In this document: positions 1 through 64,000 of the stretch, in pieces | Layout of the letters: each line of letters starts with the position of its first letter | Position numbering within the stretch: position 1 is the stretch's first letter | DNA from: Bdellovibrionota bacterium | GTDB lineage: Bacteria; Bdellovibrionota_C; UBA2361; OMII01 | DNA length: 64,000 bases | Assembly (NCBI GenBank): GCA_044345405.1 | Contig: JBIJBE010000006.1 | Span: forward strand, 32,001-96,000 | Direction: 5' to 3' | Translations under genes and position numbers: made by a program | The notes under the pieces: model-generated | Databases searched by the model: none | Told to the model about the DNA's origin: nothing | The model's input: the letters and a program-made list of their open reading frames with translations, nothing else

Positions 1-82
1 GAACATAGCCCGGCGAGCACGCCGCTGCGCCAGTAACCACAACCGCGGCGCACCCCAACATCACTCGCGTCGCGATCTTCAT
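1..82 (-). CDS. 5' fragment of a putative lipoprotein (possibly aminopeptidase family); runs off the window edge
   Basis: ATG at 82 just downstream of pgpA. It reads MKIATRVMLGCAAVVVTGAAACSPGYV, a basic N-terminus, hydrophobic core and lipobox-like AAAC. Confidence 0.45.
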   Translation of the reverse strand, partial: MKIATRVMLGCAAVVVTGAAACSPGYV

Positions 83-99
83 GGAACGAAAGGAGACAT

Positions 100-564
100 T
101 CACACTACGTACCTCGCGGCGATCATTCCTAGGAGCGCGAAAACTCCAGCCACAACATCATCCGCCATAATTCCAACGGCCCCCGGAAGTCGTTCAGCCG
201 AACGAATCGGGCCGACCTTTGATATATCGAAGATCCGAAAGAGTATAACGGCGAGAAGCACCTGCCACCCCACGCGCCAATTTACTCCGACAAGGGCTAC
301 GAAGAGTCCCGCCCACTCATCGATTACGATCCATTGAGGGTCCTTGGCGGAATTGGCTCCCAAACTCAATCGAATCGCGAGCGTGCCAAGAACGATCGTC
401 ACAACCGCGCACGCCCACTGCGCTTCAACAGAAGCGAGCGCTCCTGCCCACGACAGCGCAAGCCACACGACGGCGGCCGCTACCGTTCCGAACGTTCCGG
501 GCGCTTTCGGAGCGTATCCGCTTCCAAATCCACTGCTGACTAATGAGGCGATTCGCGAAGACAT
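100..564 (-). CDS. pgpA: Phosphatidylglycerophosphatase A
   Basis: Motifs GFGSGYAPKAPGTFGT, DPQWIVIDEWAG, FRIFDISK and GIMADDVVAG. Confidence 0.92.
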   Translation of the reverse strand: MSSRIASLVSSGFGSGYAPKAPGTFGTVAAAVVWLALSWAGALASVEAQWACAVVTIVLGTLAIRLSLGANSAKDPQWIVIDEWAGLFVALVGVNWRVGWQVLLAVILFRIFDISKVGPIRSAERLPGAVGIMADDVVAGVFALLGMIAARYVV

Positions 565-986
565 GCGGCCTCAACTATGCCACGGACGCGACGATAACAC
601 ACGACGAATGATCCACCCTCTCTTCACCGTTTCCATACTTCTCGGAGCAAGCTTCAAGCTCTTCGCAAAAGTAAAGAGGAAGTCGAGAAATTTTTTCAAA
701 AACGCGCGCTTTCTTTTTTCGCGTTGGAGAGGTTTTTCAAAACTTGTTTGTTGACGTTCGGATCGCCGCTTTGGTATAAGTTGCTTAAAGTAACTCGATT
801 CACGAATTGTGTCATCGGGGTTTTTTGTGAGCATTCGCGAAAAATTCGATGGGCAGTTCGAGAGCCACGAGAAACTCGTTATGAAGTAACATTCAGGGCG
901 CGTCTGAAGTTTTTCAGCGCCGTTTTTCTCCTGGATTTTTTCATATCGCAGCACTACAATGCCGCCCTCTTGCTTCTTGGAGTACT

Positions 987-1904
987 ATGACTGGCTCGTT
1001 CAACGATGACGAAAATTTGGGATTCGAAGCGGATACGTCTTCGCTTCAAGGTTTAGGGATCTCAACTTCCTCTCTAAAAGTTGAAGAACAGGAGGGTGAA
1101 ACCCGAAGTAGCGTCATCACCGCGCGTGGAACCGCCGAGGGGCTCGTTCTCCGCATCGATGGCAGAGTTCAGGAGCAAGACCTTACCGTTGCGGTTCGTG
1201 ACTTCCTCGAATCCCGCCGGTCGTTCCTCCAAGGAAACGACGTAGCGTTCGAGTGGGTCGGCCGCAAACCAAGCGACGACCTAGTCCACGATCTCACTAA
1301 CCTTCTCGCCTCAGAGTTCAAAGTTTCCGTGCGTAGCTCCAAGCTTAAGGGAGCGGGTGCTAAGCCAGCCACCAGCGAGAGCTCGATTCCTGTATTCAAT
1401 GGCCCACGGACAACCTCTCCAACTCGCGTTGCCGCGCCAACCCCAGAGCGAAACGTTAGTCTCTTTGATGGCATGGACAGTATCGAGAGCCGAACGAGCG
1501 TCGCCGCCAACTCTATGTTGTGGGACGAGCCGGATACCCGAATCATCTACGGCACCCTCCGCTCGGGTCAAAAGGTTGAAACGGAACACTCCATCGTCAT
1601 CTTCGGAGATGTGAACTCCGGGGCCGAGGTAATCGCGGGTGGCGATATCGTGATCCTGGGAACGCTTCGTGGAATCGCCCATGCAGGGGCGTACGATGAG
1701 AGCGGAGGGGGGCGCGTTATCTTTAGCCTCAACCTCCAACCAACGCAGCTCCGCATCGGCCTTGTGATCTCTCGGGGATCAGGGTCCGAGAACTTCGAGA
1801 GCACCCCTCGTGGCGGCATCCCAGAGATCGCCCGAGTGGAAGGAAACCTTATTGTTGTAGAACCTTACCAATCACGCACTGTTTGGACACGTAGAAGGGA
1901 GTAA
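987..1904 (+). CDS. minC: Septum site-determining protein MinC
   Basis: C-terminal beta-helix TLRSGQ...GDVNSGAEVIAGGDIVILGTLRGIAHAG and PTQLRI; lies upstream of minD. Confidence 0.92.
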   Translation: MTGSFNDDENLGFEADTSSLQGLGISTSSLKVEEQEGETRSSVITARGTAEGLVLRIDGRVQEQDLTVAVRDFLESRRSFLQGNDVAFEWVGRKPSDDLVHDLTNLLASEFKVSVRSSKLKGAGAKPATSESSIPVFNGPRTTSPTRVAAPTPERNVSLFDGMDSIESRTSVAANSMLWDEPDTRIIYGTLRSGQKVETEHSIVIFGDVNSGAEVIAGGDIVILGTLRGIAHAGAYDESGGGRVIFSLNLQPTQLRIGLVISRGSGSENFESTPRGGIPEIARVEGNLIVVEPYQSRTVWTRRRE

Positions 1905-1907
1905 TTG

Positions 1908-2735
1908 ATGAACACGCGAAGAGACAACGCAGGGAAGAAGGACCTTGGCGAGGTAATCGTAATCACCTCAGGAAAGGGTGGAGTTGGGAAGACAACGACT
2001 ACCGCAAGCCTCGGTGCGGCTCTCGCCCTCCGCGGTCAACGAGTTCTCGTTGTTGACGCTGATATCGGACTCCGTAACCTCGACATGATGCTCGGCCTTG
2101 AGAACCGCATCGTGTTCAACGTGGTCGATGTAGCCAAGAAGATCTGCAAGCCAGCTCAAGCTATCATCAAGTCCAAGAAGTCAAACAATCTCTACCTCTT
2201 ACCAGCGTCGCAGACGGATGATAAGGACGTAGTCGATGAGGCTGAGATCCGGTATGTGCTCGAGCAGTTCCGGCGTGAGTTCCACTACGTCCTCGTAGAC
2301 TCCCCAGCTGGTATCGAGCAGGGCTTCCGTAACGCGTGCGCAGGCGCTGAGTCCGCTATCGTGGTAACCACCCCTGAGGTATCCGCAATCCGAGATGCTG
2401 ACCGAGTCGTTGGTCTTCTCTCCTCGAAGGGTATCGAGGCTAAGCTCATCATCAACCGTATCGACTTCGAGATGGTTCGTCGTGGAGACATGCTCTCCGT
2501 ACGAGATGTTCAGGACATCTTGGGCATCGAGATCATCGGTGTTGTAGAGCGCGACGATCAGATCATCTCCGCCGCAAACTGCGGAGAGCCCGTTGTGTAC
2601 AACCAGAAATCAAAGGCAGGGCAGGCGTTTACCCGAATCGCGGCACGAGTATGCGGCGAACAGGTTCCTGTTCCGAGCTTTGACACCGGTTCCTTGTGGA
2701 GCCGTATCAGCCGTAAACTTGGTGTGAACGCTTAG
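1908..2735 (+). CDS. minD: Septum site-determining ATPase MinD
   Basis: ITSGKGGVGKTT, DADIGLRNLD, DSPAGIEQGF, TPEVSAIRDADR and a C-terminal amphipathic helix. Confidence 0.97.
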   Translation: MNTRRDNAGKKDLGEVIVITSGKGGVGKTTTTASLGAALALRGQRVLVVDADIGLRNLDMMLGLENRIVFNVVDVAKKICKPAQAIIKSKKSNNLYLLPASQTDDKDVVDEAEIRYVLEQFRREFHYVLVDSPAGIEQGFRNACAGAESAIVVTTPEVSAIRDADRVVGLLSSKGIEAKLIINRIDFEMVRRGDMLSVRDVQDILGIEIIGVVERDDQIISAANCGEPVVYNQKSKAGQAFTRIAARVCGEQVPVPSFDTGSLWSRISRKLGVNA

Positions 2736-2836
2736 CGGTTTTCATCTGTACGGGTTGTCCATTTACAGTTAGAGTTACGTAACAGTTAGGTCATTCGGAA
2801 ACGGAGTTTTTCCGACAACTGAGGGAGTTTCAAAAC

Positions 2837-3190
2837 GTGTTTAACGCGCTCAAGAAAAAGCTCTTCGGCGAGAGCAACGAAAGCAAAGAAACAGCGAAGA
2901 GCCGACTTCACTTCGTGCTTGTACAGGATCGAACCGGTCTCACAAACGAGGAGATGGCAGGTTTCCGCGAAGAGATGGTTAAGGTTATCGAGAAGTACTT
3001 CGTTATCGATAAGGAAGGCTTCGACATCAAGTATCACCGCCTCGCTGATACAACGACCCTTCTCATCAACTCCCCCGTCATCGTTCGCCGGTCGACATCG
3101 GGCTCAAGTTCAAAGAGCGCTCGTGTGACTGAGACTGAGGCAGAGAACGAAACCGATACCGAAACAGCTGCTGTAGCGTCAAACGTATAG
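2837..3190 (+). CDS. minE: Cell division topological specificity factor MinE
   Basis: SKETAKSRLHFVLVQDR motif and position after minD. Confidence 0.92.
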   Translation: MFNALKKKLFGESNESKETAKSRLHFVLVQDRTGLTNEEMAGFREEMVKVIEKYFVIDKEGFDIKYHRLADTTTLLINSPVIVRRSTSGSSSKSARVTETEAENETDTETAAVASNV

Positions 3191-3213
3191 TCGCGACCTT
3201 CGGGATCCACGAG

Positions 3214-3254
3214 ACCCCACCACCGTAGAGATACGGTGGTGGGGTTTTGCTTTT
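3214..3254 (+). terminator. Intrinsic terminator after minCDE
   Basis: ACCCCACCACCGTA-gaga-TACGGTGGTGGGGT followed by a T-rich tail. Confidence 0.85.
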
Positions 3255-3283
3255 GGATTCCACTTTATTCGTGGAAGGTCCGA

Positions 3284-3395
3284 CGTGCACATGCTCGTGC
3301 ACCTAAACGTGAACGTATACGAAGGATAACCCCAGCAGCAGAAGCACGAAGCCCTTCGGGGTCGGGTCTGGTGCACGTTTACGTTCACGTTCACG
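3284..3395. repeat. Inverted tracts of degenerate CGTGMA/TKCACG hexamers; related tract at 41752-41779
   Basis: cgtgcac...aaacgtgaacgtatacg faces gtgcacgtttacgttcacgttcacg. A second tract, cgttcacgtgcacgttcacgtgcacg, lies between cobB and fbaB. Confidence 0.6.
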
Positions 3396-3506
3396 GCTTT
3401 ATGCGCGAGAGTTTGGTGGAAACTCGGCTTTGATGCTACCTGTGTATGTACATAGAAAACAGCGGCGGGATAGGATAGGCAAAACGATTTTCCGAGGACC
3501 TCTTGC

Positions 3507-4811
3507 ATGCTGCGTCAATTCAACCGACTCATCGCTCTCGCCCTCCTTATCGCGGTCACGATCTACATCACGCTCACAAACTCAGAGACAGCCACAATTA
3601 AGCTTGGCCCCTCAATCACCGTTACCACATACGCCGGTGTAATCTATCTTGGGGTCTTCTTTATCGGATGCGTCGTAACCTCCGTGGTGGCGCTCTTCTT
3701 CGGCTTTAAGAGCTATTTGCGAGAGCGAAAGCTTAGGGCCGCCTCTCGGTCGCACCAACTCTTCTTCGAACTCTTCCTCAAGGCGCGAAGCTATATGGCG
3801 AGTGGGGAATGGGGCGCGGCTCGCGCTATCTGGGAGCAGGTTCTTCAACAGGACCCCGAGAACACAATCGCTCGGGTTGAGCTCGCTACCTGCGTTGAGA
3901 ATCTCGGCGACGTGCGGGAAGCGCTCAAGGTTCTCGATACGATGCGAGCCAGCAACCACATGAACGCCGCGGTTCTCTTTAAGGCGGTTGAGCTCAACCG
4001 AAAGCTGGGCAACAACACCGCGGCGAAGGACAACCTCGCGCTTCTGGTTCAAGAAGCGCCCACCAAGCGCGCTCTAGAGCTCGCCCGAAATATCGCCGAA
4101 GAGCTTGGTCGGATCGATGACGCGATGGATTACCAACGCTCACTCGAGAAGATCGGACACGTCTCTGAAGAGATGGTAGAGGCGAAGACCCGCCTCTCGT
4201 TCGAACAACTCGTGCGCTCCGTCGAAAACGAGAATTCTCTGCGCGAAACATTGACCGTCTTTGTGAAGAAGAACCCGACCTACGTGCCGGCGCTTGAACG
4301 ACTCGCGCAACTAGAGATCAATCGAGGGCGTCTCGATGAGGGCGCGGAGCTTCTCGTGAAGGCCGCGAAGCTCTCTGAAGGGAACCTCTCAAAGTGGAAC
4401 ACCATCATCGATCTCTGGCTTCGCTCCGCCCCTGGAGACTTCAGCCGTCGAGCTGAGCGCGCGCTCGCCGCGGCTCGAAGCGCGACGCAGGGGCTTCACG
4501 GAGGAAAGAGGCTCGACGCTGAGTTCGTCGTGGCGAAAACCCTCCTGGCGGTGAATCGAGCCGAGGACGCTCGGACTCTCCTTGAAAACCTCTCCACCCT
4601 CGCTGACAAGGAGAAGGTGTCTCTCACTCCAAGCCAAACGCAAACACGAACCCACCTCATGGGGCTGTGCATGGCTCGCCTTGGCCTCTCGAAAGACACC
4701 TCTAGCCTATGGGAATCACTCGTAGAGCCAACTCTTCCGGCCACGGAGACTGGAAAGAAACCGCCATTATCTGATAGAGGTGAACCATCGCCGGCGCTCT
4801 CGACGCCGTAG
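3507..4811 (+). CDS. Membrane-anchored TPR protein with LapA-like N-terminus (LapA/LapB-like)
   Basis: Two N-terminal TM helices separated by a short N-x-x-x-beta segment, then multiple TPR-like helical repeats. Confidence 0.65.
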   Translation: MLRQFNRLIALALLIAVTIYITLTNSETATIKLGPSITVTTYAGVIYLGVFFIGCVVTSVVALFFGFKSYLRERKLRAASRSHQLFFELFLKARSYMASGEWGAARAIWEQVLQQDPENTIARVELATCVENLGDVREALKVLDTMRASNHMNAAVLFKAVELNRKLGNNTAAKDNLALLVQEAPTKRALELARNIAEELGRIDDAMDYQRSLEKIGHVSEEMVEAKTRLSFEQLVRSVENENSLRETLTVFVKKNPTYVPALERLAQLEINRGRLDEGAELLVKAAKLSEGNLSKWNTIIDLWLRSAPGDFSRRAERALAAARSATQGLHGGKRLDAEFVVAKTLLAVNRAEDARTLLENLSTLADKEKVSLTPSQTQTRTHLMGLCMARLGLSKDTSSLWESLVEPTLPATETGKKPPLSDRGEPSPALSTP

Positions 4812-4835
4812 CGCAACGATTAGGAAAAACAACAT

Positions 4836-6356
4836 ATGACATCCCCTACCCTCCTCTGCATCCTCGACGGATTTGGCCTCAATCCCAAAACAGAGGGCAA
4901 CGCAGTAGCCCAAGCCAAGAAGCCCGTTATTGACGGGCTCTTGAAGAGCTATCCTCACGCGACCCTCACCACCTTCGGCGAGCAGGTTGGATTGCCCGAA
5001 GGCCAGATGGGGAATTCTGAAGTGGGGCATCTCAATATCGGCGCGGGACGGGTCGTTGAGCAGTGGCTCCTTCGAATCAGCCGCGCATTCCAGGGAAGCT
5101 TCTTAAAGGAATCTCCTGAGTACACGAACTTCATCTCCTCGACCGCTTCCGCGAAGACGATCCATATCGTTGGATTGTACAGCACCGGCGGTGTTCACTC
5201 TCACCTTGAGCACATGAAGCTCTTCGTGAAGCGGCTCGTTAAGGACAACAAAAACTCAAAGATCGCGCTTCACCTTATTAGCGATGGCCGCGACGTATCT
5301 CCAACCTCGTTCAAGACGGACCTTGCGGACCTACAGAGCTTCTTGGAGGGATATCCTCGCTGCACCGTTGCCTCAATTTGCGGACGATTCTTCGCGATGG
5401 ACCGTGACAAGCGATGGGAGCGCGTGCAGGTCGCGTACGACGCTATCGCGCTCGGTAAGGGCACAGTCACAACGGACCTCACTTCGCACATCACCGAAAG
5501 CTACACGAAGGGCACAACCGATGAGTTCCTTGAACCAGCGGTGACCTCAAGTCAAACGCTTGAGGCAACCGACGGGCTTGTGTTCTTCAACTTCCGCGAG
5601 GACCGCATGCGCGAAATCGTCTCCGCTCTCTGCGCCGAGAAGTTCGATGGATTCGCTCGAACGGCTCCACTTCTTCCGAAATCGAACGTTCTCTGCTTCA
5701 CGGATTACGATCACACCCTTCACCTCCCCTTCCTCTTCGCTCAGTTGGACATCAAGAATCACCTTGGCGAGACCGTAGCGGCAGCCGGTAAGAAGCAACT
5801 TCGTGTCGCGGAGACCGAGAAGTACCCTCACGTTACCTACTTCCTCAACGGTGGCATTGAGACACCATACGAGGGAGAGGACCGTAAGATGATCCCATCC
5901 CCTCGGGACGTGAAGACCTATGACCTCAAACCTGAGATGAGCGCGCCTGGTGTCACGGAACTCGTTGTTGAGGGCATCCGTTCGAACAAGTACGACCTTA
6001 TCGTGGTGAACTTCGCGAACTGCGACATGGTTGGTCACACCGGAGTTGTTGCAGCCGGCGTTAAGGCCGTAGAGACGGTCGACGCGTGCCTTGGGCAGAT
6101 CTTAAACGTCTTGAAGGACGCGAAGGGGCAAGCGCTTATCATAGCTGATCACGGAAACGCTGAGCTGATGGTGAACTATGAGGATGGAACGCCTCACACC
6201 GCGCATACTACCTATCCCGTGCCGGTTATCCTTGTTGACCACGGCGACAAGATTACGTTGCGGACTAACGGCGCGCTGTGCGATGTCGCTCCGACGATCC
6301 TGAAGATGATGGGATTGCCTCAGCCGAAGGAGATGACGGGGAAGGCGTTGTTTTAG
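4836..6356 (+). CDS. gpmI: 2,3-bisphosphoglycerate-independent phosphoglycerate mutase
   Basis: ILDGFG, GQMGNSEVGH, AMDRDKRW, AETEKYPHVT, NFANCDMVGHTG and ADHGNAE. Confidence 0.98.
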   Translation: MTSPTLLCILDGFGLNPKTEGNAVAQAKKPVIDGLLKSYPHATLTTFGEQVGLPEGQMGNSEVGHLNIGAGRVVEQWLLRISRAFQGSFLKESPEYTNFISSTASAKTIHIVGLYSTGGVHSHLEHMKLFVKRLVKDNKNSKIALHLISDGRDVSPTSFKTDLADLQSFLEGYPRCTVASICGRFFAMDRDKRWERVQVAYDAIALGKGTVTTDLTSHITESYTKGTTDEFLEPAVTSSQTLEATDGLVFFNFREDRMREIVSALCAEKFDGFARTAPLLPKSNVLCFTDYDHTLHLPFLFAQLDIKNHLGETVAAAGKKQLRVAETEKYPHVTYFLNGGIETPYEGEDRKMIPSPRDVKTYDLKPEMSAPGVTELVVEGIRSNKYDLIVVNFANCDMVGHTGVVAAGVKAVETVDACLGQILNVLKDAKGQALIIADHGNAELMVNYEDGTPHTAHTTYPVPVILVDHGDKITLRTNGALCDVAPTILKMMGLPQPKEMTGKALF

Positions 6357-6405
6357 GGAGCCCACATAGCGGCGACCGGCCTTCCGTCATGCGCCCCGTG
6401 ACCAG

Positions 6406-6496
6406 GGAGGGCGACCATTCCTGGTCGCCGAGAGGTTGGGTACTTAGATAGAACCTTCGCCTCACGTAACACGGCGGTCAGGAATGACCGCCCTCC
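6406..6496. repeat. Inverted pair of GGAG-type REP-like hairpins (REPIN/BIME-like)
   Basis: GGAG-GGCGACCA-TTCC-TGGTCGCC plus the inverted copy GGCGGTCA-GGAA-TGACCGCC-CTCC; same family as the 46.1 kb and 54.5 kb arrays. Confidence 0.85.
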
Positions 6497-6593
6497 CTAG
6501 CACCGCGCCCCTCCCCCTCTTCCTGACTTACCACCCAACTCAATCCCTGGTACGGTTTGGACGATCGTATAGTAATCCCAACCGGACCGCCGC

Positions 6594-7943
6594 ATGCCCC
6601 GCTCACGCGCATATCTACTCCTAACCATCGCGATCGGGCTTCTTACCCTCGCCTTTTACCTCGGGCTTGAGTCCTACATGCGGCCCTACGCCTTGCAGGG
6701 GATGTACTTCCAGGAATGGTCGTCCGAGACGATGATGCAGACGTTATCGATTGAGGACCTTCGGCATGCGCCCCTTCAATCATTGTGGAACCTCCACATG
6801 CAACCTCCGCTTTTGGATACCATCCGAGCGATTCTCGCCCATCTCGCCAACGCGAACGAAGGGGTGGCGTTGGTACGCGAAGTCGACCAGGACCTCTACA
6901 TGGTGTGGGCACTCGGCGCGGCGACACTAGCTATCGTGATGTTTCGATGGTTAAAGCAGCTCACAAACACCTCGTTGGCGTTCCTCGCGACACTTCTCTT
7001 CATGATCCATCCAGGGGTCATGTTTTACGCCACCCTCCTCGATGGCACCTTCCTCTCCTCAATCTTGATATTCGGGACCTACTACGAACTCTGGAAGCTG
7101 CGCCGAGATCCCAACCGTTCCATCCTTCCAGTCACGTGTCTCTTTCTCGCCCTCGCGCTCTTACGCACCCTCTTCCAATGGCCCGCGGTCGTCATCTTTG
7201 CCGTGGCGCTTATCTTAATGAGGGTCCCGAAACGGTCTATTCTTACCTACCTCGCGATATGCCTGGTGGTGTTAGGTTCCTACATCACAAAACAATACAT
7301 GTTGTTCGGCACAACCTCCTCATTCGGATGGAGGGGACTGAACATGTGCCGCTCAATAGGCAGCTCCGATCGATATGAGATGGGGCGATACCACGACGCC
7401 ATACATTCGGTGGCGACACCATCTGCCGCGGAGGGGAGCGTACCCTCTGCTCTCTCTCGACGCGTGAAGGTAAGCGGCACTCCTAACTTTAATCATGTGA
7501 GCTTCCTACCTCTTAACAGAGAGATGGCGGACTATTGCTCCGCTCGACTTACGGAGCTTCCCCTTCCGACGTTGCTTCAGGGCTATCGGGTCAATTGGGA
7601 TATCTATTTCTCACCTTCGAGCCGCTACGTGACTGAGAATGAGATCGTGAAGCGACTTCCGTGGCGAGAGCGATACGACACCATCTTCTCGAGTCCGGTC
7701 CTGCCCGTCGCTATCGGCGTCGCCCTGATGGTGACGATACTCTCTCTACGCGGTAACACACTTCTCCCTCACCTCGGACTGCTTCTTCCGGCAGCCTATA
7801 TCCTCACGCTCTCGGTGATAGGGGAGCGAGGCGAGAATATGCGGTTAAAGATCTTCCTTGAGCCCCTCTTCTACGTCTTTATCATCGGCGCGATATACAG
7901 GGTCTACTTCGCCTTCATATCGCGGCGGAGCTCACCTCGGTAA
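6594..7943 (+). CDS. Polytopic membrane protein, possible GT-C fold glycosyltransferase
   Basis: About 10 TM segments, an HMQPPL loop motif and a large extracytoplasmic loop. Confidence 0.55.
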   Translation: MPRSRAYLLLTIAIGLLTLAFYLGLESYMRPYALQGMYFQEWSSETMMQTLSIEDLRHAPLQSLWNLHMQPPLLDTIRAILAHLANANEGVALVREVDQDLYMVWALGAATLAIVMFRWLKQLTNTSLAFLATLLFMIHPGVMFYATLLDGTFLSSILIFGTYYELWKLRRDPNRSILPVTCLFLALALLRTLFQWPAVVIFAVALILMRVPKRSILTYLAICLVVLGSYITKQYMLFGTTSSFGWRGLNMCRSIGSSDRYEMGRYHDAIHSVATPSAAEGSVPSALSRRVKVSGTPNFNHVSFLPLNREMADYCSARLTELPLPTLLQGYRVNWDIYFSPSSRYVTENEIVKRLPWRERYDTIFSSPVLPVAIGVALMVTILSLRGNTLLPHLGLLLPAAYILTLSVIGERGENMRLKIFLEPLFYVFIIGAIYRVYFAFISRRSSPR

Positions 7944-9161
7944 CGATGGGGCGGCGTCGCTAAGACCGAGTACACTCCGTCCAAGTGACCACGCGCGATA
8001 TCGATACCGCGAGAATAAAACGGCCGATGTTGGAAGAACCCACACTAGGTAGTTGGAGTGCATCTCAACATGGAGCGAATTAATGATGACCGCCATAAGG
8101 GTGAACTCGTACATCAATGAGTCGACATCTACCTCCTTAAGGAAATTTCTCGCGACAAAGATGACGACGCACACGAGTCGGCCGTCGCGGATGAGGTTGT
8201 GAAGCTCAGGGGGTGTAATAGTAAAGATACTCGTCGGTGTTCCCCCTTTCACAAAGTGGAAGTACACAACGTCATGAAAGAATCGAGCCGGTTCCCATAG
8301 AAAAAAAGGAACCATCGGAAGGCATCCGAGCGCGACGCCAACGAAAAATCTGAAGGGAAATTTTCGACGAATCATCAGGATAATCAGAAACGCGGCGGGA
8401 GAGAATTTTGCTGATAGGGAAAGTCCGGCGAGAAAGCCGGCGGCCCCGCTCTTGCTCACCTGTAGAAGTGAGAGACTCGCGAGCACCAAGAACACAGGCA
8501 AATGGTCATTTATCCCCATACTCACATCGTTCAAGAGCGCCCGAGGCATGGTGACGACGGCGGTGGCGAATACTATCGCCGCGATCTTTGGAACGACTCC
8601 CTGAACACCCTGAGCGGCGAACCGCCCCGTTAAAACCAGAATGCCGGCGATATATACAAACGAGCAGACCTTGAACCAAAAGGGGCCCCAGATCGCTGGC
8701 AGATAGCCGAACATCATCAGAGGACCGTACATGAACGCCACGCCAGGAAAACTCGACCAGCGACCGACTTCGGAGGGATAGTACGGATTCTCGTGAAGCA
8801 CAAAGAAATTGCGTATCGCCATTTCAACCAGAGTGCCGATGTCCAAGACCGCGGGACTGAAGAGGGGACGAGGGAGGTGTGCGACTGAGATCTCTTGGGC
8901 GAGAAGTATTAACAGAAGCACTATCGAGATCTCTACACCGAGAGCGACGTTAGAGGGTCTCCCCACCTCACTTCGGTGGGAGAGGCTTACCAAAAGGATA
9001 ACGATCGTCCAGTATCCGACCAATTTAAGGAGGGGCCAAAAGAAGACCACGGTGGCGAAGGTCTCATACGCGCACCAGACGAGGAGCAGGAGCGAGATGG
9101 ATGAGATGACCGCGAGAAGGTCAACCTTACTGGGGGTACGCGTACGCTGTTCGCTTGTCAT
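7932..9161 (-). CDS. Membrane glycosyltransferase, GT87/DUF2029-like
   Basis: NPY, FMYGP, GINDH and LSAKFSPA motifs in a multi-TM protein. Confidence 0.65.
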   Translation of the reverse strand: MTSEQRTRTPSKVDLLAVISSISLLLLVWCAYETFATVVFFWPLLKLVGYWTIVILLVSLSHRSEVGRPSNVALGVEISIVLLLILLAQEISVAHLPRPLFSPAVLDIGTLVEMAIRNFFVLHENPYYPSEVGRWSSFPGVAFMYGPLMMFGYLPAIWGPFWFKVCSFVYIAGILVLTGRFAAQGVQGVVPKIAAIVFATAVVTMPRALLNDVSMGINDHLPVFLVLASLSLLQVSKSGAAGFLAGLSLSAKFSPAAFLIILMIRRKFPFRFFVGVALGCLPMVPFFLWEPARFFHDVVYFHFVKGGTPTSIFTITPPELHNLIRDGRLVCVVIFVARNFLKEVDVDSLMYEFTLMAVIINSLHVEMHSNYLVWVLPTSAVLFSRYRYRAWSLGRSVLGLSDAAPSLPR

Positions 9162-9330
9162 AAAACTATTTCACCGAGCGATCTCCCTCTCGTTCATCAC
9201 GGAGACGCTTCTCCTCCTTGCTTCCTAGAAACCAATAAGACAGGGAGGTCGTTTGGTCTACAACAAATCTCTCGTTCGAAGCGACTCACCTCCCCGCAAC
9301 TTTCAACGCCGTGACACGATACAGAGAGCC

Positions 9331-10131
9331 ATGAAACGGAATTCCCTCGCTTGCTCATGGCTCTCAGGCCCCCTGGAGGTTCTCTTCCCGAGGGAGTGCC
9401 TGGTTTGCACCCGTCCGCTGCGGGGAAGTTCGCTCTGTTTCCGCTGCACCCCTTCGCTCATTAATCTGGAAACGCCGCGATGCGCCCGATGTTTCGGCGC
9501 TGTGTGGAATACCCCGGAGCCCCTCTGTCCCGCGTGCGAGACATTCCCCTTGGAATTCAAACGAATTCGGTATTTATGGGAGTACGAAGGGGTCGCCCGC
9601 GACTTCATACGAGCTATGAAGTATCAACCGAGTCCGTATCTGGCGTATCGAGCCGGGGAGTTTATGGCTAACCATCTTCCTAACCTATACGCTGATAACG
9701 TGTGGGACCTTATCGTTCCTGTTCCGTCATCTCCGGAGATGCTCAAGAAACGATTATTCCATCCCTGCGCGGAGATGAGTAAAGCTCTCTCACGGCACCT
9801 GGTTCGAGCGTCGATCCGATACGCGCTGGAGCACCGTGGCAACCGCACTCCCCAAGCGCGCCGTTCACACCGCGAACGCCTGCGAGGATTACGCACTATC
9901 TTTCGAGTTCCAAAGAGTGGTCACGTGGCCGGCAAGCGAGTGCTTCTTATTGAAGACGTCATAACCACCGGAGCCACCGTTGCGGCCGCGTGCCACACCC
10001 TGTACGAGGCTGGCGCCCTATCCGTAGACGTTGTCGCGCTGGCCGAGGCTCGGGTATGGAGACGATTTCGGAGCCGAATTTTCGACCTTTTCAACCCTCC
10101 GAGAGAGCGCATCTCCGGTGTACTGGCATAA
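9331..10131 (+). CDS. comF: ComF family double zinc-ribbon phosphoribosyltransferase
   Basis: LFPRECLVC, further CxxC pairs, IVPVP and VLLIEDVITTGAT; ATG at 9331 chosen as start. Confidence 0.88.
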   Translation: MKRNSLACSWLSGPLEVLFPRECLVCTRPLRGSSLCFRCTPSLINLETPRCARCFGAVWNTPEPLCPACETFPLEFKRIRYLWEYEGVARDFIRAMKYQPSPYLAYRAGEFMANHLPNLYADNVWDLIVPVPSSPEMLKKRLFHPCAEMSKALSRHLVRASIRYALEHRGNRTPQARRSHRERLRGLRTIFRVPKSGHVAGKRVLLIEDVITTGATVAAACHTLYEAGALSVDVVALAEARVWRRFRSRIFDLFNPPRERISGVLA

Positions 10132-10153
10132 GGTTCGGTGGTAGCGTTGCGGC

Positions 10154-11017
10154 ATGACTACCGCAAACTCTCAAGCACAAGCAGCCGAATCTCTGTCCAA
10201 GTTTCTTGATGTGATCGCGCAACTTCGTAATCCGAATGGCGGGTGCCCGTGGGATCTCAAACAGACCTTCGAGTCGTTGCGTTCTTGTCTCGTTGAGGAA
10301 TCGTATGAGGTGCTTGACGCGGTAGAGACGAGCGATGAAGCGGTGCGTGAGGAGCTCGGGGATCTCTTGTCGATCATCGCGCTCTACGCTCGAATTGCTG
10401 AAGAGAAGAACTCCTTTTCATTCGCGTCCGTTGTCGAAGGGATCACCGAGAAACTTGTTCGCCGACATCCACACGTCTTTGGTGATGTGAAGGTCAGCGG
10501 AGAGGCAGAGGTCTTAAAGAACTGGGAAGCTATCAAACAGCAGGAGCGCGCTGCGGACCCGAAGAAGGCAAAGGGTCTGCTCGACGGGCTACCTCGCTCA
10601 ATGCCAGCGCTTCAGAAGTGTCACGAGATCGGGGTGCGGTGCGCCCGAGTTGGGTTTGACTGGACAAACGCTGAGGGGGTCGCGGAAAAGGTACGTGAGG
10701 AGCTCGCCGAGTTCTTAGCGGAGCTTCCAAACCCCAAGAACGCAGCTATGAACGCCGGTGGAAAGCCGTTCAACAAGGAGCTCGTCTATGAGGAGTTCGG
10801 GGACCTCCTCTTCACCCTCGCTCAGGAGAGTCGCCATTTAGGGTTTAACGCGGAGGAGGCGCTGGCGGCAGCGAACGCGAAGTTCATGCGCCGATTCAAA
10901 ATCCTCGAACAGATCGCGACCGAAGAGACCCCGGAGAAACCTCTTAATACCCGTACGACCGAGGAGCTGGAGGCCCTCTGGCAACAGGTTAAAAAACGGG
11001 CCTCGAACGTTTCTTAA
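10154..11017 (+). CDS. mazG: Nucleoside triphosphate pyrophosphohydrolase MazG
   Basis: GCPWDLKQT, EESYEV, EELGDLL, KLVRRHPHVFG, GFDW and EEFGDLLF. Confidence 0.95.
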   Translation: MTTANSQAQAAESLSKFLDVIAQLRNPNGGCPWDLKQTFESLRSCLVEESYEVLDAVETSDEAVREELGDLLSIIALYARIAEEKNSFSFASVVEGITEKLVRRHPHVFGDVKVSGEAEVLKNWEAIKQQERAADPKKAKGLLDGLPRSMPALQKCHEIGVRCARVGFDWTNAEGVAEKVREELAEFLAELPNPKNAAMNAGGKPFNKELVYEEFGDLLFTLAQESRHLGFNAEEALAAANAKFMRRFKILEQIATEETPEKPLNTRTTEELEALWQQVKKRASNVS

Positions 11018-11166
11018 AGACCTCCACTTAAGGTATCTTTCAGGCCTTCTTACGGCGGAGAAGGGCTTTGAAAGCCAAGGTTTTCGCTGATTCGGCATGA
11101 GTTCGGTGGGTAGTGGATTGCCCGCGATCATGTCGTTTCTAGTTTAGCACCAGAGAGGCTGCACCA

Positions 11167-11343
11167 ATGCTCGTGCTATCCAGGAGGGTCGGAGATAGGA
11201 TCCTCATCGGCAAGGACGTTTGGCTAACCGTGGTCCAAATTGCCGGTGACAAAGTTCGGATCGGGATTGAGGCTCCCAAGGATGTTCCAATCATCCGACA
11301 GGAGATCCTCCCCGACGACAACCGTGACAAGCCATCGAACTAA
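11167..11343 (+). CDS. csrA: Carbon storage regulator CsrA (58 aa, absent from the ORF track)
   Basis: Manual translation: MLVLSRRVGDRILIGKDVWLTVVQIAGDKVRIGIEAPKDVPIIRQEILPDDNRDKPSN; GAGG RBS upstream. Confidence 0.95.
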   Translation: MLVLSRRVGDRILIGKDVWLTVVQIAGDKVRIGIEAPKDVPIIRQEILPDDNRDKPSN

Positions 11344-11655
11344 CGTATTCGATGCTTCGTGAGTCGAGGGATTGGGAATTGCAAAACGCGCCCAATCCTT
11401 CACTCACCTATCAACCGGTTGCTTGAGAGGTTTTCAAACAAAGCCCTTTTCTCCGCAACCTTTCGCGTGCACCTCCGTGCGTCGCGTAGCCGCATTTTCC
11501 CTACAAAAAGATTTATAATTCCAGGGAACTACGACTTTAAGCCACACACCACAAGTTCCGGGGTCCTTTACTTGTCGCAACGCACCGCCTGGTATACGAT
11601 TCCGGGGTCAAAAGCCACCTCACAGCGGGGTGCATGTAACTGATAAAAAACGCGT

Positions 11656-12966
11656 ATGCTACAAGCCATGAAGACAAATTTCACCGATTACAAGGTCGCG
11701 GACATCACCCTCGCTGATTGGGGCCGCAAAGAGATCGTTATCGCCGAGAAGGAGATGCCAGGACTCATGGCTCTTCGTGAAGAGTACGGCAAGTCGCAGC
11801 CTCTCAAGGGCGCTCGCATCGCCGGCTCCCTCCACATGACGATTCAGACAGCTGTTCTGATCGAGACCCTCATCGCCCTTGGCGCTGAGGTTCGTTGGTC
11901 GAGCTGCAACATCTTCTCAACGCAGGACCAAGCTGCAGCGGCCATCGCAGCGGTAGGCATACCGGTATTCGCCTGGAAGGGTGAGACCCTTGAGGAGTAC
12001 GACTGGTGCCTTGAGCAGACCGTGAACTTCAACGGCAAGGGACCAAACATGATCCTTGACGACGGTGGAGATCTCACGATGCTTGTGCACAACAAGTATC
12101 CAGAGATGATGAAGGACATCTACGGAATCTCTGAGGAGACAACAACAGGCGTTCACCGTTTGTACGAGATGCTCAAAGCGGGAACCCTCAAGGCTCCAGC
12201 CTTCAACGTTAACGATTCTGTGACGAAGTCGAAGTTCGACAACCTCTACGGATGTCGTGAGTCCCTCGCTGACGGAATCAAGCGCGCTACTGATGTTATG
12301 GTAGCGGGCAAGGTTGTTGTGGTAGCTGGATACGGAGATGTAGGCAAAGGTTCCGCTCACTCGATGAAGACCCTCGGCGCTCGCGTTCTCATCACTGAGA
12401 TCGACCCGATCTGCGCTCTTCAAGCGGCGATGGAAGGCTACCAAGTTGTAACGATGGAGACAGCAGCTCCTATCGCTGACATCTTCGTAACCGCGACCGG
12501 CAACGTAAACATCATCAACGAGAAGCACTTCAAGTTGATGAAGGACGAGGCCATCGTGTGCAACATCGGTCACTTCGATAACGAGATCGATATCGCGTGG
12601 CTCGAGAAGAACACCACCGAGATGAACATCAAGCCTCAGGTTGATAAGTTCGTTTTCAAGGATGGACGCGCTATCGTCGTGCTCGCTCGAGGACGTCTTG
12701 TGAACCTTGGTTGCGCTACTGGCCACCCAAGCTTCGTAATGTCGACCTCGTTCACGAACCAGACACTCGCTCAGATCGAGCTTTACACCAAGAAGGGACA
12801 ATACCCTGTTGGGGTATACGTTCTTCCGAAGTTTCTCGACGAGAAGGTTGCTCGCTTGCACCTCAACAAGCTTGGCGTTCAGCTCACTGAGCTCACCGAC
12901 CAACAAGCAGAGTACTTGAGCATGAAGAAGGAAGGTCCTTACAAGCCTGAGAACTATCGGTACTAA
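11656..12966 (+). CDS. ahcY: Adenosylhomocysteinase
   Basis: [38 protein letters not shown] and GHPSFVMS. Confidence 0.98.
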
Positions 12967-12997
12967 TATCCCGACCTCGCACGAGGTCGAGATTTAG

Positions 12998-13035
12998 AAA
13001 CCGCCACGGTGAAAGCCGTGGCGGTTTTTTTATTT
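12998..13035 (+). terminator. Intrinsic terminator after ahcY
   Basis: AAACCGCCACGG-tgaaag-CCGTGGCGGTTTTTTT. Confidence 0.88.
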
Positions 13036-13204
13036 CCTAAACCTCCCCGCACACCTTCGTCGAAAGTCCCCTGAAAAGAGTCTCTGAAAAGGGCAGAAAC
13101 CTCCTCGTTGGCTCTCATCCAAGCAGCCCTATCCGATCCGCTTTGAGCAACATTCTCTGCCCTACCCTTCATAATAGGGAAAGGCTCCAAAACAGGGATC
13201 GTTT

Positions 13205-14173
13205 ATGCGTCAGCTTTTCTTCCTTCTCGCTCTTTGTCCCATCCTTGTAGTGGGCTGCGTCAGGGAATCTGATGATGCAACGTCATCTGGAGGGGATGAC
13301 AACTCATCCAACAATCAGACAACCCCGTCCAATAAGGAGTTGTTCTTATGCGAGACCAAAGACCTCGAACCGGATTCCAGAGCCCAAATCGCAGACATGT
13401 TCACGACACAACGAAGTAGTCTCGCGGCGCTCGCCAACACCACAAGCGCCAAGACCACCTCGCTACCTGTCTATTTCCACGTTATCGGACGTGCAAGCTC
13501 CGAAACGAGCCGGGAAGTACCCGATGAAGCGCTCGTGGAGCAAATTGATGTCCTGAACCGAGCCTACTCGGGTAAAACCGGCGGAGCTTCCACCCCATTC
13601 CGATTTGCGTTGGGAGGAATTAATCACGTGGACAAACCCGAATGGAGAGCTATCTCGCCCGGCTCTGATGAAGAGACCGCCATGAAGAAAGCGCTCCGGG
13701 TAGGTGGCGTTACGACTTTGAACGTATACATCACGGACATCGTTCCGCCGCCGAATCAAAATGTGAAGGGGAAGATCTTAGGTTTCGCCACCTTCCCCTT
13801 TACCTATCGCATGCAACCAACTATGGACGGAGTGGTTCTCAACTACCGAGTCGTACCGGGAAGTGATGTGGCTAATTACAACGTTGGGCACGTACTGGTG
13901 CATGAGACTGGGCACTGGCTCGGACTCTTTCACACATTTACCGGTGGCTGTGAAAGTCCGATCAACGACCTGATTACAGACACTCCCCGGGAGGCGTTAC
14001 CAACCCCAGGTGAGTACTGTCCAACAAAGCGAGACTCCTGCCCACAATCGCAAGGCCTCGACCCGATTCACAATCATATGGCCTACACCGCGGACCGTTG
14101 CCGAACAGAGTTCACCCCAGGACAAGTTGCCTTCATGCGATTTACCATGATGCTCTTTCGAGGGGAGCGCTAA
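13205..14173 (+). CDS. M43 (ulilysin/pappalysin-like) zinc metalloprotease lipoprotein
   Basis: Lipobox VVGC, HETGHWLGLFHTF, DTP and the Met-turn NHMAYT. Confidence 0.9.
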   Translation: MRQLFFLLALCPILVVGCVRESDDATSSGGDDNSSNNQTTPSNKELFLCETKDLEPDSRAQIADMFTTQRSSLAALANTTSAKTTSLPVYFHVIGRASSETSREVPDEALVEQIDVLNRAYSGKTGGASTPFRFALGGINHVDKPEWRAISPGSDEETAMKKALRVGGVTTLNVYITDIVPPPNQNVKGKILGFATFPFTYRMQPTMDGVVLNYRVVPGSDVANYNVGHVLVHETGHWLGLFHTFTGGCESPINDLITDTPREALPTPGEYCPTKRDSCPQSQGLDPIHNHMAYTADRCRTEFTPGQVAFMRFTMMLFRGER

Positions 14174-14217
14174 AGGTAGGCTTGATTTCCTCCATGAGAC
14201 CATCCTAACCTCCTTAC

Positions 14218-14904
14218 GTGTCCGCTTTTCTCATCCATCAAGAACTCTCCTACCTCGTCCTTCTCGCCGATTCGCTGGGAACTAAGACCCATGCAGCCGG
14301 GGGCGCTCCGTATCCGGTGACGGCTCCCAAGCTCGTTCATGTCGCGCCAGGCGTATATGCCGCGCACGCCGGGACCCTACAGCCCGCCATCGACATGCTC
14401 TCGGAGCTTGGGGAGACCCTGACAACAGCGACCACCTGGGAGTCCATTACGTCTCGGATGCGTGCTATCGGCGAAAGCGTCTACGCCCGATACCAAGAAC
14501 GGTTCAAGTCTGACTCCTTCGATGTCCGAGTGGCTCTCGTATTGACCGGAGAGAGACGACACCCCTCTGACATCGAACACGACCGCAGCTCGTCGATCGT
14601 AGTGTGGGAGGTCGCGCGAAAGTTTGAGCCTCACCATACCACCGGTCACGTATACTTCGCGGGCAGCGCGCCCCTCTCGGAGCTCGCCACTAACTTCTTA
14701 GCACAACCCCTTCTCGCCGGTATGTTGCGACAAGGGCCCCTTGCGGCTGCTCACGCGCTTGTGGCGACGCACGCCGCGCTCTCCAAGTTGAGTTCGACCA
14801 TCTCCCCGGACGCGAATGTGGTGATCATCGGTGATGATGATGAACACACGGTACTTCACGGAACCCTTTTGGAGCTCGCGCAAGCGGTGCTCATGAAGGG
14901 ATGA
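14218..14904 (+). CDS. Putative Ntn-hydrolase, proteasome-beta/HslV-like fold
   Basis: Pattern S1...LVLLADS...PKL...AAHAG...FAGSA parallels T1...VLAADS...KI...AG...GSG of beta subunits. Confidence 0.5.
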   Translation: MSAFLIHQELSYLVLLADSLGTKTHAAGGAPYPVTAPKLVHVAPGVYAAHAGTLQPAIDMLSELGETLTTATTWESITSRMRAIGESVYARYQERFKSDSFDVRVALVLTGERRHPSDIEHDRSSSIVVWEVARKFEPHHTTGHVYFAGSAPLSELATNFLAQPLLAGMLRQGPLAAAHALVATHAALSKLSSTISPDANVVIIGDDDEHTVLHGTLLELAQAVLMKG

Positions 14905-14945
14905 TACTCCTCCTCTAACGGGACGAGCCTACTGGAATCTTCGAT

Positions 14946-16019
14946 ATGAGTTCATCACGGACAAACGGCTCCCGCTTCGAACGGCGCCTTTCTCGGACGG
15001 TTGCTCTATCGTTTACATGCTGTTCTGTGATCTATGTGGTCCTGTTTCTCGGGAATTACGAAAATAATATCCTCATATTTCTGGCTAACGTGTTCGCTCC
15101 GGCGCTCCTCATCATCGCTGCAGGGGTGACAGTCCTTGCCGAGCTTCTTGCCCTGGCGCGAAAAAAACCGCCACAGTTCCGAGAACGGGTCGTTCGGACA
15201 TCGCTTATCGTTTCCTTCCTTATACCCACCGTTGCCGGTGAGATTCGGGCCCATCCCCGACGGAATCTTTCAGGCATCCGGTCCGATTCTCAATTCACCG
15301 TCCTCGACGCGAACCTCTTGGGTCCAGTTGATGTTGATCCTGGCTTTTACGACGAGGTCGCTCGCAGGCGTCCCGATATCATTACCCTCCAGGAGTTGAA
15401 TCCAACCGTAGCGGAGCGATTGAGCGCTCGGCTCGGGGAGGACTATCCATGTAAGGTCGTCGAGGCGAAGCCCGCTGTATTCGGAATGGGGGTATTCTCT
15501 CGATTTCCGTGCGGGGAACGAGACTCCTCCCGCTTCCCCCGCGCGATCGGCGTTCCGCAGATAGTCGACGTTCAACTGCCAAACAACAAGACAGTCGGGG
15601 TGGTCAACGTTCATACGGTGCCACCGCACATCCTCATCAAGGGAAGGCACGACGATAACGATGTGCAGCAGCTCTCAAACGCGATCATTGAGCGCGAGCT
15701 ATTCGTCCAAGATATCATCAAGACGTCTCGTCTTATCGACACTGACGCCGCGGTCCTAGCGGGAGATTTTAACGCCACCACTCGGAATCGAGTCTATCGC
15801 CTCGTTCGTCAGATGGGATTGTTTGACGCGTTCTCCTCGGGAAGTAGAGTGCGCGGAGGGACCTGGCCCGGCCCACAGTTTCCACTTCCCTCATGGATGA
15901 TGCGCATAGACTTTATCTTTCACTGCGCGGGGCTGACATCTATCGCGGCGGAAACATTACCCAGCGGATATGGTTCGGATCATCGCGGTGTACTCGCGAC
16001 ACTCGCGTTTGTTCAATAG
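14946..16019 (+). CDS. Endonuclease/exonuclease/phosphatase (EEP) family protein with N-terminal TMs
   Basis: PDIITLQE, AGDFN, RIDFIF and GSDHR. Confidence 0.88.
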   Translation: MSSSRTNGSRFERRLSRTVALSFTCCSVIYVVLFLGNYENNILIFLANVFAPALLIIAAGVTVLAELLALARKKPPQFRERVVRTSLIVSFLIPTVAGEIRAHPRRNLSGIRSDSQFTVLDANLLGPVDVDPGFYDEVARRRPDIITLQELNPTVAERLSARLGEDYPCKVVEAKPAVFGMGVFSRFPCGERDSSRFPRAIGVPQIVDVQLPNNKTVGVVNVHTVPPHILIKGRHDDNDVQQLSNAIIERELFVQDIIKTSRLIDTDAAVLAGDFNATTRNRVYRLVRQMGLFDAFSSGSRVRGGTWPGPQFPLPSWMMRIDFIFHCAGLTSIAAETLPSGYGSDHRGVLATLAFVQ

Positions 16020-16060
16020 AGGTCAAGTAACCCCAGAGCGACGATGCGTCGCACGTCAGA

Positions 16061-16450
16061 TTAATTGAAGAGTGCCGGATACAGCAACTTGAATCGCGGT
16101 ATCTGCACGGTGACAAAATCCGCTTCACCTCTCTTGAAGAGATAGCTACCTTGCATCGCTCCGATCGGATCTTTGATAACGGTGCTGCTCGTGTACTCAA
16201 ATCGCTCCCCCGGCCTGAGAACGGGTTGAACGCCAACAACACCGGCGCCATTGACCTCGCCGGTTTGCTCGCCCGCGGATTCGATGATCCAGTGCCGCTC
16301 AAGAAGTTGCACGGTATCGCCGGATTGATTCTCAATCGCCACGTTGTAGGCGAAAACAAAGACGCCCTCAGCGGGGCGGGTCTCTTCAAAGATAGGTGCC
16401 GGCTCAACCGTCACCGTGATGCTTGCGGTTGTCTCAGTGAAGGTGCTCAT
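16061..16450 (-). CDS. apaG: ApaG protein
   Basis: FAYNVAIEN, QLLERHWII, GAGVVGVQPVL and YTS; ATG at 16450. Confidence 0.93.
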   Translation of the reverse strand: MSTFTETTASITVTVEPAPIFEETRPAEGVFVFAYNVAIENQSGDTVQLLERHWIIESAGEQTGEVNGAGVVGVQPVLRPGERFEYTSSTVIKDPIGAMQGSYLFKRGEADFVTVQIPRFKLLYPALFN

Positions 16451-16525
16451 ACGTTTAATGCTAACTAAGTAACGGTGCGCTGAAAAGGGTGTCACGTTCT
16501 GGATGCTGGATTAAGGCCACGTTCC

Positions 16526-17524
16526 ATGATACCTGACCCTAGGCGCATGAAACTTCCCCTCCACACCACTATTGCCCCCTTACGTCCCTATCATGGGGCT
16601 GTAAAGGGTCATGAGGTGGTGAACGAGTGCCGGAAGGTGTGGAGCCTTATGATGAGGTCGCCACACTGGAACGGGATCCGAAAGTCACTTTCGACTCTCC
16701 TGAGCGACACAAACCTCTCTGGAACCGACATAAACCTCCATGCCGACGCTATCTCGGCGACGTTACCCCCCGGCCTAGAGTACGAGGGACTGAAAGATAT
16801 CTGTCGGTCCCTCATTTCGTGGCGAACGGGTCCCTATCAGCTAGGGGAGTTCGCGCTCGATACGGAGTGGCGTTCGCACATGAAGTGGCGGCGAGTATCC
16901 CCTATGATCCCGCAACGCTCGGGGATGCGGATCGCCGATGTCGGATGCAGCAACGGCTACTTTCTCTATAAGCTCTCGACGTTACATCCAGAGATAGCCA
17001 TCGGCTTTGATCCGGTCGAGCGCTGTTGGCTCCAATTCGCGTTGCTTCAGTCAATTCTGCGCGTCCCGAACCTGGCGTTCCTACCGATGGGGATCCTCGG
17101 GCTCGACGCTTTCCCGGAATTCTTCGATTTCATCTTGTGCATGGGGGTTATCTATCATCAACGTGATCAAGCGCTCGCAGTCAGGAAACTCTACGACGCG
17201 ACACGACCCGGCGGACACGTGCTTCTTGAAAGCCTTGTGGTGCCTGGCGATGAGCCACTCACTATTACGCCACCCGATCGGTACGCGAAGATGCGCAATG
17301 CGTGGACGATGCCCTCAGCCGCGTCACTCAAAACTCTTTTCCTAAACGCTGGATTTCAAGATGTCCGCGTTGAATCGTTCGGCCCCTTAACCACCTTTGA
17401 GCAACGACGTACTGAGCTTGCGCCATTTGAGAGTTTGTCCGACTTCCTTGACCCGAACGATCCTTCACGCACCGTTGAGGGACATCCCGCCCCGCATACA
17501 GCCGCGGTTATCGGACGAAAGTAG
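16526..17524 (+). CDS. cmoB: tRNA U34 carboxymethyltransferase CmoB (start uncertain)
   Basis: WRTGPY, DTEWRS, DVGCSNGY, MGVIYH, RYAKMRN and ESLSDFLDP...TVEGHPAP. Confidence 0.92.
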   Translation: MIPDPRRMKLPLHTTIAPLRPYHGAVKGHEVVNECRKVWSLMMRSPHWNGIRKSLSTLLSDTNLSGTDINLHADAISATLPPGLEYEGLKDICRSLISWRTGPYQLGEFALDTEWRSHMKWRRVSPMIPQRSGMRIADVGCSNGYFLYKLSTLHPEIAIGFDPVERCWLQFALLQSILRVPNLAFLPMGILGLDAFPEFFDFILCMGVIYHQRDQALAVRKLYDATRPGGHVLLESLVVPGDEPLTITPPDRYAKMRNAWTMPSAASLKTLFLNAGFQDVRVESFGPLTTFEQRRTELAPFESLSDFLDPNDPSRTVEGHPAPHTAAVIGRK

Positions 17525-17535
17525 GCTCGTAAAAC

Positions 17536-18420
17536 TTAGTACTCAGCGCCGATCAGAAGCTCCTCGATACTCACATCGAGCGCCTTCGCCAACTTTGAGA
17601 TCGCGCCGATGCTGATGTTTTGCTTTCCGTGCTCCACCGCGCTGATGTAGGCACGGTCAAGGTCTGAGTTAGTCGCAAGCTCCTGCTGGCTGAAACCTCG
17701 TAGCTTTCGATACTCGTGAACGGAGTGACCGAGCTTTCGCAAGAAGAGTCCGAGCGAGTTCTCAGCGTTTAAGAGACCACACACCTGCCGCGCCGAGATC
17801 ACCGCCGTCTGTGGGTCAGCTGCGAACGCGTCGGCTTTAACCTGTTCGGCGAGGTCGGGATTCATGATAAACGTCGCGCCACCAACGATAACTTTCGGAG
17901 CCGGATTGAGCTTCTTCAATTCCTGAACTAACTTCGCCGCCACCGGAACGAGTCCGGTCAGGGAGCACGACACACACACAAGGTGCGCACCGCGAGCTTT
18001 CGAAAACGGTACGAGATGATCCGTTGGTACGTCAGCACCGAGGAAGTCGACCTCCCATCCATCCACCGAGAGAAAATCCGCGACAGCTTGGGCCCCGATA
18101 AAATGTTGGTCACCCTCAACGGAGCTAACCACCGCTTTGAGACCGAGCTTTAGCCGGGTCTTTAAGAGACCCTTGAGGCGGGTCATCTGTCGTAAGGTAA
18201 TCTGCGTGGCGATGTGTTCTTGCGGTATAGAGATCTCTCCTCTGTGCCAGCGGGCGCCTAGCTCTACCTGCACGGGCATAAGGACGTCGAGGTACAGCTT
18301 TGAGGGAATGACTCCACTGGCGAGGCCCTGGTCCAGAACCTTGTGCGCTTCATCCGCATTACCGTCTAAAACGGCCGTAGCGTATGCGCTCCTCAGCTTG
18401 GTAAGTATGTCTGTGACCAC
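17536..18420 (-). CDS. Cobalamin-binding domain protein with C-terminal XRE (HTH_3) domain
   Basis: W-x9-EH helical bundle, DQHFIG B12 motif, Rossmann VGG and C-terminal SQQELA...DRAYISAVEHGKQNIS. Confidence 0.85.
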   Translation of the reverse strand: MVTDILTKLRSAYATAVLDGNADEAHKVLDQGLASGVIPSKLYLDVLMPVQVELGARWHRGEISIPQEHIATQITLRQMTRLKGLLKTRLKLGLKAVVSSVEGDQHFIGAQAVADFLSVDGWEVDFLGADVPTDHLVPFSKARGAHLVCVSCSLTGLVPVAAKLVQELKKLNPAPKVIVGGATFIMNPDLAEQVKADAFAADPQTAVISARQVCGLLNAENSLGLFLRKLGHSVHEYRKLRGFSQQELATNSDLDRAYISAVEHGKQNISIGAISKLAKALDVSIEELLIGAEY

Positions 18421-18595
18421 AAAACCACCTCGTGTATTTGTTATATACCAAATTATGGTAGCAGATGCTGAATAAAGACACCAGCAGAGGTCGCTGGATT
18501 GAGTAAATAGAACAGTTTGTGGTGACGATCAAAAAGCCACGCTGTTTCAATATGTTAAATCACCGAACTCCTGGGACCAGACATAACCCTAGGGT

Positions 18596-19573
18596 ATGAG
18601 TTCGCTGCGAGACCACTTCCAAACACTGGGGCTAACGGAAAACGCCTCCCTTGATGACGCACTCGCGTCGTACAAGGACCTCGTGCGGGTGTGGCATCCG
18701 GACCGCTTCGGTCACGACGCTCGGTTAAGAAAGAAGGCCGAGGAGCAAACGAGTCGAATCAACGTGGCGATGGCTCAGGTACGGGAGTTCTTTAAAAATC
18801 CATCTGCGTATCGCCGTCAAAACGAGCCACAAGCGACCCATCGTTCCGCGCCGCCGACCAGCGCCCCTCCCGTAGCACCGTCGCTTGGAAAGGCGCTCGC
18901 TGTTCACCAGCGGAGAGGCGTTTCCTTGGCTCATATCGCGTTCGGCCTCCTCGTTCTTCAGCTCGGATGGTGGATGTCTATTGAACACCCTGGAACCGCC
19001 GGACAGATTGCGCTCGGCGTGGTGATGTGCGGCTACGGCTTCTCCTCCGCGCTTTTCGCGCTCACAATCCTATGCTTCCGAAGACCTGTCATTTCCCTGA
19101 CAAATAGCTCGATCGGGATACTCGGCAGACCAAGGATTCGCATCGACGAGATAGCGGCATCGCACTTGGTGGTTACAACAAAAGGCTCCGTTTTTACTCT
19201 GCAAGCATCACCCCGTTACCTGAAGAGAACCCCGCTTCCGCTCAGATTGTGGCTTCAAGGACTTCTTCTCGCTCGGCGTAGTCACTACGAGGTGAAAGCG
19301 ACCGCTCTTGATACGCACCCGGCGGTTATCCTCGACACCTTAGACCTCATAACCGCTCGAGGTGTCGCACCATCGCCAGCCCCATCTCCGCACGTGGCCG
19401 CCTGGGGATACTACGCCTTCGCGTTTTCTATCGTGACCTTGGCAGTGCCGGTCATCCGTCTCTTTATGGAGGGGCCGTTACCGCCGACAGCTGTCCTCCC
19501 GTACCTGGCCCTCTTTGCCATATTACAGACGAGCTCGGTCATTAAAACGGTCGTTCTAGCGCCAACTCGATAA
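18596..19573 (+). CDS. DnaJ-domain membrane protein
   Basis: N-terminal J domain with WHPDRF, followed by hydrophobic TM segments. Confidence 0.8.
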   Translation: MSSLRDHFQTLGLTENASLDDALASYKDLVRVWHPDRFGHDARLRKKAEEQTSRINVAMAQVREFFKNPSAYRRQNEPQATHRSAPPTSAPPVAPSLGKALAVHQRRGVSLAHIAFGLLVLQLGWWMSIEHPGTAGQIALGVVMCGYGFSSALFALTILCFRRPVISLTNSSIGILGRPRIRIDEIAASHLVVTTKGSVFTLQASPRYLKRTPLPLRLWLQGLLLARRSHYEVKATALDTHPAVILDTLDLITARGVAPSPAPSPHVAAWGYYAFAFSIVTLAVPVIRLFMEGPLPPTAVLPYLALFAILQTSSVIKTVVLAPTR

Positions 19574-19706
19574 CCCGAGCCACCGATTGAAACCTTGGGT
19601 AAGACTCGCTATAAATGAGAAAAAGGCACCGTGAGGTGTCTCTTTTGCGGACCGATTCCGGGCTCTCAAGCGTCTAGTAGAGAGAGACCCAGTTCTTGGT
19701 TCTTGG

Positions 19707-19782
19707 GCCGCCCTAGCTCAGTTGGTAGAGCACTTCATTCGTAATGAAGGGGTCGCGTGTTCGATTCACGTGGGCGGCTCCA
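19707..19782 (+). tRNA. tRNA-Thr(CGT)
   Basis: GCCGCCC/GGGCGGC acceptor stem, D arm AGCTCAGTTGGTAGAGC, anticodon arm CTTCA-TTCGTAA-TGAAG, TTCGATT T-loop and encoded CCA. Confidence 0.97.
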
Positions 19783-19915
19783 ATCTTCGCTTCCTTCGGA
19801 AGCTTCGGCTGGCGGGCCGTCTTCCCTCCTCCACATAGCCTCTCAGGTATCCAACGCTCTCAAATCCCAGACTTCACTAGTCTCTAATAGTCGTCTTCTA
19901 GAGGAATCATTATCA

Positions 19916-21220
19916 ATGGCAACCCCACAGTCATTTGATAAGGGGGCCGAACTTGATACCCTCCATCGGTCTGCTACCAACTCTGATGCTACCCATATGA
20001 GCCGACTTGCTTCTCCCCCCATCACTTCCCTTGCGACACTGAGTTTCGACGAGCGCGTCGGCAATGCCCTGCAATCACACATTCAAGAGGGAGATCCTCT
20101 CGGCGGTCGGTACCCTCGTGGTGCGTCCTACCTGCTTCCAAAGTCGGGCGATGGCGGAGAGACGCAAGATTATGGTCGGCAAGGTCACGAAGGGGGAAAG
20201 CACGTTGAAAATGTTTTAAGAGCGGCTGAACTTGGGGAGCATTGCTACGCCTTTTCTGATGGCATGCGCGCAATCGCCGCGGCTACAACGGCAGCAACTA
20301 AGCTGGCAGGAGGTGATCGACCAACCGTGTTGCTTCACCGTTCTGTATATGGAGGAACGCATCGTTTCTTTTCCGAAGAACATCAAGAGAAACACATCTC
20401 GTTAGAAAGCATCGACCTTACCGACCCAAACGTTGGTGAAGAGATTCGTCGCAGAAAGCCAACACTAATCGTCGGCGAACCGGTCACAAATCCCTTGCTT
20501 GATGTAGTGGACCTCAAACCAGCTATGGAAGCCGCCCGAGACATCGGCGCGACCATGATCCTCGACAACACCCTCACAACTGGACGCGCATGTATTCCCC
20601 TGCAAATCGCGAGGGAGGTTGGCTTCGACAAACTTTTGAATGTACTGAGCCTCACCAAAGCCTACACAGCGGGCACGCTGAGCGGCGCGGTTCTCACCGA
20701 TAATCCAGATCTAGCTAAGCTGCTCTTCGAGGATCGTCGCCGAAAGGGCGGCGCACTTCCGGCAGACAGCGCTGCCTCTGTTATCGACGGATTCAAGTCC
20801 ATGGACGTCCGTTTAGAAAGAATGACGCAAACAACGATGGTGGTTCTGGAACACCTTTCAAATAACCCTGTGGATGGTGTCGAGATATTGCATCCATTTG
20901 TGGCGAAAGGGAGGCAACGTGAACTCGCGAATCGTTACCTTGTTGGCTGCCCAGCCGTATTCACTCTCAGGTGTCATCTACCCGAGGAACGTTATCAGAA
21001 CCTACTTGAAGCACTCTCCGGCGTTTTTCTCAGAGCCAATAGTTTCAACGGGCATTATCCGATGATGAGCGAGTCCTCAACTCAATCTCATGCGAGCGTG
21101 AAGGATGCTCAAGCTAAGAAGGATGCGGGCGTGGAAGCAGGTATCATTCGCCTATCAGGGGGATCGGTCTTCGCTCCACAGACGATACTTAACAAGGTAA
21201 AGAGCATCTTCCGGGCTTAG
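19916..21220 (+). CDS. Divergent PLP-dependent Cys/Met metabolism enzyme (cystathionine gamma-lyase/synthase family)
   Basis: FSDGMRAI, YGGT, EPVTNPLL, LDNT, SLTK (PLP lysine) and IRLS; ATG at 19916 with GAGG upstream. Confidence 0.75.
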   Translation: MATPQSFDKGAELDTLHRSATNSDATHMSRLASPPITSLATLSFDERVGNALQSHIQEGDPLGGRYPRGASYLLPKSGDGGETQDYGRQGHEGGKHVENVLRAAELGEHCYAFSDGMRAIAAATTAATKLAGGDRPTVLLHRSVYGGTHRFFSEEHQEKHISLESIDLTDPNVGEEIRRRKPTLIVGEPVTNPLLDVVDLKPAMEAARDIGATMILDNTLTTGRACIPLQIAREVGFDKLLNVLSLTKAYTAGTLSGAVLTDNPDLAKLLFEDRRRKGGALPADSAASVIDGFKSMDVRLERMTQTTMVVLEHLSNNPVDGVEILHPFVAKGRQRELANRYLVGCPAVFTLRCHLPEERYQNLLEALSGVFLRANSFNGHYPMMSESSTQSHASVKDAQAKKDAGVEAGIIRLSGGSVFAPQTILNKVKSIFRA

Positions 21221-21341
21221 TAGGGTAGGTTAGAACAGGGAGAGACGGTGTAAACACAGAACCTCACTGCATTCCCCTATAAAAGCACCCATTCCGCCCC
21301 CATCCCTTCAGCCCCCGCGTTGTTCCGCCGACGGACGTCTC

Positions 21342-22448
21342 ATGGAACAGGTACATGCCCCGTCTCGGATCGACGAATCACCTCACGCCGAAGCCCCTCA
21401 ACAGGTAGAGCAGTGCGCCTTCACGGGCACCGGTGATGGATACGCCAAAGTTTTCTTCGCGAACCTTGCGCTTAATTTGATCACGTTTGGGTTCTACAGT
21501 CCGTGGGCGAAGGTGCGGCGACTGAAATACTTTCATCACAATACGGTGCTCGCTGGGTCATCCTTTGAATACACAGCCAACCCGTGGTCGATCTGTAAGG
21601 GACGACTCATCGTGCTGGGATTGTTTATTGTCTTTTCCGCGCTCTCCGCGGTTCCGGTTTTGAATATCGTGATGTATGTAGCGTTCCTGTGCGTCGTTCC
21701 ACGATTGATCCTGCAAACGTATCGATTTCGAGCTCGTTACTCTGAGTATCGAGGCTTGAAATTTCACTTTAATGGAACCACCTGGGATGTGTTCCTGTAC
21801 TCGATGCTCTATAGATTTTTGGCGATTATCCCCCTTGGGCTTCTCGTTCCGACAGCCCGAGCCGCGGAGCGACGCTACGTTATGAGCCAACTCCAATTCG
21901 GCACGGCACGGTTCACAGGGAGAACCACCGCTCGGGATTTTTGGGGCGTGTACCTAACCACGGCGGGCGTGGGCCTCCTGGTCACCCTGCCGGTTATCGC
22001 GCTTATCGCCTTCCGGGCTTTTGTCGCTATCTTTTTTTACGCGCCACCCGATCAGGGTGACACCAGCGCCCTCGGCACCTTCATGCCCGCCTTGATTACA
22101 GTCGCTATGAACATCGTGGTTGTTTTGTCGATAGCGCCTCTTTTTCATGCTCTGGTTGGGAGAGCGACGTGGAACGGCGCTACCGTGGGTGATGCCACTA
22201 TTGCCTACGCCCCGAGGGTGAGCTCCCTTCTCAAGCTCGGTGCTCTTAACGCCGTGCTGATCATCTGCACTCTCGGCCTCGCGTATCCATGGTGCGTCGT
22301 TCGCCTTCTTCAGTACAAGATGTCGTGCCTCTCCATAGCAAGCACGGAGGGGGTCCAAAGTTTCGTCGGAACCCAGCAGGTGGAGGTGCAGGCGCTTGGG
22401 GATCAGGCCGCGGAGGTTTTGAACATGGACCTTGATTTTGGATTCTAG
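21342..22448 (+). CDS. YjgN/DUF898 family membrane protein
   Basis: FTGTG...NLITFGFYSPWAKVRRLKYF and the repeated TLGLAYPW motif. Confidence 0.9.
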   Translation: MEQVHAPSRIDESPHAEAPQQVEQCAFTGTGDGYAKVFFANLALNLITFGFYSPWAKVRRLKYFHHNTVLAGSSFEYTANPWSICKGRLIVLGLFIVFSALSAVPVLNIVMYVAFLCVVPRLILQTYRFRARYSEYRGLKFHFNGTTWDVFLYSMLYRFLAIIPLGLLVPTARAAERRYVMSQLQFGTARFTGRTTARDFWGVYLTTAGVGLLVTLPVIALIAFRAFVAIFFYAPPDQGDTSALGTFMPALITVAMNIVVVLSIAPLFHALVGRATWNGATVGDATIAYAPRVSSLLKLGALNAVLIICTLGLAYPWCVVRLLQYKMSCLSIASTEGVQSFVGTQQVEVQALGDQAAEVLNMDLDFGF

Positions 22449-22451
22449 GGA

Positions 22452-23516
22452 ATGGCATCACACAAGGTAACCGGGTCTCTGTTTGATGGATTAAGCGCCA
22501 AACCCGAGAGCGTATCGGTAGAGATACACGAGCCTTCCGGCGACATGACGATCTGGCGGGCGAGCGGAGAGCGCAACGAGGCAACTCGGGGAGACCTCTC
22601 CTTTGAACTCTTCGATGATAGTCCCCTTATACCAATCACGGTGCGATCGATCGGTCGAATCGAACTCCCAAACACCCTTGAGACGCGAGAGGCGCTCGGA
22701 AAACATCTCTCGCTGAGCGGGAAGATCCCGGCATGGATGGAGCGATGCGCGTATCGGGCCATCGTGGGAATGGCGGGCGCGCTCGCTATCATCACGCTCT
22801 TTGTGATCTACGCGCCTCCCCTGGTTATTCCACTCATGCGCCCGCTCGTGACCCAGGGAATTCAATCAGCGATCGCAGACCAATCATTCGCCGTTCTGGA
22901 TCGGATTATCTTACAACCTTCCTCCCTAGACGAATCAAAGCAACGCGCGGTGGCCGATGACGCTCTAAGATTACAGGAGCGGTTCTTTCCGGAGCGGCCA
23001 ATCAAGGTTCTCTTTCGACAGGTGCGTAATCGGCCAACCATGATGAACGCCGCGGCTCTCATTCCAAACAATATGATCATTATCGACGCTATCGTGACCG
23101 GGCTTACGCATGATGAACTGAAGGCGGTACTGCTCCACGAGCTTGGTCATCTCAAATTTAATCACGGCGTCGATGCGTTGCTGAGGGCGTCGTTCCTCGG
23201 AGTCACCTCACTCATGATCCTCGGTGGCGATCCAGGAACGATGCATGGTATCGCCATCTCCCTTTTGCACGCGCAGTACTCCCAGGCAAACGAAATGCAG
23301 GCTGATCACTTCGCGGCTGAAAGCCTCAAGGCTATGGGGCTCGATCCGATGCTCTTGGCGTCGGCGCTGGATAAACTCGAACAAGCCGCGGAGAACTCAT
23401 CCTCTGACGGCGACAAGGACGCCTCGGATTATTTCGCCTCCCATCCTCGAACGTCTGAACGCAAAGCGGCACTCACAGCGTTTACGAGTGAACATCCGAA
23501 TGAGAGGGAGCCTTAA
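22452..23516 (+). CDS. M48 family metallopeptidase (usual partner of YjgN)
   Basis: NAAALIP, HELGH, YSQANEMQAD and ASHP. Confidence 0.88.
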   Translation: MASHKVTGSLFDGLSAKPESVSVEIHEPSGDMTIWRASGERNEATRGDLSFELFDDSPLIPITVRSIGRIELPNTLETREALGKHLSLSGKIPAWMERCAYRAIVGMAGALAIITLFVIYAPPLVIPLMRPLVTQGIQSAIADQSFAVLDRIILQPSSLDESKQRAVADDALRLQERFFPERPIKVLFRQVRNRPTMMNAAALIPNNMIIIDAIVTGLTHDELKAVLLHELGHLKFNHGVDALLRASFLGVTSLMILGGDPGTMHGIAISLLHAQYSQANEMQADHFAAESLKAMGLDPMLLASALDKLEQAAENSSSDGDKDASDYFASHPRTSERKAALTAFTSEHPNEREP

Positions 23517-23536
23517 CACGCTTCTCTCGAAAATAG

Positions 23537-23573
23537 GGAAGCCCCGGGCGCGAACCCGAGGCTTCCAGTTTTT
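23537..23573 (+). terminator. Intrinsic terminator between convergent genes
   Basis: GGAAGCCCCGGG-cgcgaa-CCCGAGGCTTCC-AGTTTTT. Confidence 0.7.
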
Positions 23574-23608
23574 ATCGCCACCACGGCGCTGTAACGAGCG
23601 AAACCCTT

Positions 23609-24007
23609 CTACGCTTGGATTCCTACGTCGTTAAAGAATGTTCCTATCAACGACCGCAGAATAAAGGATCCCACGGCGACGACGAGGAGGCTTAACGATG
23701 CCTTGTACTGACCGAAGGCGGCAGACATGATCGCGCCAACTCCAGCGGCTGCCATGATCAACGCTCCAAACGCCCCCTCGAGGTAGGTCATAATCGCATT
23801 GACCGCGGCATCGATCCTCTCGGCGTTGTACTGAATAGCCGCCCCGGAGCTGACTTGCGCCATGGCGTCATCCACTACGCCGGCAACAACAATTGCCGTA
23901 CCCACCGCGAAAAGCGCGAATGAGAACACCGACTCAGCCCGAGGGCCTCCAAACACCGAGCGTCCACGAACGCTCGGCACACACGTATCCGTTGTGTCGT
24001 TCTTCAT
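23609..24007 (-). CDS. TrbC/VirB2/IcmD-like pilin-type membrane protein
   Basis: Long signal-like N-terminus ending AMA-Q, then two Gly/Ala-rich hydrophobic helices. Confidence 0.55.
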   Translation of the reverse strand: MKNDTTDTCVPSVRGRSVFGGPRAESVFSFALFAVGTAIVVAGVVDDAMAQVSSGAAIQYNAERIDAAVNAIMTYLEGAFGALIMAAAGVGAIMSAAFGQYKASLSLLVVAVGSFILRSLIGTFFNDVGIQA

Positions 24008-24369
24008 ACCGTATCCTTTTTATTTTTATGGTTAGTAACATTGCTTCAATGTAACGACGTGGATTCCACGTCCCAGTTTCATAAAGGTTGTGTGCGGGAA
24101 GACGAGCGCCGTTTCCTATCGTGACGATCCTTGTTTTACAGGAAGACAGGTTGCGCCTTGCGCGCCATCTCGATCATCGATTCGGCACGATCGTACGCGA
24201 GTCAGATGGAACCAACGTGAAGAGAATCGTTGATTCCTTAGATGATGTGATGCGGCGCGGTCGCTCGTCGCTGTTCGTTGAAGCGATTCCGTTCGTGGGG
24301 TCGGCTCTTAGAGGCGGAAAAGATAAGAACACGTTTCGTTAGAAAAACCTTGGGCACATCTAAAATCGC

Positions 24370-24397
24370 TCAAGGCAGAGAGAAAGGTCGCCGATAC
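24370..24397 (+). promoter_or_regulatory. Candidate sigma28 (FliA) promoter
   Basis: TCAAG-N15-GCCGATAC upstream of the EF-hand gene. Confidence 0.5.
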
Positions 24398-24477
24398 ACC
24401 CTCTGCGGGGGTTTATGACCGCACCCGCATTCACGGTGGATGTTTGCAAACCATCCCGGACGCAAAAGGAGTTGCGT

Positions 24478-24930
24478 ATGAGCGTACGAGGACTTAGTGG
24501 ATATACCCTTTCATGGGTTCAACAACGTGGCGGGGCCCAACCCCAGAAAGCCACCTTCTCCGAGGACAAAGCTCGGAAATCATCAAACGAAGCTCGCATA
24601 ATCGAACAGGAAGGCTCTCAGGAGTTCTCAAAAGATGAACTCAAAAAGATGAGGGAGTTCATGGTCGGGATTGGGGAGCGGGTCGACTCCATAGATGGAG
24701 CCATCAATAACTTCGAGCGGATAGACACCAAGCGAAAGGGGGCGATCACCGCCGAGCAGGTGAAGGCATTCGAAAGCGCCTCAGCGGAAGGGGTCGTGCC
24801 TGCGCAACCTCTTATGCTCGACCCAAACGACGCTACCGCCCCAATGGCAAAGGCCCCGATGGAGAGCTACCTCAATAAATACACCGCCAAGACCCAACAG
24901 AAGACCTCGACATTCGAGCGAAGCGAGTAG
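24478..24930 (+). CDS. Small EF-hand-like protein
   Basis: FERIDTKRKGAITAEQV EF-loop-like motif; AAGGAG RBS before the ATG at 24478. Confidence 0.6.
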   Translation: MSVRGLSGYTLSWVQQRGGAQPQKATFSEDKARKSSNEARIIEQEGSQEFSKDELKKMREFMVGIGERVDSIDGAINNFERIDTKRKGAITAEQVKAFESASAEGVVPAQPLMLDPNDATAPMAKAPMESYLNKYTAKTQQKTSTFERSE

Positions 24931-25308
24931 CGCGTCCCATGCGGGTCTGAGTGTCCCACTCCCTGACAGACGTCCACGCTTTCGGGGGCCTGATTCCAGG
25001 CTAGAGCCCGGTATTCCCTTACAAAAGTAAGCGCTCAACCCTCAAGCTTAAAAAATCGCTTTATGGATAGGTAATTATCCTGCTATACTTATCGTATCTG
25101 GTGAATTTGTAGGAGGCGTCACGGTCCACCACAGCGAAAACATCAATCGCACCCCTCGACAACAAGCACTCTTCTGCGCGCTAAAATCCCCTCTTCGCAG
25201 TCATCCTCTCAACTCGAACCGTCACATTCTCAACACGATTGGGTATCATTTTATCGTTCCTATAGTTAATCTACGTGTCTATTTGCCTAATGGAGGATCC
25301 CGCGAACT

Positions 25309-25695
25309 ATGAGAAAAAACCTCGCTGTAGTCGAAGCTACCAAAGATGAGTCTTTGGCCGTATCCAAGCAGATCGTACAGGCCTGTGAAGAAGTAAAGGC
25401 AACCGAGGTCGTAGTTCTTGATGTCGCGTCCGTGTCAGACTTCGCGGACTATTTCATCGTGGCGAGTGGGCGTTCCGATCGTCAGGTTCAGGGAATCACC
25501 AATAGGGTGATCGAAGAATTAGCCAAGGTCGGAGTTCGACCTCTCTCAGTAGAGGGATATGAGGATGGTCAATGGGTCCTCATCGACTGCGGCGATGTCG
25601 TCGCGCACGTATTCTACGAGCCGGTTCGCTCGGAGTACGACCTTGAGAGCTTGTGGATGCGGGCTCGTAAGCTTGATCTCGTTAAGGCGGCCTAA
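25309..25695 (+). CDS. rsfS: Ribosome silencing factor RsfS
   Basis: DYFIVASGRSDRQV, WVLIDCGDVVAHVF and YDLESLW. Confidence 0.95.
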   Translation: MRKNLAVVEATKDESLAVSKQIVQACEEVKATEVVVLDVASVSDFADYFIVASGRSDRQVQGITNRVIEELAKVGVRPLSVEGYEDGQWVLIDCGDVVAHVFYEPVRSEYDLESLWMRARKLDLVKAA

Positions 25696-25742
25696 GGGCG
25701 ACGAAAACAAACTCTGCCGCACTCTCAAAGATGTCTTGCAAA

Positions 25743-25820
25743 GCGATGACGATCACGTCGACGTGGGACGTCCTAGGTAAACCGTCGACGGCTCACGGTG
25801 TACGTTTTGCGGTCGACGTC
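25743..25820 (+). repeat. Dispersed GTCGAC-core palindromic element, copy 1
   Basis: Core ggtaaaccgtcgacgg...cgtttt shared with 28717-28745 (inverted) and 51643-51671. Confidence 0.65.
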
Positions 25821-26077
25821 AGTCATCATAGTGCATCCCTTTGTACACTGCGGATCGCAAGAGGTTCTGGGCAAGGGCAAGGGAGCCAGGAGGCTAAATA
25901 CCGTTCTATTTCAACACCCTGTAGTACGACTCAAACCGATGAGCTCTCATACCGGTAATAAAGGTCATGGCCCTTCTCGTGGTTTTTAGTCACCTAAAAA
26001 GGCCTAAGCCTTGTTCTGCCTAGCTCATCATGTCACGATCGAGGCCCGGTTAATTGTATACGTACGCAGAAGGAACC

Positions 26078-26968
26078 ATGTACCACGGAGATGTTGAGAA
26101 TAAGAACGAGCCATTCAGCTTCATGAATATCGTCAAGCAGGGAGTGTTCTGGTCTGTACACCTCGCCTGCCTTGCGGTCATCTGGGTTGGTTGGAGCTGG
26201 ACCGCGGTAACGGTATGTCTCGCCCTCTACGTGATACGTATGTTCGCGATTACGGGCGTTTATCATCGCTACTTCTCGCACCGGTCGTACGACACAAGCA
26301 GGGTGTTTCAATTTCTCTTGGCGTTACTTGGAACCACAGCGGCTCAGAAGGGACCGATCTGGTGGGCCTCGCACCACCGCCATCACCACCGTCACTCAGA
26401 CACCGAAGAAGATATTCACTCACCGATCGTTCACGGTATCTACTTCTCGCATATCGGTTGGGTGTTGAGCTCTCAGTTCCTTGAGCCCCGCCTCGACCTC
26501 GTCAAGGATCTCACGAAATACAAAGAGCTCACCATTCTTGAGAAGTACAATGTGATTCCGGTGGTCCTTCTCGCGGTGTGCACATTCTTCCTTGGAGTGT
26601 ATCTCCAGAGCGCGCATCCCGAGCTTGGAACAAACGGTTGGCAGATGCTCGTATGGGGCTTCTTCATCAGCACCGTGCTGCTCTACCACGGCACGTTCTG
26701 CATCAACTCATTTACTCACCTGATTGGAAAGCGGCGATTCCCTTCCACCGACCACAGCCGCAACCACTGGTTCTTGGCCCTGATAACTCTCGGCGAAGGA
26801 TGGCACAACAATCACCACTACTATCCTGGTTCAGAGCGCCAGGGCTTCTACTGGTGGGAGATCGATGTCTCGCACTACATCTTAAAGGTGCTCTCATGGT
26901 TCGGCTTGGTATGGAATCTTCGCGTTCCTCCACAGCGTGTCTATGAGGCCGCTGGAAAGCTTTCGTAG
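26078..26968 (+). CDS. Acyl-CoA/acyl-lipid delta-9 desaturase
   Basis: His boxes HRYFSH, HRHHHRH and GEGWHNNHH, plus WWEID. Confidence 0.93.
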   Translation: MYHGDVENKNEPFSFMNIVKQGVFWSVHLACLAVIWVGWSWTAVTVCLALYVIRMFAITGVYHRYFSHRSYDTSRVFQFLLALLGTTAAQKGPIWWASHHRHHHRHSDTEEDIHSPIVHGIYFSHIGWVLSSQFLEPRLDLVKDLTKYKELTILEKYNVIPVVLLAVCTFFLGVYLQSAHPELGTNGWQMLVWGFFISTVLLYHGTFCINSFTHLIGKRRFPSTDHSRNHWFLALITLGEGWHNNHHYYPGSERQGFYWWEIDVSHYILKVLSWFGLVWNLRVPPQRVYEAAGKLS

Positions 26969-27029
26969 TTTGTTTTCACTATGAGGCGAGTCATCGCGGC
27001 ATCTCGCGTCCCGCGGTACCTTCACACTC

Positions 27030-27261
27030 ATAAGAACGTAGGGAAGGCCGTTACACAGCTCACCCTGAGTAATGGACGATTAGATTGCTCCTTCGCTTGT
27101 CGAGGGAGATTGGTTCCCCAGTTGGTTTAATCACTAGATTGAGCCGTTCAGTAGAGGGACTAAGCCGGGAATGCCTACGATACTGCTGAGGTAGTAGGTA
27201 CCGGTGATCTAATGAACTCTGCGCTCGGAACCCGACTATAACTGGTAGTCGGGTTTTTTTT
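27030..27261 (+). ncRNA. Unclassified structured RNA, copy 1, with intrinsic terminator
   Basis: Closing stem gaacgtaggg/ctctgcgctc encloses several helices; terminator aacccgacta...tagtcgggtt+T run. Differences from copy 2 mostly preserve pairing. Confidence 0.7.
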
Positions 27262-27399
27262 ACCTCCATGCCGGACACATGAGCCAACGTGACCGACGAT
27301 GAAGCGCACAAGCTATAGGTCGCTGGGTAAATTTCGTAAATTGTTTTCAACCTAATCCCAATCATCGCGGCATCTCGCGTCCCGCGGTACCTTCACAAT

Positions 27400-27630
27400 C
27401 ACAGAACGCAGGGAAGGCTGTTACTCAGCTCACCCTGAGTAATGGACGATTAGGTTGCTCCTTCGTTTACCGAGGGAGATTGGTTCCCCAGTTGGTCTAG
27501 CCTAAAAATTAGATCGTTCAGTAGAGGAACTAAGCCGGGGATGCCTGCGATACTACTGAGGTAGTAGGTACCGGTGGTCTAATGAACTCTGCGCTCGGAA
27601 CCCGACTATAACTGGTAGTCGGGTTTTTTT
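27400..27630 (+). ncRNA. Unclassified structured RNA, copy 2, with intrinsic terminator
   Basis: Near-identical repeat offset by about 370 bp; the terminator ends 27 nt before the AI-2E start codon. Confidence 0.7.
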
Positions 27631-27657
27631 ACCTCCATGCCGGACACATGAGGAGCC

Positions 27658-28722
27658 GTGACCGACGATGAAGCGCACAAGCTATCAATTCGGGAACCGT
27701 ACCTTCCGTACAGTCAGTCACTAGCGCTAGGACTCACCACTCTGTGGTTTATCTATCTCTGCGCCTCGATCGTTAAGCCGTTTTTTTCGGTGCTCGCATG
27801 GTCACTCGCGCTCGCGGTAGCTTCCTATCCCGTCTCATCGTGGCTTAAACAACGAATTCGCAGTCGTTCGCTCGCCTCATTTCTCGCGCTTACCCTCGCG
27901 ACAGTTGTTATCTTTGTTCCGACGCTATGGGTATTGCGGATCCTTATTAACGCCGCGGCTGAGAATATCACGAGCGTCATTCAACAGTCCGGCCTGCGTG
28001 TATGGCTCGATCCTACGACGGCCCCTCCCCGCCTCGCCCCGCTCATGGTGTGGCTTGAGCAATCGCTCCATCTCCAACAGCTCGTCACTGATTTCGTGGC
28101 ATCGGTGGGGCAGCGGTTACCTCAACTTATTACGATGTCGCTGATCGGACTTGTTCAGGTTTTGTTGATACTCTTCACCACATTTTTCTTTATGAGAGAC
28201 GGAGAGCTCTTCTTCTCTTACCTCAAATGGGGAGTCCCGCTCCCTGAACAACAAACGGAGAAGGCGGTGTTTAGGGTGCTCGATACGGTACACGCCTGTC
28301 TCTTTGGGGTTGTCCTGATGGCGGTGCTCCAGGGGGCGCTCGGGAGCGCGATCTTTTGGTGGCTGAGGCTCCCTCAACCGGCGCTGTGGGGGATCGTGAT
28401 GGGGCTGCTAGCCATAGTGCCGTACCTAGGCGCGTTTGTGATCTGGATTCCCACCGCTTTCGTCCTCGCTCTGCATGGAAGATGGAGCGACGCGGTTGTG
28501 CTGGTGATATGGGGAACGATCGTCATAGGACTCGCGGACAACTTTCTCTATCCCGTTCTTGTCGGGAAGCGACTTCACTACCACACCCTTCTCATTTTTC
28601 TCTTCATATTGGGAGGTGTGTTTGTATTCGGGAGCGCGGGGATCGTGGTGGGGCCGATCGTTCTAAGCGCGACCCACAGTCTGATCGCGTTGTGGAACGA
28701 TGGGGAAATCCGTCGACGGTAA
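27658..28722 (+). CDS. AI-2E (UPF0118/PerM) family transporter
   Basis: FFFMRDG, LQG, IVPYLGAFVIWIP, DNFLYP and GIVVGP; GTG start after AGGAG. Confidence 0.92.
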   Translation: MTDDEAHKLSIREPYLPYSQSLALGLTTLWFIYLCASIVKPFFSVLAWSLALAVASYPVSSWLKQRIRSRSLASFLALTLATVVIFVPTLWVLRILINAAAENITSVIQQSGLRVWLDPTTAPPRLAPLMVWLEQSLHLQQLVTDFVASVGQRLPQLITMSLIGLVQVLLILFTTFFFMRDGELFFSYLKWGVPLPEQQTEKAVFRVLDTVHACLFGVVLMAVLQGALGSAIFWWLRLPQPALWGIVMGLLAIVPYLGAFVIWIPTAFVLALHGRWSDAVVLVIWGTIVIGLADNFLYPVLVGKRLHYHTLLIFLFILGGVFVFGSAGIVVGPIVLSATHSLIALWNDGEIRRR

Positions 28723-28788
28723 AACGAAAACCGTCGACGGTTACCGTCAGACGTCCTACGCCGGACGTCTACGTCATCGTTTCGCCCT
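28711..28788 (-). repeat. Dispersed GTCGAC-core palindromic element, copy 2 (overlaps the AI-2E stop codon)
   Basis: Reverse complement contains ggtaaccgtcgacggttttcgttttaccg. Confidence 0.65.
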
Positions 28789-28795
28789 CCGTGCC

Positions 28796-29353
28796 TTAGT
28801 GCGCGGATGGTTGCTCAGATGGTGCCTCTCCTCGCCCCTTCCCCGCCGGCTTTTCAAGTTGTCGCGGAGCGCCCGGCTGGACCTGAATACGTCGGGCTTG
28901 CAGACGGGACTGCTCGGTTTTTGGCAGAGATACGGTGAGCACTCCTCGGTCGAAGTTCGCCTGTATCTGACTCTCCTGGACTTCTACCCGAAGGGGGATT
29001 CGTCGCTCAAACGCGCCATATCTCCACTCGGAGTAGCGGGCGCCACGGATCTTCGACTCACGTTGCTCCTCCTCTTTCTTTTCACCTTTAAGAACGAGGT
29101 AGCCTGGCTCGAAGGTGACCTCGATATCGCTCTCCTTCATGCCAGGAAGCTCTGCCTGGACTCGGATCTCTCGCTCATCCTCCGACACGGAGACCTCGGG
29201 TTGAAACTCGCGCTGACGAATGGACGAGACTCCGACCGGCTCCCACACGTCCTGAAGCGCGGAGTTAATCGCTCGGCGCATCTGACGAATAATCGGGGCG
29301 AAATCACTGCCAAAGAACTCTTGTGGAATAAGTGGGTACTCACTGCGTGGCAT
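28796..29353 (-). CDS. Hsp20/alpha-crystallin small heat shock protein
   Basis: AELPGM, LVLKGEK, YGAFERRIPL and GVLTVSLPK; GGAGG RBS favours the ATG at 29353. Confidence 0.93.
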   Translation of the reverse strand: MPRSEYPLIPQEFFGSDFAPIIRQMRRAINSALQDVWEPVGVSSIRQREFQPEVSVSEDEREIRVQAELPGMKESDIEVTFEPGYLVLKGEKKEEEQRESKIRGARYSEWRYGAFERRIPLRVEVQESQIQANFDRGVLTVSLPKTEQSRLQARRIQVQPGAPRQLEKPAGKGRGEAPSEQPSAH

Positions 29354-29468
29354 AGAAACCTCCATAGGTACATAGTTTAGCTCGGGAACATTCCCGCACT
29401 AGGAGGGTACCGTTGAACTTCGACGCCGCTCATGACTGAGGTCATTTGCGGAGGGCGCGCTGAGTTCG

Positions 29469-29852
29469 CTACGCCGCTTGTGTAAGAGCTATCTGCCGAT
29501 GACAGGAAGAGCAGTTCTCATAGAACGGATACTGCTCTTGGTTGGTTAAAACGTTAAGTGGCTTATGGCAGGCGGGACAATCAACCTTCGCCGAGAGGAT
29601 CTTGGTTTTTACACGGAAGGTGTAGATAGTCATAATGGGCGTTACCACAAGGAGACCAAGCGGCACCAAGAAGAAGTGCGCGACAGGAATAAATACGCAC
29701 AACACAGTGGCCCCAAGACATTTGAGCGCCATCATCCATGCTCGTTTAATACGCCCCTGTTCGCTAAACTCAAGCACCTCCATGGTGCCGTACGTTGTTA
29801 CCTCATTACTTGTCGCGAGTATCTTTCGGGTGTGTTGGGTGGTGTGGTGCAT
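29469..29852 (-). CDS. Small membrane protein with C-terminal zinc ribbon
   Basis: Two TMs (FIPVAHFFLVP) followed by CPAC...CSSC. Confidence 0.7.
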   Translation of the reverse strand: MHHTTQHTRKILATSNEVTTYGTMEVLEFSEQGRIKRAWMMALKCLGATVLCVFIPVAHFFLVPLGLLVVTPIMTIYTFRVKTKILSAKVDCPACHKPLNVLTNQEQYPFYENCSSCHRQIALTQAA

Positions 29853-29911
29853 GGTTGGTTTGTAGCACTGGAATCGGAGCGTTTCCTATAGGGAATTTCC
29901 CGTGTCAGTGA

Positions 29912-31399
29912 CTACGGCTCGAGCTCAACCGTCGTTGGAAGAAGGCCGTGAAAGAGATCGTGCTCTAGCTTCTGCCACATCATGTATCGTCTCCGTCGTT
30001 CAGGATGCTGTGGTTGATAGCTCTTTTTCGGAGGCTCCTTTGTGAACTCACGGGTTGATGGGAGTTTTTCGGCGTAAACCAGCGCGGCGAGCGCGGCGCC
30101 CCGCGCGGTGGCTTCACGGGTTGGCATACGGTGAAGGGTTCTGCCACTCACGTCGGAGATATACTGCAAGAGATAGTCGAGTTCAGATCCTCCACCGGTT
30201 ACGACGATCTCGTTATTCTCATCGGGACCAAGGAGCCCCTTATCCTGAAACTCCTCTATCATCCGCACGATTAGATTCCCCACGTTCTCAACAATCGCTC
30301 GAACTTTATCACTAACAGTTGCGCCAGCCTTACAGAAGAGCGCGTTCGGTGTGCGCTCTGGATGCCACGGTGGAGAAGGGCGATGATTCACGAAGTACGC
30401 GGTCGCTATACCCTCAGGGTGTCGCTCATATGACTCCACGCACATCGTGTGGAGATCGGCGGTATCGTGACACCATCCTCTGCGGAGGGATTCCATAAGA
30501 ACCGTCCCCGTTATGGCCGAAGTGATCTCAACCAGATATTCCTTACGAACATCTTTGGTGACCGGGTCCTCTCGTGAAAAGAGCACACTCGTCATGAGCC
30601 CCATCTTTTGCACCCGCCGTTCGCCGGTCTCAACGACAAGCGAGGCGATCGTGCCAAGATTGAGGAGCGCGTATCCGCTCTCTCCCGGACGACCGAGGAC
30701 AGCCGCTTGTTGATCGCCGAGAACAGCGACCACAGGGATCTCCTCGAAGGTCGTATGGGCTGCGAACGATGGTCGAATCGGCGCGAGACGAGCGCGATCA
30801 ACTTTAAAGTCACGGCACAATTGCTCGCTCCAACCGCCCGTGGCGATCGGATAGAGCATGGTGCGCGCTGCCATGGTCTCTTCAGTGGCGAAAAGGTGCC
30901 GGCCACTTAATCGATACAGGATAAACGACTCTAAGGTACCGACCTTCACCGAGGGCTCAAGGAACTTACGTTGCAGAAGGTGGATCTTTCCCGCGGCGAA
31001 GTTGGGAATCGTAGGAAGACCCGTCAGCTCGGAGATACGCTCACTGTAGCGACCAAAACTTTGAATAATCGGAAAGGTGCGGGTATCGGCCCACGTAATC
31101 ATGGGATGCAGGGGCACCCCATCTGAAGATCGCCACGCGAGTACACCCGAACGCTGGACGGCAAGTCCGGCAGCTACGATCTTTGAGTCGTTCGCGCTCG
31201 CCCACTGCCTCGCTTTGAGAAACACCTCTACCACAGAGGAGAGAAGTCCCTCCGCGTCCTGCTCAACCGTTCTCTCAACTTCTACACGGGGAGGAACCGC
31301 GACAGTAAAGTCGGCGACAGATTGCCCGGATGCGTCGAGTAGTACCCCTTTCGTGGAGCTCGAACCCTGGTCGATTCCTAAGAACATAGAGCCGGTCAT
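29912..31399 (-). CDS. FGGY-family carbohydrate kinase (glycerol kinase-like, divergent)
   Basis: GIDQGSSSTK, WADTRT, GDQQAA, TGGGS and EATARGAA. Confidence 0.85.
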   Translation of the reverse strand: MTGSMFLGIDQGSSSTKGVLLDASGQSVADFTVAVPPRVEVERTVEQDAEGLLSSVVEVFLKARQWASANDSKIVAAGLAVQRSGVLAWRSSDGVPLHPMITWADTRTFPIIQSFGRYSERISELTGLPTIPNFAAGKIHLLQRKFLEPSVKVGTLESFILYRLSGRHLFATEETMAARTMLYPIATGGWSEQLCRDFKVDRARLAPIRPSFAAHTTFEEIPVVAVLGDQQAAVLGRPGESGYALLNLGTIASLVVETGERRVQKMGLMTSVLFSREDPVTKDVRKEYLVEITSAITGTVLMESLRRGWCHDTADLHTMCVESYERHPEGIATAYFVNHRPSPPWHPERTPNALFCKAGATVSDKVRAIVENVGNLIVRMIEEFQDKGLLGPDENNEIVVTGGGSELDYLLQYISDVSGRTLHRMPTREATARGAALAALVYAEKLPSTREFTKEPPKKSYQPQHPERRRRYMMWQKLEHDLFHGLLPTTVELEP

Positions 31400-31645
31400 G
31401 GTATCGTTGGTAAGGATTGCTAACTATTCGCTCTTCGCGTGAAGCTTCTTCTCGCGGCGGGGCACGCAAGGTACCCCTTAGTGTCCCATGGAGATGGCTG
31501 GCCAAGCAATCGAAGTTATTCGGTTATTTTATAATATAGCTAATAGTACCGAGGCTTTACATTTAAGCCGTTTCCCCGAACAATAGACCGCCGAAGGAGA
31601 TCGTAACTTCGGTGGTGTTTTCTCTAGGTATCAGGAGTCGTTCAG

Positions 31646-32623
31646 ATGAGCTCGCATAAAAAACGTTCCCTCACGGGCTTAAAGCCAACGGGCAACCTCC
31701 ACCTCGGCAACTACCTCGGGGCGTTAAAACCTGCTCTTGAGCTCTCGAAGAGCTACGACTGTATCTACTTCATCGCGGATCTCCACTCGCTCACCCAAAA
31801 CAGAGACGCTGACGCGCTCGCGAGCCAAACGCTCGATCAGGTGGCGACCTGGCTCGCTATCGGTCTCGACACCGATAAACACACCCTCTTTAGACAGTCA
31901 GATGTACCGAGCGTCACTGAGTTGACGTGGTACTTAAGCTGCGTAACGGGGCACGGACTTCTTGAAAAGGCGCACGCCTTCAAGGATGCCGCGGCGAAGG
32001 GACTTGAGGTGAACATGGGGACCTTCTCGTACCCTGTGCTCATGGCTGCCGACATTCTCCTCTACGACACGGATATCGTGCCGGTTGGAAAAGACCAAAA
32101 ACAGCACGTTGAGATGGCGCGTGATATGGCGGGATCGCTCAACGCGACCTACGGCGAACTCCTCAAGCTTCCTGAGCCACTCATTCAGGAAGAGGTAATG
32201 ACCATCCCCGGGTTAGATGGGCGGAAGATGTCGAAGTCGTATAACAACGAAGTGCCTCTTTTCTGCGATGAGAAGAGCCTTCGGAAAAAACTTATGTCCC
32301 TCAAGACCGATTCAACAGGCTTAGAGGAACCAAAGACACTCGCCGGCTCGACCGTTGGTGAACTCTTCAGTCTCTTCGCGACCAAGGACCAGTACGACGA
32401 CCTCGCCGCGCGGCTCGCGAAGGGTGGCATGGGATGGGGACACGCAAAAGATGAGCTCTTCGTTGCTATCAACGAGCACGTCAAAGAGATGCGGGATCGA
32501 TACAACGAATATCGCAAAGACGAGTCGCTGCTCCGCAAGGAGTTAGCTAAGGGCGCGGAGAAGGCGCAGGCAGTCGCGTCAAAAACAATCGAACGTGTAA
32601 GGCACGCAGTTGGTCTCAGGTAG
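31646..32623 (+). CDS. trpS: Tryptophan--tRNA ligase
   Basis: HLGN, YPVLMAADIL, VPVGKDQKQH and KMSKS. Confidence 0.97.
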   Translation: MSSHKKRSLTGLKPTGNLHLGNYLGALKPALELSKSYDCIYFIADLHSLTQNRDADALASQTLDQVATWLAIGLDTDKHTLFRQSDVPSVTELTWYLSCVTGHGLLEKAHAFKDAAAKGLEVNMGTFSYPVLMAADILLYDTDIVPVGKDQKQHVEMARDMAGSLNATYGELLKLPEPLIQEEVMTIPGLDGRKMSKSYNNEVPLFCDEKSLRKKLMSLKTDSTGLEEPKTLAGSTVGELFSLFATKDQYDDLAARLAKGGMGWGHAKDELFVAINEHVKEMRDRYNEYRKDESLLRKELAKGAEKAQAVASKTIERVRHAVGLR

Positions 32624-33503
32624 TTCCCCGATCACGCTTACGCGCTCTGAATGGGAAGCTCGGCGCGAGGCGCACGTGGAGCGGGTGGGTGCGTGGGCAG
32701 ACGCTCGAGTCTCTCGCGCGAGTCGTGACGTCCCAGATCCGGTATACGATTTCCTCTTTAACTACTATCCCTTTCGTCCATCCCACCTCAAACGATGGAG
32801 CCCTGGAATCGGCGTAACGCTTGAGGGGGCGACAACAGAGGATCTCGATTGGTCTGATGATTTTGCCGTCACCGATGATGGGGCGACTATCTCTCCACTC
32901 TCCTTTCCAGAGCGGAGAAGACCGTTCCTGGAGTGGGCATTGAAATACTTAACCGGCATCGCCAATCGTCCACCACAGTTTAGCTGCTTCGGGCTTCACG
33001 AATGGGCGATGGTGTATCGGAGTGACGCTCCTCGTCACAGCCAGGTCCCTCTTCGACTCCCCACAGATGAGGTAAACGCTATCGTTGAAGGCTCTGACCT
33101 TAGGTGCACTCACTTTGACGCCTTTCGTTTCTTCACCCCTGATGCAGTGCCCCTCAACAAAAACAAACTCTCGCGAGATGCTACCACCGACTTTGACCAA
33201 CGAGCGTGCATCCACGTGACGATGGACCTCTATCGATTCGCTCATAAGATCGCGCCGTGGTGTTCGAGCGAACTTATCGCGGACACATTCCTTCTCGCAG
33301 CCGACGCTCGGCGGATCGATATGCGGGCGAGCCCGTACGATCTTAAGGACCAGGGCTTCGAGCCGATACTGATTGAAACAGCGACGGGACGTGAGGAGTA
33401 TATTCAAGAGCAACGACGACTTGCGGAGCTTGCGGTGCCGCTGCGTGCCCGTCTTATCTCGTTCTATGAGCGACTCATTGCGGCGTACGCGAAGGCGTCC
33501 TGA
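32610..33503 (+). CDS. Conserved protein of the family usually annotated '3-methyladenine DNA glycosylase'
   Basis: PVYDFLFNYY, CFGLHEWAMVY, CTHFDAFRFFT, CIHVTMDLY and DMRASPYDL. Confidence 0.8.
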   Translation: MVSGSSPITLTRSEWEARREAHVERVGAWADARVSRASRDVPDPVYDFLFNYYPFRPSHLKRWSPGIGVTLEGATTEDLDWSDDFAVTDDGATISPLSFPERRRPFLEWALKYLTGIANRPPQFSCFGLHEWAMVYRSDAPRHSQVPLRLPTDEVNAIVEGSDLRCTHFDAFRFFTPDAVPLNKNKLSRDATTDFDQRACIHVTMDLYRFAHKIAPWCSSELIADTFLLAADARRIDMRASPYDLKDQGFEPILIETATGREEYIQEQRRLAELAVPLRARLISFYERLIAAYAKAS

Positions 33504-33536
33504 GAGAGAGACTCCTGAAAATACGATTGCTCACAA

Positions 33537-34292
33537 TCAGCCAAGCTTCTTGTGGATCATGCCAAATAAACCGGTCATGATCTTTAGCTCCCTTGTCGAG
33601 AGTCTCCCACGTCGGGTGATGTTCACGAGGAGCTCCTCAATGTGATTGGGCGAGTTCTCATTTAAAAATCCAACCTGCTCAGCGGTACGCAGCACCATCT
33701 GCGTGAACTGCTCCAATTGTCCACTTGTTGGAAGGTCCTTGATATCATCGCCGATAGCTTCGTGTGAGCGACGCCTGAGCGCGTACAACGCGAGGATGAC
33801 TGATTGCGCGAGGTTGTAGGAAGGATTCTCACTCGATGAGGGGATACGGATGAGGTTTTGACAGAGGGGGAAATGCTCTCGACGCAAGCCGCGTTCTTCT
33901 GATCCGAAGACGAGCGCGACGGTGCGCTCTCCACGCATATCAAGGGTGCCGATCCAATCCTCAAGGATCCGCTGAGACATTCGATGACTGCTACTATCAG
34001 ACGCGAATCCTACCACCTCATGCGCGTCTGAGACTGCATCCGCCAAGGTGGCATGAGTCGTAACGGAATCGAGCAGAGACTCTCCCCAGCACGCGACCCC
34101 CTTCGCTACGATCATGTCGAAGGGCTCAGGTTGTACAAGTCTGAGGTCATGCACCTCAAGGTTACTCATCGCGCGAGCGACCGCTCCGATGTTACGAGGG
34201 TCTTTGGGCTCAACCAACACGACAATAAGTCTCAAGGTAGACGAGGGTGCTGTAAGATCGCCGAGCGCTTTTTTGGGGTTTTGGTCACTCAT
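33537..34292 (-). CDS. trmJ: TrmJ/LasT family SPOUT RNA methyltransferase
   Basis: VLVEP...NIGAVARAMSN, ALVFGSEERGL and SYNLAQSV. Confidence 0.85.
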   Translation of the reverse strand: MSDQNPKKALGDLTAPSSTLRLIVVLVEPKDPRNIGAVARAMSNLEVHDLRLVQPEPFDMIVAKGVACWGESLLDSVTTHATLADAVSDAHEVVGFASDSSSHRMSQRILEDWIGTLDMRGERTVALVFGSEERGLRREHFPLCQNLIRIPSSSENPSYNLAQSVILALYALRRRSHEAIGDDIKDLPTSGQLEQFTQMVLRTAEQVGFLNENSPNHIEELLVNITRRGRLSTRELKIMTGLFGMIHKKLG

Positions 34293-34449
34293 AGAAAATA
34301 GCTCTGCACAGGATATATCCTATTTTCAAAAGCAGGTCTGCTATCGCTCCAACTCCCCGATTTTACGGCCCGTTTCAGGGTCTCGGGCTCTAGCCTCACC
34401 GATCGTATTGAGGCATCATAAGGCCAAGACCTTTTTTGAGGATGATCGT

Positions 34450-35631
34450 ATGGCTCCTTCCGCGAAACTCTCTTGGCCCCTCCTTGGTAAGATCTCCCAA
34501 AAGGAGTTCCTCACCCGCTATTGGCAGAAGAAGCCCCTCTTGATGAAAGGTGCCATTCAGCCCTTCCCTGAGATCATCTCCCCCGAAGAGCTCGCCGGCA
34601 TGACCCTCGACAAGCAGGTCGAGTCACGCCTCATCATCCAGGGACCTGGCAAAAACGACTGGCAGCTCAAGCGTGGGCCGTTCAAGTCATCGACGTTTCA
34701 AAAACTCCCCAACAAGAAGTGGACCTTTCTTGTAAATGGTGTGGACCGATTCGTCCCCTCCGTTCACGCGTTTCTTGATGAGTTCTCGTTCATTCCGTTC
34801 TGGCGCATGGACGACATCATGATCAGCTACGCGGTTGACCAAGGAAACGTCGGCGCGCACGTAGACAACTTCGATGTATTCCTCGTTCAAGCGGCGGGCA
34901 AGCGAGAGTGGATGATTGAGGATAAACCGGTCATGAAGGATGACTTTATCCCTGATCTTCCCGTGAGACTTCTCAGGAAATTCAAGCCGACCCATCGCTG
35001 GGTGCTTGAGCCGGGTGACATCCTTTACCTTCCACCACGATTCCCTCACCACGGCGTTGCGCAGGGCGATCGATGTATGACTATATCAGTAGGATGCAGA
35101 GCCCCATCGATGAATGAGATCATCAACGGTGTGGTTACCAACGCGCTGATCCAAAGTGATGAGTCCGTTCGATATACCGATCCTGATCTGAAGCCCCAAG
35201 CACCTGGAGAGATCTCCGCGGACGCTATCGCGAAGATCAAGAATACCCTCGAAAAAGCGCTTCTTTCAGATGAGTTTCTGAGTGAGTGGCTCGGTCGACA
35301 TGTGACAGATCCGTACTCCGACGTTGACCTCAAGGGATACGCGGAGAAGGTAACTCCAGCGAAGGTAGCCTCCACGGTGAAAAAGAGCGTTGCTCTCGTG
35401 CGAACCGAAGGGTCCCGCCTTGCGTACGTAAAGGGGAAGAAGGGAGAGATCGCGTTCTATGTAAACGGCGATCGAGAGAACCTCTCTGGAAAAGCGGCTG
35501 TACTCGCGCAAGAACTGGCGAACCGCATGGTGGTGCCGAGCGAAGTTGTTATGCCCTTCCTGGGGGATAAAAAATGCCTGGGGCTCTTGGCGTCGCTACT
35601 CTCGTCCGGCTCTTTAGTTGTTGAGAGCTAA
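34450..35631 (+). CDS. roxA: JmjC/cupin ribosomal protein uL16 3-hydroxylase (RoxA/YcfD)
   Basis: FLTRYWQKKPLL, WRMDDIMISYA, GAHVDNFDVFLVQ, LEPGDILYLPP and HHG; ATG at 34450. Confidence 0.9.
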   Translation: MAPSAKLSWPLLGKISQKEFLTRYWQKKPLLMKGAIQPFPEIISPEELAGMTLDKQVESRLIIQGPGKNDWQLKRGPFKSSTFQKLPNKKWTFLVNGVDRFVPSVHAFLDEFSFIPFWRMDDIMISYAVDQGNVGAHVDNFDVFLVQAAGKREWMIEDKPVMKDDFIPDLPVRLLRKFKPTHRWVLEPGDILYLPPRFPHHGVAQGDRCMTISVGCRAPSMNEIINGVVTNALIQSDESVRYTDPDLKPQAPGEISADAIAKIKNTLEKALLSDEFLSEWLGRHVTDPYSDVDLKGYAEKVTPAKVASTVKKSVALVRTEGSRLAYVKGKKGEIAFYVNGDRENLSGKAAVLAQELANRMVVPSEVVMPFLGDKKCLGLLASLLSSGSLVVES

Positions 35632-35647
35632 ACACTACGCCGATCTC

Positions 35648-35763
35648 CTGGTACACCCTACTTTTCACAAGTAGGCGAAGTTGTTGATATCGAGGGGTAA
35701 CTGAAACCATTTCTGATATACGCCGCGGCGCTCGGTCGGCTTCGATAAAGTAGGGGGTACCAG
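35648..35763. mobile_element. 116-bp MITE-like element, copy A
   Basis: 17-bp terminal inverted repeats CTGGTACACCCTACTTT / AAAGTAGGGGGTACCAG; near-identical to 39409-39524. Confidence 0.75.
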
Positions 35764-35859
35764 AGGATTGGGCTACGTTTCATTCTTCTGTAGCTCGGCA
35801 ATAGATAAATGCTAGTAGGTGAAGTGTACCGGAGGAAAAACTATACGTTGCGGCTCAGC

Positions 35860-38800
35860 CTAGTGGAGGAAATCCTCGGTTTGAGTAGGCAGTTCCTGAA
35901 TCAATCGCTGCGTAAGCGAGAGAACCGGGTCGAGCGCAGCGAAGAGCTGCGTCAGTTCATCAGAAGAAATAGAATGTTCAGCGATGCCCCGCCAACGTTC
36001 CTCGCGCTCTTCAACGATACTCGTGGCAGAGCGAGCGCCGACATCGAGAAGCAAGCCCCTGAGGGAGTGTAGTCCCCTCAACGTAGCTCTGTTGTCACCC
36101 ATCTCAACACTATGCTCCAGAACGGAGCGGATATCTCCGAATGAAATTAAGAATGACTCAAGAATCCTCCGGGTATTTTGAAGCGACATGCCTGAACGTG
36201 CAAGGAGCTCCTCGATATCGATCAGGTGCCCGACATCTTGGTGGTCTACCGACGGCGGGCTATCGTCGAGCGAAAGCTCGGATACGAGGCTTCTCAGGGT
36301 TTTCCCAATGGAACGATCCGGCTTATAAGCGCCAGCGTGGTGGGAGGATGTCCCCATATAGGCGTGGATAACCCTCTCAAGGTCTTGCTCGCTTACCGGC
36401 TTCGTAAGGACCTCGTCGACTCCCGAGAGCTTAATATGCTCGACTTCGTCAGGTAGTGCTCGAGCCGTAACGGCGATTATCGGAAGGTGACGCTCTTTGC
36501 CGGAACATTCCTCAATGAGCCGTATGCGTTTGGTCGCGACATCTCCATCCATGAGAGGCATTTGTATGTCGGTAATGACGAGATCAATTGGGGATGTTGC
36601 GGAATTACCCGAAGCGACAGGACGGAGGCGATCCAAGAGCTCCAGTCCATTCGTTACCACTTCTACGTGGTGTCCGATATCCTCTAGAAGTGACCGCAAA
36701 ATAAATGCGTTGGTGGGTGTATCTTCCGCCAGTAAAACATTAAGGCGCCTGCTTGTAGGAGCCGATGTATCTCTCCGCTCGGCAAGTCCCGGGGGTAATT
36801 CGACCATGAATTTGTCGATTTCGCGAACAATGTCCTCCGCACTCGCTGGCATCGGAATAAATGAACTGACTCCAAGGCTTGTAAGCTCCTCCCTAACGAG
36901 GATATCGGCCGAATCTGCAACTACTATCAACGGGAGTGATACATCTGTGACGACCGACATTATCTGCTTAATGAGGGGAATATCTTTAGAAGCGTCTCCC
37001 ATAGTCACGACGCCATCCACCCGAGAGAGTTGTTCTTCCCACTTCGGGCTCTCAGAGGGCTCGACGAGTTCCACCGAGTGCCCGTAGTGAGACAACGAGG
37101 CACTCAAGAACCTCCCACTTCTTGAGGCTCCACCAACAAGCGCCAAACGTCGCGTGATAGAGCCCGTCGATTGGCGGGCCTCATTGAGGAGAGGGCCTCG
37201 CTCAAATGGTATGGTAACAGTGAAAGTTGTTCCCTCATCTGGAAGGCTTGAGACAGATATCGTTCCCCCTTGTTGGGTTACTATCTGCTGGACGATTGTC
37301 AGTCCCAAGCCAGTTCCCGGAAGTGCCGACGAAGCAGCTGCTCGCACTTGATAAAACGGTGTGAAGACATGGGGAAGCTGCCGAGGAGATATCCCAATTC
37401 CAGTATCGCGCACGGTAAAAATTATAGGGATGAGAGCTCCGTTGCTTTCTGATCCTATCGCTACCCGCAGCTCAACTTCGCCCGCTCGGGTGAATTTGAA
37501 GGCATTAGCTAGAAGATTTATGAGCACCTGACTAAGCCTTCTAGAATCTCCCGTCAGCAGGTCCGGCACATTCGGCGCGATGTCATACAACAATTCGATC
37601 GGTCGAGGCTCGCTGACTCTGCGCGTGTCCGCATTACGCAAACAGCTTCTAAGTACCTGCCGAAGATGAAAGGGACGTTTTTCCAAGGGCAGCTTTCCCG
37701 CCTGGAACTTTGCGAAATCGAGAATTTCATTAATAGTATCATTAAGCCCACGAACTGAGTCGTTTGCCATCTCGATAAAGGCTAGCTTGCTCTCAGAAAC
37801 CTCATGTTTCTTGAGTATCCTTAGCATTCCCATAACACTTTGAATTGGTGTGCGAAGCTCGTGGGAAACTAACGCAATGAACCTAGACTTTGATTCGTTA
37901 GCCTGCTGAGCCACCCTCTTGGCTTCAAAGAGCCTCGAATAAGAAGCATTCAGCGTTTTCAATAACCCGTTAAATACCTTCGCAAGTCGACCTATCTCGT
38001 CGTTGCCCTGAGACTCAACTAAGAGCGTCAGATCGCTTGTCTTCGAAATGGTTTCCATGTTCCGAGTGAGTATCGAGAGAGGTCTCAAGAGAAATTTATC
38101 AAGAAGCAAAAGAACGATCCCATTTGCGACCAGAAGCAAAAATCCCATCATCCAAAGCAATGAAGAGCGCGCCTTCATTGCTCGGTCAAAGATCTCGCGA
38201 GATTGGGAAAACTGTACTGAGAGAACCTGGTTGCCGCCCAGTCCAGGGATACTCCCGACAACAGACATCCCGCCAGATTCTGCCCGCGAAGTAACCAGCT
38301 CGGGACTGCCATTATTCTGCTTCACCGATGAATCCGGCACATTTGTCGCTGTAAACGTCAAAGGCAACTGTGACTGCTTTCTAATCTGCTCCTGTAATGT
38401 CTCAGAGAATGTTTTGGTAAATATAAGATATCCAGAGTGTTTTTTACTTTGGTAATTATCGGTAACTGTCGACACTGCGACAAACACCGGCATTCCCGAC
38501 ACAAGAATTAAACCTGCTAAACCCTCGTCAGTAGGATTTCGTAGGAATGACGCGATCTGTTTCTGACGGATTATCTCGTTGGCCTTCTGTGCCTCAAGAG
38601 GAACTATCTTTTTTCTCTCATACGAGAGCTCCCCAGCGTGATGAATTTTCCCATCACCCTTCAGAAATAAGAAATGCTCCGTTTCAAAGGCCTCCAGTGC
38701 GGTGTAGGTGAGGTTCGCCTCAATATAGTCTGCGTTTTTCCCGAGCAGGAAATTCTCTGTTTCGTCCCAGTGTCCCCAATCCAGAACCCTATCGAGCGAA

Positions 38801-38976
38801 GCGCCCTGAATAGCGATAAAGCCTTGATTGACCCGCTCAAGATTCTTTCTTGCTACCTCAATTTCAAATGCCTTGACCTGCTTGAGGAGGTGCTCTGAAA
38901 AGATGACCTGAATGCAGGCAACTATTCCTACAAAGATACTACTAAGAATAGCAATAGTTTTTAGTCTGAGTCCCAT
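35860..38976 (-). CDS. Hybrid sensor histidine kinase (CHASE4-HAMP-HisKA-HATPase-REC-Hpt)
   Basis: DWGHWDET (CHASE4), DEIGRLA, SHELRTP, NLLANAFKFT, GTGLGL, DIQMPLMDG and the Hpt motif HSLRG. Confidence 0.9.
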   Translation of the reverse strand: MGLRLKTIAILSSIFVGIVACIQVIFSEHLLKQVKAFEIEVARKNLERVNQGFIAIQGASLDRVLDWGHWDETENFLLGKNADYIEANLTYTALEAFETEHFLFLKGDGKIHHAGELSYERKKIVPLEAQKANEIIRQKQIASFLRNPTDEGLAGLILVSGMPVFVAVSTVTDNYQSKKHSGYLIFTKTFSETLQEQIRKQSQLPLTFTATNVPDSSVKQNNGSPELVTSRAESGGMSVVGSIPGLGGNQVLSVQFSQSREIFDRAMKARSSLLWMMGFLLLVANGIVLLLLDKFLLRPLSILTRNMETISKTSDLTLLVESQGNDEIGRLAKVFNGLLKTLNASYSRLFEAKRVAQQANESKSRFIALVSHELRTPIQSVMGMLRILKKHEVSESKLAFIEMANDSVRGLNDTINEILDFAKFQAGKLPLEKRPFHLRQVLRSCLRNADTRRVSEPRPIELLYDIAPNVPDLLTGDSRRLSQVLINLLANAFKFTRAGEVELRVAIGSESNGALIPIIFTVRDTGIGISPRQLPHVFTPFYQVRAAASSALPGTGLGLTIVQQIVTQQGGTISVSSLPDEGTTFTVTIPFERGPLLNEARQSTGSITRRLALVGGASRSGRFLSASLSHYGHSVELVEPSESPKWEEQLSRVDGVVTMGDASKDIPLIKQIMSVVTDVSLPLIVVADSADILVREELTSLGVSSFIPMPASAEDIVREIDKFMVELPPGLAERRDTSAPTSRRLNVLLAEDTPTNAFILRSLLEDIGHHVEVVTNGLELLDRLRPVASGNSATSPIDLVITDIQMPLMDGDVATKRIRLIEECSGKERHLPIIAVTARALPDEVEHIKLSGVDEVLTKPVSEQDLERVIHAYMGTSSHHAGAYKPDRSIGKTLRSLVSELSLDDSPPSVDHQDVGHLIDIEELLARSGMSLQNTRRILESFLISFGDIRSVLEHSVEMGDNRATLRGLHSLRGLLLDVGARSATSIVEEREERWRGIAEHSISSDELTQLFAALDPVLSLTQRLIQELPTQTEDFLH

Positions 38977-39408
38977 ACGCCTCTATATGAGTCGTTCGGC
39001 TCATGCTGGTCTTCCCTCAATAAAAAGGCTCTCAATCGGTCGAAGGGTGGTAAGAAGATTGCGCTTTTTTGTAAGTATCTGAAATAGGAATAAGACTTCC
39101 ACCTACGCTAAAGCCTCCTAAACTAGTACACCCTACTTTGCAGCGACGTCATTCGCCTCTCAGAGGTGTGTCGGTAGCGGTAATTATTGCTTTGTAATTG
39201 CGGGTATCAACTCGCATCAAAAGCACCACGCACCAGGTAGGCAGCCCTACCAATCGTAGACCCGCGTCTCCTCATGGCACTCGCAAAATTAGACAATATA
39301 ACCACAAATTTTGCGAGTATCTCTCAGTGACTGCCACGGGTTTCACTCAAGAGGTGGCACCTGTGCGTATGACATTCTGCGATCGAATGAGTGTGTAGCA
39401 CCTATCTC

Positions 39409-39524
39409 CTGGTACACCCTACTTTTCAAAAGTAGGCGAAGTTGTTGATATCGCTGGGTAGCTAAAACTATTTCTGATACACGCCGCGGCGCTCGGTCGG
39501 CTTCGATAAAGTAGGGTGTACCAG
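39409..39524. mobile_element. 116-bp MITE-like element, copy B
   Basis: Perfect TIRs CTGGTACACCCTACTTT / AAAGTAGGGTGTACCAG; a lone TIR also occurs at 39123-39139. Confidence 0.75.
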
Positions 39525-39742
39525 AGGATTGCCCGATGATTGGGGGTAGCCTCGCCTGGGCTCCACCCTTGCGGGCTCCGCTCGGCTCACCGAATGGATA
39601 AGTCGACCTCAGGAACTACCGTTGAAATGTCCCTGCTGACCCAAACTACTCAATACCCTTTAGGAATGGGTGGTCGTTTAGTCATTGAACCCGGCTTAGT
39701 GGGTTAGTCACAAGTCAGTGTTCCTCGCAAGGGCGAATACAC

Positions 39743-39772
39743 TTGACTAAGGCGAAAATAGCGTTTTATACT
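39743..39772 (+). promoter_or_regulatory. Candidate sigma70 promoter
   Basis: TTGACT-N18-TATACT upstream of ORF 39810. Confidence 0.55.
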
Positions 39773-39809
39773 GTAAAGTATTGGCAGCATTTAATTAGAG
39801 GAGCGATCA

Positions 39810-40748
39810 ATGATAAAAGCAAATACAATTAGGCATTTAGCGCTTTTACTTGTTTTAGTTTCCCCATTGGCAAGCGTTTCCGAAGCTCAGAATTACGAGA
39901 GACAGCGGACCACTGCGATGCGCGAAATTAGACAGTTTTTTAATAAGCAGTTCGTAGTCACAGGTAGTCCGGCTAGGTCTATTGGGCCTGAGGCGCTCAA
40001 CAATGTACCCTGGTTAGATGGCAAAAAAGTGGTTGGATGTCCTTCACAGCCATTGTCTCCAGTGACCGAATCGAAGCAGGTCATCTTCAGATCGACTCGG
40101 CCCACTCAGTGGGCAGGGGGGCTCGATGGCGTTAACGTTCCCACCAAAAATATCGACGGATCAAAAGGGGGTGGATTGGCAGTTCCTAGGAACTCGACAG
40201 CGCGTCTCGATACGCCCCTCAGCTCCCCGGAATTCGAATTCGAATTTAATGGGATTTGGGACCTCAAGCGAGGGTTGGTAGATGCGGCCGCGGAGGAATT
40301 TGAGCGATGCTTCAACACTCTCCCCGCTGGTGACTACGATGCTGATGAGCTTGCGAGACGGTGCCCTTATCGTGAAGTTACCCGCAACCAACAGGGTCAA
40401 TCCTGCGTTGCTTCAGTCAGCGGAATTATAGGTAAACCGTTGGATGACGGGAGTGGGTATGAGGCGTCTTTCATTGAATATACCTTGTGTGATTTTGTTG
40501 GTGTCGAGGGATACAGCGATAACAACCCAGGATTCACCTCATGCTATTTTACTGAATACAAAGGCGTAGCTCAGATGTCCTCAAACTATTTAGCTCCGAC
40601 TGAGACTCAAGTTAAGATCAGTGCGGCCAAGAAGCAGCTAGTTTCTCGGTGCGCTCAAGGTCGGGCTAAGGCAAAGCGGCGGCCAGCTAAGATCAGGTCA
40701 TGTGTAGCCAGGGGCATGGCAAGAGCGATGGCCGGAGTGCGCCAGTAG
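39810..40748 (+). CDS. Hypothetical secreted protein
   Basis: GAGGAG RBS, signal peptide ending SEA-Q and several Cys; no family recognised. Confidence 0.7.
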   Translation: MIKANTIRHLALLLVLVSPLASVSEAQNYERQRTTAMREIRQFFNKQFVVTGSPARSIGPEALNNVPWLDGKKVVGCPSQPLSPVTESKQVIFRSTRPTQWAGGLDGVNVPTKNIDGSKGGGLAVPRNSTARLDTPLSSPEFEFEFNGIWDLKRGLVDAAAEEFERCFNTLPAGDYDADELARRCPYREVTRNQQGQSCVASVSGIIGKPLDDGSGYEASFIEYTLCDFVGVEGYSDNNPGFTSCYFTEYKGVAQMSSNYLAPTETQVKISAAKKQLVSRCAQGRAKAKRRPAKIRSCVARGMARAMAGVRQ

Positions 40749-40792
40749 GCTTAGCGGGCGATCCCGTTCCCATCGTATTGAAGGAAAATCAA

Positions 40793-40850
40793 TAGCGAGC
40801 TACGGCGGGCAGGCCGCTTGCCTGTCCGCCGAAGCGTTCGCGAAGGTGGA
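40793..40850. repeat. Small dispersed hairpin element; related copies at 19785-19818 and 57392-57421
   Basis: cctgtccgccgaagcgttcgcgaaggtgga compared with cccgtcccccgaagcttcagcgcaggggga. Confidence 0.55.
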
Positions 40851-41001
40851 AGCTCGTTAGATCGTAGGTGGAAGTCTTGCAGGCTTTCGTTTCTCAAGTC
40901 CTCGGCTAAAGTCGTTCCTTACTTGAAATTCGCCGATGGCCCCGGAGCTTGTCATATCTCGTTCGAGCGAGTACTCGATGCTATTATTTCACGGAAGCGG
41001 T

Positions 41002-41706
41002 CTACGCCATCATAGCTCGCAGCTGAGCCGCGACTCGCGGAACTCCATCGGTCGCTCGAGCCTCAACAACGTGGAAACTTTCGTCGGCGAGACCTGATGG
41101 CATCGGATCTATGAGAAACTTTGGAATATCGAACGGCACGTGGTCTACCAACGTGGCCGCCGGATACACCTCAAGGGATGTTCCCACCACGATAAGGATA
41201 TCGGCTTTCTTTGCCGCGGCGATCGCGGTGTCCATCATCGGTACGGACTCTCCAAACCACACCACGTGGGGCCGCATCTGGGTGCCATCCTCTGCGCGTT
41301 GGCCCATGATGAGGTCATCCGTGCACGGATAGAGCTTCACAGAATCGTGGCATCCCCGAGACTTCAAGATCTCTCCGTGAAGATGAACGACCGCTGTACT
41401 TCCGGCTCGCTCATGTAGATCGTCGATGTTCTGGGTGATGATGGTGACTTTGAAGATATCTTCAAGTTCGCGGAGAGCTTTGTGCGCGGCGTTGGGTTGA
41501 ACGGCTTGCACACTCTTGCGACGTTCGTTGTAGAACCTAAGGACGCGAGCTGGGTCACGTTTCCATCCCTCGGGAGTCGCTACAAGAGAAACGGGCTCAC
41601 CCTCCCATAGACCTCCAGGTCCACGAAAGGTATTGAGCCCGCTCTCCGCGCTTATTCCCGCTCCGGAGAATACTACAACGTGTCTATCTCGCACTAAGTG
41701 CCTCAC
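41002..41706 (-). CDS. cobB: NAD-dependent protein deacylase (sirtuin)
   Basis: GAGISAESG, TQNIDDLHERAG, HLHG, RPHVVWFGE and GTSLEVYPA. Confidence 0.95.
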   Translation of the reverse strand: MRHLVRDRHVVVFSGAGISAESGLNTFRGPGGLWEGEPVSLVATPEGWKRDPARVLRFYNERRKSVQAVQPNAAHKALRELEDIFKVTIITQNIDDLHERAGSTAVVHLHGEILKSRGCHDSVKLYPCTDDLIMGQRAEDGTQMRPHVVWFGESVPMMDTAIAAAKKADILIVVGTSLEVYPAATLVDHVPFDIPKFLIDPMPSGLADESFHVVEARATDGVPRVAAQLRAMMA

Positions 41707-41813
41707 TAGAACGTTCCCGTACCCGATACAGCCGGGTCGAGCATTGCTTGTCGTTCACGTGCACGTTCACGTGCACGTATGTAGTTTGACGGTGTAGCGC
41801 CTGCCAGCCCTGC

Positions 41814-42884
41814 TTATGCAAGGGTCACATCTTTACAGAGGTAGACGTCTTGGATGGCATTGAGAATCGCAACACCTTCCTTCATCGACTTCTGGAACGC
41901 CTTACGTCCAGAGATAAGTCCCATTCCACCAGCGCGTTTGTTGATAACCGCGGTCTTAACAGCATCAGCGAGGTCGTTTGAACCCGATCCTCCGCCGGAG
42001 CTGATGAGGCCGATACGTCCCATGTAGCAGTTCGCTACCTGGTATCGAGCGAGGTCGATCGCGTGATCACTTGCGAGGTGTGTGTACATACGCTCATCGA
42101 GCTTACCGTATGACGAGCCGCCTGTGTTCAGAGCCTTGAAGCCACCGTTACTCTCTGGAAGCTTTTGTTTGATGATGTCAGCGTTGATCGTAACACCGAG
42201 GTGATTCGCTTGTCCGGTAAGGTCAGCGGAGGTCTCGTGATTCACACCAGCGACCTTGAAACCAGAGTTACGAACGTAGCACCACAGGATCGTAGCCATT
42301 CCAAGGGAGTGAGCCTCGGAGAACGCGGCCGACACCTCTTGGATCTGACGGCCTGACTGATCCGAACCGAAGTAGATCGTCGCGCCGATAGCCGCGCATC
42401 CTTGGTTCCAGGCGTCACGAACCTTAGCGAACATGATCTCATCGCTCTTGTTCGGGTAGGTAAGCAACTCGTTGTGGTTGATCTTCATGATGAGGGGAAT
42501 CTTGTGCGCGTACTTTCGAGCGATGAGCCCCAATCCACCGAAGGTCGTAGCGACTGCGTTACATCCTCCCTCGATAGCGAGCTTGACGATGTTCTCCGGG
42601 TTGAAATACTCGGTGTTCTTCGCGAACGAAGCGCCAGCTGAGTGCTCGATACCTTGATCAACAGGAAGGATCGAGAGGTATCCAGTCCCTTTAAGGCGAC
42701 CTGTGTCGTACATGAGTTGCAGGGAGCGAAGGGTCTGTACGTTACGGTCTGAATTAATAAACACACGATCAACGTAGGTAGGCGACGGTGCCTCAAGATC
42801 CGCTGCTGGGATCGTAGTGCATTTGTGCTCAAGAAGGCTCTTCGCCTCAGAGCCGAGAAGTTCTGCGATTTGGCTGTAATTCAT
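41814..42884 (-). CDS. fbaB: Class I fructose-bisphosphate aldolase
   Basis: [23 protein letters not shown] and [10 protein letters not shown]. Confidence 0.96.
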
Positions 42885-42971
42885 AAAATTCTCCCTATAG
42901 GATTGGGAAACTATAGGGGTACGGGCTCAGGGGATCAAGAGCGAGACGGGGCTAACTAACTGAAAGGACGA

Positions 42972-43838
42972 CTACACGTCGTTGAGAAGTTTCAGCGCCA
43001 ATTCGGGCTGGAAGTTTGAGTTCGCGAGAATAGCGGCTCCCGCCTGCTGAAGTACGTTCAGACGGGCCATCTCAGCGGCCTCTTGCGCTACGTCCACATC
43101 GGTAATCGCGCTCTCCGCGGACTGGAAGCTCTCCCGGGCTGTGGCAAGCTGGCTAATCGTCTTCATCAAACGGCTCTCCGCTGCACCAAGGACACCCCGA
43201 CTTCGGCTCACCGAGGTTATCGCTCCTTGGATGGCGTCGAGAGCAATCAGCGCCGCGGAGCGGGATTCGTTATCGGTGGCGCCGAGAATGGAGAAGGTTG
43301 GAATAGAGGAGCCGGTCGGAGCGAGCCCCATCGACGCAAGGGTCGCCTGGATACCCGAGTAGGTGATTCCGGAGAGAGACGAACCGTCAAAACCAACCTG
43401 GAAGGTTAACGCTTGCGTGGAGCTGATCAGCATCAAGCCGTTGAACTCGGTCGTGTGGGCGATGCGCTCTATCTCTTCCATGAGCGCGGTGAACTCGGAC
43501 TGCATCGCCGAGCGTTGGTCATTGCCGTTGACCCCGTTAGCGGATTGTTGCGCGAGCTCCGCGAGGCGGATGAGGACGTCGTTAATCTGTCCGACCGCTT
43601 GGTCCGCGATGCCGATGATAGAGATTCCATCATTCGCGTTTCGCTGATTGACGCTCGCGACCCGAGAGTCGGAGCGAAGCTTCATAGCAACGGCGAGGCC
43701 GGCTGCGTCATCTTTCGAGCGATTGACTCGTAAACCACTTGAGAGTCGCTCGTAAGCCTGATTCAGCCGGCCCGTCGTGATGCTGATTTGCCGTTGGGTT
43801 CTGAGTGACGCTACGTTAAGCCCCGAACCAAAACCCAT
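42972..43838 (-). CDS. fliC: Flagellin, second paralog
   Basis: ERLSSGLRVNRSKDDAAGLA, RNANDGIS and DVDVAQEAAE. Confidence 0.92.
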   Translation of the reverse strand: MGFGSGLNVASLRTQRQISITTGRLNQAYERLSSGLRVNRSKDDAAGLAVAMKLRSDSRVASVNQRNANDGISIIGIADQAVGQINDVLIRLAELAQQSANGVNGNDQRSAMQSEFTALMEEIERIAHTTEFNGLMLISSTQALTFQVGFDGSSLSGITYSGIQATLASMGLAPTGSSIPTFSILGATDNESRSAALIALDAIQGAITSVSRSRGVLGAAESRLMKTISQLATARESFQSAESAITDVDVAQEAAEMARLNVLQQAGAAILANSNFQPELALKLLNDV

Positions 43839-43857
43839 GGCGTATCAACCCTTTTTA

Positions 43858-44721
43858 TTATCGACCTAACAACTGGAGCGCTAACTGTGGAACCTGGTTA
43901 GCCTGAGCCAACACTGCGGCACCCGCCTGTTGCAAGATGTTGAGTCGTGTCAACTCGGCGGCCTCAGTCGCTACATCCACGTCGCGGATGCGGCTCTCTG
44001 CTGCCTTGAAGTTCTCACGAGCAACTTGAAGGTTGTTAATCGTTACCTCAAGTCGGTTCTCAAGAGCTCCAAGACCACCTCGCTTTTGGTTAACCGAGGT
44101 AAGAGCTACCTGAATCGCGTCAAGAGCTGAACGAGCGGCACCTTGAGCGTCAATTTCGTTGTTACCGATAATCGAGAACGTAGCTGATGAGGACCCCGTT
44201 TGAGCAAGGCCCATTCCCGCGAGTCGAACGTCCACCGAGCCGTAGGTCAGTTGCGAGGTCGAAGCACCATCGAAACCGATCTGGAAGCTGATGTCCTTCT
44301 GTCCGTCAAGGAGAGCAAGACCGTTGAACTTCGTGGTCACCGCGATACGCTCAATTTCAGACGCGAGCGCTGTGAACTCGTTCTGGAGAGCGGAACGCTG
44401 GGTGTTATCAATCACTCCGTTAGAGCTCTGCGTAGCAAGCTCAGCCATACGATTGAGTACGTTCGAGATCTGGTTTACGGCTTGGTCAGCGATAGTAATA
44501 ACGGAGATACCGTCATTCGCGTTTCGCATCGCGACCGTAGCTGTCGAAGATCCCGCTTTGAGGTTCTCGGCGATCGCCAAACCTGCTGCGTCATCACTCG
44601 CACGGTTAATTCTGAGACCGCTGCTCAATCGCTGATACGACGTGCTCAGCTTATTGGACGAGCTCTCGAGGTTACGTTGTGCCGATAAGGCCGGTAGGTT
44701 GGTTCTAATATTAATCGCCAT
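43858..44721 (-). CDS. fliC: Flagellin
   Basis: RLSSGLRINRASDDAAGLAI, AAESRIRDVDVATE and LAQANQ. Confidence 0.95.
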   Translation of the reverse strand: MAINIRTNLPALSAQRNLESSSNKLSTSYQRLSSGLRINRASDDAAGLAIAENLKAGSSTATVAMRNANDGISVITIADQAVNQISNVLNRMAELATQSSNGVIDNTQRSALQNEFTALASEIERIAVTTKFNGLALLDGQKDISFQIGFDGASTSQLTYGSVDVRLAGMGLAQTGSSSATFSIIGNNEIDAQGAARSALDAIQVALTSVNQKRGGLGALENRLEVTINNLQVARENFKAAESRIRDVDVATEAAELTRLNILQQAGAAVLAQANQVPQLALQLLGR

Positions 44722-44854
44722 CGTTTATTCTCCTTGGCAGGATCATCCACACTGCGTGCGGAATAATCTGTTACTCTCCCTTAGACATTCGATCTCAGTT
44801 TTTAAAAATACGCCTCGGCAAGCTTTGCCGTTGCGCACGTTCTTCCCCAACATG

Positions 44855-44870
44855 AGCAAGAGGCTTGCCA
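44855..44870 (-). promoter_or_regulatory. Candidate sigma54 promoter for the flagellin pair
   Basis: Minus strand TGGCAAGCCTCTTGCT (GG-N10-GC). Confidence 0.55.
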
Positions 44871-44984
44871 ACTGGGTTGGCTCGCCGTCTCACGAGGAAT
44901 AACTTCCTCGTTTCCTGATATATTTCGGGAACAACATCCCCCTTTAACCTTACGCGCTACGTCTGAGCCCATAGCGCCAACCGG

Positions 44985-46037
44985 CTAAAAAAGCCTCTTC
45001 CCTCCCACTACGCGGGCAACATATTCACGAGTAGAGCGAGGAAGAAATGGGGCTACGTTGTCGTAGTGGGCAGGATCTTTCCCTGCCTGTTCAGTGCGGT
45101 GCTGCGCCGAGGCGACACGTCCTTCACCGGCGTTGAAAGCGGCTACAGCTAGTTGTTCCAACGATTTGTCGTCGGCCGCTGACTTTGTGGTTCGCGCGTT
45201 AGGCAATTGTGTCGGTGTTCGGAAGATATCGTGAAGGTAGCGTAGGTAAGATGTGCCTAGTTGAATGTTGAGATCAGGATCAAAAGGGTCATAGTCCTGT
45301 TCTGTCGGCGACTCCGCCCGAGAGAGGAGGTGTTTTCCGGTTGTATCTAATAATTGGAAGAGCCCCTTGGAGTAGTGTCCATCGGCGCTCACGGCTCTAA
45401 CGTTAAATCCGGACTCCGCCTTCACCACCGCCATCGCGAGAGAGGGGTCGAGTCCTACCTTTTGGCTAGCGACGGAGAGCCGTGAGAGGATCTCCTTCTC
45501 TCCCAACTGTGGCGGCATCACCTTTGGAGCGGTTCGCTCCGCAACCTTACTTACCTCTATCTTCGATGGGGTCGGTGGCTGAAGTAAGGATACCGGGGCG
45601 GCGGTCAATTCACTGTTGGGTGAAAGAAGGCTCTGGAGGGCCATCGGCTGTCCCGGTAATAAGGACATCATCTTCGGAGGCTCAAGGGTCACGCGCCGAG
45701 CCTCTAAAAGTGTCGGAGTTTTGACACTCACGCCACCATTTTCCGACGGTATCGCCTGCGTTTCTTGAGGGCTGAGGGGATCGAGATCCGGCATCATGAG
45801 GCCGGGATTGTCGAAGCGATAGCTCGCCTTCACCTCTTCCATAGGGGATTTCGGTAAAGCGGGCGGAGTCGCGTTAGTTTGGGCCTCTGAATTTTTCTTC
45901 GAAGATTCAACAGGTTGCGACAAGAGAGAGCCTAGACTCTTCTCAAAGCCAGCGTCATCGACCTTAGAGGTCGGCTTGAGAGACGCCTTGAGAAGCTGGT
46001 CAACTTCCTTGTATGTCGATCCAAAGTTAATTTTCAT
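44985..46037 (-). CDS. Lytic transglycosylase (SLT domain) with low-complexity N-terminal region
   Basis: AVVKAESGF, KGLFQL, NIQLGTSYL, AAFNAGEG and STREYV; ATG at 46037 with AAGGA RBS. Confidence 0.88.
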   Translation of the reverse strand: MKINFGSTYKEVDQLLKASLKPTSKVDDAGFEKSLGSLLSQPVESSKKNSEAQTNATPPALPKSPMEEVKASYRFDNPGLMMPDLDPLSPQETQAIPSENGGVSVKTPTLLEARRVTLEPPKMMSLLPGQPMALQSLLSPNSELTAAPVSLLQPPTPSKIEVSKVAERTAPKVMPPQLGEKEILSRLSVASQKVGLDPSLAMAVVKAESGFNVRAVSADGHYSKGLFQLLDTTGKHLLSRAESPTEQDYDPFDPDLNIQLGTSYLRYLHDIFRTPTQLPNARTTKSAADDKSLEQLAVAAFNAGEGRVASAQHRTEQAGKDPAHYDNVAPFLPRSTREYVARVVGGKRLF

Positions 46038-46112
46038 GAGCGGGTATCCTTTCCCTTGCTCATGGGTAATGCAGCCTTTGTGCCAAGGGGGGGGCGGTGG
46101 GAGGGCACGCGT

Positions 46113-46730
46113 TCCAATTATGCGACCCGTGCCCTCGGAGGGCGCGCATTCCTGCGCGCCACCTCGCTGGGTAAAGCGAATATCGTTCGCCAGGCGAAAT
46201 ATTCCGGCGGCCAGGAATGGCCGCCCTCCGATTGTGCGACCCGTGACCTCGGAGGGCGCGCATTCCTGCGCGCCACTTCGCTGAGTAGGGCGAATATCGT
46301 TCGCCATACGAAATATTCCGGCGGCCAGGAATGGCCGCCCTCCAATTATGCGACCCGTGCCCTCGGAGGGCGCGCATTCCTGCGCGCCACCTCGCTGGGT
46401 AAAGGGAATATCGTTCGCCAGGCGAAATATTCCGGCGGCCAGGAATGGCCGCCCTCCGATTATGCGACCCGTGCCCTCGGAGGGCGCGCATTCCTGCGCG
46501 CCACCTCGCTGAGTAGGGCGAATATCGTTCGCCAGGCGAAATATTCCGGCGGCCAGGAATGGCCGCCCTCCGATTGTGCGACCCGTGCCCTCGGAGGGCG
46601 CGCATTCCTGCGCGCCACTTCGCTGAGTAGGGCGAATATCGTTCGCCAGGCGAAATATTCCGGCGGCCAGGAATGGCCGCCCTCCGATTGTGCGACCCGT
46701 GCCCTCGGAGGGCGCGCATTCCTGCGCGCC
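46113..46730. repeat. Tandem array of 114-bp units, each with an inverted pair of GGAG-REP hairpins (BIME-like)
   Basis: GGAG-GGCGCGCA-TTCC-TGCGCGCC at 46137, 46251, 46365, 46479, 46593 and 46707, alternating with GGCGGCCA-GGAA-TGGCCGCC-CTCC. Confidence 0.92.
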
Positions 46731-46784
46731 ATGTTACTCAGGTAAAAACGTTCGAGGTCAGCGGGGTTTCAGTGTCAGGGTCCC

Positions 46785-47498
46785 CTACCCCACCGTCGAC
46801 AACCGCCAATCAATCGGCGTGACATGATGCCGCGCGAGATACGCGTTCGCTTGCGAGAAATGCTTACACCCGAGAAATCCCCGATGCGCGGAGAGGGGCG
46901 ACGGATGCGGCGCGGTAAGCACGAGATGTTTCGTACGATCCACAAACTCAGCTTTCTTTTGCGCGTACGCTCCCCATAAGAGAAATACAAGGTGCTCTTT
47001 GCGAGTATTTAATTCCTCGATCACCTTCGAGGTAAACCGCTCCCACCCCTTGTTGGCGTGAGACCCCGGCTTTCCCTCTTCAACGGTGAGGACCGCGTTC
47101 AATAACAATACCCCTTGGCGAGCCCACGATTCGAGGTTTCCGTGATTGGGGCGCTCAATACCAAGATCGCTCTTCAACTCAAGAAAAATGTTCACGAGAG
47201 AGGGGGGAGGTGGCGTCGGTGGCTTAACCGAGAAACACAATCCGTGAGCCTGATTGGGACCGTGATAGGGATCCTGCCCGATGATAACTACTTTGACCTC
47301 GGAGAAGGGCGTATACGCGAGGGCATTGAAAACATCGGTCTTCGCGGGATAGATCGTTTTCCCCGCGGCTCTCTCTCCCTCAACAAAAGCCAAGACCTGC
47401 TTGAAATAGGGCTGCTGCTTTTCAGCCGCGAGCACATCACTCCATGAGAGGTCGCCCACGCTAGCACTATCCGTATTGGGGTGTTGCCCTGTATCCAT
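46785..47498 (-). CDS. ung: Uracil-DNA glycosylase
   Basis: [20 protein letters not shown] and HPSPLS. Confidence 0.97.
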
Positions 47499-47529
47499 CC
47501 TTTAATCCACGACTCAAAGCGCCAAGAAG

Positions 47530-48471
47530 CTAGTACTCCCTGGCCTCTTCAATTTCATCTAAAATCTGAAGATACGAGTTGTACCGCCATGGAGCGATAT
47601 CTCCACGCTCAACCGCGTCACGCACCGCGCAACTAGGTTCTTGCAAGTGACGACAGTTAAGGAACCGACACTGTTGTCCGTATTCGACGAATTCATCAAA
47701 AGCCGCGGCGACCCTCTCTTTCTCAAGGTGCGAGAGTCCAAAGAAACCGACTCCTGGAAAATCGATTATGATACGTCGACAGGAATCAGGGCCGTTGTAG
47801 AGGAACCCTCTCGGTTGGGAGGTGGTCTGTCGGCCCTGCCCGGTGCGCTCGCTAACCTCGCCCGTACGAGCCGCCGCCCCTGGAACTAATCGGTTTAAGA
47901 TTGTGCTCTTTCCAACGCCGGAAACTCCACACAACGCCACCACATTCACATCGGGTGAGTGAATCAGGTTTTCAACGTTGGCGAAGTCCTGCCCAAATTT
48001 GGCGCTGCAGTGGACTACAGAGATCCCGATCTTGCGATAGACCTCGAGGAAGTCCGCGCTTTCGCCCCGCTCAAGATCCCACTTATTTACCACAAGCACC
48101 GCGGGGATTTTTTGTACCCGTGCGGCGATCAGCATGCGATCGATCGTGACTGGATTTAATGTTGGGCCAACCGCCGTGATAACGAGCAGGAGATCGATAT
48201 TCGCTCCCATTCTCTTGAGCTTACCTTGGTACGAGCGGGACAACGTCTGGGTGGAGGGAACCACATCTGTGACAAACACCTTTCCGTCACGCTTCTCATA
48301 CGCGACTCGATCACCGGTCACCACATCCAACGCGCGGGATGCTATGGTGCCAGAGATAATTCCTTCCGTAGTCAACAACGAAACATGTCGTCGTGAGACA
48401 TCAAGGATCTGCCCGGTGGTGCCGGTATGGTGCGGTTCGGGTGATTTGGCCACAGAGGGAGGATACATCAT
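47530..48471 (-). CDS. rsgA: Ribosome small subunit-dependent GTPase A
   Basis: NKWD, GVSGVGKS, GRQTT, DFPG and the C-terminal CRFLNCRHLQEPSC. Confidence 0.93.
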   Translation of the reverse strand: MMYPPSVAKSPEPHHTGTTGQILDVSRRHVSLLTTEGIISGTIASRALDVVTGDRVAYEKRDGKVFVTDVVPSTQTLSRSYQGKLKRMGANIDLLLVITAVGPTLNPVTIDRMLIAARVQKIPAVLVVNKWDLERGESADFLEVYRKIGISVVHCSAKFGQDFANVENLIHSPDVNVVALCGVSGVGKSTILNRLVPGAAARTGEVSERTGQGRQTTSQPRGFLYNGPDSCRRIIIDFPGVGFFGLSHLEKERVAAAFDEFVEYGQQCRFLNCRHLQEPSCAVRDAVERGDIAPWRYNSYLQILDEIEEAREY

Positions 48472-48636
48472 GGGCGGCGGGTGTGGATACTCCTGCCTCT
48501 GATTTCACATGTGAGAACCGCCCCTAAGGGCCCACCACGATTCAGATAGTTGAGGGCTTTGCGCTTTCCTCAAAAATTTCGCTCGTAAACTCCTCTCACC
48601 GTGGTTAACTGACAGGAGGTGGAGTAAAGTACATCT

Positions 48637-48975
48637 ATGCAACGCAACATGAATCAATGGAAACATCTTTCAGGGACGAAGGTCATTACGATCAGTCCGC
48701 GTGGCGTCCCCTTTATGCCAGGAGTAGGTTTAATCCTTCTTGGCGCTATAATTTTCCTCGCCCCTAAATTCTTTCTAGCGGCGGTCGGCACGTTTTTTCT
48801 CCTGCTCGGCGTAGTGGCGTGTTACATCGCCTGGAAGTTTATCTCATTCAAGCGACAGGTGACGAAGCTAGCTGAGGAGTTTCAAAACTCCGTGGATATC
48901 CGAGCCTTTCAGGTTCAGAATAGCGATGACATCGATATTACTGAGACTGATAGCAAGAAGATCTACTATCACTAA
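48637..48975 (+). CDS. Small two-TM membrane protein
   Basis: GGAG RBS and two hydrophobic helices. Confidence 0.65.
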   Translation: MQRNMNQWKHLSGTKVITISPRGVPFMPGVGLILLGAIIFLAPKFFLAAVGTFFLLLGVVACYIAWKFISFKRQVTKLAEEFQNSVDIRAFQVQNSDDIDITETDSKKIYYH

Positions 48976-48992
48976 TCTGATGAGCGTGTGGT

Positions 48993-49991
48993 TTAGACGA
49001 GCTGTTCGCCACCACTGCTAATGAATATCTTACCCTCAGCCTCAAGACGTCGAACGATGTCGACGATGCTCTGCTGTGCTTTCTCAACGTCTTTAAGTTT
49101 AACAGGGCCAAGCGCGTCAAGGTCCTCCTTGATCATCTCGGCGGCGCGTTGAGACACGTTACGGAAGATGAGATCTTTCAACTCAGGGCTTGCTGTCTTA
49201 AGCGCAAGCACCAACTGCTCTCGAGGCACATCTTTGAGTACCGTCTGAACGCCCTTGTCGTCTATCTTCTTGATATCTTCGAAGGTGAACATGAGGGCGC
49301 GAATCCGCTCCGCGATATCGGGGAAGGTTTCCTCGATCTCGGTAATGATACGCTCTTCGCTGTTTCGGTCGATAAAGTTGAGAATATCAGCGGCGGACTT
49401 CGGTCCTCCGATCTCTTCCTCTTGAAGCTCGCCACCGCGGATTTGCCCGCGTAAGACCTCTCGGACCTCATCAACAACCGCGGCGCTGACGTTGGTGAGA
49501 TTGGAGATCCGGATGAGAATGTCGGTCTGCATCTCCGGCTGCATCTGCCTGAGAACGACGGCCGATTGATCAGGGTTCATCATGGTCATGAGGAACGCGA
49601 TCGTTTGAGGGTGCTCCGATGTGATGAACTGGTAGAGAAGCTTTTCCGGCACATCGGCGATGATCGAACCGATAGGCTGTTTCTTGGCGCCAGCGATGTA
49701 CTCAAGGAGCGACTCACTCTGATTCTCCCCGAACGCGGACGCGATAACGCTCTTGGCGAACTCACGACCATCAACCACCATTCGCTCACCCGCTTTGAGC
49801 ATGCGGAGGAAATCGACGGAGGTATGGAATTGAGTCTCGCGGTCCACTTCGGACACGGAAAGGAAGGCACGGCTGATCTTCTTGACCTCGTGCTCGCTGA
49901 GGTGCTGCATCACTTGGGCGGCGACCTCTTTGCCAAGACCCAAGAGGGTCAAGGCAGCTTTTTCTGGATTTGATAACTCCCTACTCGTCAT
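48993..49991 (-). CDS. fliG: Flagellar motor switch protein FliG
   Basis: EKAA, EHPQTIA, GG..AADILN, MFTFED and NVSQRAA; GGAG RBS before the ATG at 49991. Confidence 0.95.
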   Translation of the reverse strand: MTSRELSNPEKAALTLLGLGKEVAAQVMQHLSEHEVKKISRAFLSVSEVDRETQFHTSVDFLRMLKAGERMVVDGREFAKSVIASAFGENQSESLLEYIAGAKKQPIGSIIADVPEKLLYQFITSEHPQTIAFLMTMMNPDQSAVVLRQMQPEMQTDILIRISNLTNVSAAVVDEVREVLRGQIRGGELQEEEIGGPKSAADILNFIDRNSEERIITEIEETFPDIAERIRALMFTFEDIKKIDDKGVQTVLKDVPREQLVLALKTASPELKDLIFRNVSQRAAEMIKEDLDALGPVKLKDVEKAQQSIVDIVRRLEAEGKIFISSGGEQLV

Positions 49992-50095
49992 GGAGACTCC
50001 CCTTAGGTTCAGTCGGTTAAGATGATGATCCCCACCATAAGGGCTCACTACAGTTGTCTTGTATTCCTCGCGTCCGCCCCTTACACTTAAGGTCT

Positions 50096-51115
50096 ATGGT
50101 TCAACTGCCTGACGAAAGCCTCCTAGCTACGTGTTTTCAAGAGGTTACAGGCACCGCTCCCGCTTCTATCGCCCCTCTTCGCCCTCACGCCTCCGAACGC
50201 CGAATCTATCGCCTGACCCAAGGAGCGACCACGTTAGTGGGGGTCGTAAATCCCTCTCGGGCCGAGAACGATGCCTTCGTGGCCCTGGCTCGACACTTTA
50301 AGTCGAAGGGCCTCCCGGTTCCGACCATTCATGCCTACAAGCCTGAAGAGGGTGTGTACCTAGAGGATGACCTGGGGGAGGTGACGTTGTTGGACTTCCT
50401 CCTGTCAGAACGGGCCAAGACCGGCGAAGCGTTTCCACCGTCGGTTGAGGCGATGTACAAACGAGTTCTCTCCTTCCTGCCTCGATTTCAGATCGAAGCG
50501 GCGGCCTCACTCGACTTCTCCCTCTGTTTGGCTTCGGACAACTTCTTCTCTGAGACCTTACGAAAGGACATGAACTCGTTCTGCTCAGAACTCGTCGCTC
50601 GCCTCCTTCCCTCATTCGACACAAGGGAGCTTGAACCGGAATTCTCAACCCTCATCTCCTACCTGGAGCAAGCGAAGAGCGACTTCTTCCTCTATCGTGA
50701 CTTCCAATCACGCAACATCATGCTCGTGAACAACGAGCCATTCTTCATCGACTTTCAATCCGGACTCAAAGGCCCCCTTCAATACGACGTCATATCCCTT
50801 CTCTTCCAGTCGAGCGCGCAAATTCCCGACACGAACCGAGAGGAGCTGGTGCGGACCTACCTTGAGAGCGTCTCCGAATACCACGCATGCGACCGCGAGG
50901 ATTTCTTCCGCTACTATCCGGCGTTTATTATCAGTCGAATGTTGCAGGTACTTGGTGTCTATGGACGGCAAGGGCTCGGGGCTCAAAAGGAGTACTTCGC
51001 GAAGAGCATTCCTGGGGCGCTCGCCACGCTCAACAGCCAGCTCCGTTCTCCACACCTCACGATAAAGCTCGATCGCCTACTTGCGTGCTCTGAAGCTTTG
51101 CTGAAGAGTGCGTAG
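50096..51115 (+). CDS. amgK: AmgK-like anomeric sugar kinase (APH superfamily)
   Basis: ASERRIYR, EDDLG, YRDFQSRNIM, IDFQ and GPLQYDVISLL. Confidence 0.8.
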   Translation: MVQLPDESLLATCFQEVTGTAPASIAPLRPHASERRIYRLTQGATTLVGVVNPSRAENDAFVALARHFKSKGLPVPTIHAYKPEEGVYLEDDLGEVTLLDFLLSERAKTGEAFPPSVEAMYKRVLSFLPRFQIEAAASLDFSLCLASDNFFSETLRKDMNSFCSELVARLLPSFDTRELEPEFSTLISYLEQAKSDFFLYRDFQSRNIMLVNNEPFFIDFQSGLKGPLQYDVISLLFQSSAQIPDTNREELVRTYLESVSEYHACDREDFFRYYPAFIISRMLQVLGVYGRQGLGAQKEYFAKSIPGALATLNSQLRSPHLTIKLDRLLACSEALLKSA

Positions 51116-51138
51116 AACAGGATCACCAAACGTTACCT

Positions 51139-51588
51139 ATGAACCAACCTACCGACTCAAACCTCATCGTTGAGATTACAAGCTTCTCCTTTAAAGCTGC
51201 CCTCCCACCTCATATGTTTTCGCTTGAGGGCGAGCGACACGGTGGTGGGTTCGTCTTCGATTGTCGTTCCCTTCCTAATCCCGGTCGCGAGGAGCGATTC
51301 AAGAGCAAGACGGGCCTCGACGCCGATGTCTGCGCCTACCTTGAGGCGGCTGGCGAGATCGTCTCGTTCCGCGAACATACCTTTGGTCTCGTAGACGCTG
51401 CGGTGCGAAACTTCCTCGCACGTGGGTTCTCGTTTATGAACGTGAGCTTCGGATGTACCGGTGGCCAACATCGGTCGGTATTTTTTACGGAGCAGTTGGC
51501 GCAGCATGTGGCAGCGAACTTCTCCCCTCGCGTTACGCCGAAAGTAATTCACTACAATCTGATCCAGAAGGGGTTTATTAAGGGGTAG
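51139..51588 (+). CDS. Stand-alone RapZ C-terminal domain protein
   Basis: SFSFK, FVFDCRSLPNP and FGCTGGQHRSV. Confidence 0.88.
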   Translation: MNQPTDSNLIVEITSFSFKAALPPHMFSLEGERHGGGFVFDCRSLPNPGREERFKSKTGLDADVCAYLEAAGEIVSFREHTFGLVDAAVRNFLARGFSFMNVSFGCTGGQHRSVFFTEQLAQHVAANFSPRVTPKVIHYNLIQKGFIKG

Positions 51589-51602
51589 GTCCACTCTTGT
51601 CT

Positions 51603-51702
51603 CGTTGACGGTGACAAAACACCTCGACGTTCAACGTAACCCGGTAAACGTCGACGGTTATCGTTTTACGGCAGTCGTCAACGACATCGGCATCGTCAAC
51701 GA
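51603..51702 (+). repeat. Dispersed GTCGAC-core palindromic element, copy 3
   Basis: Core ggtaaacgtcgacggttatcgttttacgg at 51643-51671, bracketed by cgttgacg / cgtcaacg. Confidence 0.65.
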
Positions 51703-51794
51703 TTCAGCTTCCTTTGCGTGGGTTAGGCATCATTCTCTCTGTCCCTGCCCTGCTCAATGCTTTACGGTAAGGATACAGGGAGACGTAACGTACG

Positions 51795-52496
51795 ATGAAG
51801 GCGATGATATTCGCCGCGGGTGTTGGCTCACGACTCAAAGAGCTTACTCGCGCGACACCTAAATGTTTGATGGAGGTCGGCGGCAAGACCATGCTTGAGC
51901 GCGTGGTAGACCGACTGAAAGCGGTCGGCGTAACCGCAATAGCCATCAACGCCCATCATCATGCGGAGCAAGTAAGCGATTTCATCAAGGCGAAGAGCTA
52001 TTTCGGACTTGAAGTCCTCATCTCCCACGAACCTACCTTGCTCGACACCGGTGGAGGACTTCGAAAGGTCGCCGCCTTCTTCGCTGGCGAAGAGGCTTTT
52101 CTCATTCACAATGCCGACATCTATAGCGAGATCGACCTTTCTCTCCTCGTCGAGGAACACCGGTCAAAGAACGCCATCGGCACCGTCGCCGTTATGGACC
52201 GCCCCTCCAAGCGCGGTCTCTACTTCGATTCAGGTAATCACCTTGTCGGCTGGACGCAAGAGGAGCGAGCCGTTCCCAAAGGAGCCCACCTCTCTAGTTT
52301 CTGTGGCATTAGTGTCGCCTCTCACGAGATCTTCTCCCATATGCCCGACGATGGGGCGTTCTCCATCATCTCGTCATACCTCGCGGCAGCCCGCCAGACG
52401 GACCGGGTATACGGTAAGCTCTTCGCCAACGTCGAGTGGACCGACATCGGAACCCCTGAGCAGTTAGAGGCGTTGCGCGCTCGCGTTAAAGTCTGA
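51795..52496 (+). CDS. murU: MurU-like nucleotidyltransferase
   Basis: MKAMIFAAGVGSRL..LT...PK, LLDTGGG and WTDIGTPE; adjacent to the amgK-like gene. Confidence 0.8.
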   Translation: MKAMIFAAGVGSRLKELTRATPKCLMEVGGKTMLERVVDRLKAVGVTAIAINAHHHAEQVSDFIKAKSYFGLEVLISHEPTLLDTGGGLRKVAAFFAGEEAFLIHNADIYSEIDLSLLVEEHRSKNAIGTVAVMDRPSKRGLYFDSGNHLVGWTQEERAVPKGAHLSSFCGISVASHEIFSHMPDDGAFSIISSYLAAARQTDRVYGKLFANVEWTDIGTPEQLEALRARVKV

Positions 52497-52511
52497 CACC
52501 ATCGGAGCTCT

Positions 52512-53549
52512 ATGCGAAATGTTCGTGCCCTCTCTCTCGTCGTCGCCTCCCTCCTAGCCGGAGCGTCCTCGTACGCCCAGACCCCACAGACAGGTACTCC
52601 CTACACCGGGAGCTCAACGATTGCAGGGGAGCCCCTCGACGCCGCCCGCGCAAAGACGATGATGGAGTTCAACAAGCTCGCCCCGAAAAAACAGAACCGG
52701 TCGGCGCTGACCGGTGGTTTTTGCAACCCTGTTCTTACACAACCAACCCCTTCTGCCGATCAGGTACAGCTCGCGCTTGCGCTTGTCGAGAGTGAGATCG
52801 CTCCCATCCTTTCATTCGCCAAGGAGGGTGGCGCCACGGAGGGAGGAGCATCGGAGGACGGCGCAGCGGTCAACTACTCCATCGACTTCGATCTTGATCA
52901 TGTTGTGCTCCGTTCATCGAATCCACGATATGGGAGCCAAGCAAACGGTCTGAAGATCTCGTATCCACATGAAACATCCTCTCACGTGTGGTTCGAAGCT
53001 AAGGGAAGCGGAAGCGTGCTCTTCATCTTTCCGCCGGTGCGAGGTTGTAGCGTTCAATTCATCGTCGCGTGTCCGAGGACTTACTCCAATGCACGAACCT
53101 TGGATGAATCAAAGCTGACAGTGACGGGTGTGCGGTACGCCATCTCCTCGAAATCGGATGGTCTCTTCCAAGCGCCGACGGGAGAAGAGGCAAAGGTTGT
53201 CGCGAGCACGCTCGCCTCCAGTCGTGTGGAGCTTCCCCAAGCGTGGTCCTCAGAGAACATCAGCAAGGGGACCCCGAGCGCCTCTGTTAAGATTCAAAAA
53301 CCCCTTGATCCGCTCGGCGCGCCCGGAAAAATGTCATCAGTGAGCGCGCCGTTTCAAGACGCCGTAGAGGCACATCTTGAGTTCGGTACGACGACAGAGG
53401 TTAAACGAACGGTACGCTCTCGTTCCACCGTTGAGGTATCACCGTTCTCTCTTGAGGTTGCGCAACCCGTGCGAATTGAGCGGTCCGACGTACCGCTCAA
53501 CCCAGGCTCGTGTTTTGTCATAAGTCGTCGGAAGGAAACTCACTACTGA
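52512..53549 (+). CDS. Hypothetical secreted protein
   Basis: GGAG RBS and a signal peptide ending SYA-Q. Confidence 0.7.
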   Translation: MRNVRALSLVVASLLAGASSYAQTPQTGTPYTGSSTIAGEPLDAARAKTMMEFNKLAPKKQNRSALTGGFCNPVLTQPTPSADQVQLALALVESEIAPILSFAKEGGATEGGASEDGAAVNYSIDFDLDHVVLRSSNPRYGSQANGLKISYPHETSSHVWFEAKGSGSVLFIFPPVRGCSVQFIVACPRTYSNARTLDESKLTVTGVRYAISSKSDGLFQAPTGEEAKVVASTLASSRVELPQAWSSENISKGTPSASVKIQKPLDPLGAPGKMSSVSAPFQDAVEAHLEFGTTTEVKRTVRSRSTVEVSPFSLEVAQPVRIERSDVPLNPGSCFVISRRKETHY

Positions 53550-53868
53550 TCTTGCGGTCAGTTCTCGACTTCACATGATGTTGCACGTTGCTCCATAAGA
53601 GCCTCGTTCTCAACATCATGAAGATCATAGCCTTCACGACGATATGCTACGCCACAGGTTTCCTTACCGATGCGAGTCTTGTCATAAGTAGACAGCCATC
53701 CGACATTCCGGTCGTCACGGAGAGGTCGCGTGAAGCGCTTCGTGAGGGCCGTCCGTAGGAATGTTGCCATGAAAAAATGCCCAGGTGAGTTCGAAGTGGA
53801 TCGATCCATGCCTAACCCGCTCTAACGCTCCTCTTCGCTCACGCCCCAAGGTTGTATAAGCTTGGCGC

Positions 53869-54414
53869 ATGTCTTCCTTTGGAGCAGCGCACTCGCAACC
53901 GACCAACCAACAACCAGGTATTACCTACCTGAACCCCACACCTGTGGTCGTAGCTGTCGTGCCCGTGCGCGCGATCAATCCCGCATCAGGGGTTGTTGAG
54001 ACCGGACTTCTAACGATTGAGCGTGGCATCGAACCTCAACTCGGACACCTCGCACTTCCGGGAGGCTATCTTGAATACGAGGATTGGCGGGATGGCCTGC
54101 TACGAGAGCTCTTCGAGGAAACCAGCATCAAGATCGAAGACATGTCGTGCGTGACCCTTCAAGCGGCGCGCTCGATCGATCAGAACCGAAAGATCGTACT
54201 CTTTGGGAGCGTTCCTCCTGTCGAATACTCCGCGCTCGCTAACTTCGTCGCGAACCGCGAGTGCCCTCGTTTCGAGGTCATCTTTGAGGCACGCGAATTA
54301 GCGTTCGCGACGCACACGGAGATGGCGCTGCTGTTCTTCGAGTCGCGACAAGCTGGGCAAGATAGTGGTGGTCTCTCTCAGTTACGGCTGCCTCAACGGC
54401 CGCCTGGGTCATAA
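53869..54414 (+). CDS. NUDIX hydrolase
   Basis: YLNPTPV and the Nudix box ALPGGYLE...RELFEET. Confidence 0.88.
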   Translation: MSSFGAAHSQPTNQQPGITYLNPTPVVVAVVPVRAINPASGVVETGLLTIERGIEPQLGHLALPGGYLEYEDWRDGLLRELFEETSIKIEDMSCVTLQAARSIDQNRKIVLFGSVPPVEYSALANFVANRECPRFEVIFEARELAFATHTEMALLFFESRQAGQDSGGLSQLRLPQRPPGS

Positions 54415-54464
54415 AAAGCATATGTAATTGGGCTTTACCTTTCCAATCATGGTTCCGTGCACCG

Positions 54465-54740
54465 GGAGAGCGACCGTCCCCGGTCCCCGAGATGTCACAT
54501 ATCCCAAATGACCCTCGCCTTCCGCAACACGGCGGTCAGGAATGACGGCCCTCCCACATCACGGGGCGCACAACGGGAGGGCGACGATTCCTCGTCGCCG
54601 AAATGTCACGCATCCCAAAGGACCTTCTCCTCGCGCAACACGGCGGTCAGGAATGACCGCCCTCCCACATCACGGGGCGCACAACGGGAGGGCGACGATT
54701 CCTCGTCGCCGAAATGTCACGCATCCCAAAGGACCTTCTC
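54465..54740. repeat. About 2.5 tandem 111-bp BIME-like units of GGAG-REP hairpins
   Basis: GGAG-GGCGACGA-TTCC-TCGTCGCC at 54576 and 54687; inverted GGCGGTCA-GGAA-TGAC(C/G)GCC-CTCC at 54531 and 54642. Confidence 0.88.
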
Positions 54741-54811
54741 CTGATTGCGACATCCCTACTTTCACAGCATCATATCCAGACCGTTGTGACGGAGAGATCT
54801 AGGAGAAGCCC

Positions 54812-55594
54812 GTGGCGTTAGTTTTGCAGACCATCGATTCAGACGGAATCGCGACCCTCACCCTCAATGATGAGGCCAACCTAAACGCGATGAGTGACGA
54901 GATGGCGACGGAGTTCGCCGCCGCCGTTCAATCCCTTAAGGGACATAAAGGACTTCGGGCGGTCATTTTGACCGGCGCTGGAAAGGCGTTTTCGGCGGGT
55001 GGTCACCTCTCCATGCTTGAGGCGAAGCGAGCTAAAACCGCCGAGGAAAATCGGCAAGGAATGCTTTCCTTCTATAACTCGTTCCTGTGCATCCGCGATC
55101 TCGGTGTCCCGTTAATCGCCGCATTGAACGGCGCCGCTGTCGGTGCTGGGTTGTGCGTAGCCTGTGCTTGCGATTTTCGGGTTGCCTCTGATAGCACCAA
55201 ACTCGGATTTACCTTCTTAAAGCTGGGTCTTCACCCCGGCATGGGCGCTACCTATTTCGTGCCTCGCATCGTTGGCGCAAGCATGGCTACCGAGCTGCTC
55301 GTGACGGGTCGAGTGATTTCCGCTCAAGAGGCGCTGCGAATTGGTGTCGTTTCTCGCGTTTGCGATGCGGCCGATGTGATAAAAGAGGCGCGCGCAATCG
55401 CGACCGAAATACTAAGCTGTGGTCCTGACGCCACCGCGCAATTACTGGAAACTATGAGAGGCGATCCAGCGCTCCTCACAGCAGCTCTTGAGCGTGAGGC
55501 GTCATGTCAGAGCGTGAACTACGCCAGCGCTGAGTTCGCGGAGGGGGTCGCGGCGGTACGAGAGAAGCGATCAGCGTGCTTCACGAAGCGCTAG
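54812..55594 (+). CDS. Enoyl-CoA hydratase/isomerase family protein
   Basis: LTGAGKAFSAGG, PLIAALNGAAVGAG, CDFR and GLHPGMG. Confidence 0.92.
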   Translation: MALVLQTIDSDGIATLTLNDEANLNAMSDEMATEFAAAVQSLKGHKGLRAVILTGAGKAFSAGGHLSMLEAKRAKTAEENRQGMLSFYNSFLCIRDLGVPLIAALNGAAVGAGLCVACACDFRVASDSTKLGFTFLKLGLHPGMGATYFVPRIVGASMATELLVTGRVISAQEALRIGVVSRVCDAADVIKEARAIATEILSCGPDATAQLLETMRGDPALLTAALEREASCQSVNYASAEFAEGVAAVREKRSACFTKR

Positions 55595-55768
55595 CCATGC
55601 GCCGAGCCCAACGATCACGACGTGCGCGAAACTAAACCAAAAGCCTCGCCAGTTGTTGATTTCGTAGGCTTGAAAGAAGAGCGCGTAGGCGCACAATCCA
55701 ACGACCGCGATGGTAACGAGCGTTACTTGTGAGATAGAGCTTCGTGGCGGTGTGTTGTCCATGGGCAT
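55571..55768 (-). CDS. Small two-TM membrane protein
   Basis: GAGG RBS and two hydrophobic helices. Confidence 0.5.
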   Translation of the reverse strand: MPMDNTPPRSSISQVTLVTIAVVGLCAYALFFQAYEINNWRGFWFSFAHVVIVGLGAWLALREAR

Positions 55769-55843
55769 CTTGTACCTCGACTAGGCTGGCGAGGCAAAAT
55801 AGATCCCTTTCGCTCGACCGATGCGTGGCGATCTAACCGCAAT

Positions 55844-55883
55844 AAAAAAGCCAAGCCGTACCTTGTCGTACGGCTTGGCTTTT
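55844..55883. terminator. Intrinsic terminator, bidirectional-looking
   Basis: AAAAAAGCCAAGCCGTAC-cttgtc-GTACGGCTTGGCTTTT. Confidence 0.8.
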
Positions 55884-55914
55884 CGTTCCTCGCGAGCTTT
55901 TCACTCACACGGAA

Positions 55915-56229
55915 TTAGCGAAGCAAGCTCAAACGCTCCTGAATAGCCTCTGGATTTCCTTCGTACTGACGAAGGCTCTCTTGCAGGGAGATCGGATCGA
56001 GATCGAGGTGAAGCGCTACCCACGCGAAGCTAAATGGTCGCTTCGGCGTAATCTTTCCAAACAACCACTGACGAGCGCTTCGAACAACGTGACGCTCGCA
56101 ATGGGCTGTCCCAAAAGCGTCGCAAATGGCTCGTGCCAAAACCGCTGCCAGAAGATTTCTTTCAGGTTTTACCGGGGAGGATGCTTCGGTATCGTCTTCG
56201 GGCAAAAACTTGTTAGCAGAATTGCTCAT
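55915..56229 (-). CDS. Conserved small helical hypothetical protein
   Basis: PERNLLAAVLARAICD...ARQWLF...FSFAWVALHLDLDP resembles a recurring uncharacterised family (from memory, not searched). Confidence 0.65.
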   Translation of the reverse strand: MSNSANKFLPEDDTEASSPVKPERNLLAAVLARAICDAFGTAHCERHVVRSARQWLFGKITPKRPFSFAWVALHLDLDPISLQESLRQYEGNPEAIQERLSLLR

Positions 56230-56592
56230 AGGCTACTCAAATCTCCAATGATTTACGATTCTTATGGAATGAGAGGATTTGGAAAAGAATGACTCGATAA
56301 GGAATTATTCTTTGAGAAAGTAGGAACGGAAAGAACAAGCTTAGAAGTACTAGTGCGTCTTCGAACCTGAATGCCGGACATCAAGTAGGCCCCCCAGTCG
56401 TACAGCCCGCATCGGGAAAACCCGATTGCAGCCTTTTTGGACGTCTTATCCAGAAGGCCGCAAGTAGTTGCGCTCGCTCACGATTCCTGGGTAAACGTTG
56501 TACTCTGGTTAAGATTGGGCGTCAATAGTATTTTTAAGTAACTTTAAGTTACAACAATGTTTGAATAGGTTCATGTTGCGGTGGTGCTTTGT

Positions 56593-56621
56593 TTGACTTT
56601 TATCACCCCTAATATTACCTT
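56593..56621 (+). promoter_or_regulatory. Candidate sigma70 promoter of the RRM-S18 gene
   Basis: TTGACT-N17-TACCTT. Confidence 0.5.
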
Positions 56622-56650
56622 CTCCCCCTCTAAGAGTTCTAGGAGTATGC

Positions 56651-57217
56651 ATGAATTCCCCTGTTACCAAAAAGAAGCTTTTCATCAGCAACCTTGATTT
56701 CGAAGTGACCAGCGAGCAACTCTCGCAGCTCTTCGAAGAGATCGGCGCAACGGTTAGCGTTGTGGTCGCTTCGGATCGTGAGACCAAGCGTTCAAAGGGT
56801 TTCGCGTTCGTTGAAATGGAGCGTGAAGAGGATGCTCGTACTGCAATCGAGACCCTCAACAACCGCGCTGTTAACGGCCGTCCAATGAAGGTGTGTGAAG
56901 ACCGCGGTAAGAACGCTGGTCCAGCATCATCTGAGGGCGGTTCAAGCGAGGGTGGCCGTAAGTTTGAGCCACTTCCTTCGATCCAGAGAATGCAACTCTT
57001 CAAGCGTCGTCGTAAGCTTGATCCCTTCACTGAGGATCCTCGCAAGTCGATCGACTACAAGGACGTCGCAATGCTCTCGAAGTTCGTCAGCGAGCGTGGT
57101 CGTATCCTCTCTCGTCGTTTGACCGGACTTACCGCGTACAATCAGCGGAAGGTTTCTAAGGCTATCAAGCGCGCTCAGAGCCTTGGTCTTATGGCCTTCA
57201 CGTCGATCCAAGAGTAG
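56651..57217 (+). CDS. rpsR: RRM domain fused to 30S ribosomal protein bS18
   Basis: N-terminal RNP2 LFISNL and RNP1 KGFAFVEM; C-terminal IDYKD...KFVSERGRILSRRLTG...QRKVSKAIKRAQSLGLM. Confidence 0.92.
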   Translation: MNSPVTKKKLFISNLDFEVTSEQLSQLFEEIGATVSVVVASDRETKRSKGFAFVEMEREEDARTAIETLNNRAVNGRPMKVCEDRGKNAGPASSEGGSSEGGRKFEPLPSIQRMQLFKRRRKLDPFTEDPRKSIDYKDVAMLSKFVSERGRILSRRLTGLTAYNQRKVSKAIKRAQSLGLMAFTSIQE

Positions 57218-57241
57218 TTGGACGACAGAACTCTTAGACAG

Positions 57242-57302
57242 AAAAAGCCGGCCACTGTGCCGGCTTTTTTATGGGCCGGCTTTTTTATGGGCCGGCTTTT
57301 TT
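57242..57302 (+). terminator. Intrinsic terminator with triplicated 3' arm
   Basis: AAAAAGCCGGC...GCCGGCTTTTTT followed by two more ATGGGCCGGCTTTTTT units. Confidence 0.8.
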
Positions 57303-57611
57303 GTTGCGCGTGTGCTGCTCCGTGGTGACCCGCGAAGCGTAATCGAAGCGGGACCACATACTAACCCTGTACCGAGGTGATACCTGAGGGTCCCGTCCCC
57401 CGAAGCTTCAGCGCAGGGGGAAACTTTAATCTATTTTCAAACTTTCTCACAAACGCCCCTGAATGCGCGCAAAACTACGCAGCGAATGAACACCCGGGGA
57501 AACAGCTTTCCCTACCCTTCCTTAACGCTCTGGCCTGTCTCACACCGTAACCTGCGAGTTTTGCGGCTTTAAAACCCCCCGGTACAACAAGTTATTTCTC
57601 AGCATCCGCGG

Positions 57612-57627
57612 TGGCACATCCTTTGCT
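57612..57627 (+). promoter_or_regulatory. Sigma54 promoter upstream of tadE/tadG-like genes
   Basis: TGGCAC-ATCCT-TTGCT, an exact match to the -24/-12 consensus. Confidence 0.7.
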
Positions 57628-57704
57628 GATGTCCCATCAAGAGATAACGCCGAACGTTGGTCCCTACACAGACCTCGGAGTCGGTTGGCATAGGAAGCCT
57701 CGTT

Positions 57705-58103
57705 ATGAAAACCACACACCACTCATCACAATCTGGAAGCGTCTTCGTCGAAGCCGCCGTTGTCACCCCGATGCTCATGATGCTCATCGTATCGATGATG
57801 CAGTTCGGATACATCTACGGCGTGTTAACCAATCTGCGAGGGGCCTCTGCCGTGGCCGCTCGTATGGCGGTTTTGGGGACGGCGAGCTCGCAGGTGGATG
57901 TCTGCCAAGCCGCGAAAAACGCCGTGACATCGATGGTTGATTCCTCGCAGCTTGCATGCGAAACGAGCCCATCGGTACTACCCGCTCCAGTGAATTCTCC
58001 GGTCACTATCACACTAAGCTACCCTGTGCCGCTCCTCGCCTCGAATTCGGGCGTGTTGAAGGGACCAACCTTCACGGTAAGCGCTCGCACAACGATGCAG
58101 TAA
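57705..58103 (+). CDS. tadE: TadE-like pseudopilin
   Basis: G-SVFVE-AAVVTP prepilin motif and AARMA. Confidence 0.85.
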   Translation: MKTTHHSSQSGSVFVEAAVVTPMLMMLIVSMMQFGYIYGVLTNLRGASAVAARMAVLGTASSQVDVCQAAKNAVTSMVDSSQLACETSPSVLPAPVNSPVTITLSYPVPLLASNSGVLKGPTFTVSARTTMQ

Positions 58104-58113
58104 GGAGGGTGAC

Positions 58114-59058
58114 ATGAAATCCGCTGCGAAGAGACCGTGTCAGGAGGATTCGGGGTTCGTGCTCTTTATGTTCATGGTGATCACGGCCGTACTCCTCACA
58201 TCGGTCGCGTTCACCGTCGACATGGGACGAGCGTACGATGAACAGCGGCAGCTCCAGATAGTCGCCGACTCCGCGGCGCTCGCCGCAGTGAGTGCCCTAG
58301 GATCCGGCACAAGCTACACGAGGATTCTGTCGATTGTCGCGGCGATCGCGGAAGCGAATGGAGCGACCATCGACGAGATAATGGAAAATGAACCTCTGTG
58401 TGGTACCTGGGAGGAAGGGGAGTTCATCCAGAGCAACGGTCGATCGTGTCCCTCATCGGCGAACGCTGTTGAGGTGAATATCAAGCGAACTGTTCCGACT
58501 CGTTTCGCTCAACTCATGAATCAACATTCCATGACGTTACGGGCGAGCGCTGTGGCGTACCTTCCCCCACCGGAGGGCGGAAATTGTATTCGGCCATTCG
58601 GTATTGAGGAATCCCACCTTGAGGCATTGAACGTGTCTGAGGGAGACACCTTTTCGGTGAGTGGCTCGCAGGGCATGGGGAATTGGGGAAAGATCGATCT
58701 CGGCGGCAACGCGTCGTCGGGCGAGGAGTATACTCAGCTCATGCTCACTAACCTGTGCGACGAGGCTATCGCCCCGGGTAACTTCGTCTCGAGCGGAACG
58801 GGTAACGCGCAGATCAATCAGGTATTCCAGGCCCTCCTCGAGGATACAACCCCTCCCCTCGCCGCGAGCAACATGGTCTTCGCCGTAACCTCCGATTTCG
58901 GGAGCGGAAATTCACAGGTGCAGATTCAACGGTTCGTTAAGGTTAATCTTCTCTCTCAAGAGGGTTCGGGCTCGAAGTGGCGGGCGAACTTTCAGGTTGT
59001 AGAATGGGACACCCAACCCGACCCTCCGGTCAGCCCATCGAGACGATTAATGAGATAG
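58114..59058 (+). CDS. tadG: TadG-like Tad pilus protein
   Basis: SGFV + TM + VDMGRAY...QLQIVADSAALAA. Confidence 0.8.
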   Translation: MKSAAKRPCQEDSGFVLFMFMVITAVLLTSVAFTVDMGRAYDEQRQLQIVADSAALAAVSALGSGTSYTRILSIVAAIAEANGATIDEIMENEPLCGTWEEGEFIQSNGRSCPSSANAVEVNIKRTVPTRFAQLMNQHSMTLRASAVAYLPPPEGGNCIRPFGIEESHLEALNVSEGDTFSVSGSQGMGNWGKIDLGGNASSGEEYTQLMLTNLCDEAIAPGNFVSSGTGNAQINQVFQALLEDTTPPLAASNMVFAVTSDFGSGNSQVQIQRFVKVNLLSQEGSGSKWRANFQVVEWDTQPDPPVSPSRRLMR

Positions 59059-59075
59059 GTCCACCCATCCCCCGC

Positions 59076-60848
59076 TCATCCCACCGCTTGGCGTATCGTA
59101 TAGTGATGATAGAGCCCCCCGGCGCGCTTTAGTTCTTCATGGCTACCTTGCTCGACAACCCTCCCTTCATTAATCAGGAATACGGTATCCGCGCCGCGCA
59201 CGCTGGAGAGTCTGTGGGATACGATAACAATCGTGGCCTTCGGGAGGGCTGTCCTCATCGCGGACAAAACATGATCCTCAAGCTCGCTATCAAGTCCCGA
59301 TGTCGCTTCATCAAGGAGTAGCAATCGTGGTTCACGGAGCAGGGCCCTGGCTATCGCCACCCGCTGTCGTTGGCCGCCACTGAGTTGAGCTCCGTGCTCC
59401 CCAAGCACGGTAGAGAGGCCTTGCGGGAGAGCCCACACAAAATCAAGGAACCCCCACCCCCGAATCCTTTGCTCCACGTATTCAGGAGATCGATCCGGTC
59501 CACCGAGGGTGAGGTTATCAAGGATGGAGGTACCAAAGAGGAGCGGGTCCTGAGGAACCCACGCGACCTTAGCGCGAAGCTCCGCGTCACTGATCTCTCG
59601 CAGCGAATGTCCGTTCAGGGTAATCGTCCCGGTTGAGTAGTGATAAAATTTGAGCAAGAGCTGCACGATCGAACTCTTTCCGGCGCCCGATGGACCCATG
59701 ATCCCTGCGACCGTTCCCCCCGGTATCGACAGACTTAATCCGTCGAGCACTACGCTATCAGGACGAGTTGGGTAGGCGAAGGTCACATCCGAACAGGAGA
59801 GAGCTAGGCCACTTTCGCCAAGTAATTCCGTCATCACCGCGGCTTCAATGTGTCTCTCCTCCCAGAGTTCAAATACCCGCTCGAGTCCTCCAAGACTTTG
59901 AACAATCTCCGCATACGCGCTCACGAGGAAGGCGAACGACACAGCGACGATCGAGCCATAGAGAGCGAATGCCGCGAGGTCACTGAGAGGAAGTTTCTCG
60001 TTGAGAACAAGAGAAACTCCGTACCATACAACCCCAAGAAGCAGCACGTTCAGAAGAAGGCTTGCTCCCGATGAGAAGGCGGCGCTGATTCGCACCCTAC
60101 CCTGCCCCGCCTCTAATACCTCAGCGCTCCGCGCGAAAAATGACGAGTTTGCCTGGGATTCGGCCCCTAGCGCGCGCACTATCTTGGCGCCACCGAAACT
60201 CTCCGCCGCGAAGGCGGTTAACGCCGCCAGTGAGGTTTGAAAGCGACGCGATGCCGCGCGAAGATTTCGAACGAATATGCCGGAAACAACAACCATGCAG
60301 AGAACGCTCGCCACGATAGCGAACGTCATTCGCCAGGACATCCACGCCATCAGGCAGGTTCCAAATAACACCTGAACTCCGTATCGCAAGATGACGGAGA
60401 GCTTCACGGACACGACATCTTGAATAAGCGCGGCGTCGGAGTTGAGTCGCGCGGCGAGATCCGCCGACCTGTTGCGATCAAAGAATTCTATCTCCTTTGA
60501 GATGACGGACTCGTAGAGGCGCCGGCGCACATCATCGTAGACCTGCTGACCTAAAAGACCGAACCACAGGGAGCGCAGAAAAAACGCTCCTCCCTGCACC
60601 ACAAACAGGGCGGCGAGGAGTCCAAAAAAGAGAGGAAGTCTTTCCAAAATGAGATCGAAGGTCTCTGGTCGCAACGCTCGGCGAATAACCTCCGGGAAGA
60701 TGAGGTTAATTGCGCTTCCTATAAAGAGGGCGACCAACGCTGACGCGATACGACCGTGGTAGGGTCGAACGAGGGTCACTACGTGCCCAAAGGTCCGTAC
60801 GGCCTGCGAGCTAGAGAGTGTGGGGCGTTTGGAGGTTTTCATAATCAC
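59076..60848 (-). CDS. ABC exporter, fused permease and ATPase (MsbA/ABCB-like)
   Basis: Six-TM domain, GPSGAGKS, LSGGQRQR, LLLDEATS and SHRL. Confidence 0.93.
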   Translation of the reverse strand: MIMKTSKRPTLSSSQAVRTFGHVVTLVRPYHGRIASALVALFIGSAINLIFPEVIRRALRPETFDLILERLPLFFGLLAALFVVQGGAFFLRSLWFGLLGQQVYDDVRRRLYESVISKEIEFFDRNRSADLAARLNSDAALIQDVVSVKLSVILRYGVQVLFGTCLMAWMSWRMTFAIVASVLCMVVVSGIFVRNLRAASRRFQTSLAALTAFAAESFGGAKIVRALGAESQANSSFFARSAEVLEAGQGRVRISAAFSSGASLLLNVLLLGVVWYGVSLVLNEKLPLSDLAAFALYGSIVAVSFAFLVSAYAEIVQSLGGLERVFELWEERHIEAAVMTELLGESGLALSCSDVTFAYPTRPDSVVLDGLSLSIPGGTVAGIMGPSGAGKSSIVQLLLKFYHYSTGTITLNGHSLREISDAELRAKVAWVPQDPLLFGTSILDNLTLGGPDRSPEYVEQRIRGWGFLDFVWALPQGLSTVLGEHGAQLSGGQRQRVAIARALLREPRLLLLDEATSGLDSELEDHVLSAMRTALPKATIVIVSHRLSSVRGADTVFLINEGRVVEQGSHEELKRAGGLYHHYTIRQAVG

Positions 60849-61027
60849 AGCATCGAGAGGCTATACACCATTAAATTCGGCACGTTAACTTTTATTAACG
60901 ATTCCGAGGCCACCAAGGGTGTTGCGGGTTGGTTTTTAAAGCCCTCCGAGGTGATTAAGCTATTGCGTAGGTTGTGACGATACCCTACACGACGAACAGG
61001 GGTCAAAATCTCTGCCAAAAGAACATT

Positions 61028-61657
61028 ATGGATGAGGAAGCGATACGACAAACTCAGGCGACTCTTCGAAAGCATCCGATCGTCGGGACTGCGCTTGATC
61101 TTCTTGCCCGTCAGTTACCTGGCTCGTTGTTATATCACGCCCTCTCTCACACAGAGGATGTGCTCGACGAGGCTATACGGTTCGGCGCAATCGACCAGCT
61201 CTCACCTCGGGAGCTTGAACTTCTAGCTATAGCCGCCGCTTGTCATGACGTTGGTTTCGTTTCGACCCCGATTGCAAATGAGCCCCTGGGCGCGGCGTTC
61301 GCGCGAGAACGAATGGAGGAAGATGGAGGCTACTCCCCTCAAGAGATCGAACTCGTTGAGCGGATGGTCCTCGATACCGCCCTCGTTATGACCGACGGTC
61401 AGTTGCATCAGTCCCCATCAACAAAACTATCGGGGTATCTTTTGGACGCTGACTTGAGCAATTTGGGGCGTGAGGACTTCTTTGATAAATGCGACCTACT
61501 ACGTCGAGAGGTTGGCCAAGAGAAGGACCTGTTTGAGAGAAACACCCTCGCGTTACTGACCGCTCACCGGTGGCACACCGACGCGGGACGGGCGCTGAGA
61601 CAGGCGAGAAAGGATCTTAATACGCAAACACTTCAATCGATGATTCGTTCGAAATAG
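61028..61657 (+). CDS. HD-domain phosphohydrolase
   Basis: YHALSHT, AACHDVGF and DADLSNLG. Confidence 0.85.
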   Translation: MDEEAIRQTQATLRKHPIVGTALDLLARQLPGSLLYHALSHTEDVLDEAIRFGAIDQLSPRELELLAIAAACHDVGFVSTPIANEPLGAAFARERMEEDGGYSPQEIELVERMVLDTALVMTDGQLHQSPSTKLSGYLLDADLSNLGREDFFDKCDLLRREVGQEKDLFERNTLALLTAHRWHTDAGRALRQARKDLNTQTLQSMIRSK

Positions 61658-61674
61658 TCGCGCGGTCCCCTACC

Positions 61675-63291
61675 CTACTTCTGCCCGTTCGATTTGCACC
61701 ACTTGTCGAAATCAGGGAAACCTCGATGCTCAAGGAGCCGTTGCTCAACACCGTGCTCAACCGCCTCTATGAATCTCTGTGGAGATATATGCGCCTTGAG
61801 TTTAGCGAGCGCGGCCTCGACATCAGAGCGCAATCCAGCCACCTCTTCCTCAGCGACCTCGGTCTTTAGCTTGTCCAGCGCCGCTTTTCTCTCAAGAAGA
61901 TAACTGACCTCAGCGTCGATCTGCGAGCCTTTGCTCTTTATAACGCGCTGTGGAGCGTCTCCGTTGCGAGGCCCAAGGTTGAGCTCGTTCTGCGCTCGAG
62001 ACCCGACAGCGACCTTGTCATTCGGCAGCACGAACTCAAAGGGCCTCTCAACGGCGCGATACAGAAATCCCTGCGGATTACGACTGACCAGATGACTCCC
62101 ACCACTCACCAGCTTGTCGAAATGCGCCACAATCGCCTCAATACGCTCAAGGGCCTCTATTCCCCTACCCTCTACCAAACGTCGAGCCTGCTTATCGGCG
62201 ATTCCACGTTGTATGAGGAGGCGTTCCAGCGAGTCCTCTTTAGAATCCCCGTGGCCTTGCGCGGTCGCTTGAGCGGCCGCGATACGGGGCCCTGCGGGCT
62301 CCTGCGCGAGAGATTGAGTACCGGTTGACGGCGGTGGGTCAACCGCTACCTTTCGCGGCGCGTGAGCGGCGACGAGAACAACATCAGTTGCCTTGCCCTT
62401 TCCGACAAATTCGAACTCACTCAGCAGCCCTTTGTCTCGCAACTCCTCAAGGGCTGGCTCTAGTTGTTGCCGAAGGGAGCTCGCGTACACGTAGTTGCGG
62501 GAGATACCGATCTTTTCGTGGGCAAGCACGAAGAGATTGACCTGCATGCGGGAGCGATACCAAAAGTGCTTATCGAGATAGCGGTAGAGTCGCTTTGAGA
62601 CCGCGCTCTGAAGGTCAAGGTAGAATTCGAGGTCCAGTTTTTTGATGAAACCAACTTGGAACGATTTGAAGAGTACCTCACTCCACGTAAAGAAGCTCGG
62701 TCTCGTATCTCGACCATCGTTGATCTCATAGGCATCAAGGATTCCGAAGTTGCGCGTGCTGTGCAGTTTCGACTCGTTGTCGTAAAAGGCGTTCGTGGCT
62801 TTGATTCGCACGCCGCTCAAACGATCGAGGGCGTTCTGAAGCCGAACGTAGCTTCGTCCCTCTGTGGTCCACCGCAAAATGCGCAAGAGTTCATACCTGG
62901 TGAAGTGAACTTTGGGGCTTCGGAGTCCGTCGTCCGCAGTGAGCTTGAGAAGTCCCAACAAAACCTCATCATCAGACGAGGTCGGAAGACCGAACTTGTC
63001 CGCCCCGGTGATGATCCACTTCCGATTGATGACGTCGCCATTCTTGCCTTTGACGGTGTCACTAAATTCGAGTGTTTTGATCGAGGGATCGGCCCGTTTC
63101 GAGAGAACTGTGAGCGGGAACTCGGCGAGATTCATCTCGTCCCGTGATATCTTCACCGGCAAGGGCCGCACCGGCGTCGCGACATTTGGCGAAACAGGAA
63201 CCGCTGAGGATTCAGCGTCAGAGAGATCGTGGGCCACGATCTCGTCGAGTGCTGTCGTTGATGTCAATGCTGAGGAATCAGTCATGCTCAC
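61675..63291 (-). CDS. Plasmid-type replication initiator protein (RepA/RPA, TrfA-like winged helix)
   Basis: RDEMNLAEFP, GLPT..D..VL, FTRYELLRIL.W, Y..L..AL.RL and KRLYRYLDKHF, which I recall from the RPA family; an iteron-like array lies upstream. Confidence 0.8.
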   Translation of the reverse strand: MSMTDSSALTSTTALDEIVAHDLSDAESSAVPVSPNVATPVRPLPVKISRDEMNLAEFPLTVLSKRADPSIKTLEFSDTVKGKNGDVINRKWIITGADKFGLPTSSDDEVLLGLLKLTADDGLRSPKVHFTRYELLRILRWTTEGRSYVRLQNALDRLSGVRIKATNAFYDNESKLHSTRNFGILDAYEINDGRDTRPSFFTWSEVLFKSFQVGFIKKLDLEFYLDLQSAVSKRLYRYLDKHFWYRSRMQVNLFVLAHEKIGISRNYVYASSLRQQLEPALEELRDKGLLSEFEFVGKGKATDVVLVAAHAPRKVAVDPPPSTGTQSLAQEPAGPRIAAAQATAQGHGDSKEDSLERLLIQRGIADKQARRLVEGRGIEALERIEAIVAHFDKLVSGGSHLVSRNPQGFLYRAVERPFEFVLPNDKVAVGSRAQNELNLGPRNGDAPQRVIKSKGSQIDAEVSYLLERKAALDKLKTEVAEEEVAGLRSDVEAALAKLKAHISPQRFIEAVEHGVEQRLLEHRGFPDFDKWCKSNGQK

Positions 63292-63585
63292 TTGGGTAGT
63301 CGGTATGCGCTATTCGCGCTCGTTCTCGTTTGCGTTCGTGCTTCGTATCAATGGAGCTATCGTACGTGTGTTCCCTGATAGTTCCAAAGAGTTTTTACGG
63401 GAATACGCTGCGCCGCTTCAGCAAAGAGTCCCTGAAAAACTGCGTGAAGACATACCAGAAAAAAATCCAAACACCAAAGCTTAGTTTTAGTTAGTTAAAC
63501 AATCGTTAGTACGGAACATGTTATTAGATGAGCGGCGTAAAAATACAGGAAGTACGATAGATTAGCTTGTCTTTTTTATCTCCAC

Positions 63586-63745
63586 GCACGATGCTTTAAT
63601 GGTCAATTCCCGATACTCATTTATCTAGTTTCCCGATCACTTTTCTTTCGTTTCACGACGCTTTTGTGTCCGAGTCACGAACCTCTTGTGTTCAAGTCAC
63701 GAGCAACCTATCTCAGTTCACGATTGTCCTTACGTGAGATCACGA
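63586..63745 (+). repeat. Iteron-like direct repeats with ~22-bp period
   Basis: TC(A/C)CGA-type cores start at 63586 (GCACGA), 63608, 63631, 63653, 63675, 63697, 63718 and 63740. Confidence 0.78.
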
Positions 63746-63763
63746 ATGGAGGGAGCCTCGCCT

Positions 63764-63803
63764 CCGTGGAACACCGTGGAACGGTGTGGAACATCGTGGA
63801 ACA
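63764..63803 (+). repeat. Four tandem 10-bp GTGGAAC repeats
   Basis: ccgtggaaca ccgtggaacg gtgtggaaca tcgtggaaca. Confidence 0.85.
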
Positions 63804-64000
63804 CTCCTAGGGCTCGTGTGTTGAGGTAAATATCGTGAATCGAGATCTAAAAACCGATCCCATTTCTTACTTCGATTCACGAAACACGACGTCTCAAGGA
63901 GCCCGGAGATTTCCCCAGATTTCTTCATCGTGAATTGACTTAAGTATGGATTTTATGAGCGATCTTTGCCAGATTCCTTATGTCGATTCACGAATGTGGA

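Follow-up and report, generated by a model that had tools for sequence, protein, structure and literature searches.

Two tandem copies of a structured RNA lie between a fatty-acid desaturase gene and an AI-2E transporter gene in an uncultured freshwater bacterium, which raises the question of whether they form a regulatory leader of the transporter gene or are RNA genes in their own right. An initial annotation of the window, the whole 64,000-nucleotide stretch of DNA analysed here, had offered both readings: a trans-acting RNA kept as two paralogues, or a tandem riboswitch or attenuator controlling AI-2E. The former is better supported by the results below and the latter is disfavoured. We consider it reasonably probable that the locus encodes an independently transcribed, processed and stable structured non-coding RNA (ncRNA) kept as sibling paralogues. 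To our knowledge, nothing is known of regulation in this lineage.

The tandem duplication

Pairwise alignment identified a unit of ~370 bp present twice in tandem (Table 1), larger than the ~325-bp segment originally described at the same ~370-bp offset. The repeat is made up of blocks of 228 nt (90% identity), 85 nt (81%) and 65 nt (92%), all three co-linear and spaced 369-371 nt between the copies. It takes in the whole intergenic region, the final ~23 nt of the desaturase open reading frame (ORF) and the opening 28 nt of the AI-2E ORF. As first noted, it contains no credible ORF; the only ORFs are short and not conserved between the copies.

Table 1. Features of the RNA locus and matching metatranscriptome contigs, in positions of the window.
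Feature	Position	Strand	Description and evidence
Fatty-acid desaturase gene	26054-26968	+	Pfam PF00487, synteny; commonest neighbour 5' of the RNA unit in the genus
Unit A	26946-27316	+	Desaturase 3' end and 3' flank, promoter-like element, RNA copy A, terminator, AI-2E 5'-end remnant; repeat families D1-D3, pairwise alignment
Promoter-like element, copy A	26982-27022	+	TGA-N6-TCAT palindrome, 22 nt, TACCTT (27017-27022); fixed spacing
RNA copy A	27034-27226	+	Covariance model 217-226 bits; P1 is 27034-27043 with 27217-27226; 3' end suggested at 27223
Intrinsic terminator, copy A	27227-27261	+	13-bp stem, T run 27254-27261; fold -18.3 kcal/mol
AI-2E start remnant	27289-27316	+	Non-coding, brought into unit A by the duplication; aligns with 27658-27685
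Unit B	27317-27685	+	Opens with a degenerate desaturase 3' end (27317-27339) and runs into the live AI-2E ORF as far as its 28th nt
Promoter-like element, copy B	27353-27393	+	Left half-site TAA, not TGA; right half and spacer identical to copy A; TACCTT 27388-27393
RNA copy B	27404-27596	+	Same nine helices; covariance model 212-219 bits; 3' end suggested at 27593
Intrinsic terminator, copy B	27597-27630	+	27 nt lie between its T run and the AI-2E GTG
AI-2E family transporter gene	27658-28722	+	Pfam PF01594; downstream neighbour, frequent but dispensable
hsp20 gene	28796-29365	-	Convergent, beyond AI-2E
Promoter-like element, hsp20	29404-29444	-	Same palindrome with TACCCT, upstream of hsp20
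X20 contig, copy A	27054-27223		Depth 56.7
X20 contig, copy B	27426-27593		Depth 99.6
X22 contig, copy A	27059-27223		Depth 4.5
X22 contig, copy B	27418-27577		Depth 6.4
X19 contig, copy A	27099-27285		Depth 2.5
X19 contig, copy B	27441-27592		Depth 3.7

A duplication of this kind might be a misassembly of strain variants, as the source genome is a metagenome assembly in 85 contigs and the copies are ~10% different, like between-species differences. However, the junction fuses the start of AI-2E to the end of the desaturase gene, which is new sequence, and the same two copies with an identical junction occur in metagenome contig L048, from a different species, in which the DNA around the locus shares only 86% identity with the window. 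A DNA-run contig (27231-27391) also spans the junction, with three strain differences, and each copy is closest to its own L048 counterpart (10 differences for copy A and 12 for copy B, versus 25-32 between A and B). The duplication is thus real and old, and an assembly error is extremely improbable. In L048 the copy-A remnant of the AI-2E start has lost its start codon (GTG to GGG), and the locus was found in 18 lake-water DNA runs at no less than 72% of its words.

In the unit tree, both B copies cluster together (100/98) and next to them fall the single copies of contig L049 and genome G030 (92/97), so that either the duplication would be older than the L049 and G030 splits, with later losses, or copy B may have been imported from a relative. 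The flanking-gene trees gave no resolution and the duplication is therefore not datable against speciation; identity between L048 and the window is a mosaic. That the two copies are sibling paralogues, kept by two species, forms part of the stand-alone ncRNA reading and is held with the same qualified confidence.

A branched fold supported by covariation

Each copy folds into an RNA of ~190 nt with nine helices, in which hairpin P2 and stem P3 lie within the closing helix P1, and three further arms lie within P3. RNAalifold and the covariance-model alignment recovered every stem named in the initial annotation, each with covariation, bearing out the single multi-branched fold proposed there. 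One three-way and one four-way junction are backed by covariation, giving a compact branched fold, and the junction nucleotides include invariant ones. Neither copy was matched in fold stability by any of 200 dinucleotide shuffles (z = -4.5 and -4.3).

The alignment comprises 15 sequences, with homologues found by BLAST and covariance model in nine other genomes of the genus and, by pattern scan, in three metagenome contigs. Pairing is retained in 96.8% of pair cells and 34 of the 66 pairs show compensatory, both-sided change; none of 500 column shuffles reached either value, and sliding the partners by 1-3 columns lowered pairing to 31-42%. The RNA lies on the forward strand, as shown by the T run that follows the final hairpin and by the many G-U pairs, which read from the opposite strand would be A-C. 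The copies differ at 26 of 203 aligned columns, 12 of them unpaired, and the remaining differences touch 13 pairs, of which 11 are still paired and two broken; the statement that nearly all differences fall in loops or keep pairing was thus roughly right. Covariation across the 15 homologues supports structural selection on both copies, as had been proposed.

Search for known RNA families

At gathering scores, Rfam 15 matched nothing in the whole window except a tRNA at 19707-19779, and a scan of the loci of 11 relatives returned no matches, upholding the view that neither copy belongs to a known family; no known ribozyme family matched the RNA in the scans of the window. A permissive search of 26900-27800 gave NsiR1 as its best match (22.9 bits against a gathering score of 39), on the terminator only, and the permissive matches were rejected as terminator-like noise. 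A T-box identity prompted by the stretch GGTACCGG was also rejected, this stretch being one strand of a covarying stem and unconserved in G024, G026 and L050. SRP RNA, RNase P RNA and tmRNA are all encoded elsewhere in the genome above their cut-offs, so these roles are not vacant and the three identities were dismissed.

6S RNA is an abundant RNA with processed ends, and resembles the RNA described here in length. Its slot in the genome is formally vacant by RF00013, a weak blank because the control search detected 6S RNA in only 5 of 14 known genomes. 6S RNA is a rod with a central bubble, whereas the present RNA is compact, branched, supported by covariation and confined to one genus.

Promoter-like elements and terminators

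The TACCTT hexamer noted before each copy is part of a conserved promoter-like element with the consensus (A/G)TGA(C/G)-N5-(A/G)TCAT, 22 nt, TANNNT, after which P1 begins 8-10 nt on; the spacing is fixed. A TCA[TA]-N21-23-TANNNT pattern occurs in 36 of 39 regions scanned (shuffles: mean 2.0, maximum 7) and the full palindrome in 23 of the 39 against 0.03 in shuffles, a contrast that is overstated because the scanned sequences are kin. The poor -35 box remarked on at the outset is explained by the conserved palindrome in its place. A transcription start ~7 nt past the hexamer would centre the palindrome near -41.5, where a class II activator would bind.

The element also stands upstream of hsp20 in 13 of the 21 loci in which hsp20 was found (two of these loci belonging to one genome), suggesting that the RNA is probably co-regulated with hsp20. 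Since the genome-wide count of the degenerate promoter motif (7) falls inside the shuffled range of 3-13, no regulon is claimed. The strong terminator reported after each copy was likewise located (Table 1).

If the fold controlled this terminator, a terminator and an antiterminator involving the closing helix would be expected to exclude each other, but P1 does not overlap the terminator and the two form together in minimum-energy folds. Duplexes between the terminator 5' arm and the core were not clearly stronger than shuffles (at best ~1.7 sd), and lay at differing places, in all 13 sequences studied, and no conserved antiterminator or alternative pairing was found among them. A candidate antiterminator through GGUUCC/GGAACC was rejected, showing no covariation and being no better than shuffles.

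Distribution and neighbouring genes

By covariance model the sequence type of the window occurs in 10 of 35 genomes of the genus, with one copy in each of the nine other genomes by BLAST and covariance model. Covariance-model searches of the order (91 genomes) and phylum (124 genomes) found none outside the genus, where weak relatives could be missed because the pre-filter scored only 20-27 candidates per genome, and a scan of viral contigs found none. By our own tally the same locus is filled in ~31 of the 35 genomes by a promoter-like element, a folded region and a strong terminator; a contig end truncates the locus in G003, the arrangement is absent from G025 and G019, and G004 and G013 were placed in neither group. 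The common order is desaturase stop codon, promoter-like element, folded region of 100-250 nt and strong terminator, and the folded region beats shuffles in 33 of 33 units (z = -1.9 to -7.8). Six desaturase loci in four genomes of other genera showed no such unit. All genomes compared are metagenome assemblies of one genus and, being kin, do not give independent counts.

Six genomes carry a second sequence type, for which 69 pairs are predicted, 14 showing compensatory change, and which has the topology of the window's RNA; the window's model gives weak full-length matches to it (up to 17.8 bits). A third type is shorter, and fold stability alone links this and the other types to the family. 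The RNA unit may thus represent a genus-wide, fast-evolving family, in which the membership of types beyond the second is suggested by fold stability. Units can also be multiple: G009 has two different units in tandem, and G022 has two unlinked units, the second lying together with AI-2E on another contig.

AI-2E lies directly 3' of the RNA on the same strand in eight of the ten genomes with the window's sequence type, the exceptions being G022 and G026, and also follows the units of most other members of the genus, with homologues 34-46% identical. In G022 the RNA is intact and has the top model score (228-237 bits), while its flanks are eroded, AI-2E being cut to ~140 nt and the desaturase to two pieces of ~75 nt, with a convergent gene next. 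In G026, ~470 nt lacking any ORF of at least 90 aa separate the RNA and its terminator from convergent hsp20. A related unit after the desaturase in G032, G016 and G034 has no AI-2E within at least 1.2 kb downstream or in the genome (E<=1e-40). Upstream, the neighbour of the RNA in G024 and G026 is a different, divergent and unrelated gene. The initial annotation proposed tabulating the downstream genes, a constant function implying action in cis and a variable one action in trans; with AI-2E gone from behind a unit in five genomes, the neighbours vary, which points to the trans side. The losses in G022 and G026 could be recent, with the small RNA kept there by chance. A terminator-type riboswitch is thus not indicated, no mutually exclusive antiterminator having been found in the 13 sequences and the association with AI-2E not being constant. 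In the genome under study the gap between terminator and GTG is only 27 nt, leaving AI-2E little room for a promoter of its own, so that it probably depends on read-through of the terminator.

Neither a target, a seed nor a protein partner for the RNA was found. When the RNA was folded as a duplex with the 5' regions of the desaturase, AI-2E, hsp20, a 127-aa ORF and rsfS, nothing rose clearly above shuffles. Sequence complementary to the P2 loop is overrepresented in the genome, but was rejected as a target signal and attributed to a codon effect because the matches sit within coding frames. No paper in the collection searched mentions both AI-2E and a riboswitch.

Matching contigs in metatranscriptomes

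Six RNA libraries contain 8-10% of the words of a 3-kb stretch, and three of the six, from three studies, were mapped to the locus through their assembled contigs rather than through raw reads. All three libraries have an RNA contig for each copy, and each of these six contigs matches with 0-1 mismatches (Table 1). The RNA was matched in libraries from lakes and rivers.

In library X20, 14 letters which we take to be the start of the Illumina adapter directly follow 27223 and 27593, homologous positions 370 nt apart, which fall in the 3' strand of P1 and ~6 nt short of the terminator hairpin. The X22 contig of copy A also stops at 27223 and the X19 contig of copy B at 27592. Because adapter follows homologous positions in both copies, while one DNA contig continues past 27223 to 27237, the X20 contigs suggest that the mature 3' end is made by processing. 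The X19 contig of copy A passes through the terminator. The contigs give no 5' ends, levels or strand, and their 5' limits coincide with a DNA contig limit. At the level of contigs, the RNA has what a stand-alone RNA should have, a discrete transcript and a terminator of its own. In the same three libraries no organism-specific contig represented the genes on either side, a lack of cover that is evidence for neither reading.

Weighing the explanations

The explanation we favour is that each unit is a self-contained gene for a structured ncRNA. Transcription would start from the unit's own promoter, with the TGA-N6-TCAT palindrome at the -35 place followed by a TANNNT -10 element, a promoter element common to the RNA units and the neighbouring hsp20, and would end at the strong intrinsic terminator. 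The RNA would then be trimmed or cut to end within the 3' strand of P1; since this end lies in P1, the mature RNA would have paired ends and all nine helices. It may act alone, as a protein-binding or regulatory RNA, and would do no sensing for AI-2E.

The main competing explanation, which we judge unlikely, is a cis-acting leader of AI-2E, a riboswitch or protein-controlled attenuator whose fold would sense a signal and set passage through the terminator, two units in series sharpening the response. It accounts well for the position of the RNA right upstream of AI-2E in most genomes of its sequence type and of related units upstream of quite divergent AI-2E homologues, for the short distance from terminator to start codon, with which dependence on read-through would fit, for a size and junction complexity like those of large aptamers, and for the X19 contig that passes the terminator. 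It is at odds with the intact units that have no AI-2E gene behind them in five genomes, with a P1 that stays clear of the terminator and the failure to find conserved alternative pairing, with an adapter-marked X20 end that precedes the terminator hairpin instead of falling in the U tract, and with fast sequence change between close species of one genus, which is unusual for a metabolite aptamer; copy A, moreover, retains its promoter-like element though it feeds only into copy B. An AI-2E riboswitch is disfavoured because the unit survives without AI-2E, has its own elements, lacks a detectable antiterminator, and is matched by RNA contigs with adapter before the terminator. We keep a cis role in consideration since AI-2E here probably depends on read-through, and such a role could coexist with one in trans.

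Two further explanations concern the ends of the RNA and its upstream neighbour. A self-processing or otherwise catalytic RNA, whose fold would direct cleavage at a conserved GCG^CUCGG beside P1 and so free the RNA from the terminator or downstream mRNA, seems improbable to us; the X20 ends do lie at homologous positions, just short of the terminator, in a motif that different sequence types conserve (GCGCUCGG / GCGGCUUGG) and in a complex multi-junction fold with invariant junction nucleotides, but host nucleases trimming back to a stable helix would give the same end, the end is known from contigs only, and there is no match to a known ribozyme family. Still less probable is a structured 3' UTR of the desaturase mRNA, serving as a stability element or as a 3'-UTR-derived small RNA (sRNA) that shares the mRNA terminator. 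In its favour, most members of the genus have the unit 60-100 nt past the desaturase stop on the same strand, with no other terminator between; however, the G024 and G026 units follow a divergent, unrelated gene, the desaturase of G022 is reduced to fragments, a conserved promoter-like element sits between stop codon and RNA, and no desaturase stands in front of copy B. A bolder version of the stand-alone ncRNA reading, which we advance as speculation with low odds, is that the locus represents a new class of large, structured and biochemically active RNA in bacteria (self-processing ribozyme, ribonucleoprotein (RNP) core or trans-acting ligand sensor), switched on with hsp20 under stress, fast in sequence yet of one topology (P1, P2 and the multi-arm P3 domain), and repeatedly duplicated into sibling copies.

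Comparison with known systems and significance

PrrF1/PrrF2 and OmrA/OmrB are sibling tandem sRNA genes, each with its own promoter and terminator and kept across species; such sRNAs are ~100 nt long, form simple hairpins and act by base pairing. The present copies share with them the arrangement of tandem paralogues kept across species, each with a terminator and, here, a promoter-like element, but the RNA is ~190 nt long, with nine covarying helices, two multi-helix junctions and no seed or target found. In tandem riboswitches with terminator platforms, folded domains stand in series, each followed by a terminator. Two folded domains and terminators in series upstream of a transporter gene recall this layout, from which the RNA differs by a promoter-like element for each unit, the lack of an antiterminator and survival without the downstream gene. 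Bacterial RNAs that combine such a size, two multi-helix junctions and strong covariation are usually ribozymes, riboswitches or RNP scaffolds, and orphan classes of large covarying bacterial RNAs are few.

The closest precedent is the raiA motif RNA, or ModT (RF03072), of ~200 nt, which is likewise a multi-helix RNA upstream of a same-strand gene. The raiA RNA is described as first proposed to be a cis riboswitch from its location and complex fold and later shown to be trans-acting, with a short form and a terminator-extended form (PMC11706538), and as highly abundant in cells (PMC12968392). It is reported from more than 2,500 species and predicted to form pseudoknots, whereas the RNA described here was found in one genus only, had no pseudoknot identified and gave no Rfam match in the window or the 11 relatives; judged by these scans, it is no member of the raiA family.

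The RNA is unusual in belonging to an uncultured freshwater lineage and a single genus, in its quick sequence change, with a second type of the same topology, and in its retained paralogues. Like raiA/ModT, it warns against taking every structured RNA with a terminator in front of a transporter gene for a riboswitch. Should the palindrome shared with hsp20 prove to be a real operator, it would tie a structured RNA to the regulon of a small heat-shock gene.

Promoter-like elements and a leader hairpin at hsp20

The palindrome upstream of hsp20, the gene convergent with the AI-2E transporter gene, is the same as that of the RNA units, as is the spacing between palindrome and hexamer, and this upstream element is kept in relatives (coordinates of all features are listed in the table). 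A nearly identical hsp20-type palindrome (TGACCTCGGTCATGAG), again with a -10-like hexamer, lies outside the window (G000, contig C45, ~1440, minus strand), 5' of a gene whose 179-aa product begins much like a signal peptide. The hsp20 leader also carries a small hairpin, CGGGAATGTTCCCG, which is found in most relatives bearing the window's RNA sequence type and may serve either as a stability element or as a thermometer-like one. Elsewhere in the window, a Pfam search returned zero matches for three ORFs of 127-171 aa, the 127-aa one having CxxC pairs and a hydrophobic middle.

Features in the window and in genomes of relatives
Feature	Location	Strand	Context
ORF, no Pfam match	window 23609-24007	-	
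ORF, no Pfam match	window 24415-24930	+	
ORF, no Pfam match	window 29469-29852	-	
Promoter-like palindrome ATGAC-N4-GTCAT + TACCCT hexamer	window 29404-29444	-	upstream of hsp20 (28796-29365)
Small conserved hairpin	window 29383-29396	-	within hsp20 5' leader
Desaturase orthologue, two in-frame TAA stops as read	L070 (G028) 506-1411		
Two differing RNA-like units in tandem	L037 (G009) 2661-3115	-	
G022 unit, window's sequence type	L047 (contig C106) 2641-3262		both flanking genes decayed
G022 second unit, shorter type	L039 (contig C61)		AI-2E gene intact

Possible recombination and gene decay around the RNA units

Identity between the window and L048, a metagenome contig from a different species with the same tandem RNA pair, is mosaic (window 25236-25475): 97-100% over the rsfS gene start, 92-100% in the RNA cassette and 37-90% in the stretch separating the two. 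Judged by this sequence comparison, the pattern looks like interspecies recombination. The desaturase orthologue of G028 may be a pseudogene; the RNA-like unit downstream of it appears intact despite the in-frame stops. Single genomes can also hold two units. The tandem units of G009 differ from each other in sequence type, each having the promoter-like element and a terminator, and the two units of G022 are unlinked, on separate contigs. The G022 pair suggests that the whole locus moved between species, with later gene decay sparing the RNA.

What the first reader, a model, noticed from the sequence alone, without database searches (positions are those of the whole stretch)
56651..57217. RRM domain fused to a zinc-free ribosomal protein bS18
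One uninterrupted ORF joins a complete RRM (RNP2 LFISNL, RNP1 KGFAFVEM) through a Gly/Ser linker to a full bS18 lacking the Zn-ligand cysteines (KLDPF in place of CxxC). It has its own promoter, RBS and terminator and lies outside the usual rpsF-ssb-rpsR-rplI context. bS18 sits on the 30S platform near the mRNA exit and anti-SD helix. Inference: a tethered single-stranded-RNA-binding domain there could recruit or unfold mRNA leaders, as bS1 does, giving a lineage-specific or specialised ribosome. I do not know of a characterised example.
Basis: partly seen in the sequence, partly recalled or inferred. Interest (0 to 1): 0.8.

Follow-up and report, generated by a model that had tools for sequence, protein, structure and literature searches.

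The report
RRM domain fused to ribosomal protein bS18
This bacterium's only gene for small-subunit ribosomal protein bS18 carries an RNA-binding RRM domain at its front end, a design kept across its whole phylum, so these ribosomes probably hold an extra RNA-binding module where the messenger RNA leaves the small subunit.

Summary
Window 56651..57217 (+) is one intact 188-aa ORF. It has RRM_1 (residues 10-79), a disordered Gly/Ser/Glu linker, and a complete bS18 (residues about 112-188).

It is the only bS18 gene in a 99.4%-complete genome. rpsF and rplI lie side by side elsewhere with no rpsR between them.

The fusion is present in 75 of 78 genomes (at least 90% complete) of the window's GTDB phylum. 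Source labels on relatives read Oligoflexia, Bdellovibrionota or Deltaproteobacteria bacterium. One genome lost the RRM, one gene is cut by a contig end, and one has no S18 hit.

dN/dS is 0.044 for the RRM and 0.047 for bS18. The RNP1 and RNP2 aromatics are invariant. The fused RRMs form one clade. One RNA-library contig spans the RRM-linker-S18 junction without indels.

The fusion was not found in the Bdellovibrio phylum, where a bS6-bS18 fusion occurs instead.

Published structures place the bS18 N-terminal tail on the Shine-Dalgarno/anti-SD helix. Most likely the RRM is tethered at the mRNA exit and binds single-stranded leader RNA or the 16S 3' tail. That step is inferred, not shown.

"Zinc-free" is unremarkable, and the claimed promoter was not confirmed. 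My searches found no paper on this fusion.

The parts
56641..56645 (+). Shine-Dalgarno AGGAG, 5 nt upstream of the ATG
   Evidence: Read from the sequence. The genome's 16S rRNA ends in GGATCACCTCCTTT, a canonical anti-SD.
56651..57217 (+). Whole CDS of the RRM-bS18 fusion, 188 aa plus stop. It is the only rpsR of the genome.
56672..56905 (+). RRM domain, residues 8-85 (RNP2 LFISNL, RNP1 KGFAFVEM)
   Evidence: Pfam RRM_1 at 10-79. The AF2 model has a beta-alpha-beta-beta-alpha-beta order with block pLDDT 90-94. Foldseek TM-scores normalised to the target are about 0.9 against solved RRMs, including chloroplast cS22 chain 5mmj_v. F11 and F53 are invariant and F51 is kept in at least 90% of 20 orthologues. 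dN/dS is 0.044.
56906..56983 (+). Gly/Ser/Glu-rich linker (residues 86-111). Its last residues, about 104-111 (FEPLPSIQ), are conserved within the order.
   Evidence: pLDDT is below 50 for residues 88-104. The segment between the RRM end and the DPF motif varies from 28 to 70 residues among 20 orthologues. The indels seen among 11 close orthologues lie in the linker and at the protein ends, all in frame; dN/dS is 0.107.
56984..57214 (+). Complete bS18, residues 112-188, including the basic N-terminal tail FKRRRKLDPF
   Evidence: dN/dS is 0.047.
57241..57304 (+). Tandem intrinsic terminators. Hairpin 1 is 57241-57270 (GCCGGC stem flanked by an A-run and a U-run). Hairpin 2 is 57273-57298 followed by a T-run.
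   Evidence: z = -4.85. One RNA-library contig ends at 57272; this is a weak hint only.

Best explanation
The ORF encodes the organism's one and only ribosomal protein bS18. Early in this phylum's history the gene left the rpsF-rpsR-rplI operon and gained a canonical single-stranded-RNA-binding RRM at its N-terminus.

Shown:
- The C-terminal 77 residues are a complete bS18.
- No other bS18 gene exists in this genome, nor in five further well-assembled genomes of the phylum.
- The RRM keeps its RNA-binding aromatic residues and is as strongly constrained as the bS18 part.
- The two domains are joined by a flexible linker of variable length.

Established knowledge: in solved ribosomes the bS18 N-terminal tail lines the cleft that holds the Shine-Dalgarno/anti-SD helix, on the platform at the mRNA exit.

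Inferred: every 30S subunit of this lineage carries an RRM on a leash at that site. The disordered stretch is about 17 residues, roughly 60 Å if fully extended. There the RRM most likely binds single-stranded RNA emerging 5' of the SD. It would hold or melt mRNA leaders during initiation, acting as a built-in version of the free RRM proteins that other bacteria use as cold-induced RNA chaperones. It would work beside bS1, which this genome also has, not in place of it.
For: Identity and intactness:
-.

Sole copy:
- 1 PF01084 hit in G000, which is 99.39% complete.
- 1 hit each in 5 of 5 further genomes of 3-30 contigs, always the fused frame.
- rpsF and rplI are adjacent without rpsR.

Conservation:
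- 75 of 78 genomes at least 90% complete in the phylum carry the fusion.
- G059 and G100 were resolved, and G071.

Selection:
- dN/dS is 0.044 (RRM), 0.107 (linker) and 0.047 (S18) over 11 coding sequences.
- F11, F53 and G50 are invariant; F51 is at least 90% conserved in 20 sequences.

Single origin:
- The 20 fused RRMs sit on one side of a branch against 75 stand-alone RRMs (SH-aLRT 92).

Structure:
- Two confident domains, linker pLDDT below 50, pTM 0.44.
- Canonical RRM fold.

Expression hint:
- A 488-nt RNA-library contig of run X16 covers 56639-57126 across RRM, linker and S18, with no indel.
- A 368-nt contig of X15 covers 56642-57009.

Position on the 30S:
- Passages of PMC4611024.
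- Passages of PMC5655137.
- Abstracts of PMC9976891 and PMC13000453: bS21, bS18 and bS6 form the pocket for the 16S 3' tail.

SD system in use:
- Canonical anti-SD in the 16S.
- An SD core occurs upstream of 31% of crudely assigned starts, against 16.5% in a control window.

Independent links between bacterial RRM proteins and this ribosomal site:
- An RRM gene lies immediately upstream of rpsR in 3 of 73 stand-alone RRM loci, two labelled Pirellulales.
- In cyanobacteria an Rbp1-type RRM gene is the commonest upstream neighbour of cS24, a protein found close to the anti-SD (passages of PMC13640635).
- Rbp3 co-purifies with ribosomal proteins (passages of PMC12232666).
Against: - No experiment shows that the protein is in the ribosome as a fusion, or what RNA the RRM binds.
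- One genome of the phylum (G045, 92% complete) has an unfused 107-aa bS18 at the same locus, so the RRM can be dispensed with.
- bS1 is complete, with six S1 domains, so no gap in leader handling is evident.
- The RNA evidence is contigs from RNA libraries. These can contain DNA and cannot prove a single transcript or protein.
- NCBI's annotation calls some orthologues as 72-82-aa S18 only, which leaves internal initiation formally open.
- The Pirellulales adjacency is confined to few genomes. None of the 11 other S18 places listed in a 61-genome sample of that class lies beside an RRM hit, and 37 matches of that call were not listed.
- The authors of PMC12232666 say there is no direct evidence that Rbp3 binds ribosomes.
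- The dN/dS, the tree and the SD count come from my own scripts on small samples.
Confidence: 0.6

Rival explanations
1. The tethered RRM acts on ribosomal RNA, not on mRNA. It would bind the single-stranded 3' tail of 16S rRNA (the anti-SD) or a nearby helix. It would then modulate SD recognition, as the bS21/bS18/bS6 pocket does in Bacteroidia, or simply brace the platform, as the RRMs of chloroplast cS22 brace helices h6 and h10.
For: - bS18 is part of the pocket that sequesters the 16S 3' tail in Bacteroidia (abstracts of PMC9976891 and PMC13000453).
- The cS22 RRMs bind 16S helices h6 and h10 (passages of bioRxiv 10.64898/2026.07.03.736309).
- cS22 is among the best solved-structure matches of this RRM.
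Against: - The 16S gene matches the bacterial model over positions 1-1533 in 1515 nt, so there is no lineage-specific expansion to brace.
- The anti-SD is canonical and SD cores are enriched upstream of genes, which argues against SD blindness.
- The linker is disordered and varies from 28 to 70 residues, which fits a mobile domain better than a fixed one.
Confidence: 0.2
2. The RRM serves the protein before or outside translation. It could act as a cis RNA chaperone during 30S platform assembly. Alternatively it could be an autoregulatory module that binds the gene's own mRNA, replacing the S6:S18 feedback that was lost when rpsR left the rpsF operon.
For: - rpsR is detached from rpsF.
- No Rfam family matched upstream of rpsF. 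The only two hits in L015, at E 0.36 and 0.55, are unrelated families lying elsewhere in the locus.
- Ribosomal proteins commonly autoregulate; this is recalled knowledge, not tested here.
Against: - The 131-nt leader region folds no better than shuffles (z = 0.45; 130 of 200 shuffles fold as well).
- The window has no Rfam match other than one tRNA.
- In Bacteroides, loss of the free RRM proteins did not impair ribosome assembly (passages of PMC13370968).
- A domain needed only for regulation would not be expected to show dN/dS equal to that of bS18 across a phylum; this last point is inference.
Confidence: 0.12
3. The fusion is only genetic and two proteins are made. A separate bS18 would arise from an internal start (Met114) or by cleavage in the linker, and the RRM would act as a free protein.
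For: - NCBI annotation gives 72-aa or 82-aa S18 proteins for three orthologous genes (P0123, P0128, P0143).
- One genome lives with an unfused bS18.
Against: - The Met at that position is not conserved. L034 and P0053 have Thr. L035, L036 and L029 have Val. The other orders have a different motif, and its Met is replaced by Thr or Leu in L027, L028 and L030.
- No AGGAG-like site precedes Met114.
- The indels seen among close orthologues are all in frame, and the linker itself is under purifying selection (dN/dS 0.107).
- No stop separates the two parts in any of 75 genomes.
Confidence: 0.05

Closest known systems
Canonical bacterial bS18 (rpsR; Pfam PF01084, TIGR00165)
   Same: The C-terminal 77 residues align over nearly the full length of solved bS18 chains and score above the equivalog cut-off. 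The gene is the single copy in the genome.
   Different: It carries an N-terminal RRM and linker of about 110 residues. The gene is not in the rpsF-(ssb)-rpsR-rplI operon.
Stand-alone bacterial RRM-1 proteins (cyanobacterial Rbp1-3, Bacteroides RbpA-C; NCBIfam NF058537)
   Same: A single RRM of about 80 residues with the same RNP motifs. The genome itself has two such proteins with Gly/Arg-rich tails, 43% and 39% identical to the fused RRM. These proteins are linked to cold adaptation and, loosely, to ribosomes in the literature.
   Different: Here the Gly-rich tail is replaced by a linker that runs into bS18. The score against NF058537 is 89.3 bits, below its cut-off of 100. The fused RRMs form their own clade.
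Chloroplast cS22 (PSRP2)
   Same: It is a ribosomal protein of a bacterial-type 30S that is built of RRM domains, and it is among the best solved-structure matches.
   Different: cS22 is a separate protein with two RRMs, bound at the 30S foot on helices h6 and h10. According to that preprint it arose in land plants. The protein here has one RRM, covalently joined to bS18 at the platform.
bS1
   Same: The proposed role is similar: a flexible single-stranded-RNA-binding module at the mRNA exit side of the 30S. This is inference.
   Different: bS1 has a different fold (S1/OB domains). The genome has its own full bS1 with six S1 domains.
bS6-bS18 fusion in the Bdellovibrio phylum (seen here)
   Same: It is another lineage-wide fusion of bS18 at its N-terminus, in the phylum that shares the NCBI name Bdellovibrionota.
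   Different: The partner there is bS6, which is the known binding partner of bS18, not an RRM. No RRM was found in any of the 10 loci fetched.

Membership tests
bS18 (PF01084 / TIGR00165) | Profile score above the curated cut-off | tested here: met
   PF01084: 84.6 bits against a cut-off of 21. TIGR00165: 78.6 bits against 38.75.
bS18 (PF01084 / TIGR00165) | Full-length likeness to bS18 of solved ribosomes, including the basic N-terminal tail | tested here: met
   ORF residues 112-185 align to residues 4-77 of an 81-aa chain, and residues 117-185 to 4-72 of a 75-aa chain.
bS18 (PF01084 / TIGR00165) | It is the genome's functional copy (no other rpsR) | tested here: met
   1 hit in G000. 1 hit each in 5 of 5 further genomes.
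bS18 (PF01084 / TIGR00165) | Usual operon context rpsF-(ssb)-rpsR-rplI | tested here: not met
   rpsF and rplI are adjacent on C76 and rpsR is on C45. Context is typical of the family, not a defining feature.
bS18 (PF01084 / TIGR00165) | Incorporation into the 30S next to bS6, on the 16S central domain | not testable with these tools
   Needs ribosome proteomics or cryo-EM.
RRM_1 (PF00076) | Profile score above the cut-off | tested here: met
   80.4 bits against a cut-off of 20.7, over residues 10-79.
RRM_1 (PF00076) | RNP2 and RNP1 motifs with exposed aromatics | tested here: met
   LFISNL and KGFAFVEM are present. F11 and F53 are invariant and F51 is at least 90% conserved in 20 orthologues.
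RRM_1 (PF00076) | Beta-alpha-beta-beta-alpha-beta fold | tested here: met
   The AF2 secondary-structure order fits, with pLDDT 90-94. Foldseek against solved RRMs gives rmsd 0.8-1.0 Å and target-normalised TM-score about 0.9.
RRM_1 (PF00076) | Binds single-stranded RNA | not testable with these tools
   Needs a binding assay or CLIP.
NCBIfam NF058537 Rbp_regulator | Score above the curated cut-off of 100 bits | tested here: not met
   89.3 bits. The RRM is related to this family but is not a member.
cS22 / PSRP2 | Separate protein with two tandem RRMs | tested here: not met
   One RRM, fused to bS18.
bS1 | S1 (OB-fold) domains | tested here: not met
   No S1 domain in this protein. bS1 is encoded separately.

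The most novel reading that the evidence does not exclude
The fusion may work as a 'Rosetta stone' for the poorly understood free RRM-1 proteins of bacteria. Their general place of action would be the 30S platform beside bS18, bS21 and the anti-SD, where they would handle mRNA leaders.

Three independent associations point to that site:
- the covalent RRM-bS18 fusion across this phylum;
- RRM genes directly upstream of rpsR in some Pirellulales-labelled genomes;
- the cyanobacterial pairings of rbp genes with rpsU (title of Sato 1994, seen only in a reference list) and with cS24.

In this phylum the partnership would have become permanent, giving a constitutively specialised ribosome.
Probability: 0.25. 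Interest if true: 0.8.

Novelty: new variant of a known kind. Interest (0 to 1): 0.62.

Why it matters
Ribosomal proteins seldom gain whole foreign domains in bacteria, and an RNA-binding domain placed where mRNA meets the anti-SD would touch the core of translation initiation.

This case is phylum-wide, single-copy and strongly constrained, so it is not an annotation oddity.

It offers a natural system for asking what a tethered single-stranded-RNA binder does at the mRNA exit. Because the RRM's location is fixed by its fusion partner, it also gives a testable hypothesis for where the enigmatic free bacterial RRM proteins act.

On the practical side, automatic annotation sometimes cuts these genes down to the S18 part, which hides the feature.

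The interest is tempered because the mechanism is inferred. The architecture is already visible in domain databases: the Pfam pair is precomputed for the homologues. Lineage-specific additions to ribosomal proteins are a known kind of thing.

Tried and rejected
Assembly artefact or frameshift: rejected. The frame is intact in 75 genomes. An independent DNA contig (X13, 56400-57187) and RNA-library contigs show no indels.

Second canonical rpsR: none found.

Internal start at Met114: the Met is not conserved and has no SD.

Promoter: 0 consensus sites. A TTGACT at 56594-56599 has no properly spaced -10 box by eye, so this stays open.

Leader RNA structure: not better than shuffles. No Rfam family matched in the window other than a tRNA, and none matched upstream of rpsF.

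Range outside the phylum stays open.
- The search for related loci returned mainly stand-alone RRM loci and 7 Streptococcus S18 loci, and none of the fused genes.
- The representative search was swamped by multi-RRM proteins. Only 4 of the best 150 rows are full-length fusions: P0147, P0167, P0171 and P0181.
- A search for long S18 proteins with a planctomycete-like S18 gave 57 proteins, 0 of them with RRM_1, but it also missed the known fusions.

bS21 next to stand-alone RRM genes: 0 of 73 loci, using one bS21 as the tblastn query. Sensitivity is low.

RNA 5' end: RNA-library contigs of three runs begin at 56639-56642 while the DNA contig runs on. This is a weak hint only and I built nothing on it.

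Uncovered parts of the stretch in the RNA runs are no evidence.

The SD count uses the most upstream start of long ORFs and is crude.

Complex prediction was not used, because a bS6-bS18 pair would pass by likeness to solved ribosomes.

Supplementary files of papers were not consulted. The supplementary tables of PMC12232666 may list which ribosomal proteins were most enriched with Rbp3.

Literature searches for the fusion found no paper that describes it. Subscription-only papers are not covered.

Full report
**What is there.** Window 56651..57217 (+) is a single 188-aa ORF.
- Pfam finds RRM_1 at residues 10-79 (E 8.8e-23) and Ribosomal_S18 at 132-181 (E 5.1e-24).
- NCBIfam's S18 equivalog model covers residues 117-184 at 78.6 bits against a cut-off of 38.75. 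The bacterial RRM model NF058537 scores 89.3 bits, below its cut-off of 100.
- Against solved structures the C-terminal part aligns almost end to end with bS18 chains: residues 112-185 to residues 4-77 of an 81-aa chain, and 117-185 to 4-72 of a 75-aa chain.
- The layout is therefore RRM (about residues 8-85), linker (about 86-111), and a complete bS18 with its basic N-terminal tail (112-188).
- An AlphaFold2 model built on 20 orthologues has mean pLDDT 82. It shows two confident domains, pLDDT below 50 for residues 88-104, and pTM 0.44, which is beads on a string.
- Foldseek matches the N-terminal domain to solved RRMs at rmsd 0.8-1.0 Å, among them chloroplast ribosomal protein cS22.

**Signals around the gene.** An AGGAG lies 5 nt before the ATG. 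Two hairpins with U-runs follow the stop (z = -4.85). The consensus scan found no sigma-70 promoter. The leader does not fold better than shuffles.

**It is the only bS18.** The genome holding the window is 99.39% complete in 85 contigs.
- It has exactly one Ribosomal_S18 match, which is this gene.
- It has three RRM_1 matches: this gene and two stand-alone Gly/Arg-tailed RRM proteins.
- rpsF lies on another contig, directly followed by rplI after 66 nt and preceded by pth. No rpsR or ssb lies between.
- bS1 (six S1 domains in one 591-aa frame) and bS21 are both present.
- The 16S rRNA ends in GGATCACCTCCTTT, a canonical anti-SD, and has no large insertion.
- SD cores are about twice as frequent upstream of crudely assigned starts as in a control window: 779 of 2518 against 416 of 2518.

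**How far it is conserved.** A six-frame search of the window's GTDB phylum covered 78 genomes at least 90% complete, all in one class.
- 74 genomes have a match spanning both domains in one open frame. G100 appears as two pieces in one frame.
- G059 also proved fused, with a long linker, which makes 75 of 78.
- G045 has an unfused 107-aa bS18 at the same locus, next to the same conserved neighbour gene. It keeps a linker-like N-terminal remnant, which reads as a secondary deletion of the RRM.
- In G043 the gene is cut by a contig end.
- G021 (90% complete) has no S18 hit at all.
- G071's flagged TGA is the terminal stop; its ORF is intact.
- In 5 of 5 further well-assembled genomes the fused frame is the only S18 hit.
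- Source labels on close homologues read Oligoflexia bacterium, Bdellovibrionota bacterium or Deltaproteobacteria bacterium.
- A word-based protein search found 500 homologues at E up to 0.001. All 120 listed carry both Pfam domains.

**Selection and origin.**
- Over 11 coding sequences (ten of the genus and one of another family), median pairwise dN/dS is 0.044 for the RRM, 0.107 for the linker and 0.047 for bS18. The indels lie in the linker and at the protein ends, and all are in frame.
- In a 20-sequence alignment across the phylum, F11, G50 and F53 are invariant and F51 is at least 90% conserved.
- The stretch between the RRM and the DPF motif varies from 28 to 70 residues.
- In a tree of 95 RRM domains the 20 fused ones form one side of a branch (SH-aLRT 92). 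That fits one fusion event. With 78 columns the tree is weak elsewhere.

**Expression hint.** Six lake-water metatranscriptome runs hold part of the stretch.
- Laid on the window, a 488-nt contig of X16 covers 56639-57126 with one substitution and no indel. It crosses RRM, linker and most of S18.
- X15 has contigs covering 56642-57009 and 57031-57272.
- Contigs from RNA libraries cannot prove a transcript, so this is supportive only.

**Outside the phylum.** In the phylum of Bdellovibrio bacteriovorus, 151 of 151 sampled genomes have S18.
- 27 of the 150 listed places lie in frames of 200 aa or more.
- Of the 10 I fetched, 9 are bS6-bS18 fusions and one has a Gly/Arg/Asp-rich extension. None has an RRM.
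- B. bacteriovorus itself has an unfused gene.
- Wider searches were uninformative, so the full range is open.
- Among 73 stand-alone RRM loci from many phyla, three have rpsR immediately downstream on the same strand: L051, L057 and L084, two of them labelled Pirellulales. Their RRMs are not the nearest relatives of the fused ones, so this is a separate association.
- That association is patchy. None of the 11 other S18 places listed in a 61-genome sample of that class lies beside an RRM hit, and 37 matches of that call were not listed.

**How it probably works.**
- An RNA polymerase-30S structure places S18 around the opening that leads to the 16S 3' end (PMC5655137).
- In Bacteroidia, bS21, bS18 and bS6 form the pocket that holds the 16S 3' tail (abstracts).
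- An RRM attached to that tail by about 17 disordered residues would therefore hover at the mRNA exit. This step is inference.
- The intact RNP surface argues that it binds single-stranded RNA. The most economical target is the leader emerging 5' of the SD. The 16S 3' tail is the main alternative.
- Free bacterial RRM proteins support cold adaptation and are discussed as RNA chaperones (PMC13370968).
- They co-purify with ribosomal proteins, although those authors note that direct binding is unproven (PMC12232666).
- In cyanobacteria they are genomic neighbours of cS24, a protein near the anti-SD (PMC13640635).
- I put about 0.95 on 'real, sole, fused bS18' and about 0.45 on the leader-binding mechanism. 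The stated overall confidence is 0.6.

**Comparison and novelty.**
- The protein is a member of both bS18 and RRM_1 by every sequence and fold test I could run.
- It is not a member of cS22, bS1 or NF058537.
- It resembles cS22 in being an RRM-bearing protein of a bacterial-type 30S, but it differs in site, copy number of RRMs and covalent context.
- Six literature searches found no description of the fusion.
- The domain pair is already visible in precomputed annotations. NCBI sometimes trims the gene to S18 alone.
- I rate it a new variant of a known kind: a lineage-specific domain added to a ribosomal protein.

Noticed in passing
L128-L130, L132-L137 (phylum of Bdellovibrio bacteriovorus): bS18 is fused to bS6 in one ORF of about 200-215 aa in 9 of 10 fetched loci. 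27 of the 150 listed S18 places in a 151-genome sample lie in frames of 200 aa or more. This is a different bS18 fusion in the neighbouring phylum. My one search on it found no paper.
   Followed up: partly
window 55915..56229 (-): A 104-aa ORF with two conserved Cys and no Pfam or NCBIfam family lies within about 1 kb upstream of the fused rpsR in 24 of 28 loci across the phylum. Identity is mostly 67-100%, with one distant match at 36%. It is divergent from rpsR in the window's order and co-directional in other orders. It may be a functional partner.
   Followed up: partly
L051 2857..3904; L057 1413..2232; L084 2992..3882: In three planctomycete-type loci (two labelled Pirellulales) a Gly-rich RRM protein gene sits directly upstream of rpsR on the same strand. 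A thioesterase-like gene follows.
   Followed up: partly
L032 1902..2225 (G045): This is the one genome of the phylum with an unfused 107-aa bS18 at the syntenic locus. The 178-nt gap upstream is too short for an RRM, so the domain appears to have been deleted.
   Followed up: yes
P0123, P0128, P0143: NCBI annotation calls three orthologous fused genes as 72-82-aa S18 only, starting at an internal codon. Database counts of this architecture will therefore be too low.
   Followed up: no
L131 (G207): A bS18 with a non-RRM N-terminal extension of about 60 residues, rich in DRGG/RGG repeats.
   Followed up: no
window 57657..59058 (+): TadE-like and TadG-like (Tad, Tad_C) pilus-assembly genes lie just downstream of the terminator.
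   Followed up: no
window 57265..57304: The unit ATGGGCCGGCTTTTTT occurs twice in tandem after the first terminator hairpin. This gives a second hairpin built from the palindromic GCCGGC.
   Followed up: partly
window 56639..56642: RNA-library contigs of three runs (three coded studies) all begin here, at the SD, while a DNA contig continues upstream. It could be a 5' end or an assembly effect.
   Followed up: no
L124 751..1428; L125 698..1381: A response-regulator-like gene of about 225 aa lies convergent to rpsR in two other families of the phylum, but not in the window. I named it from its sequence by eye and did not scan it against any family library.
   Followed up: no
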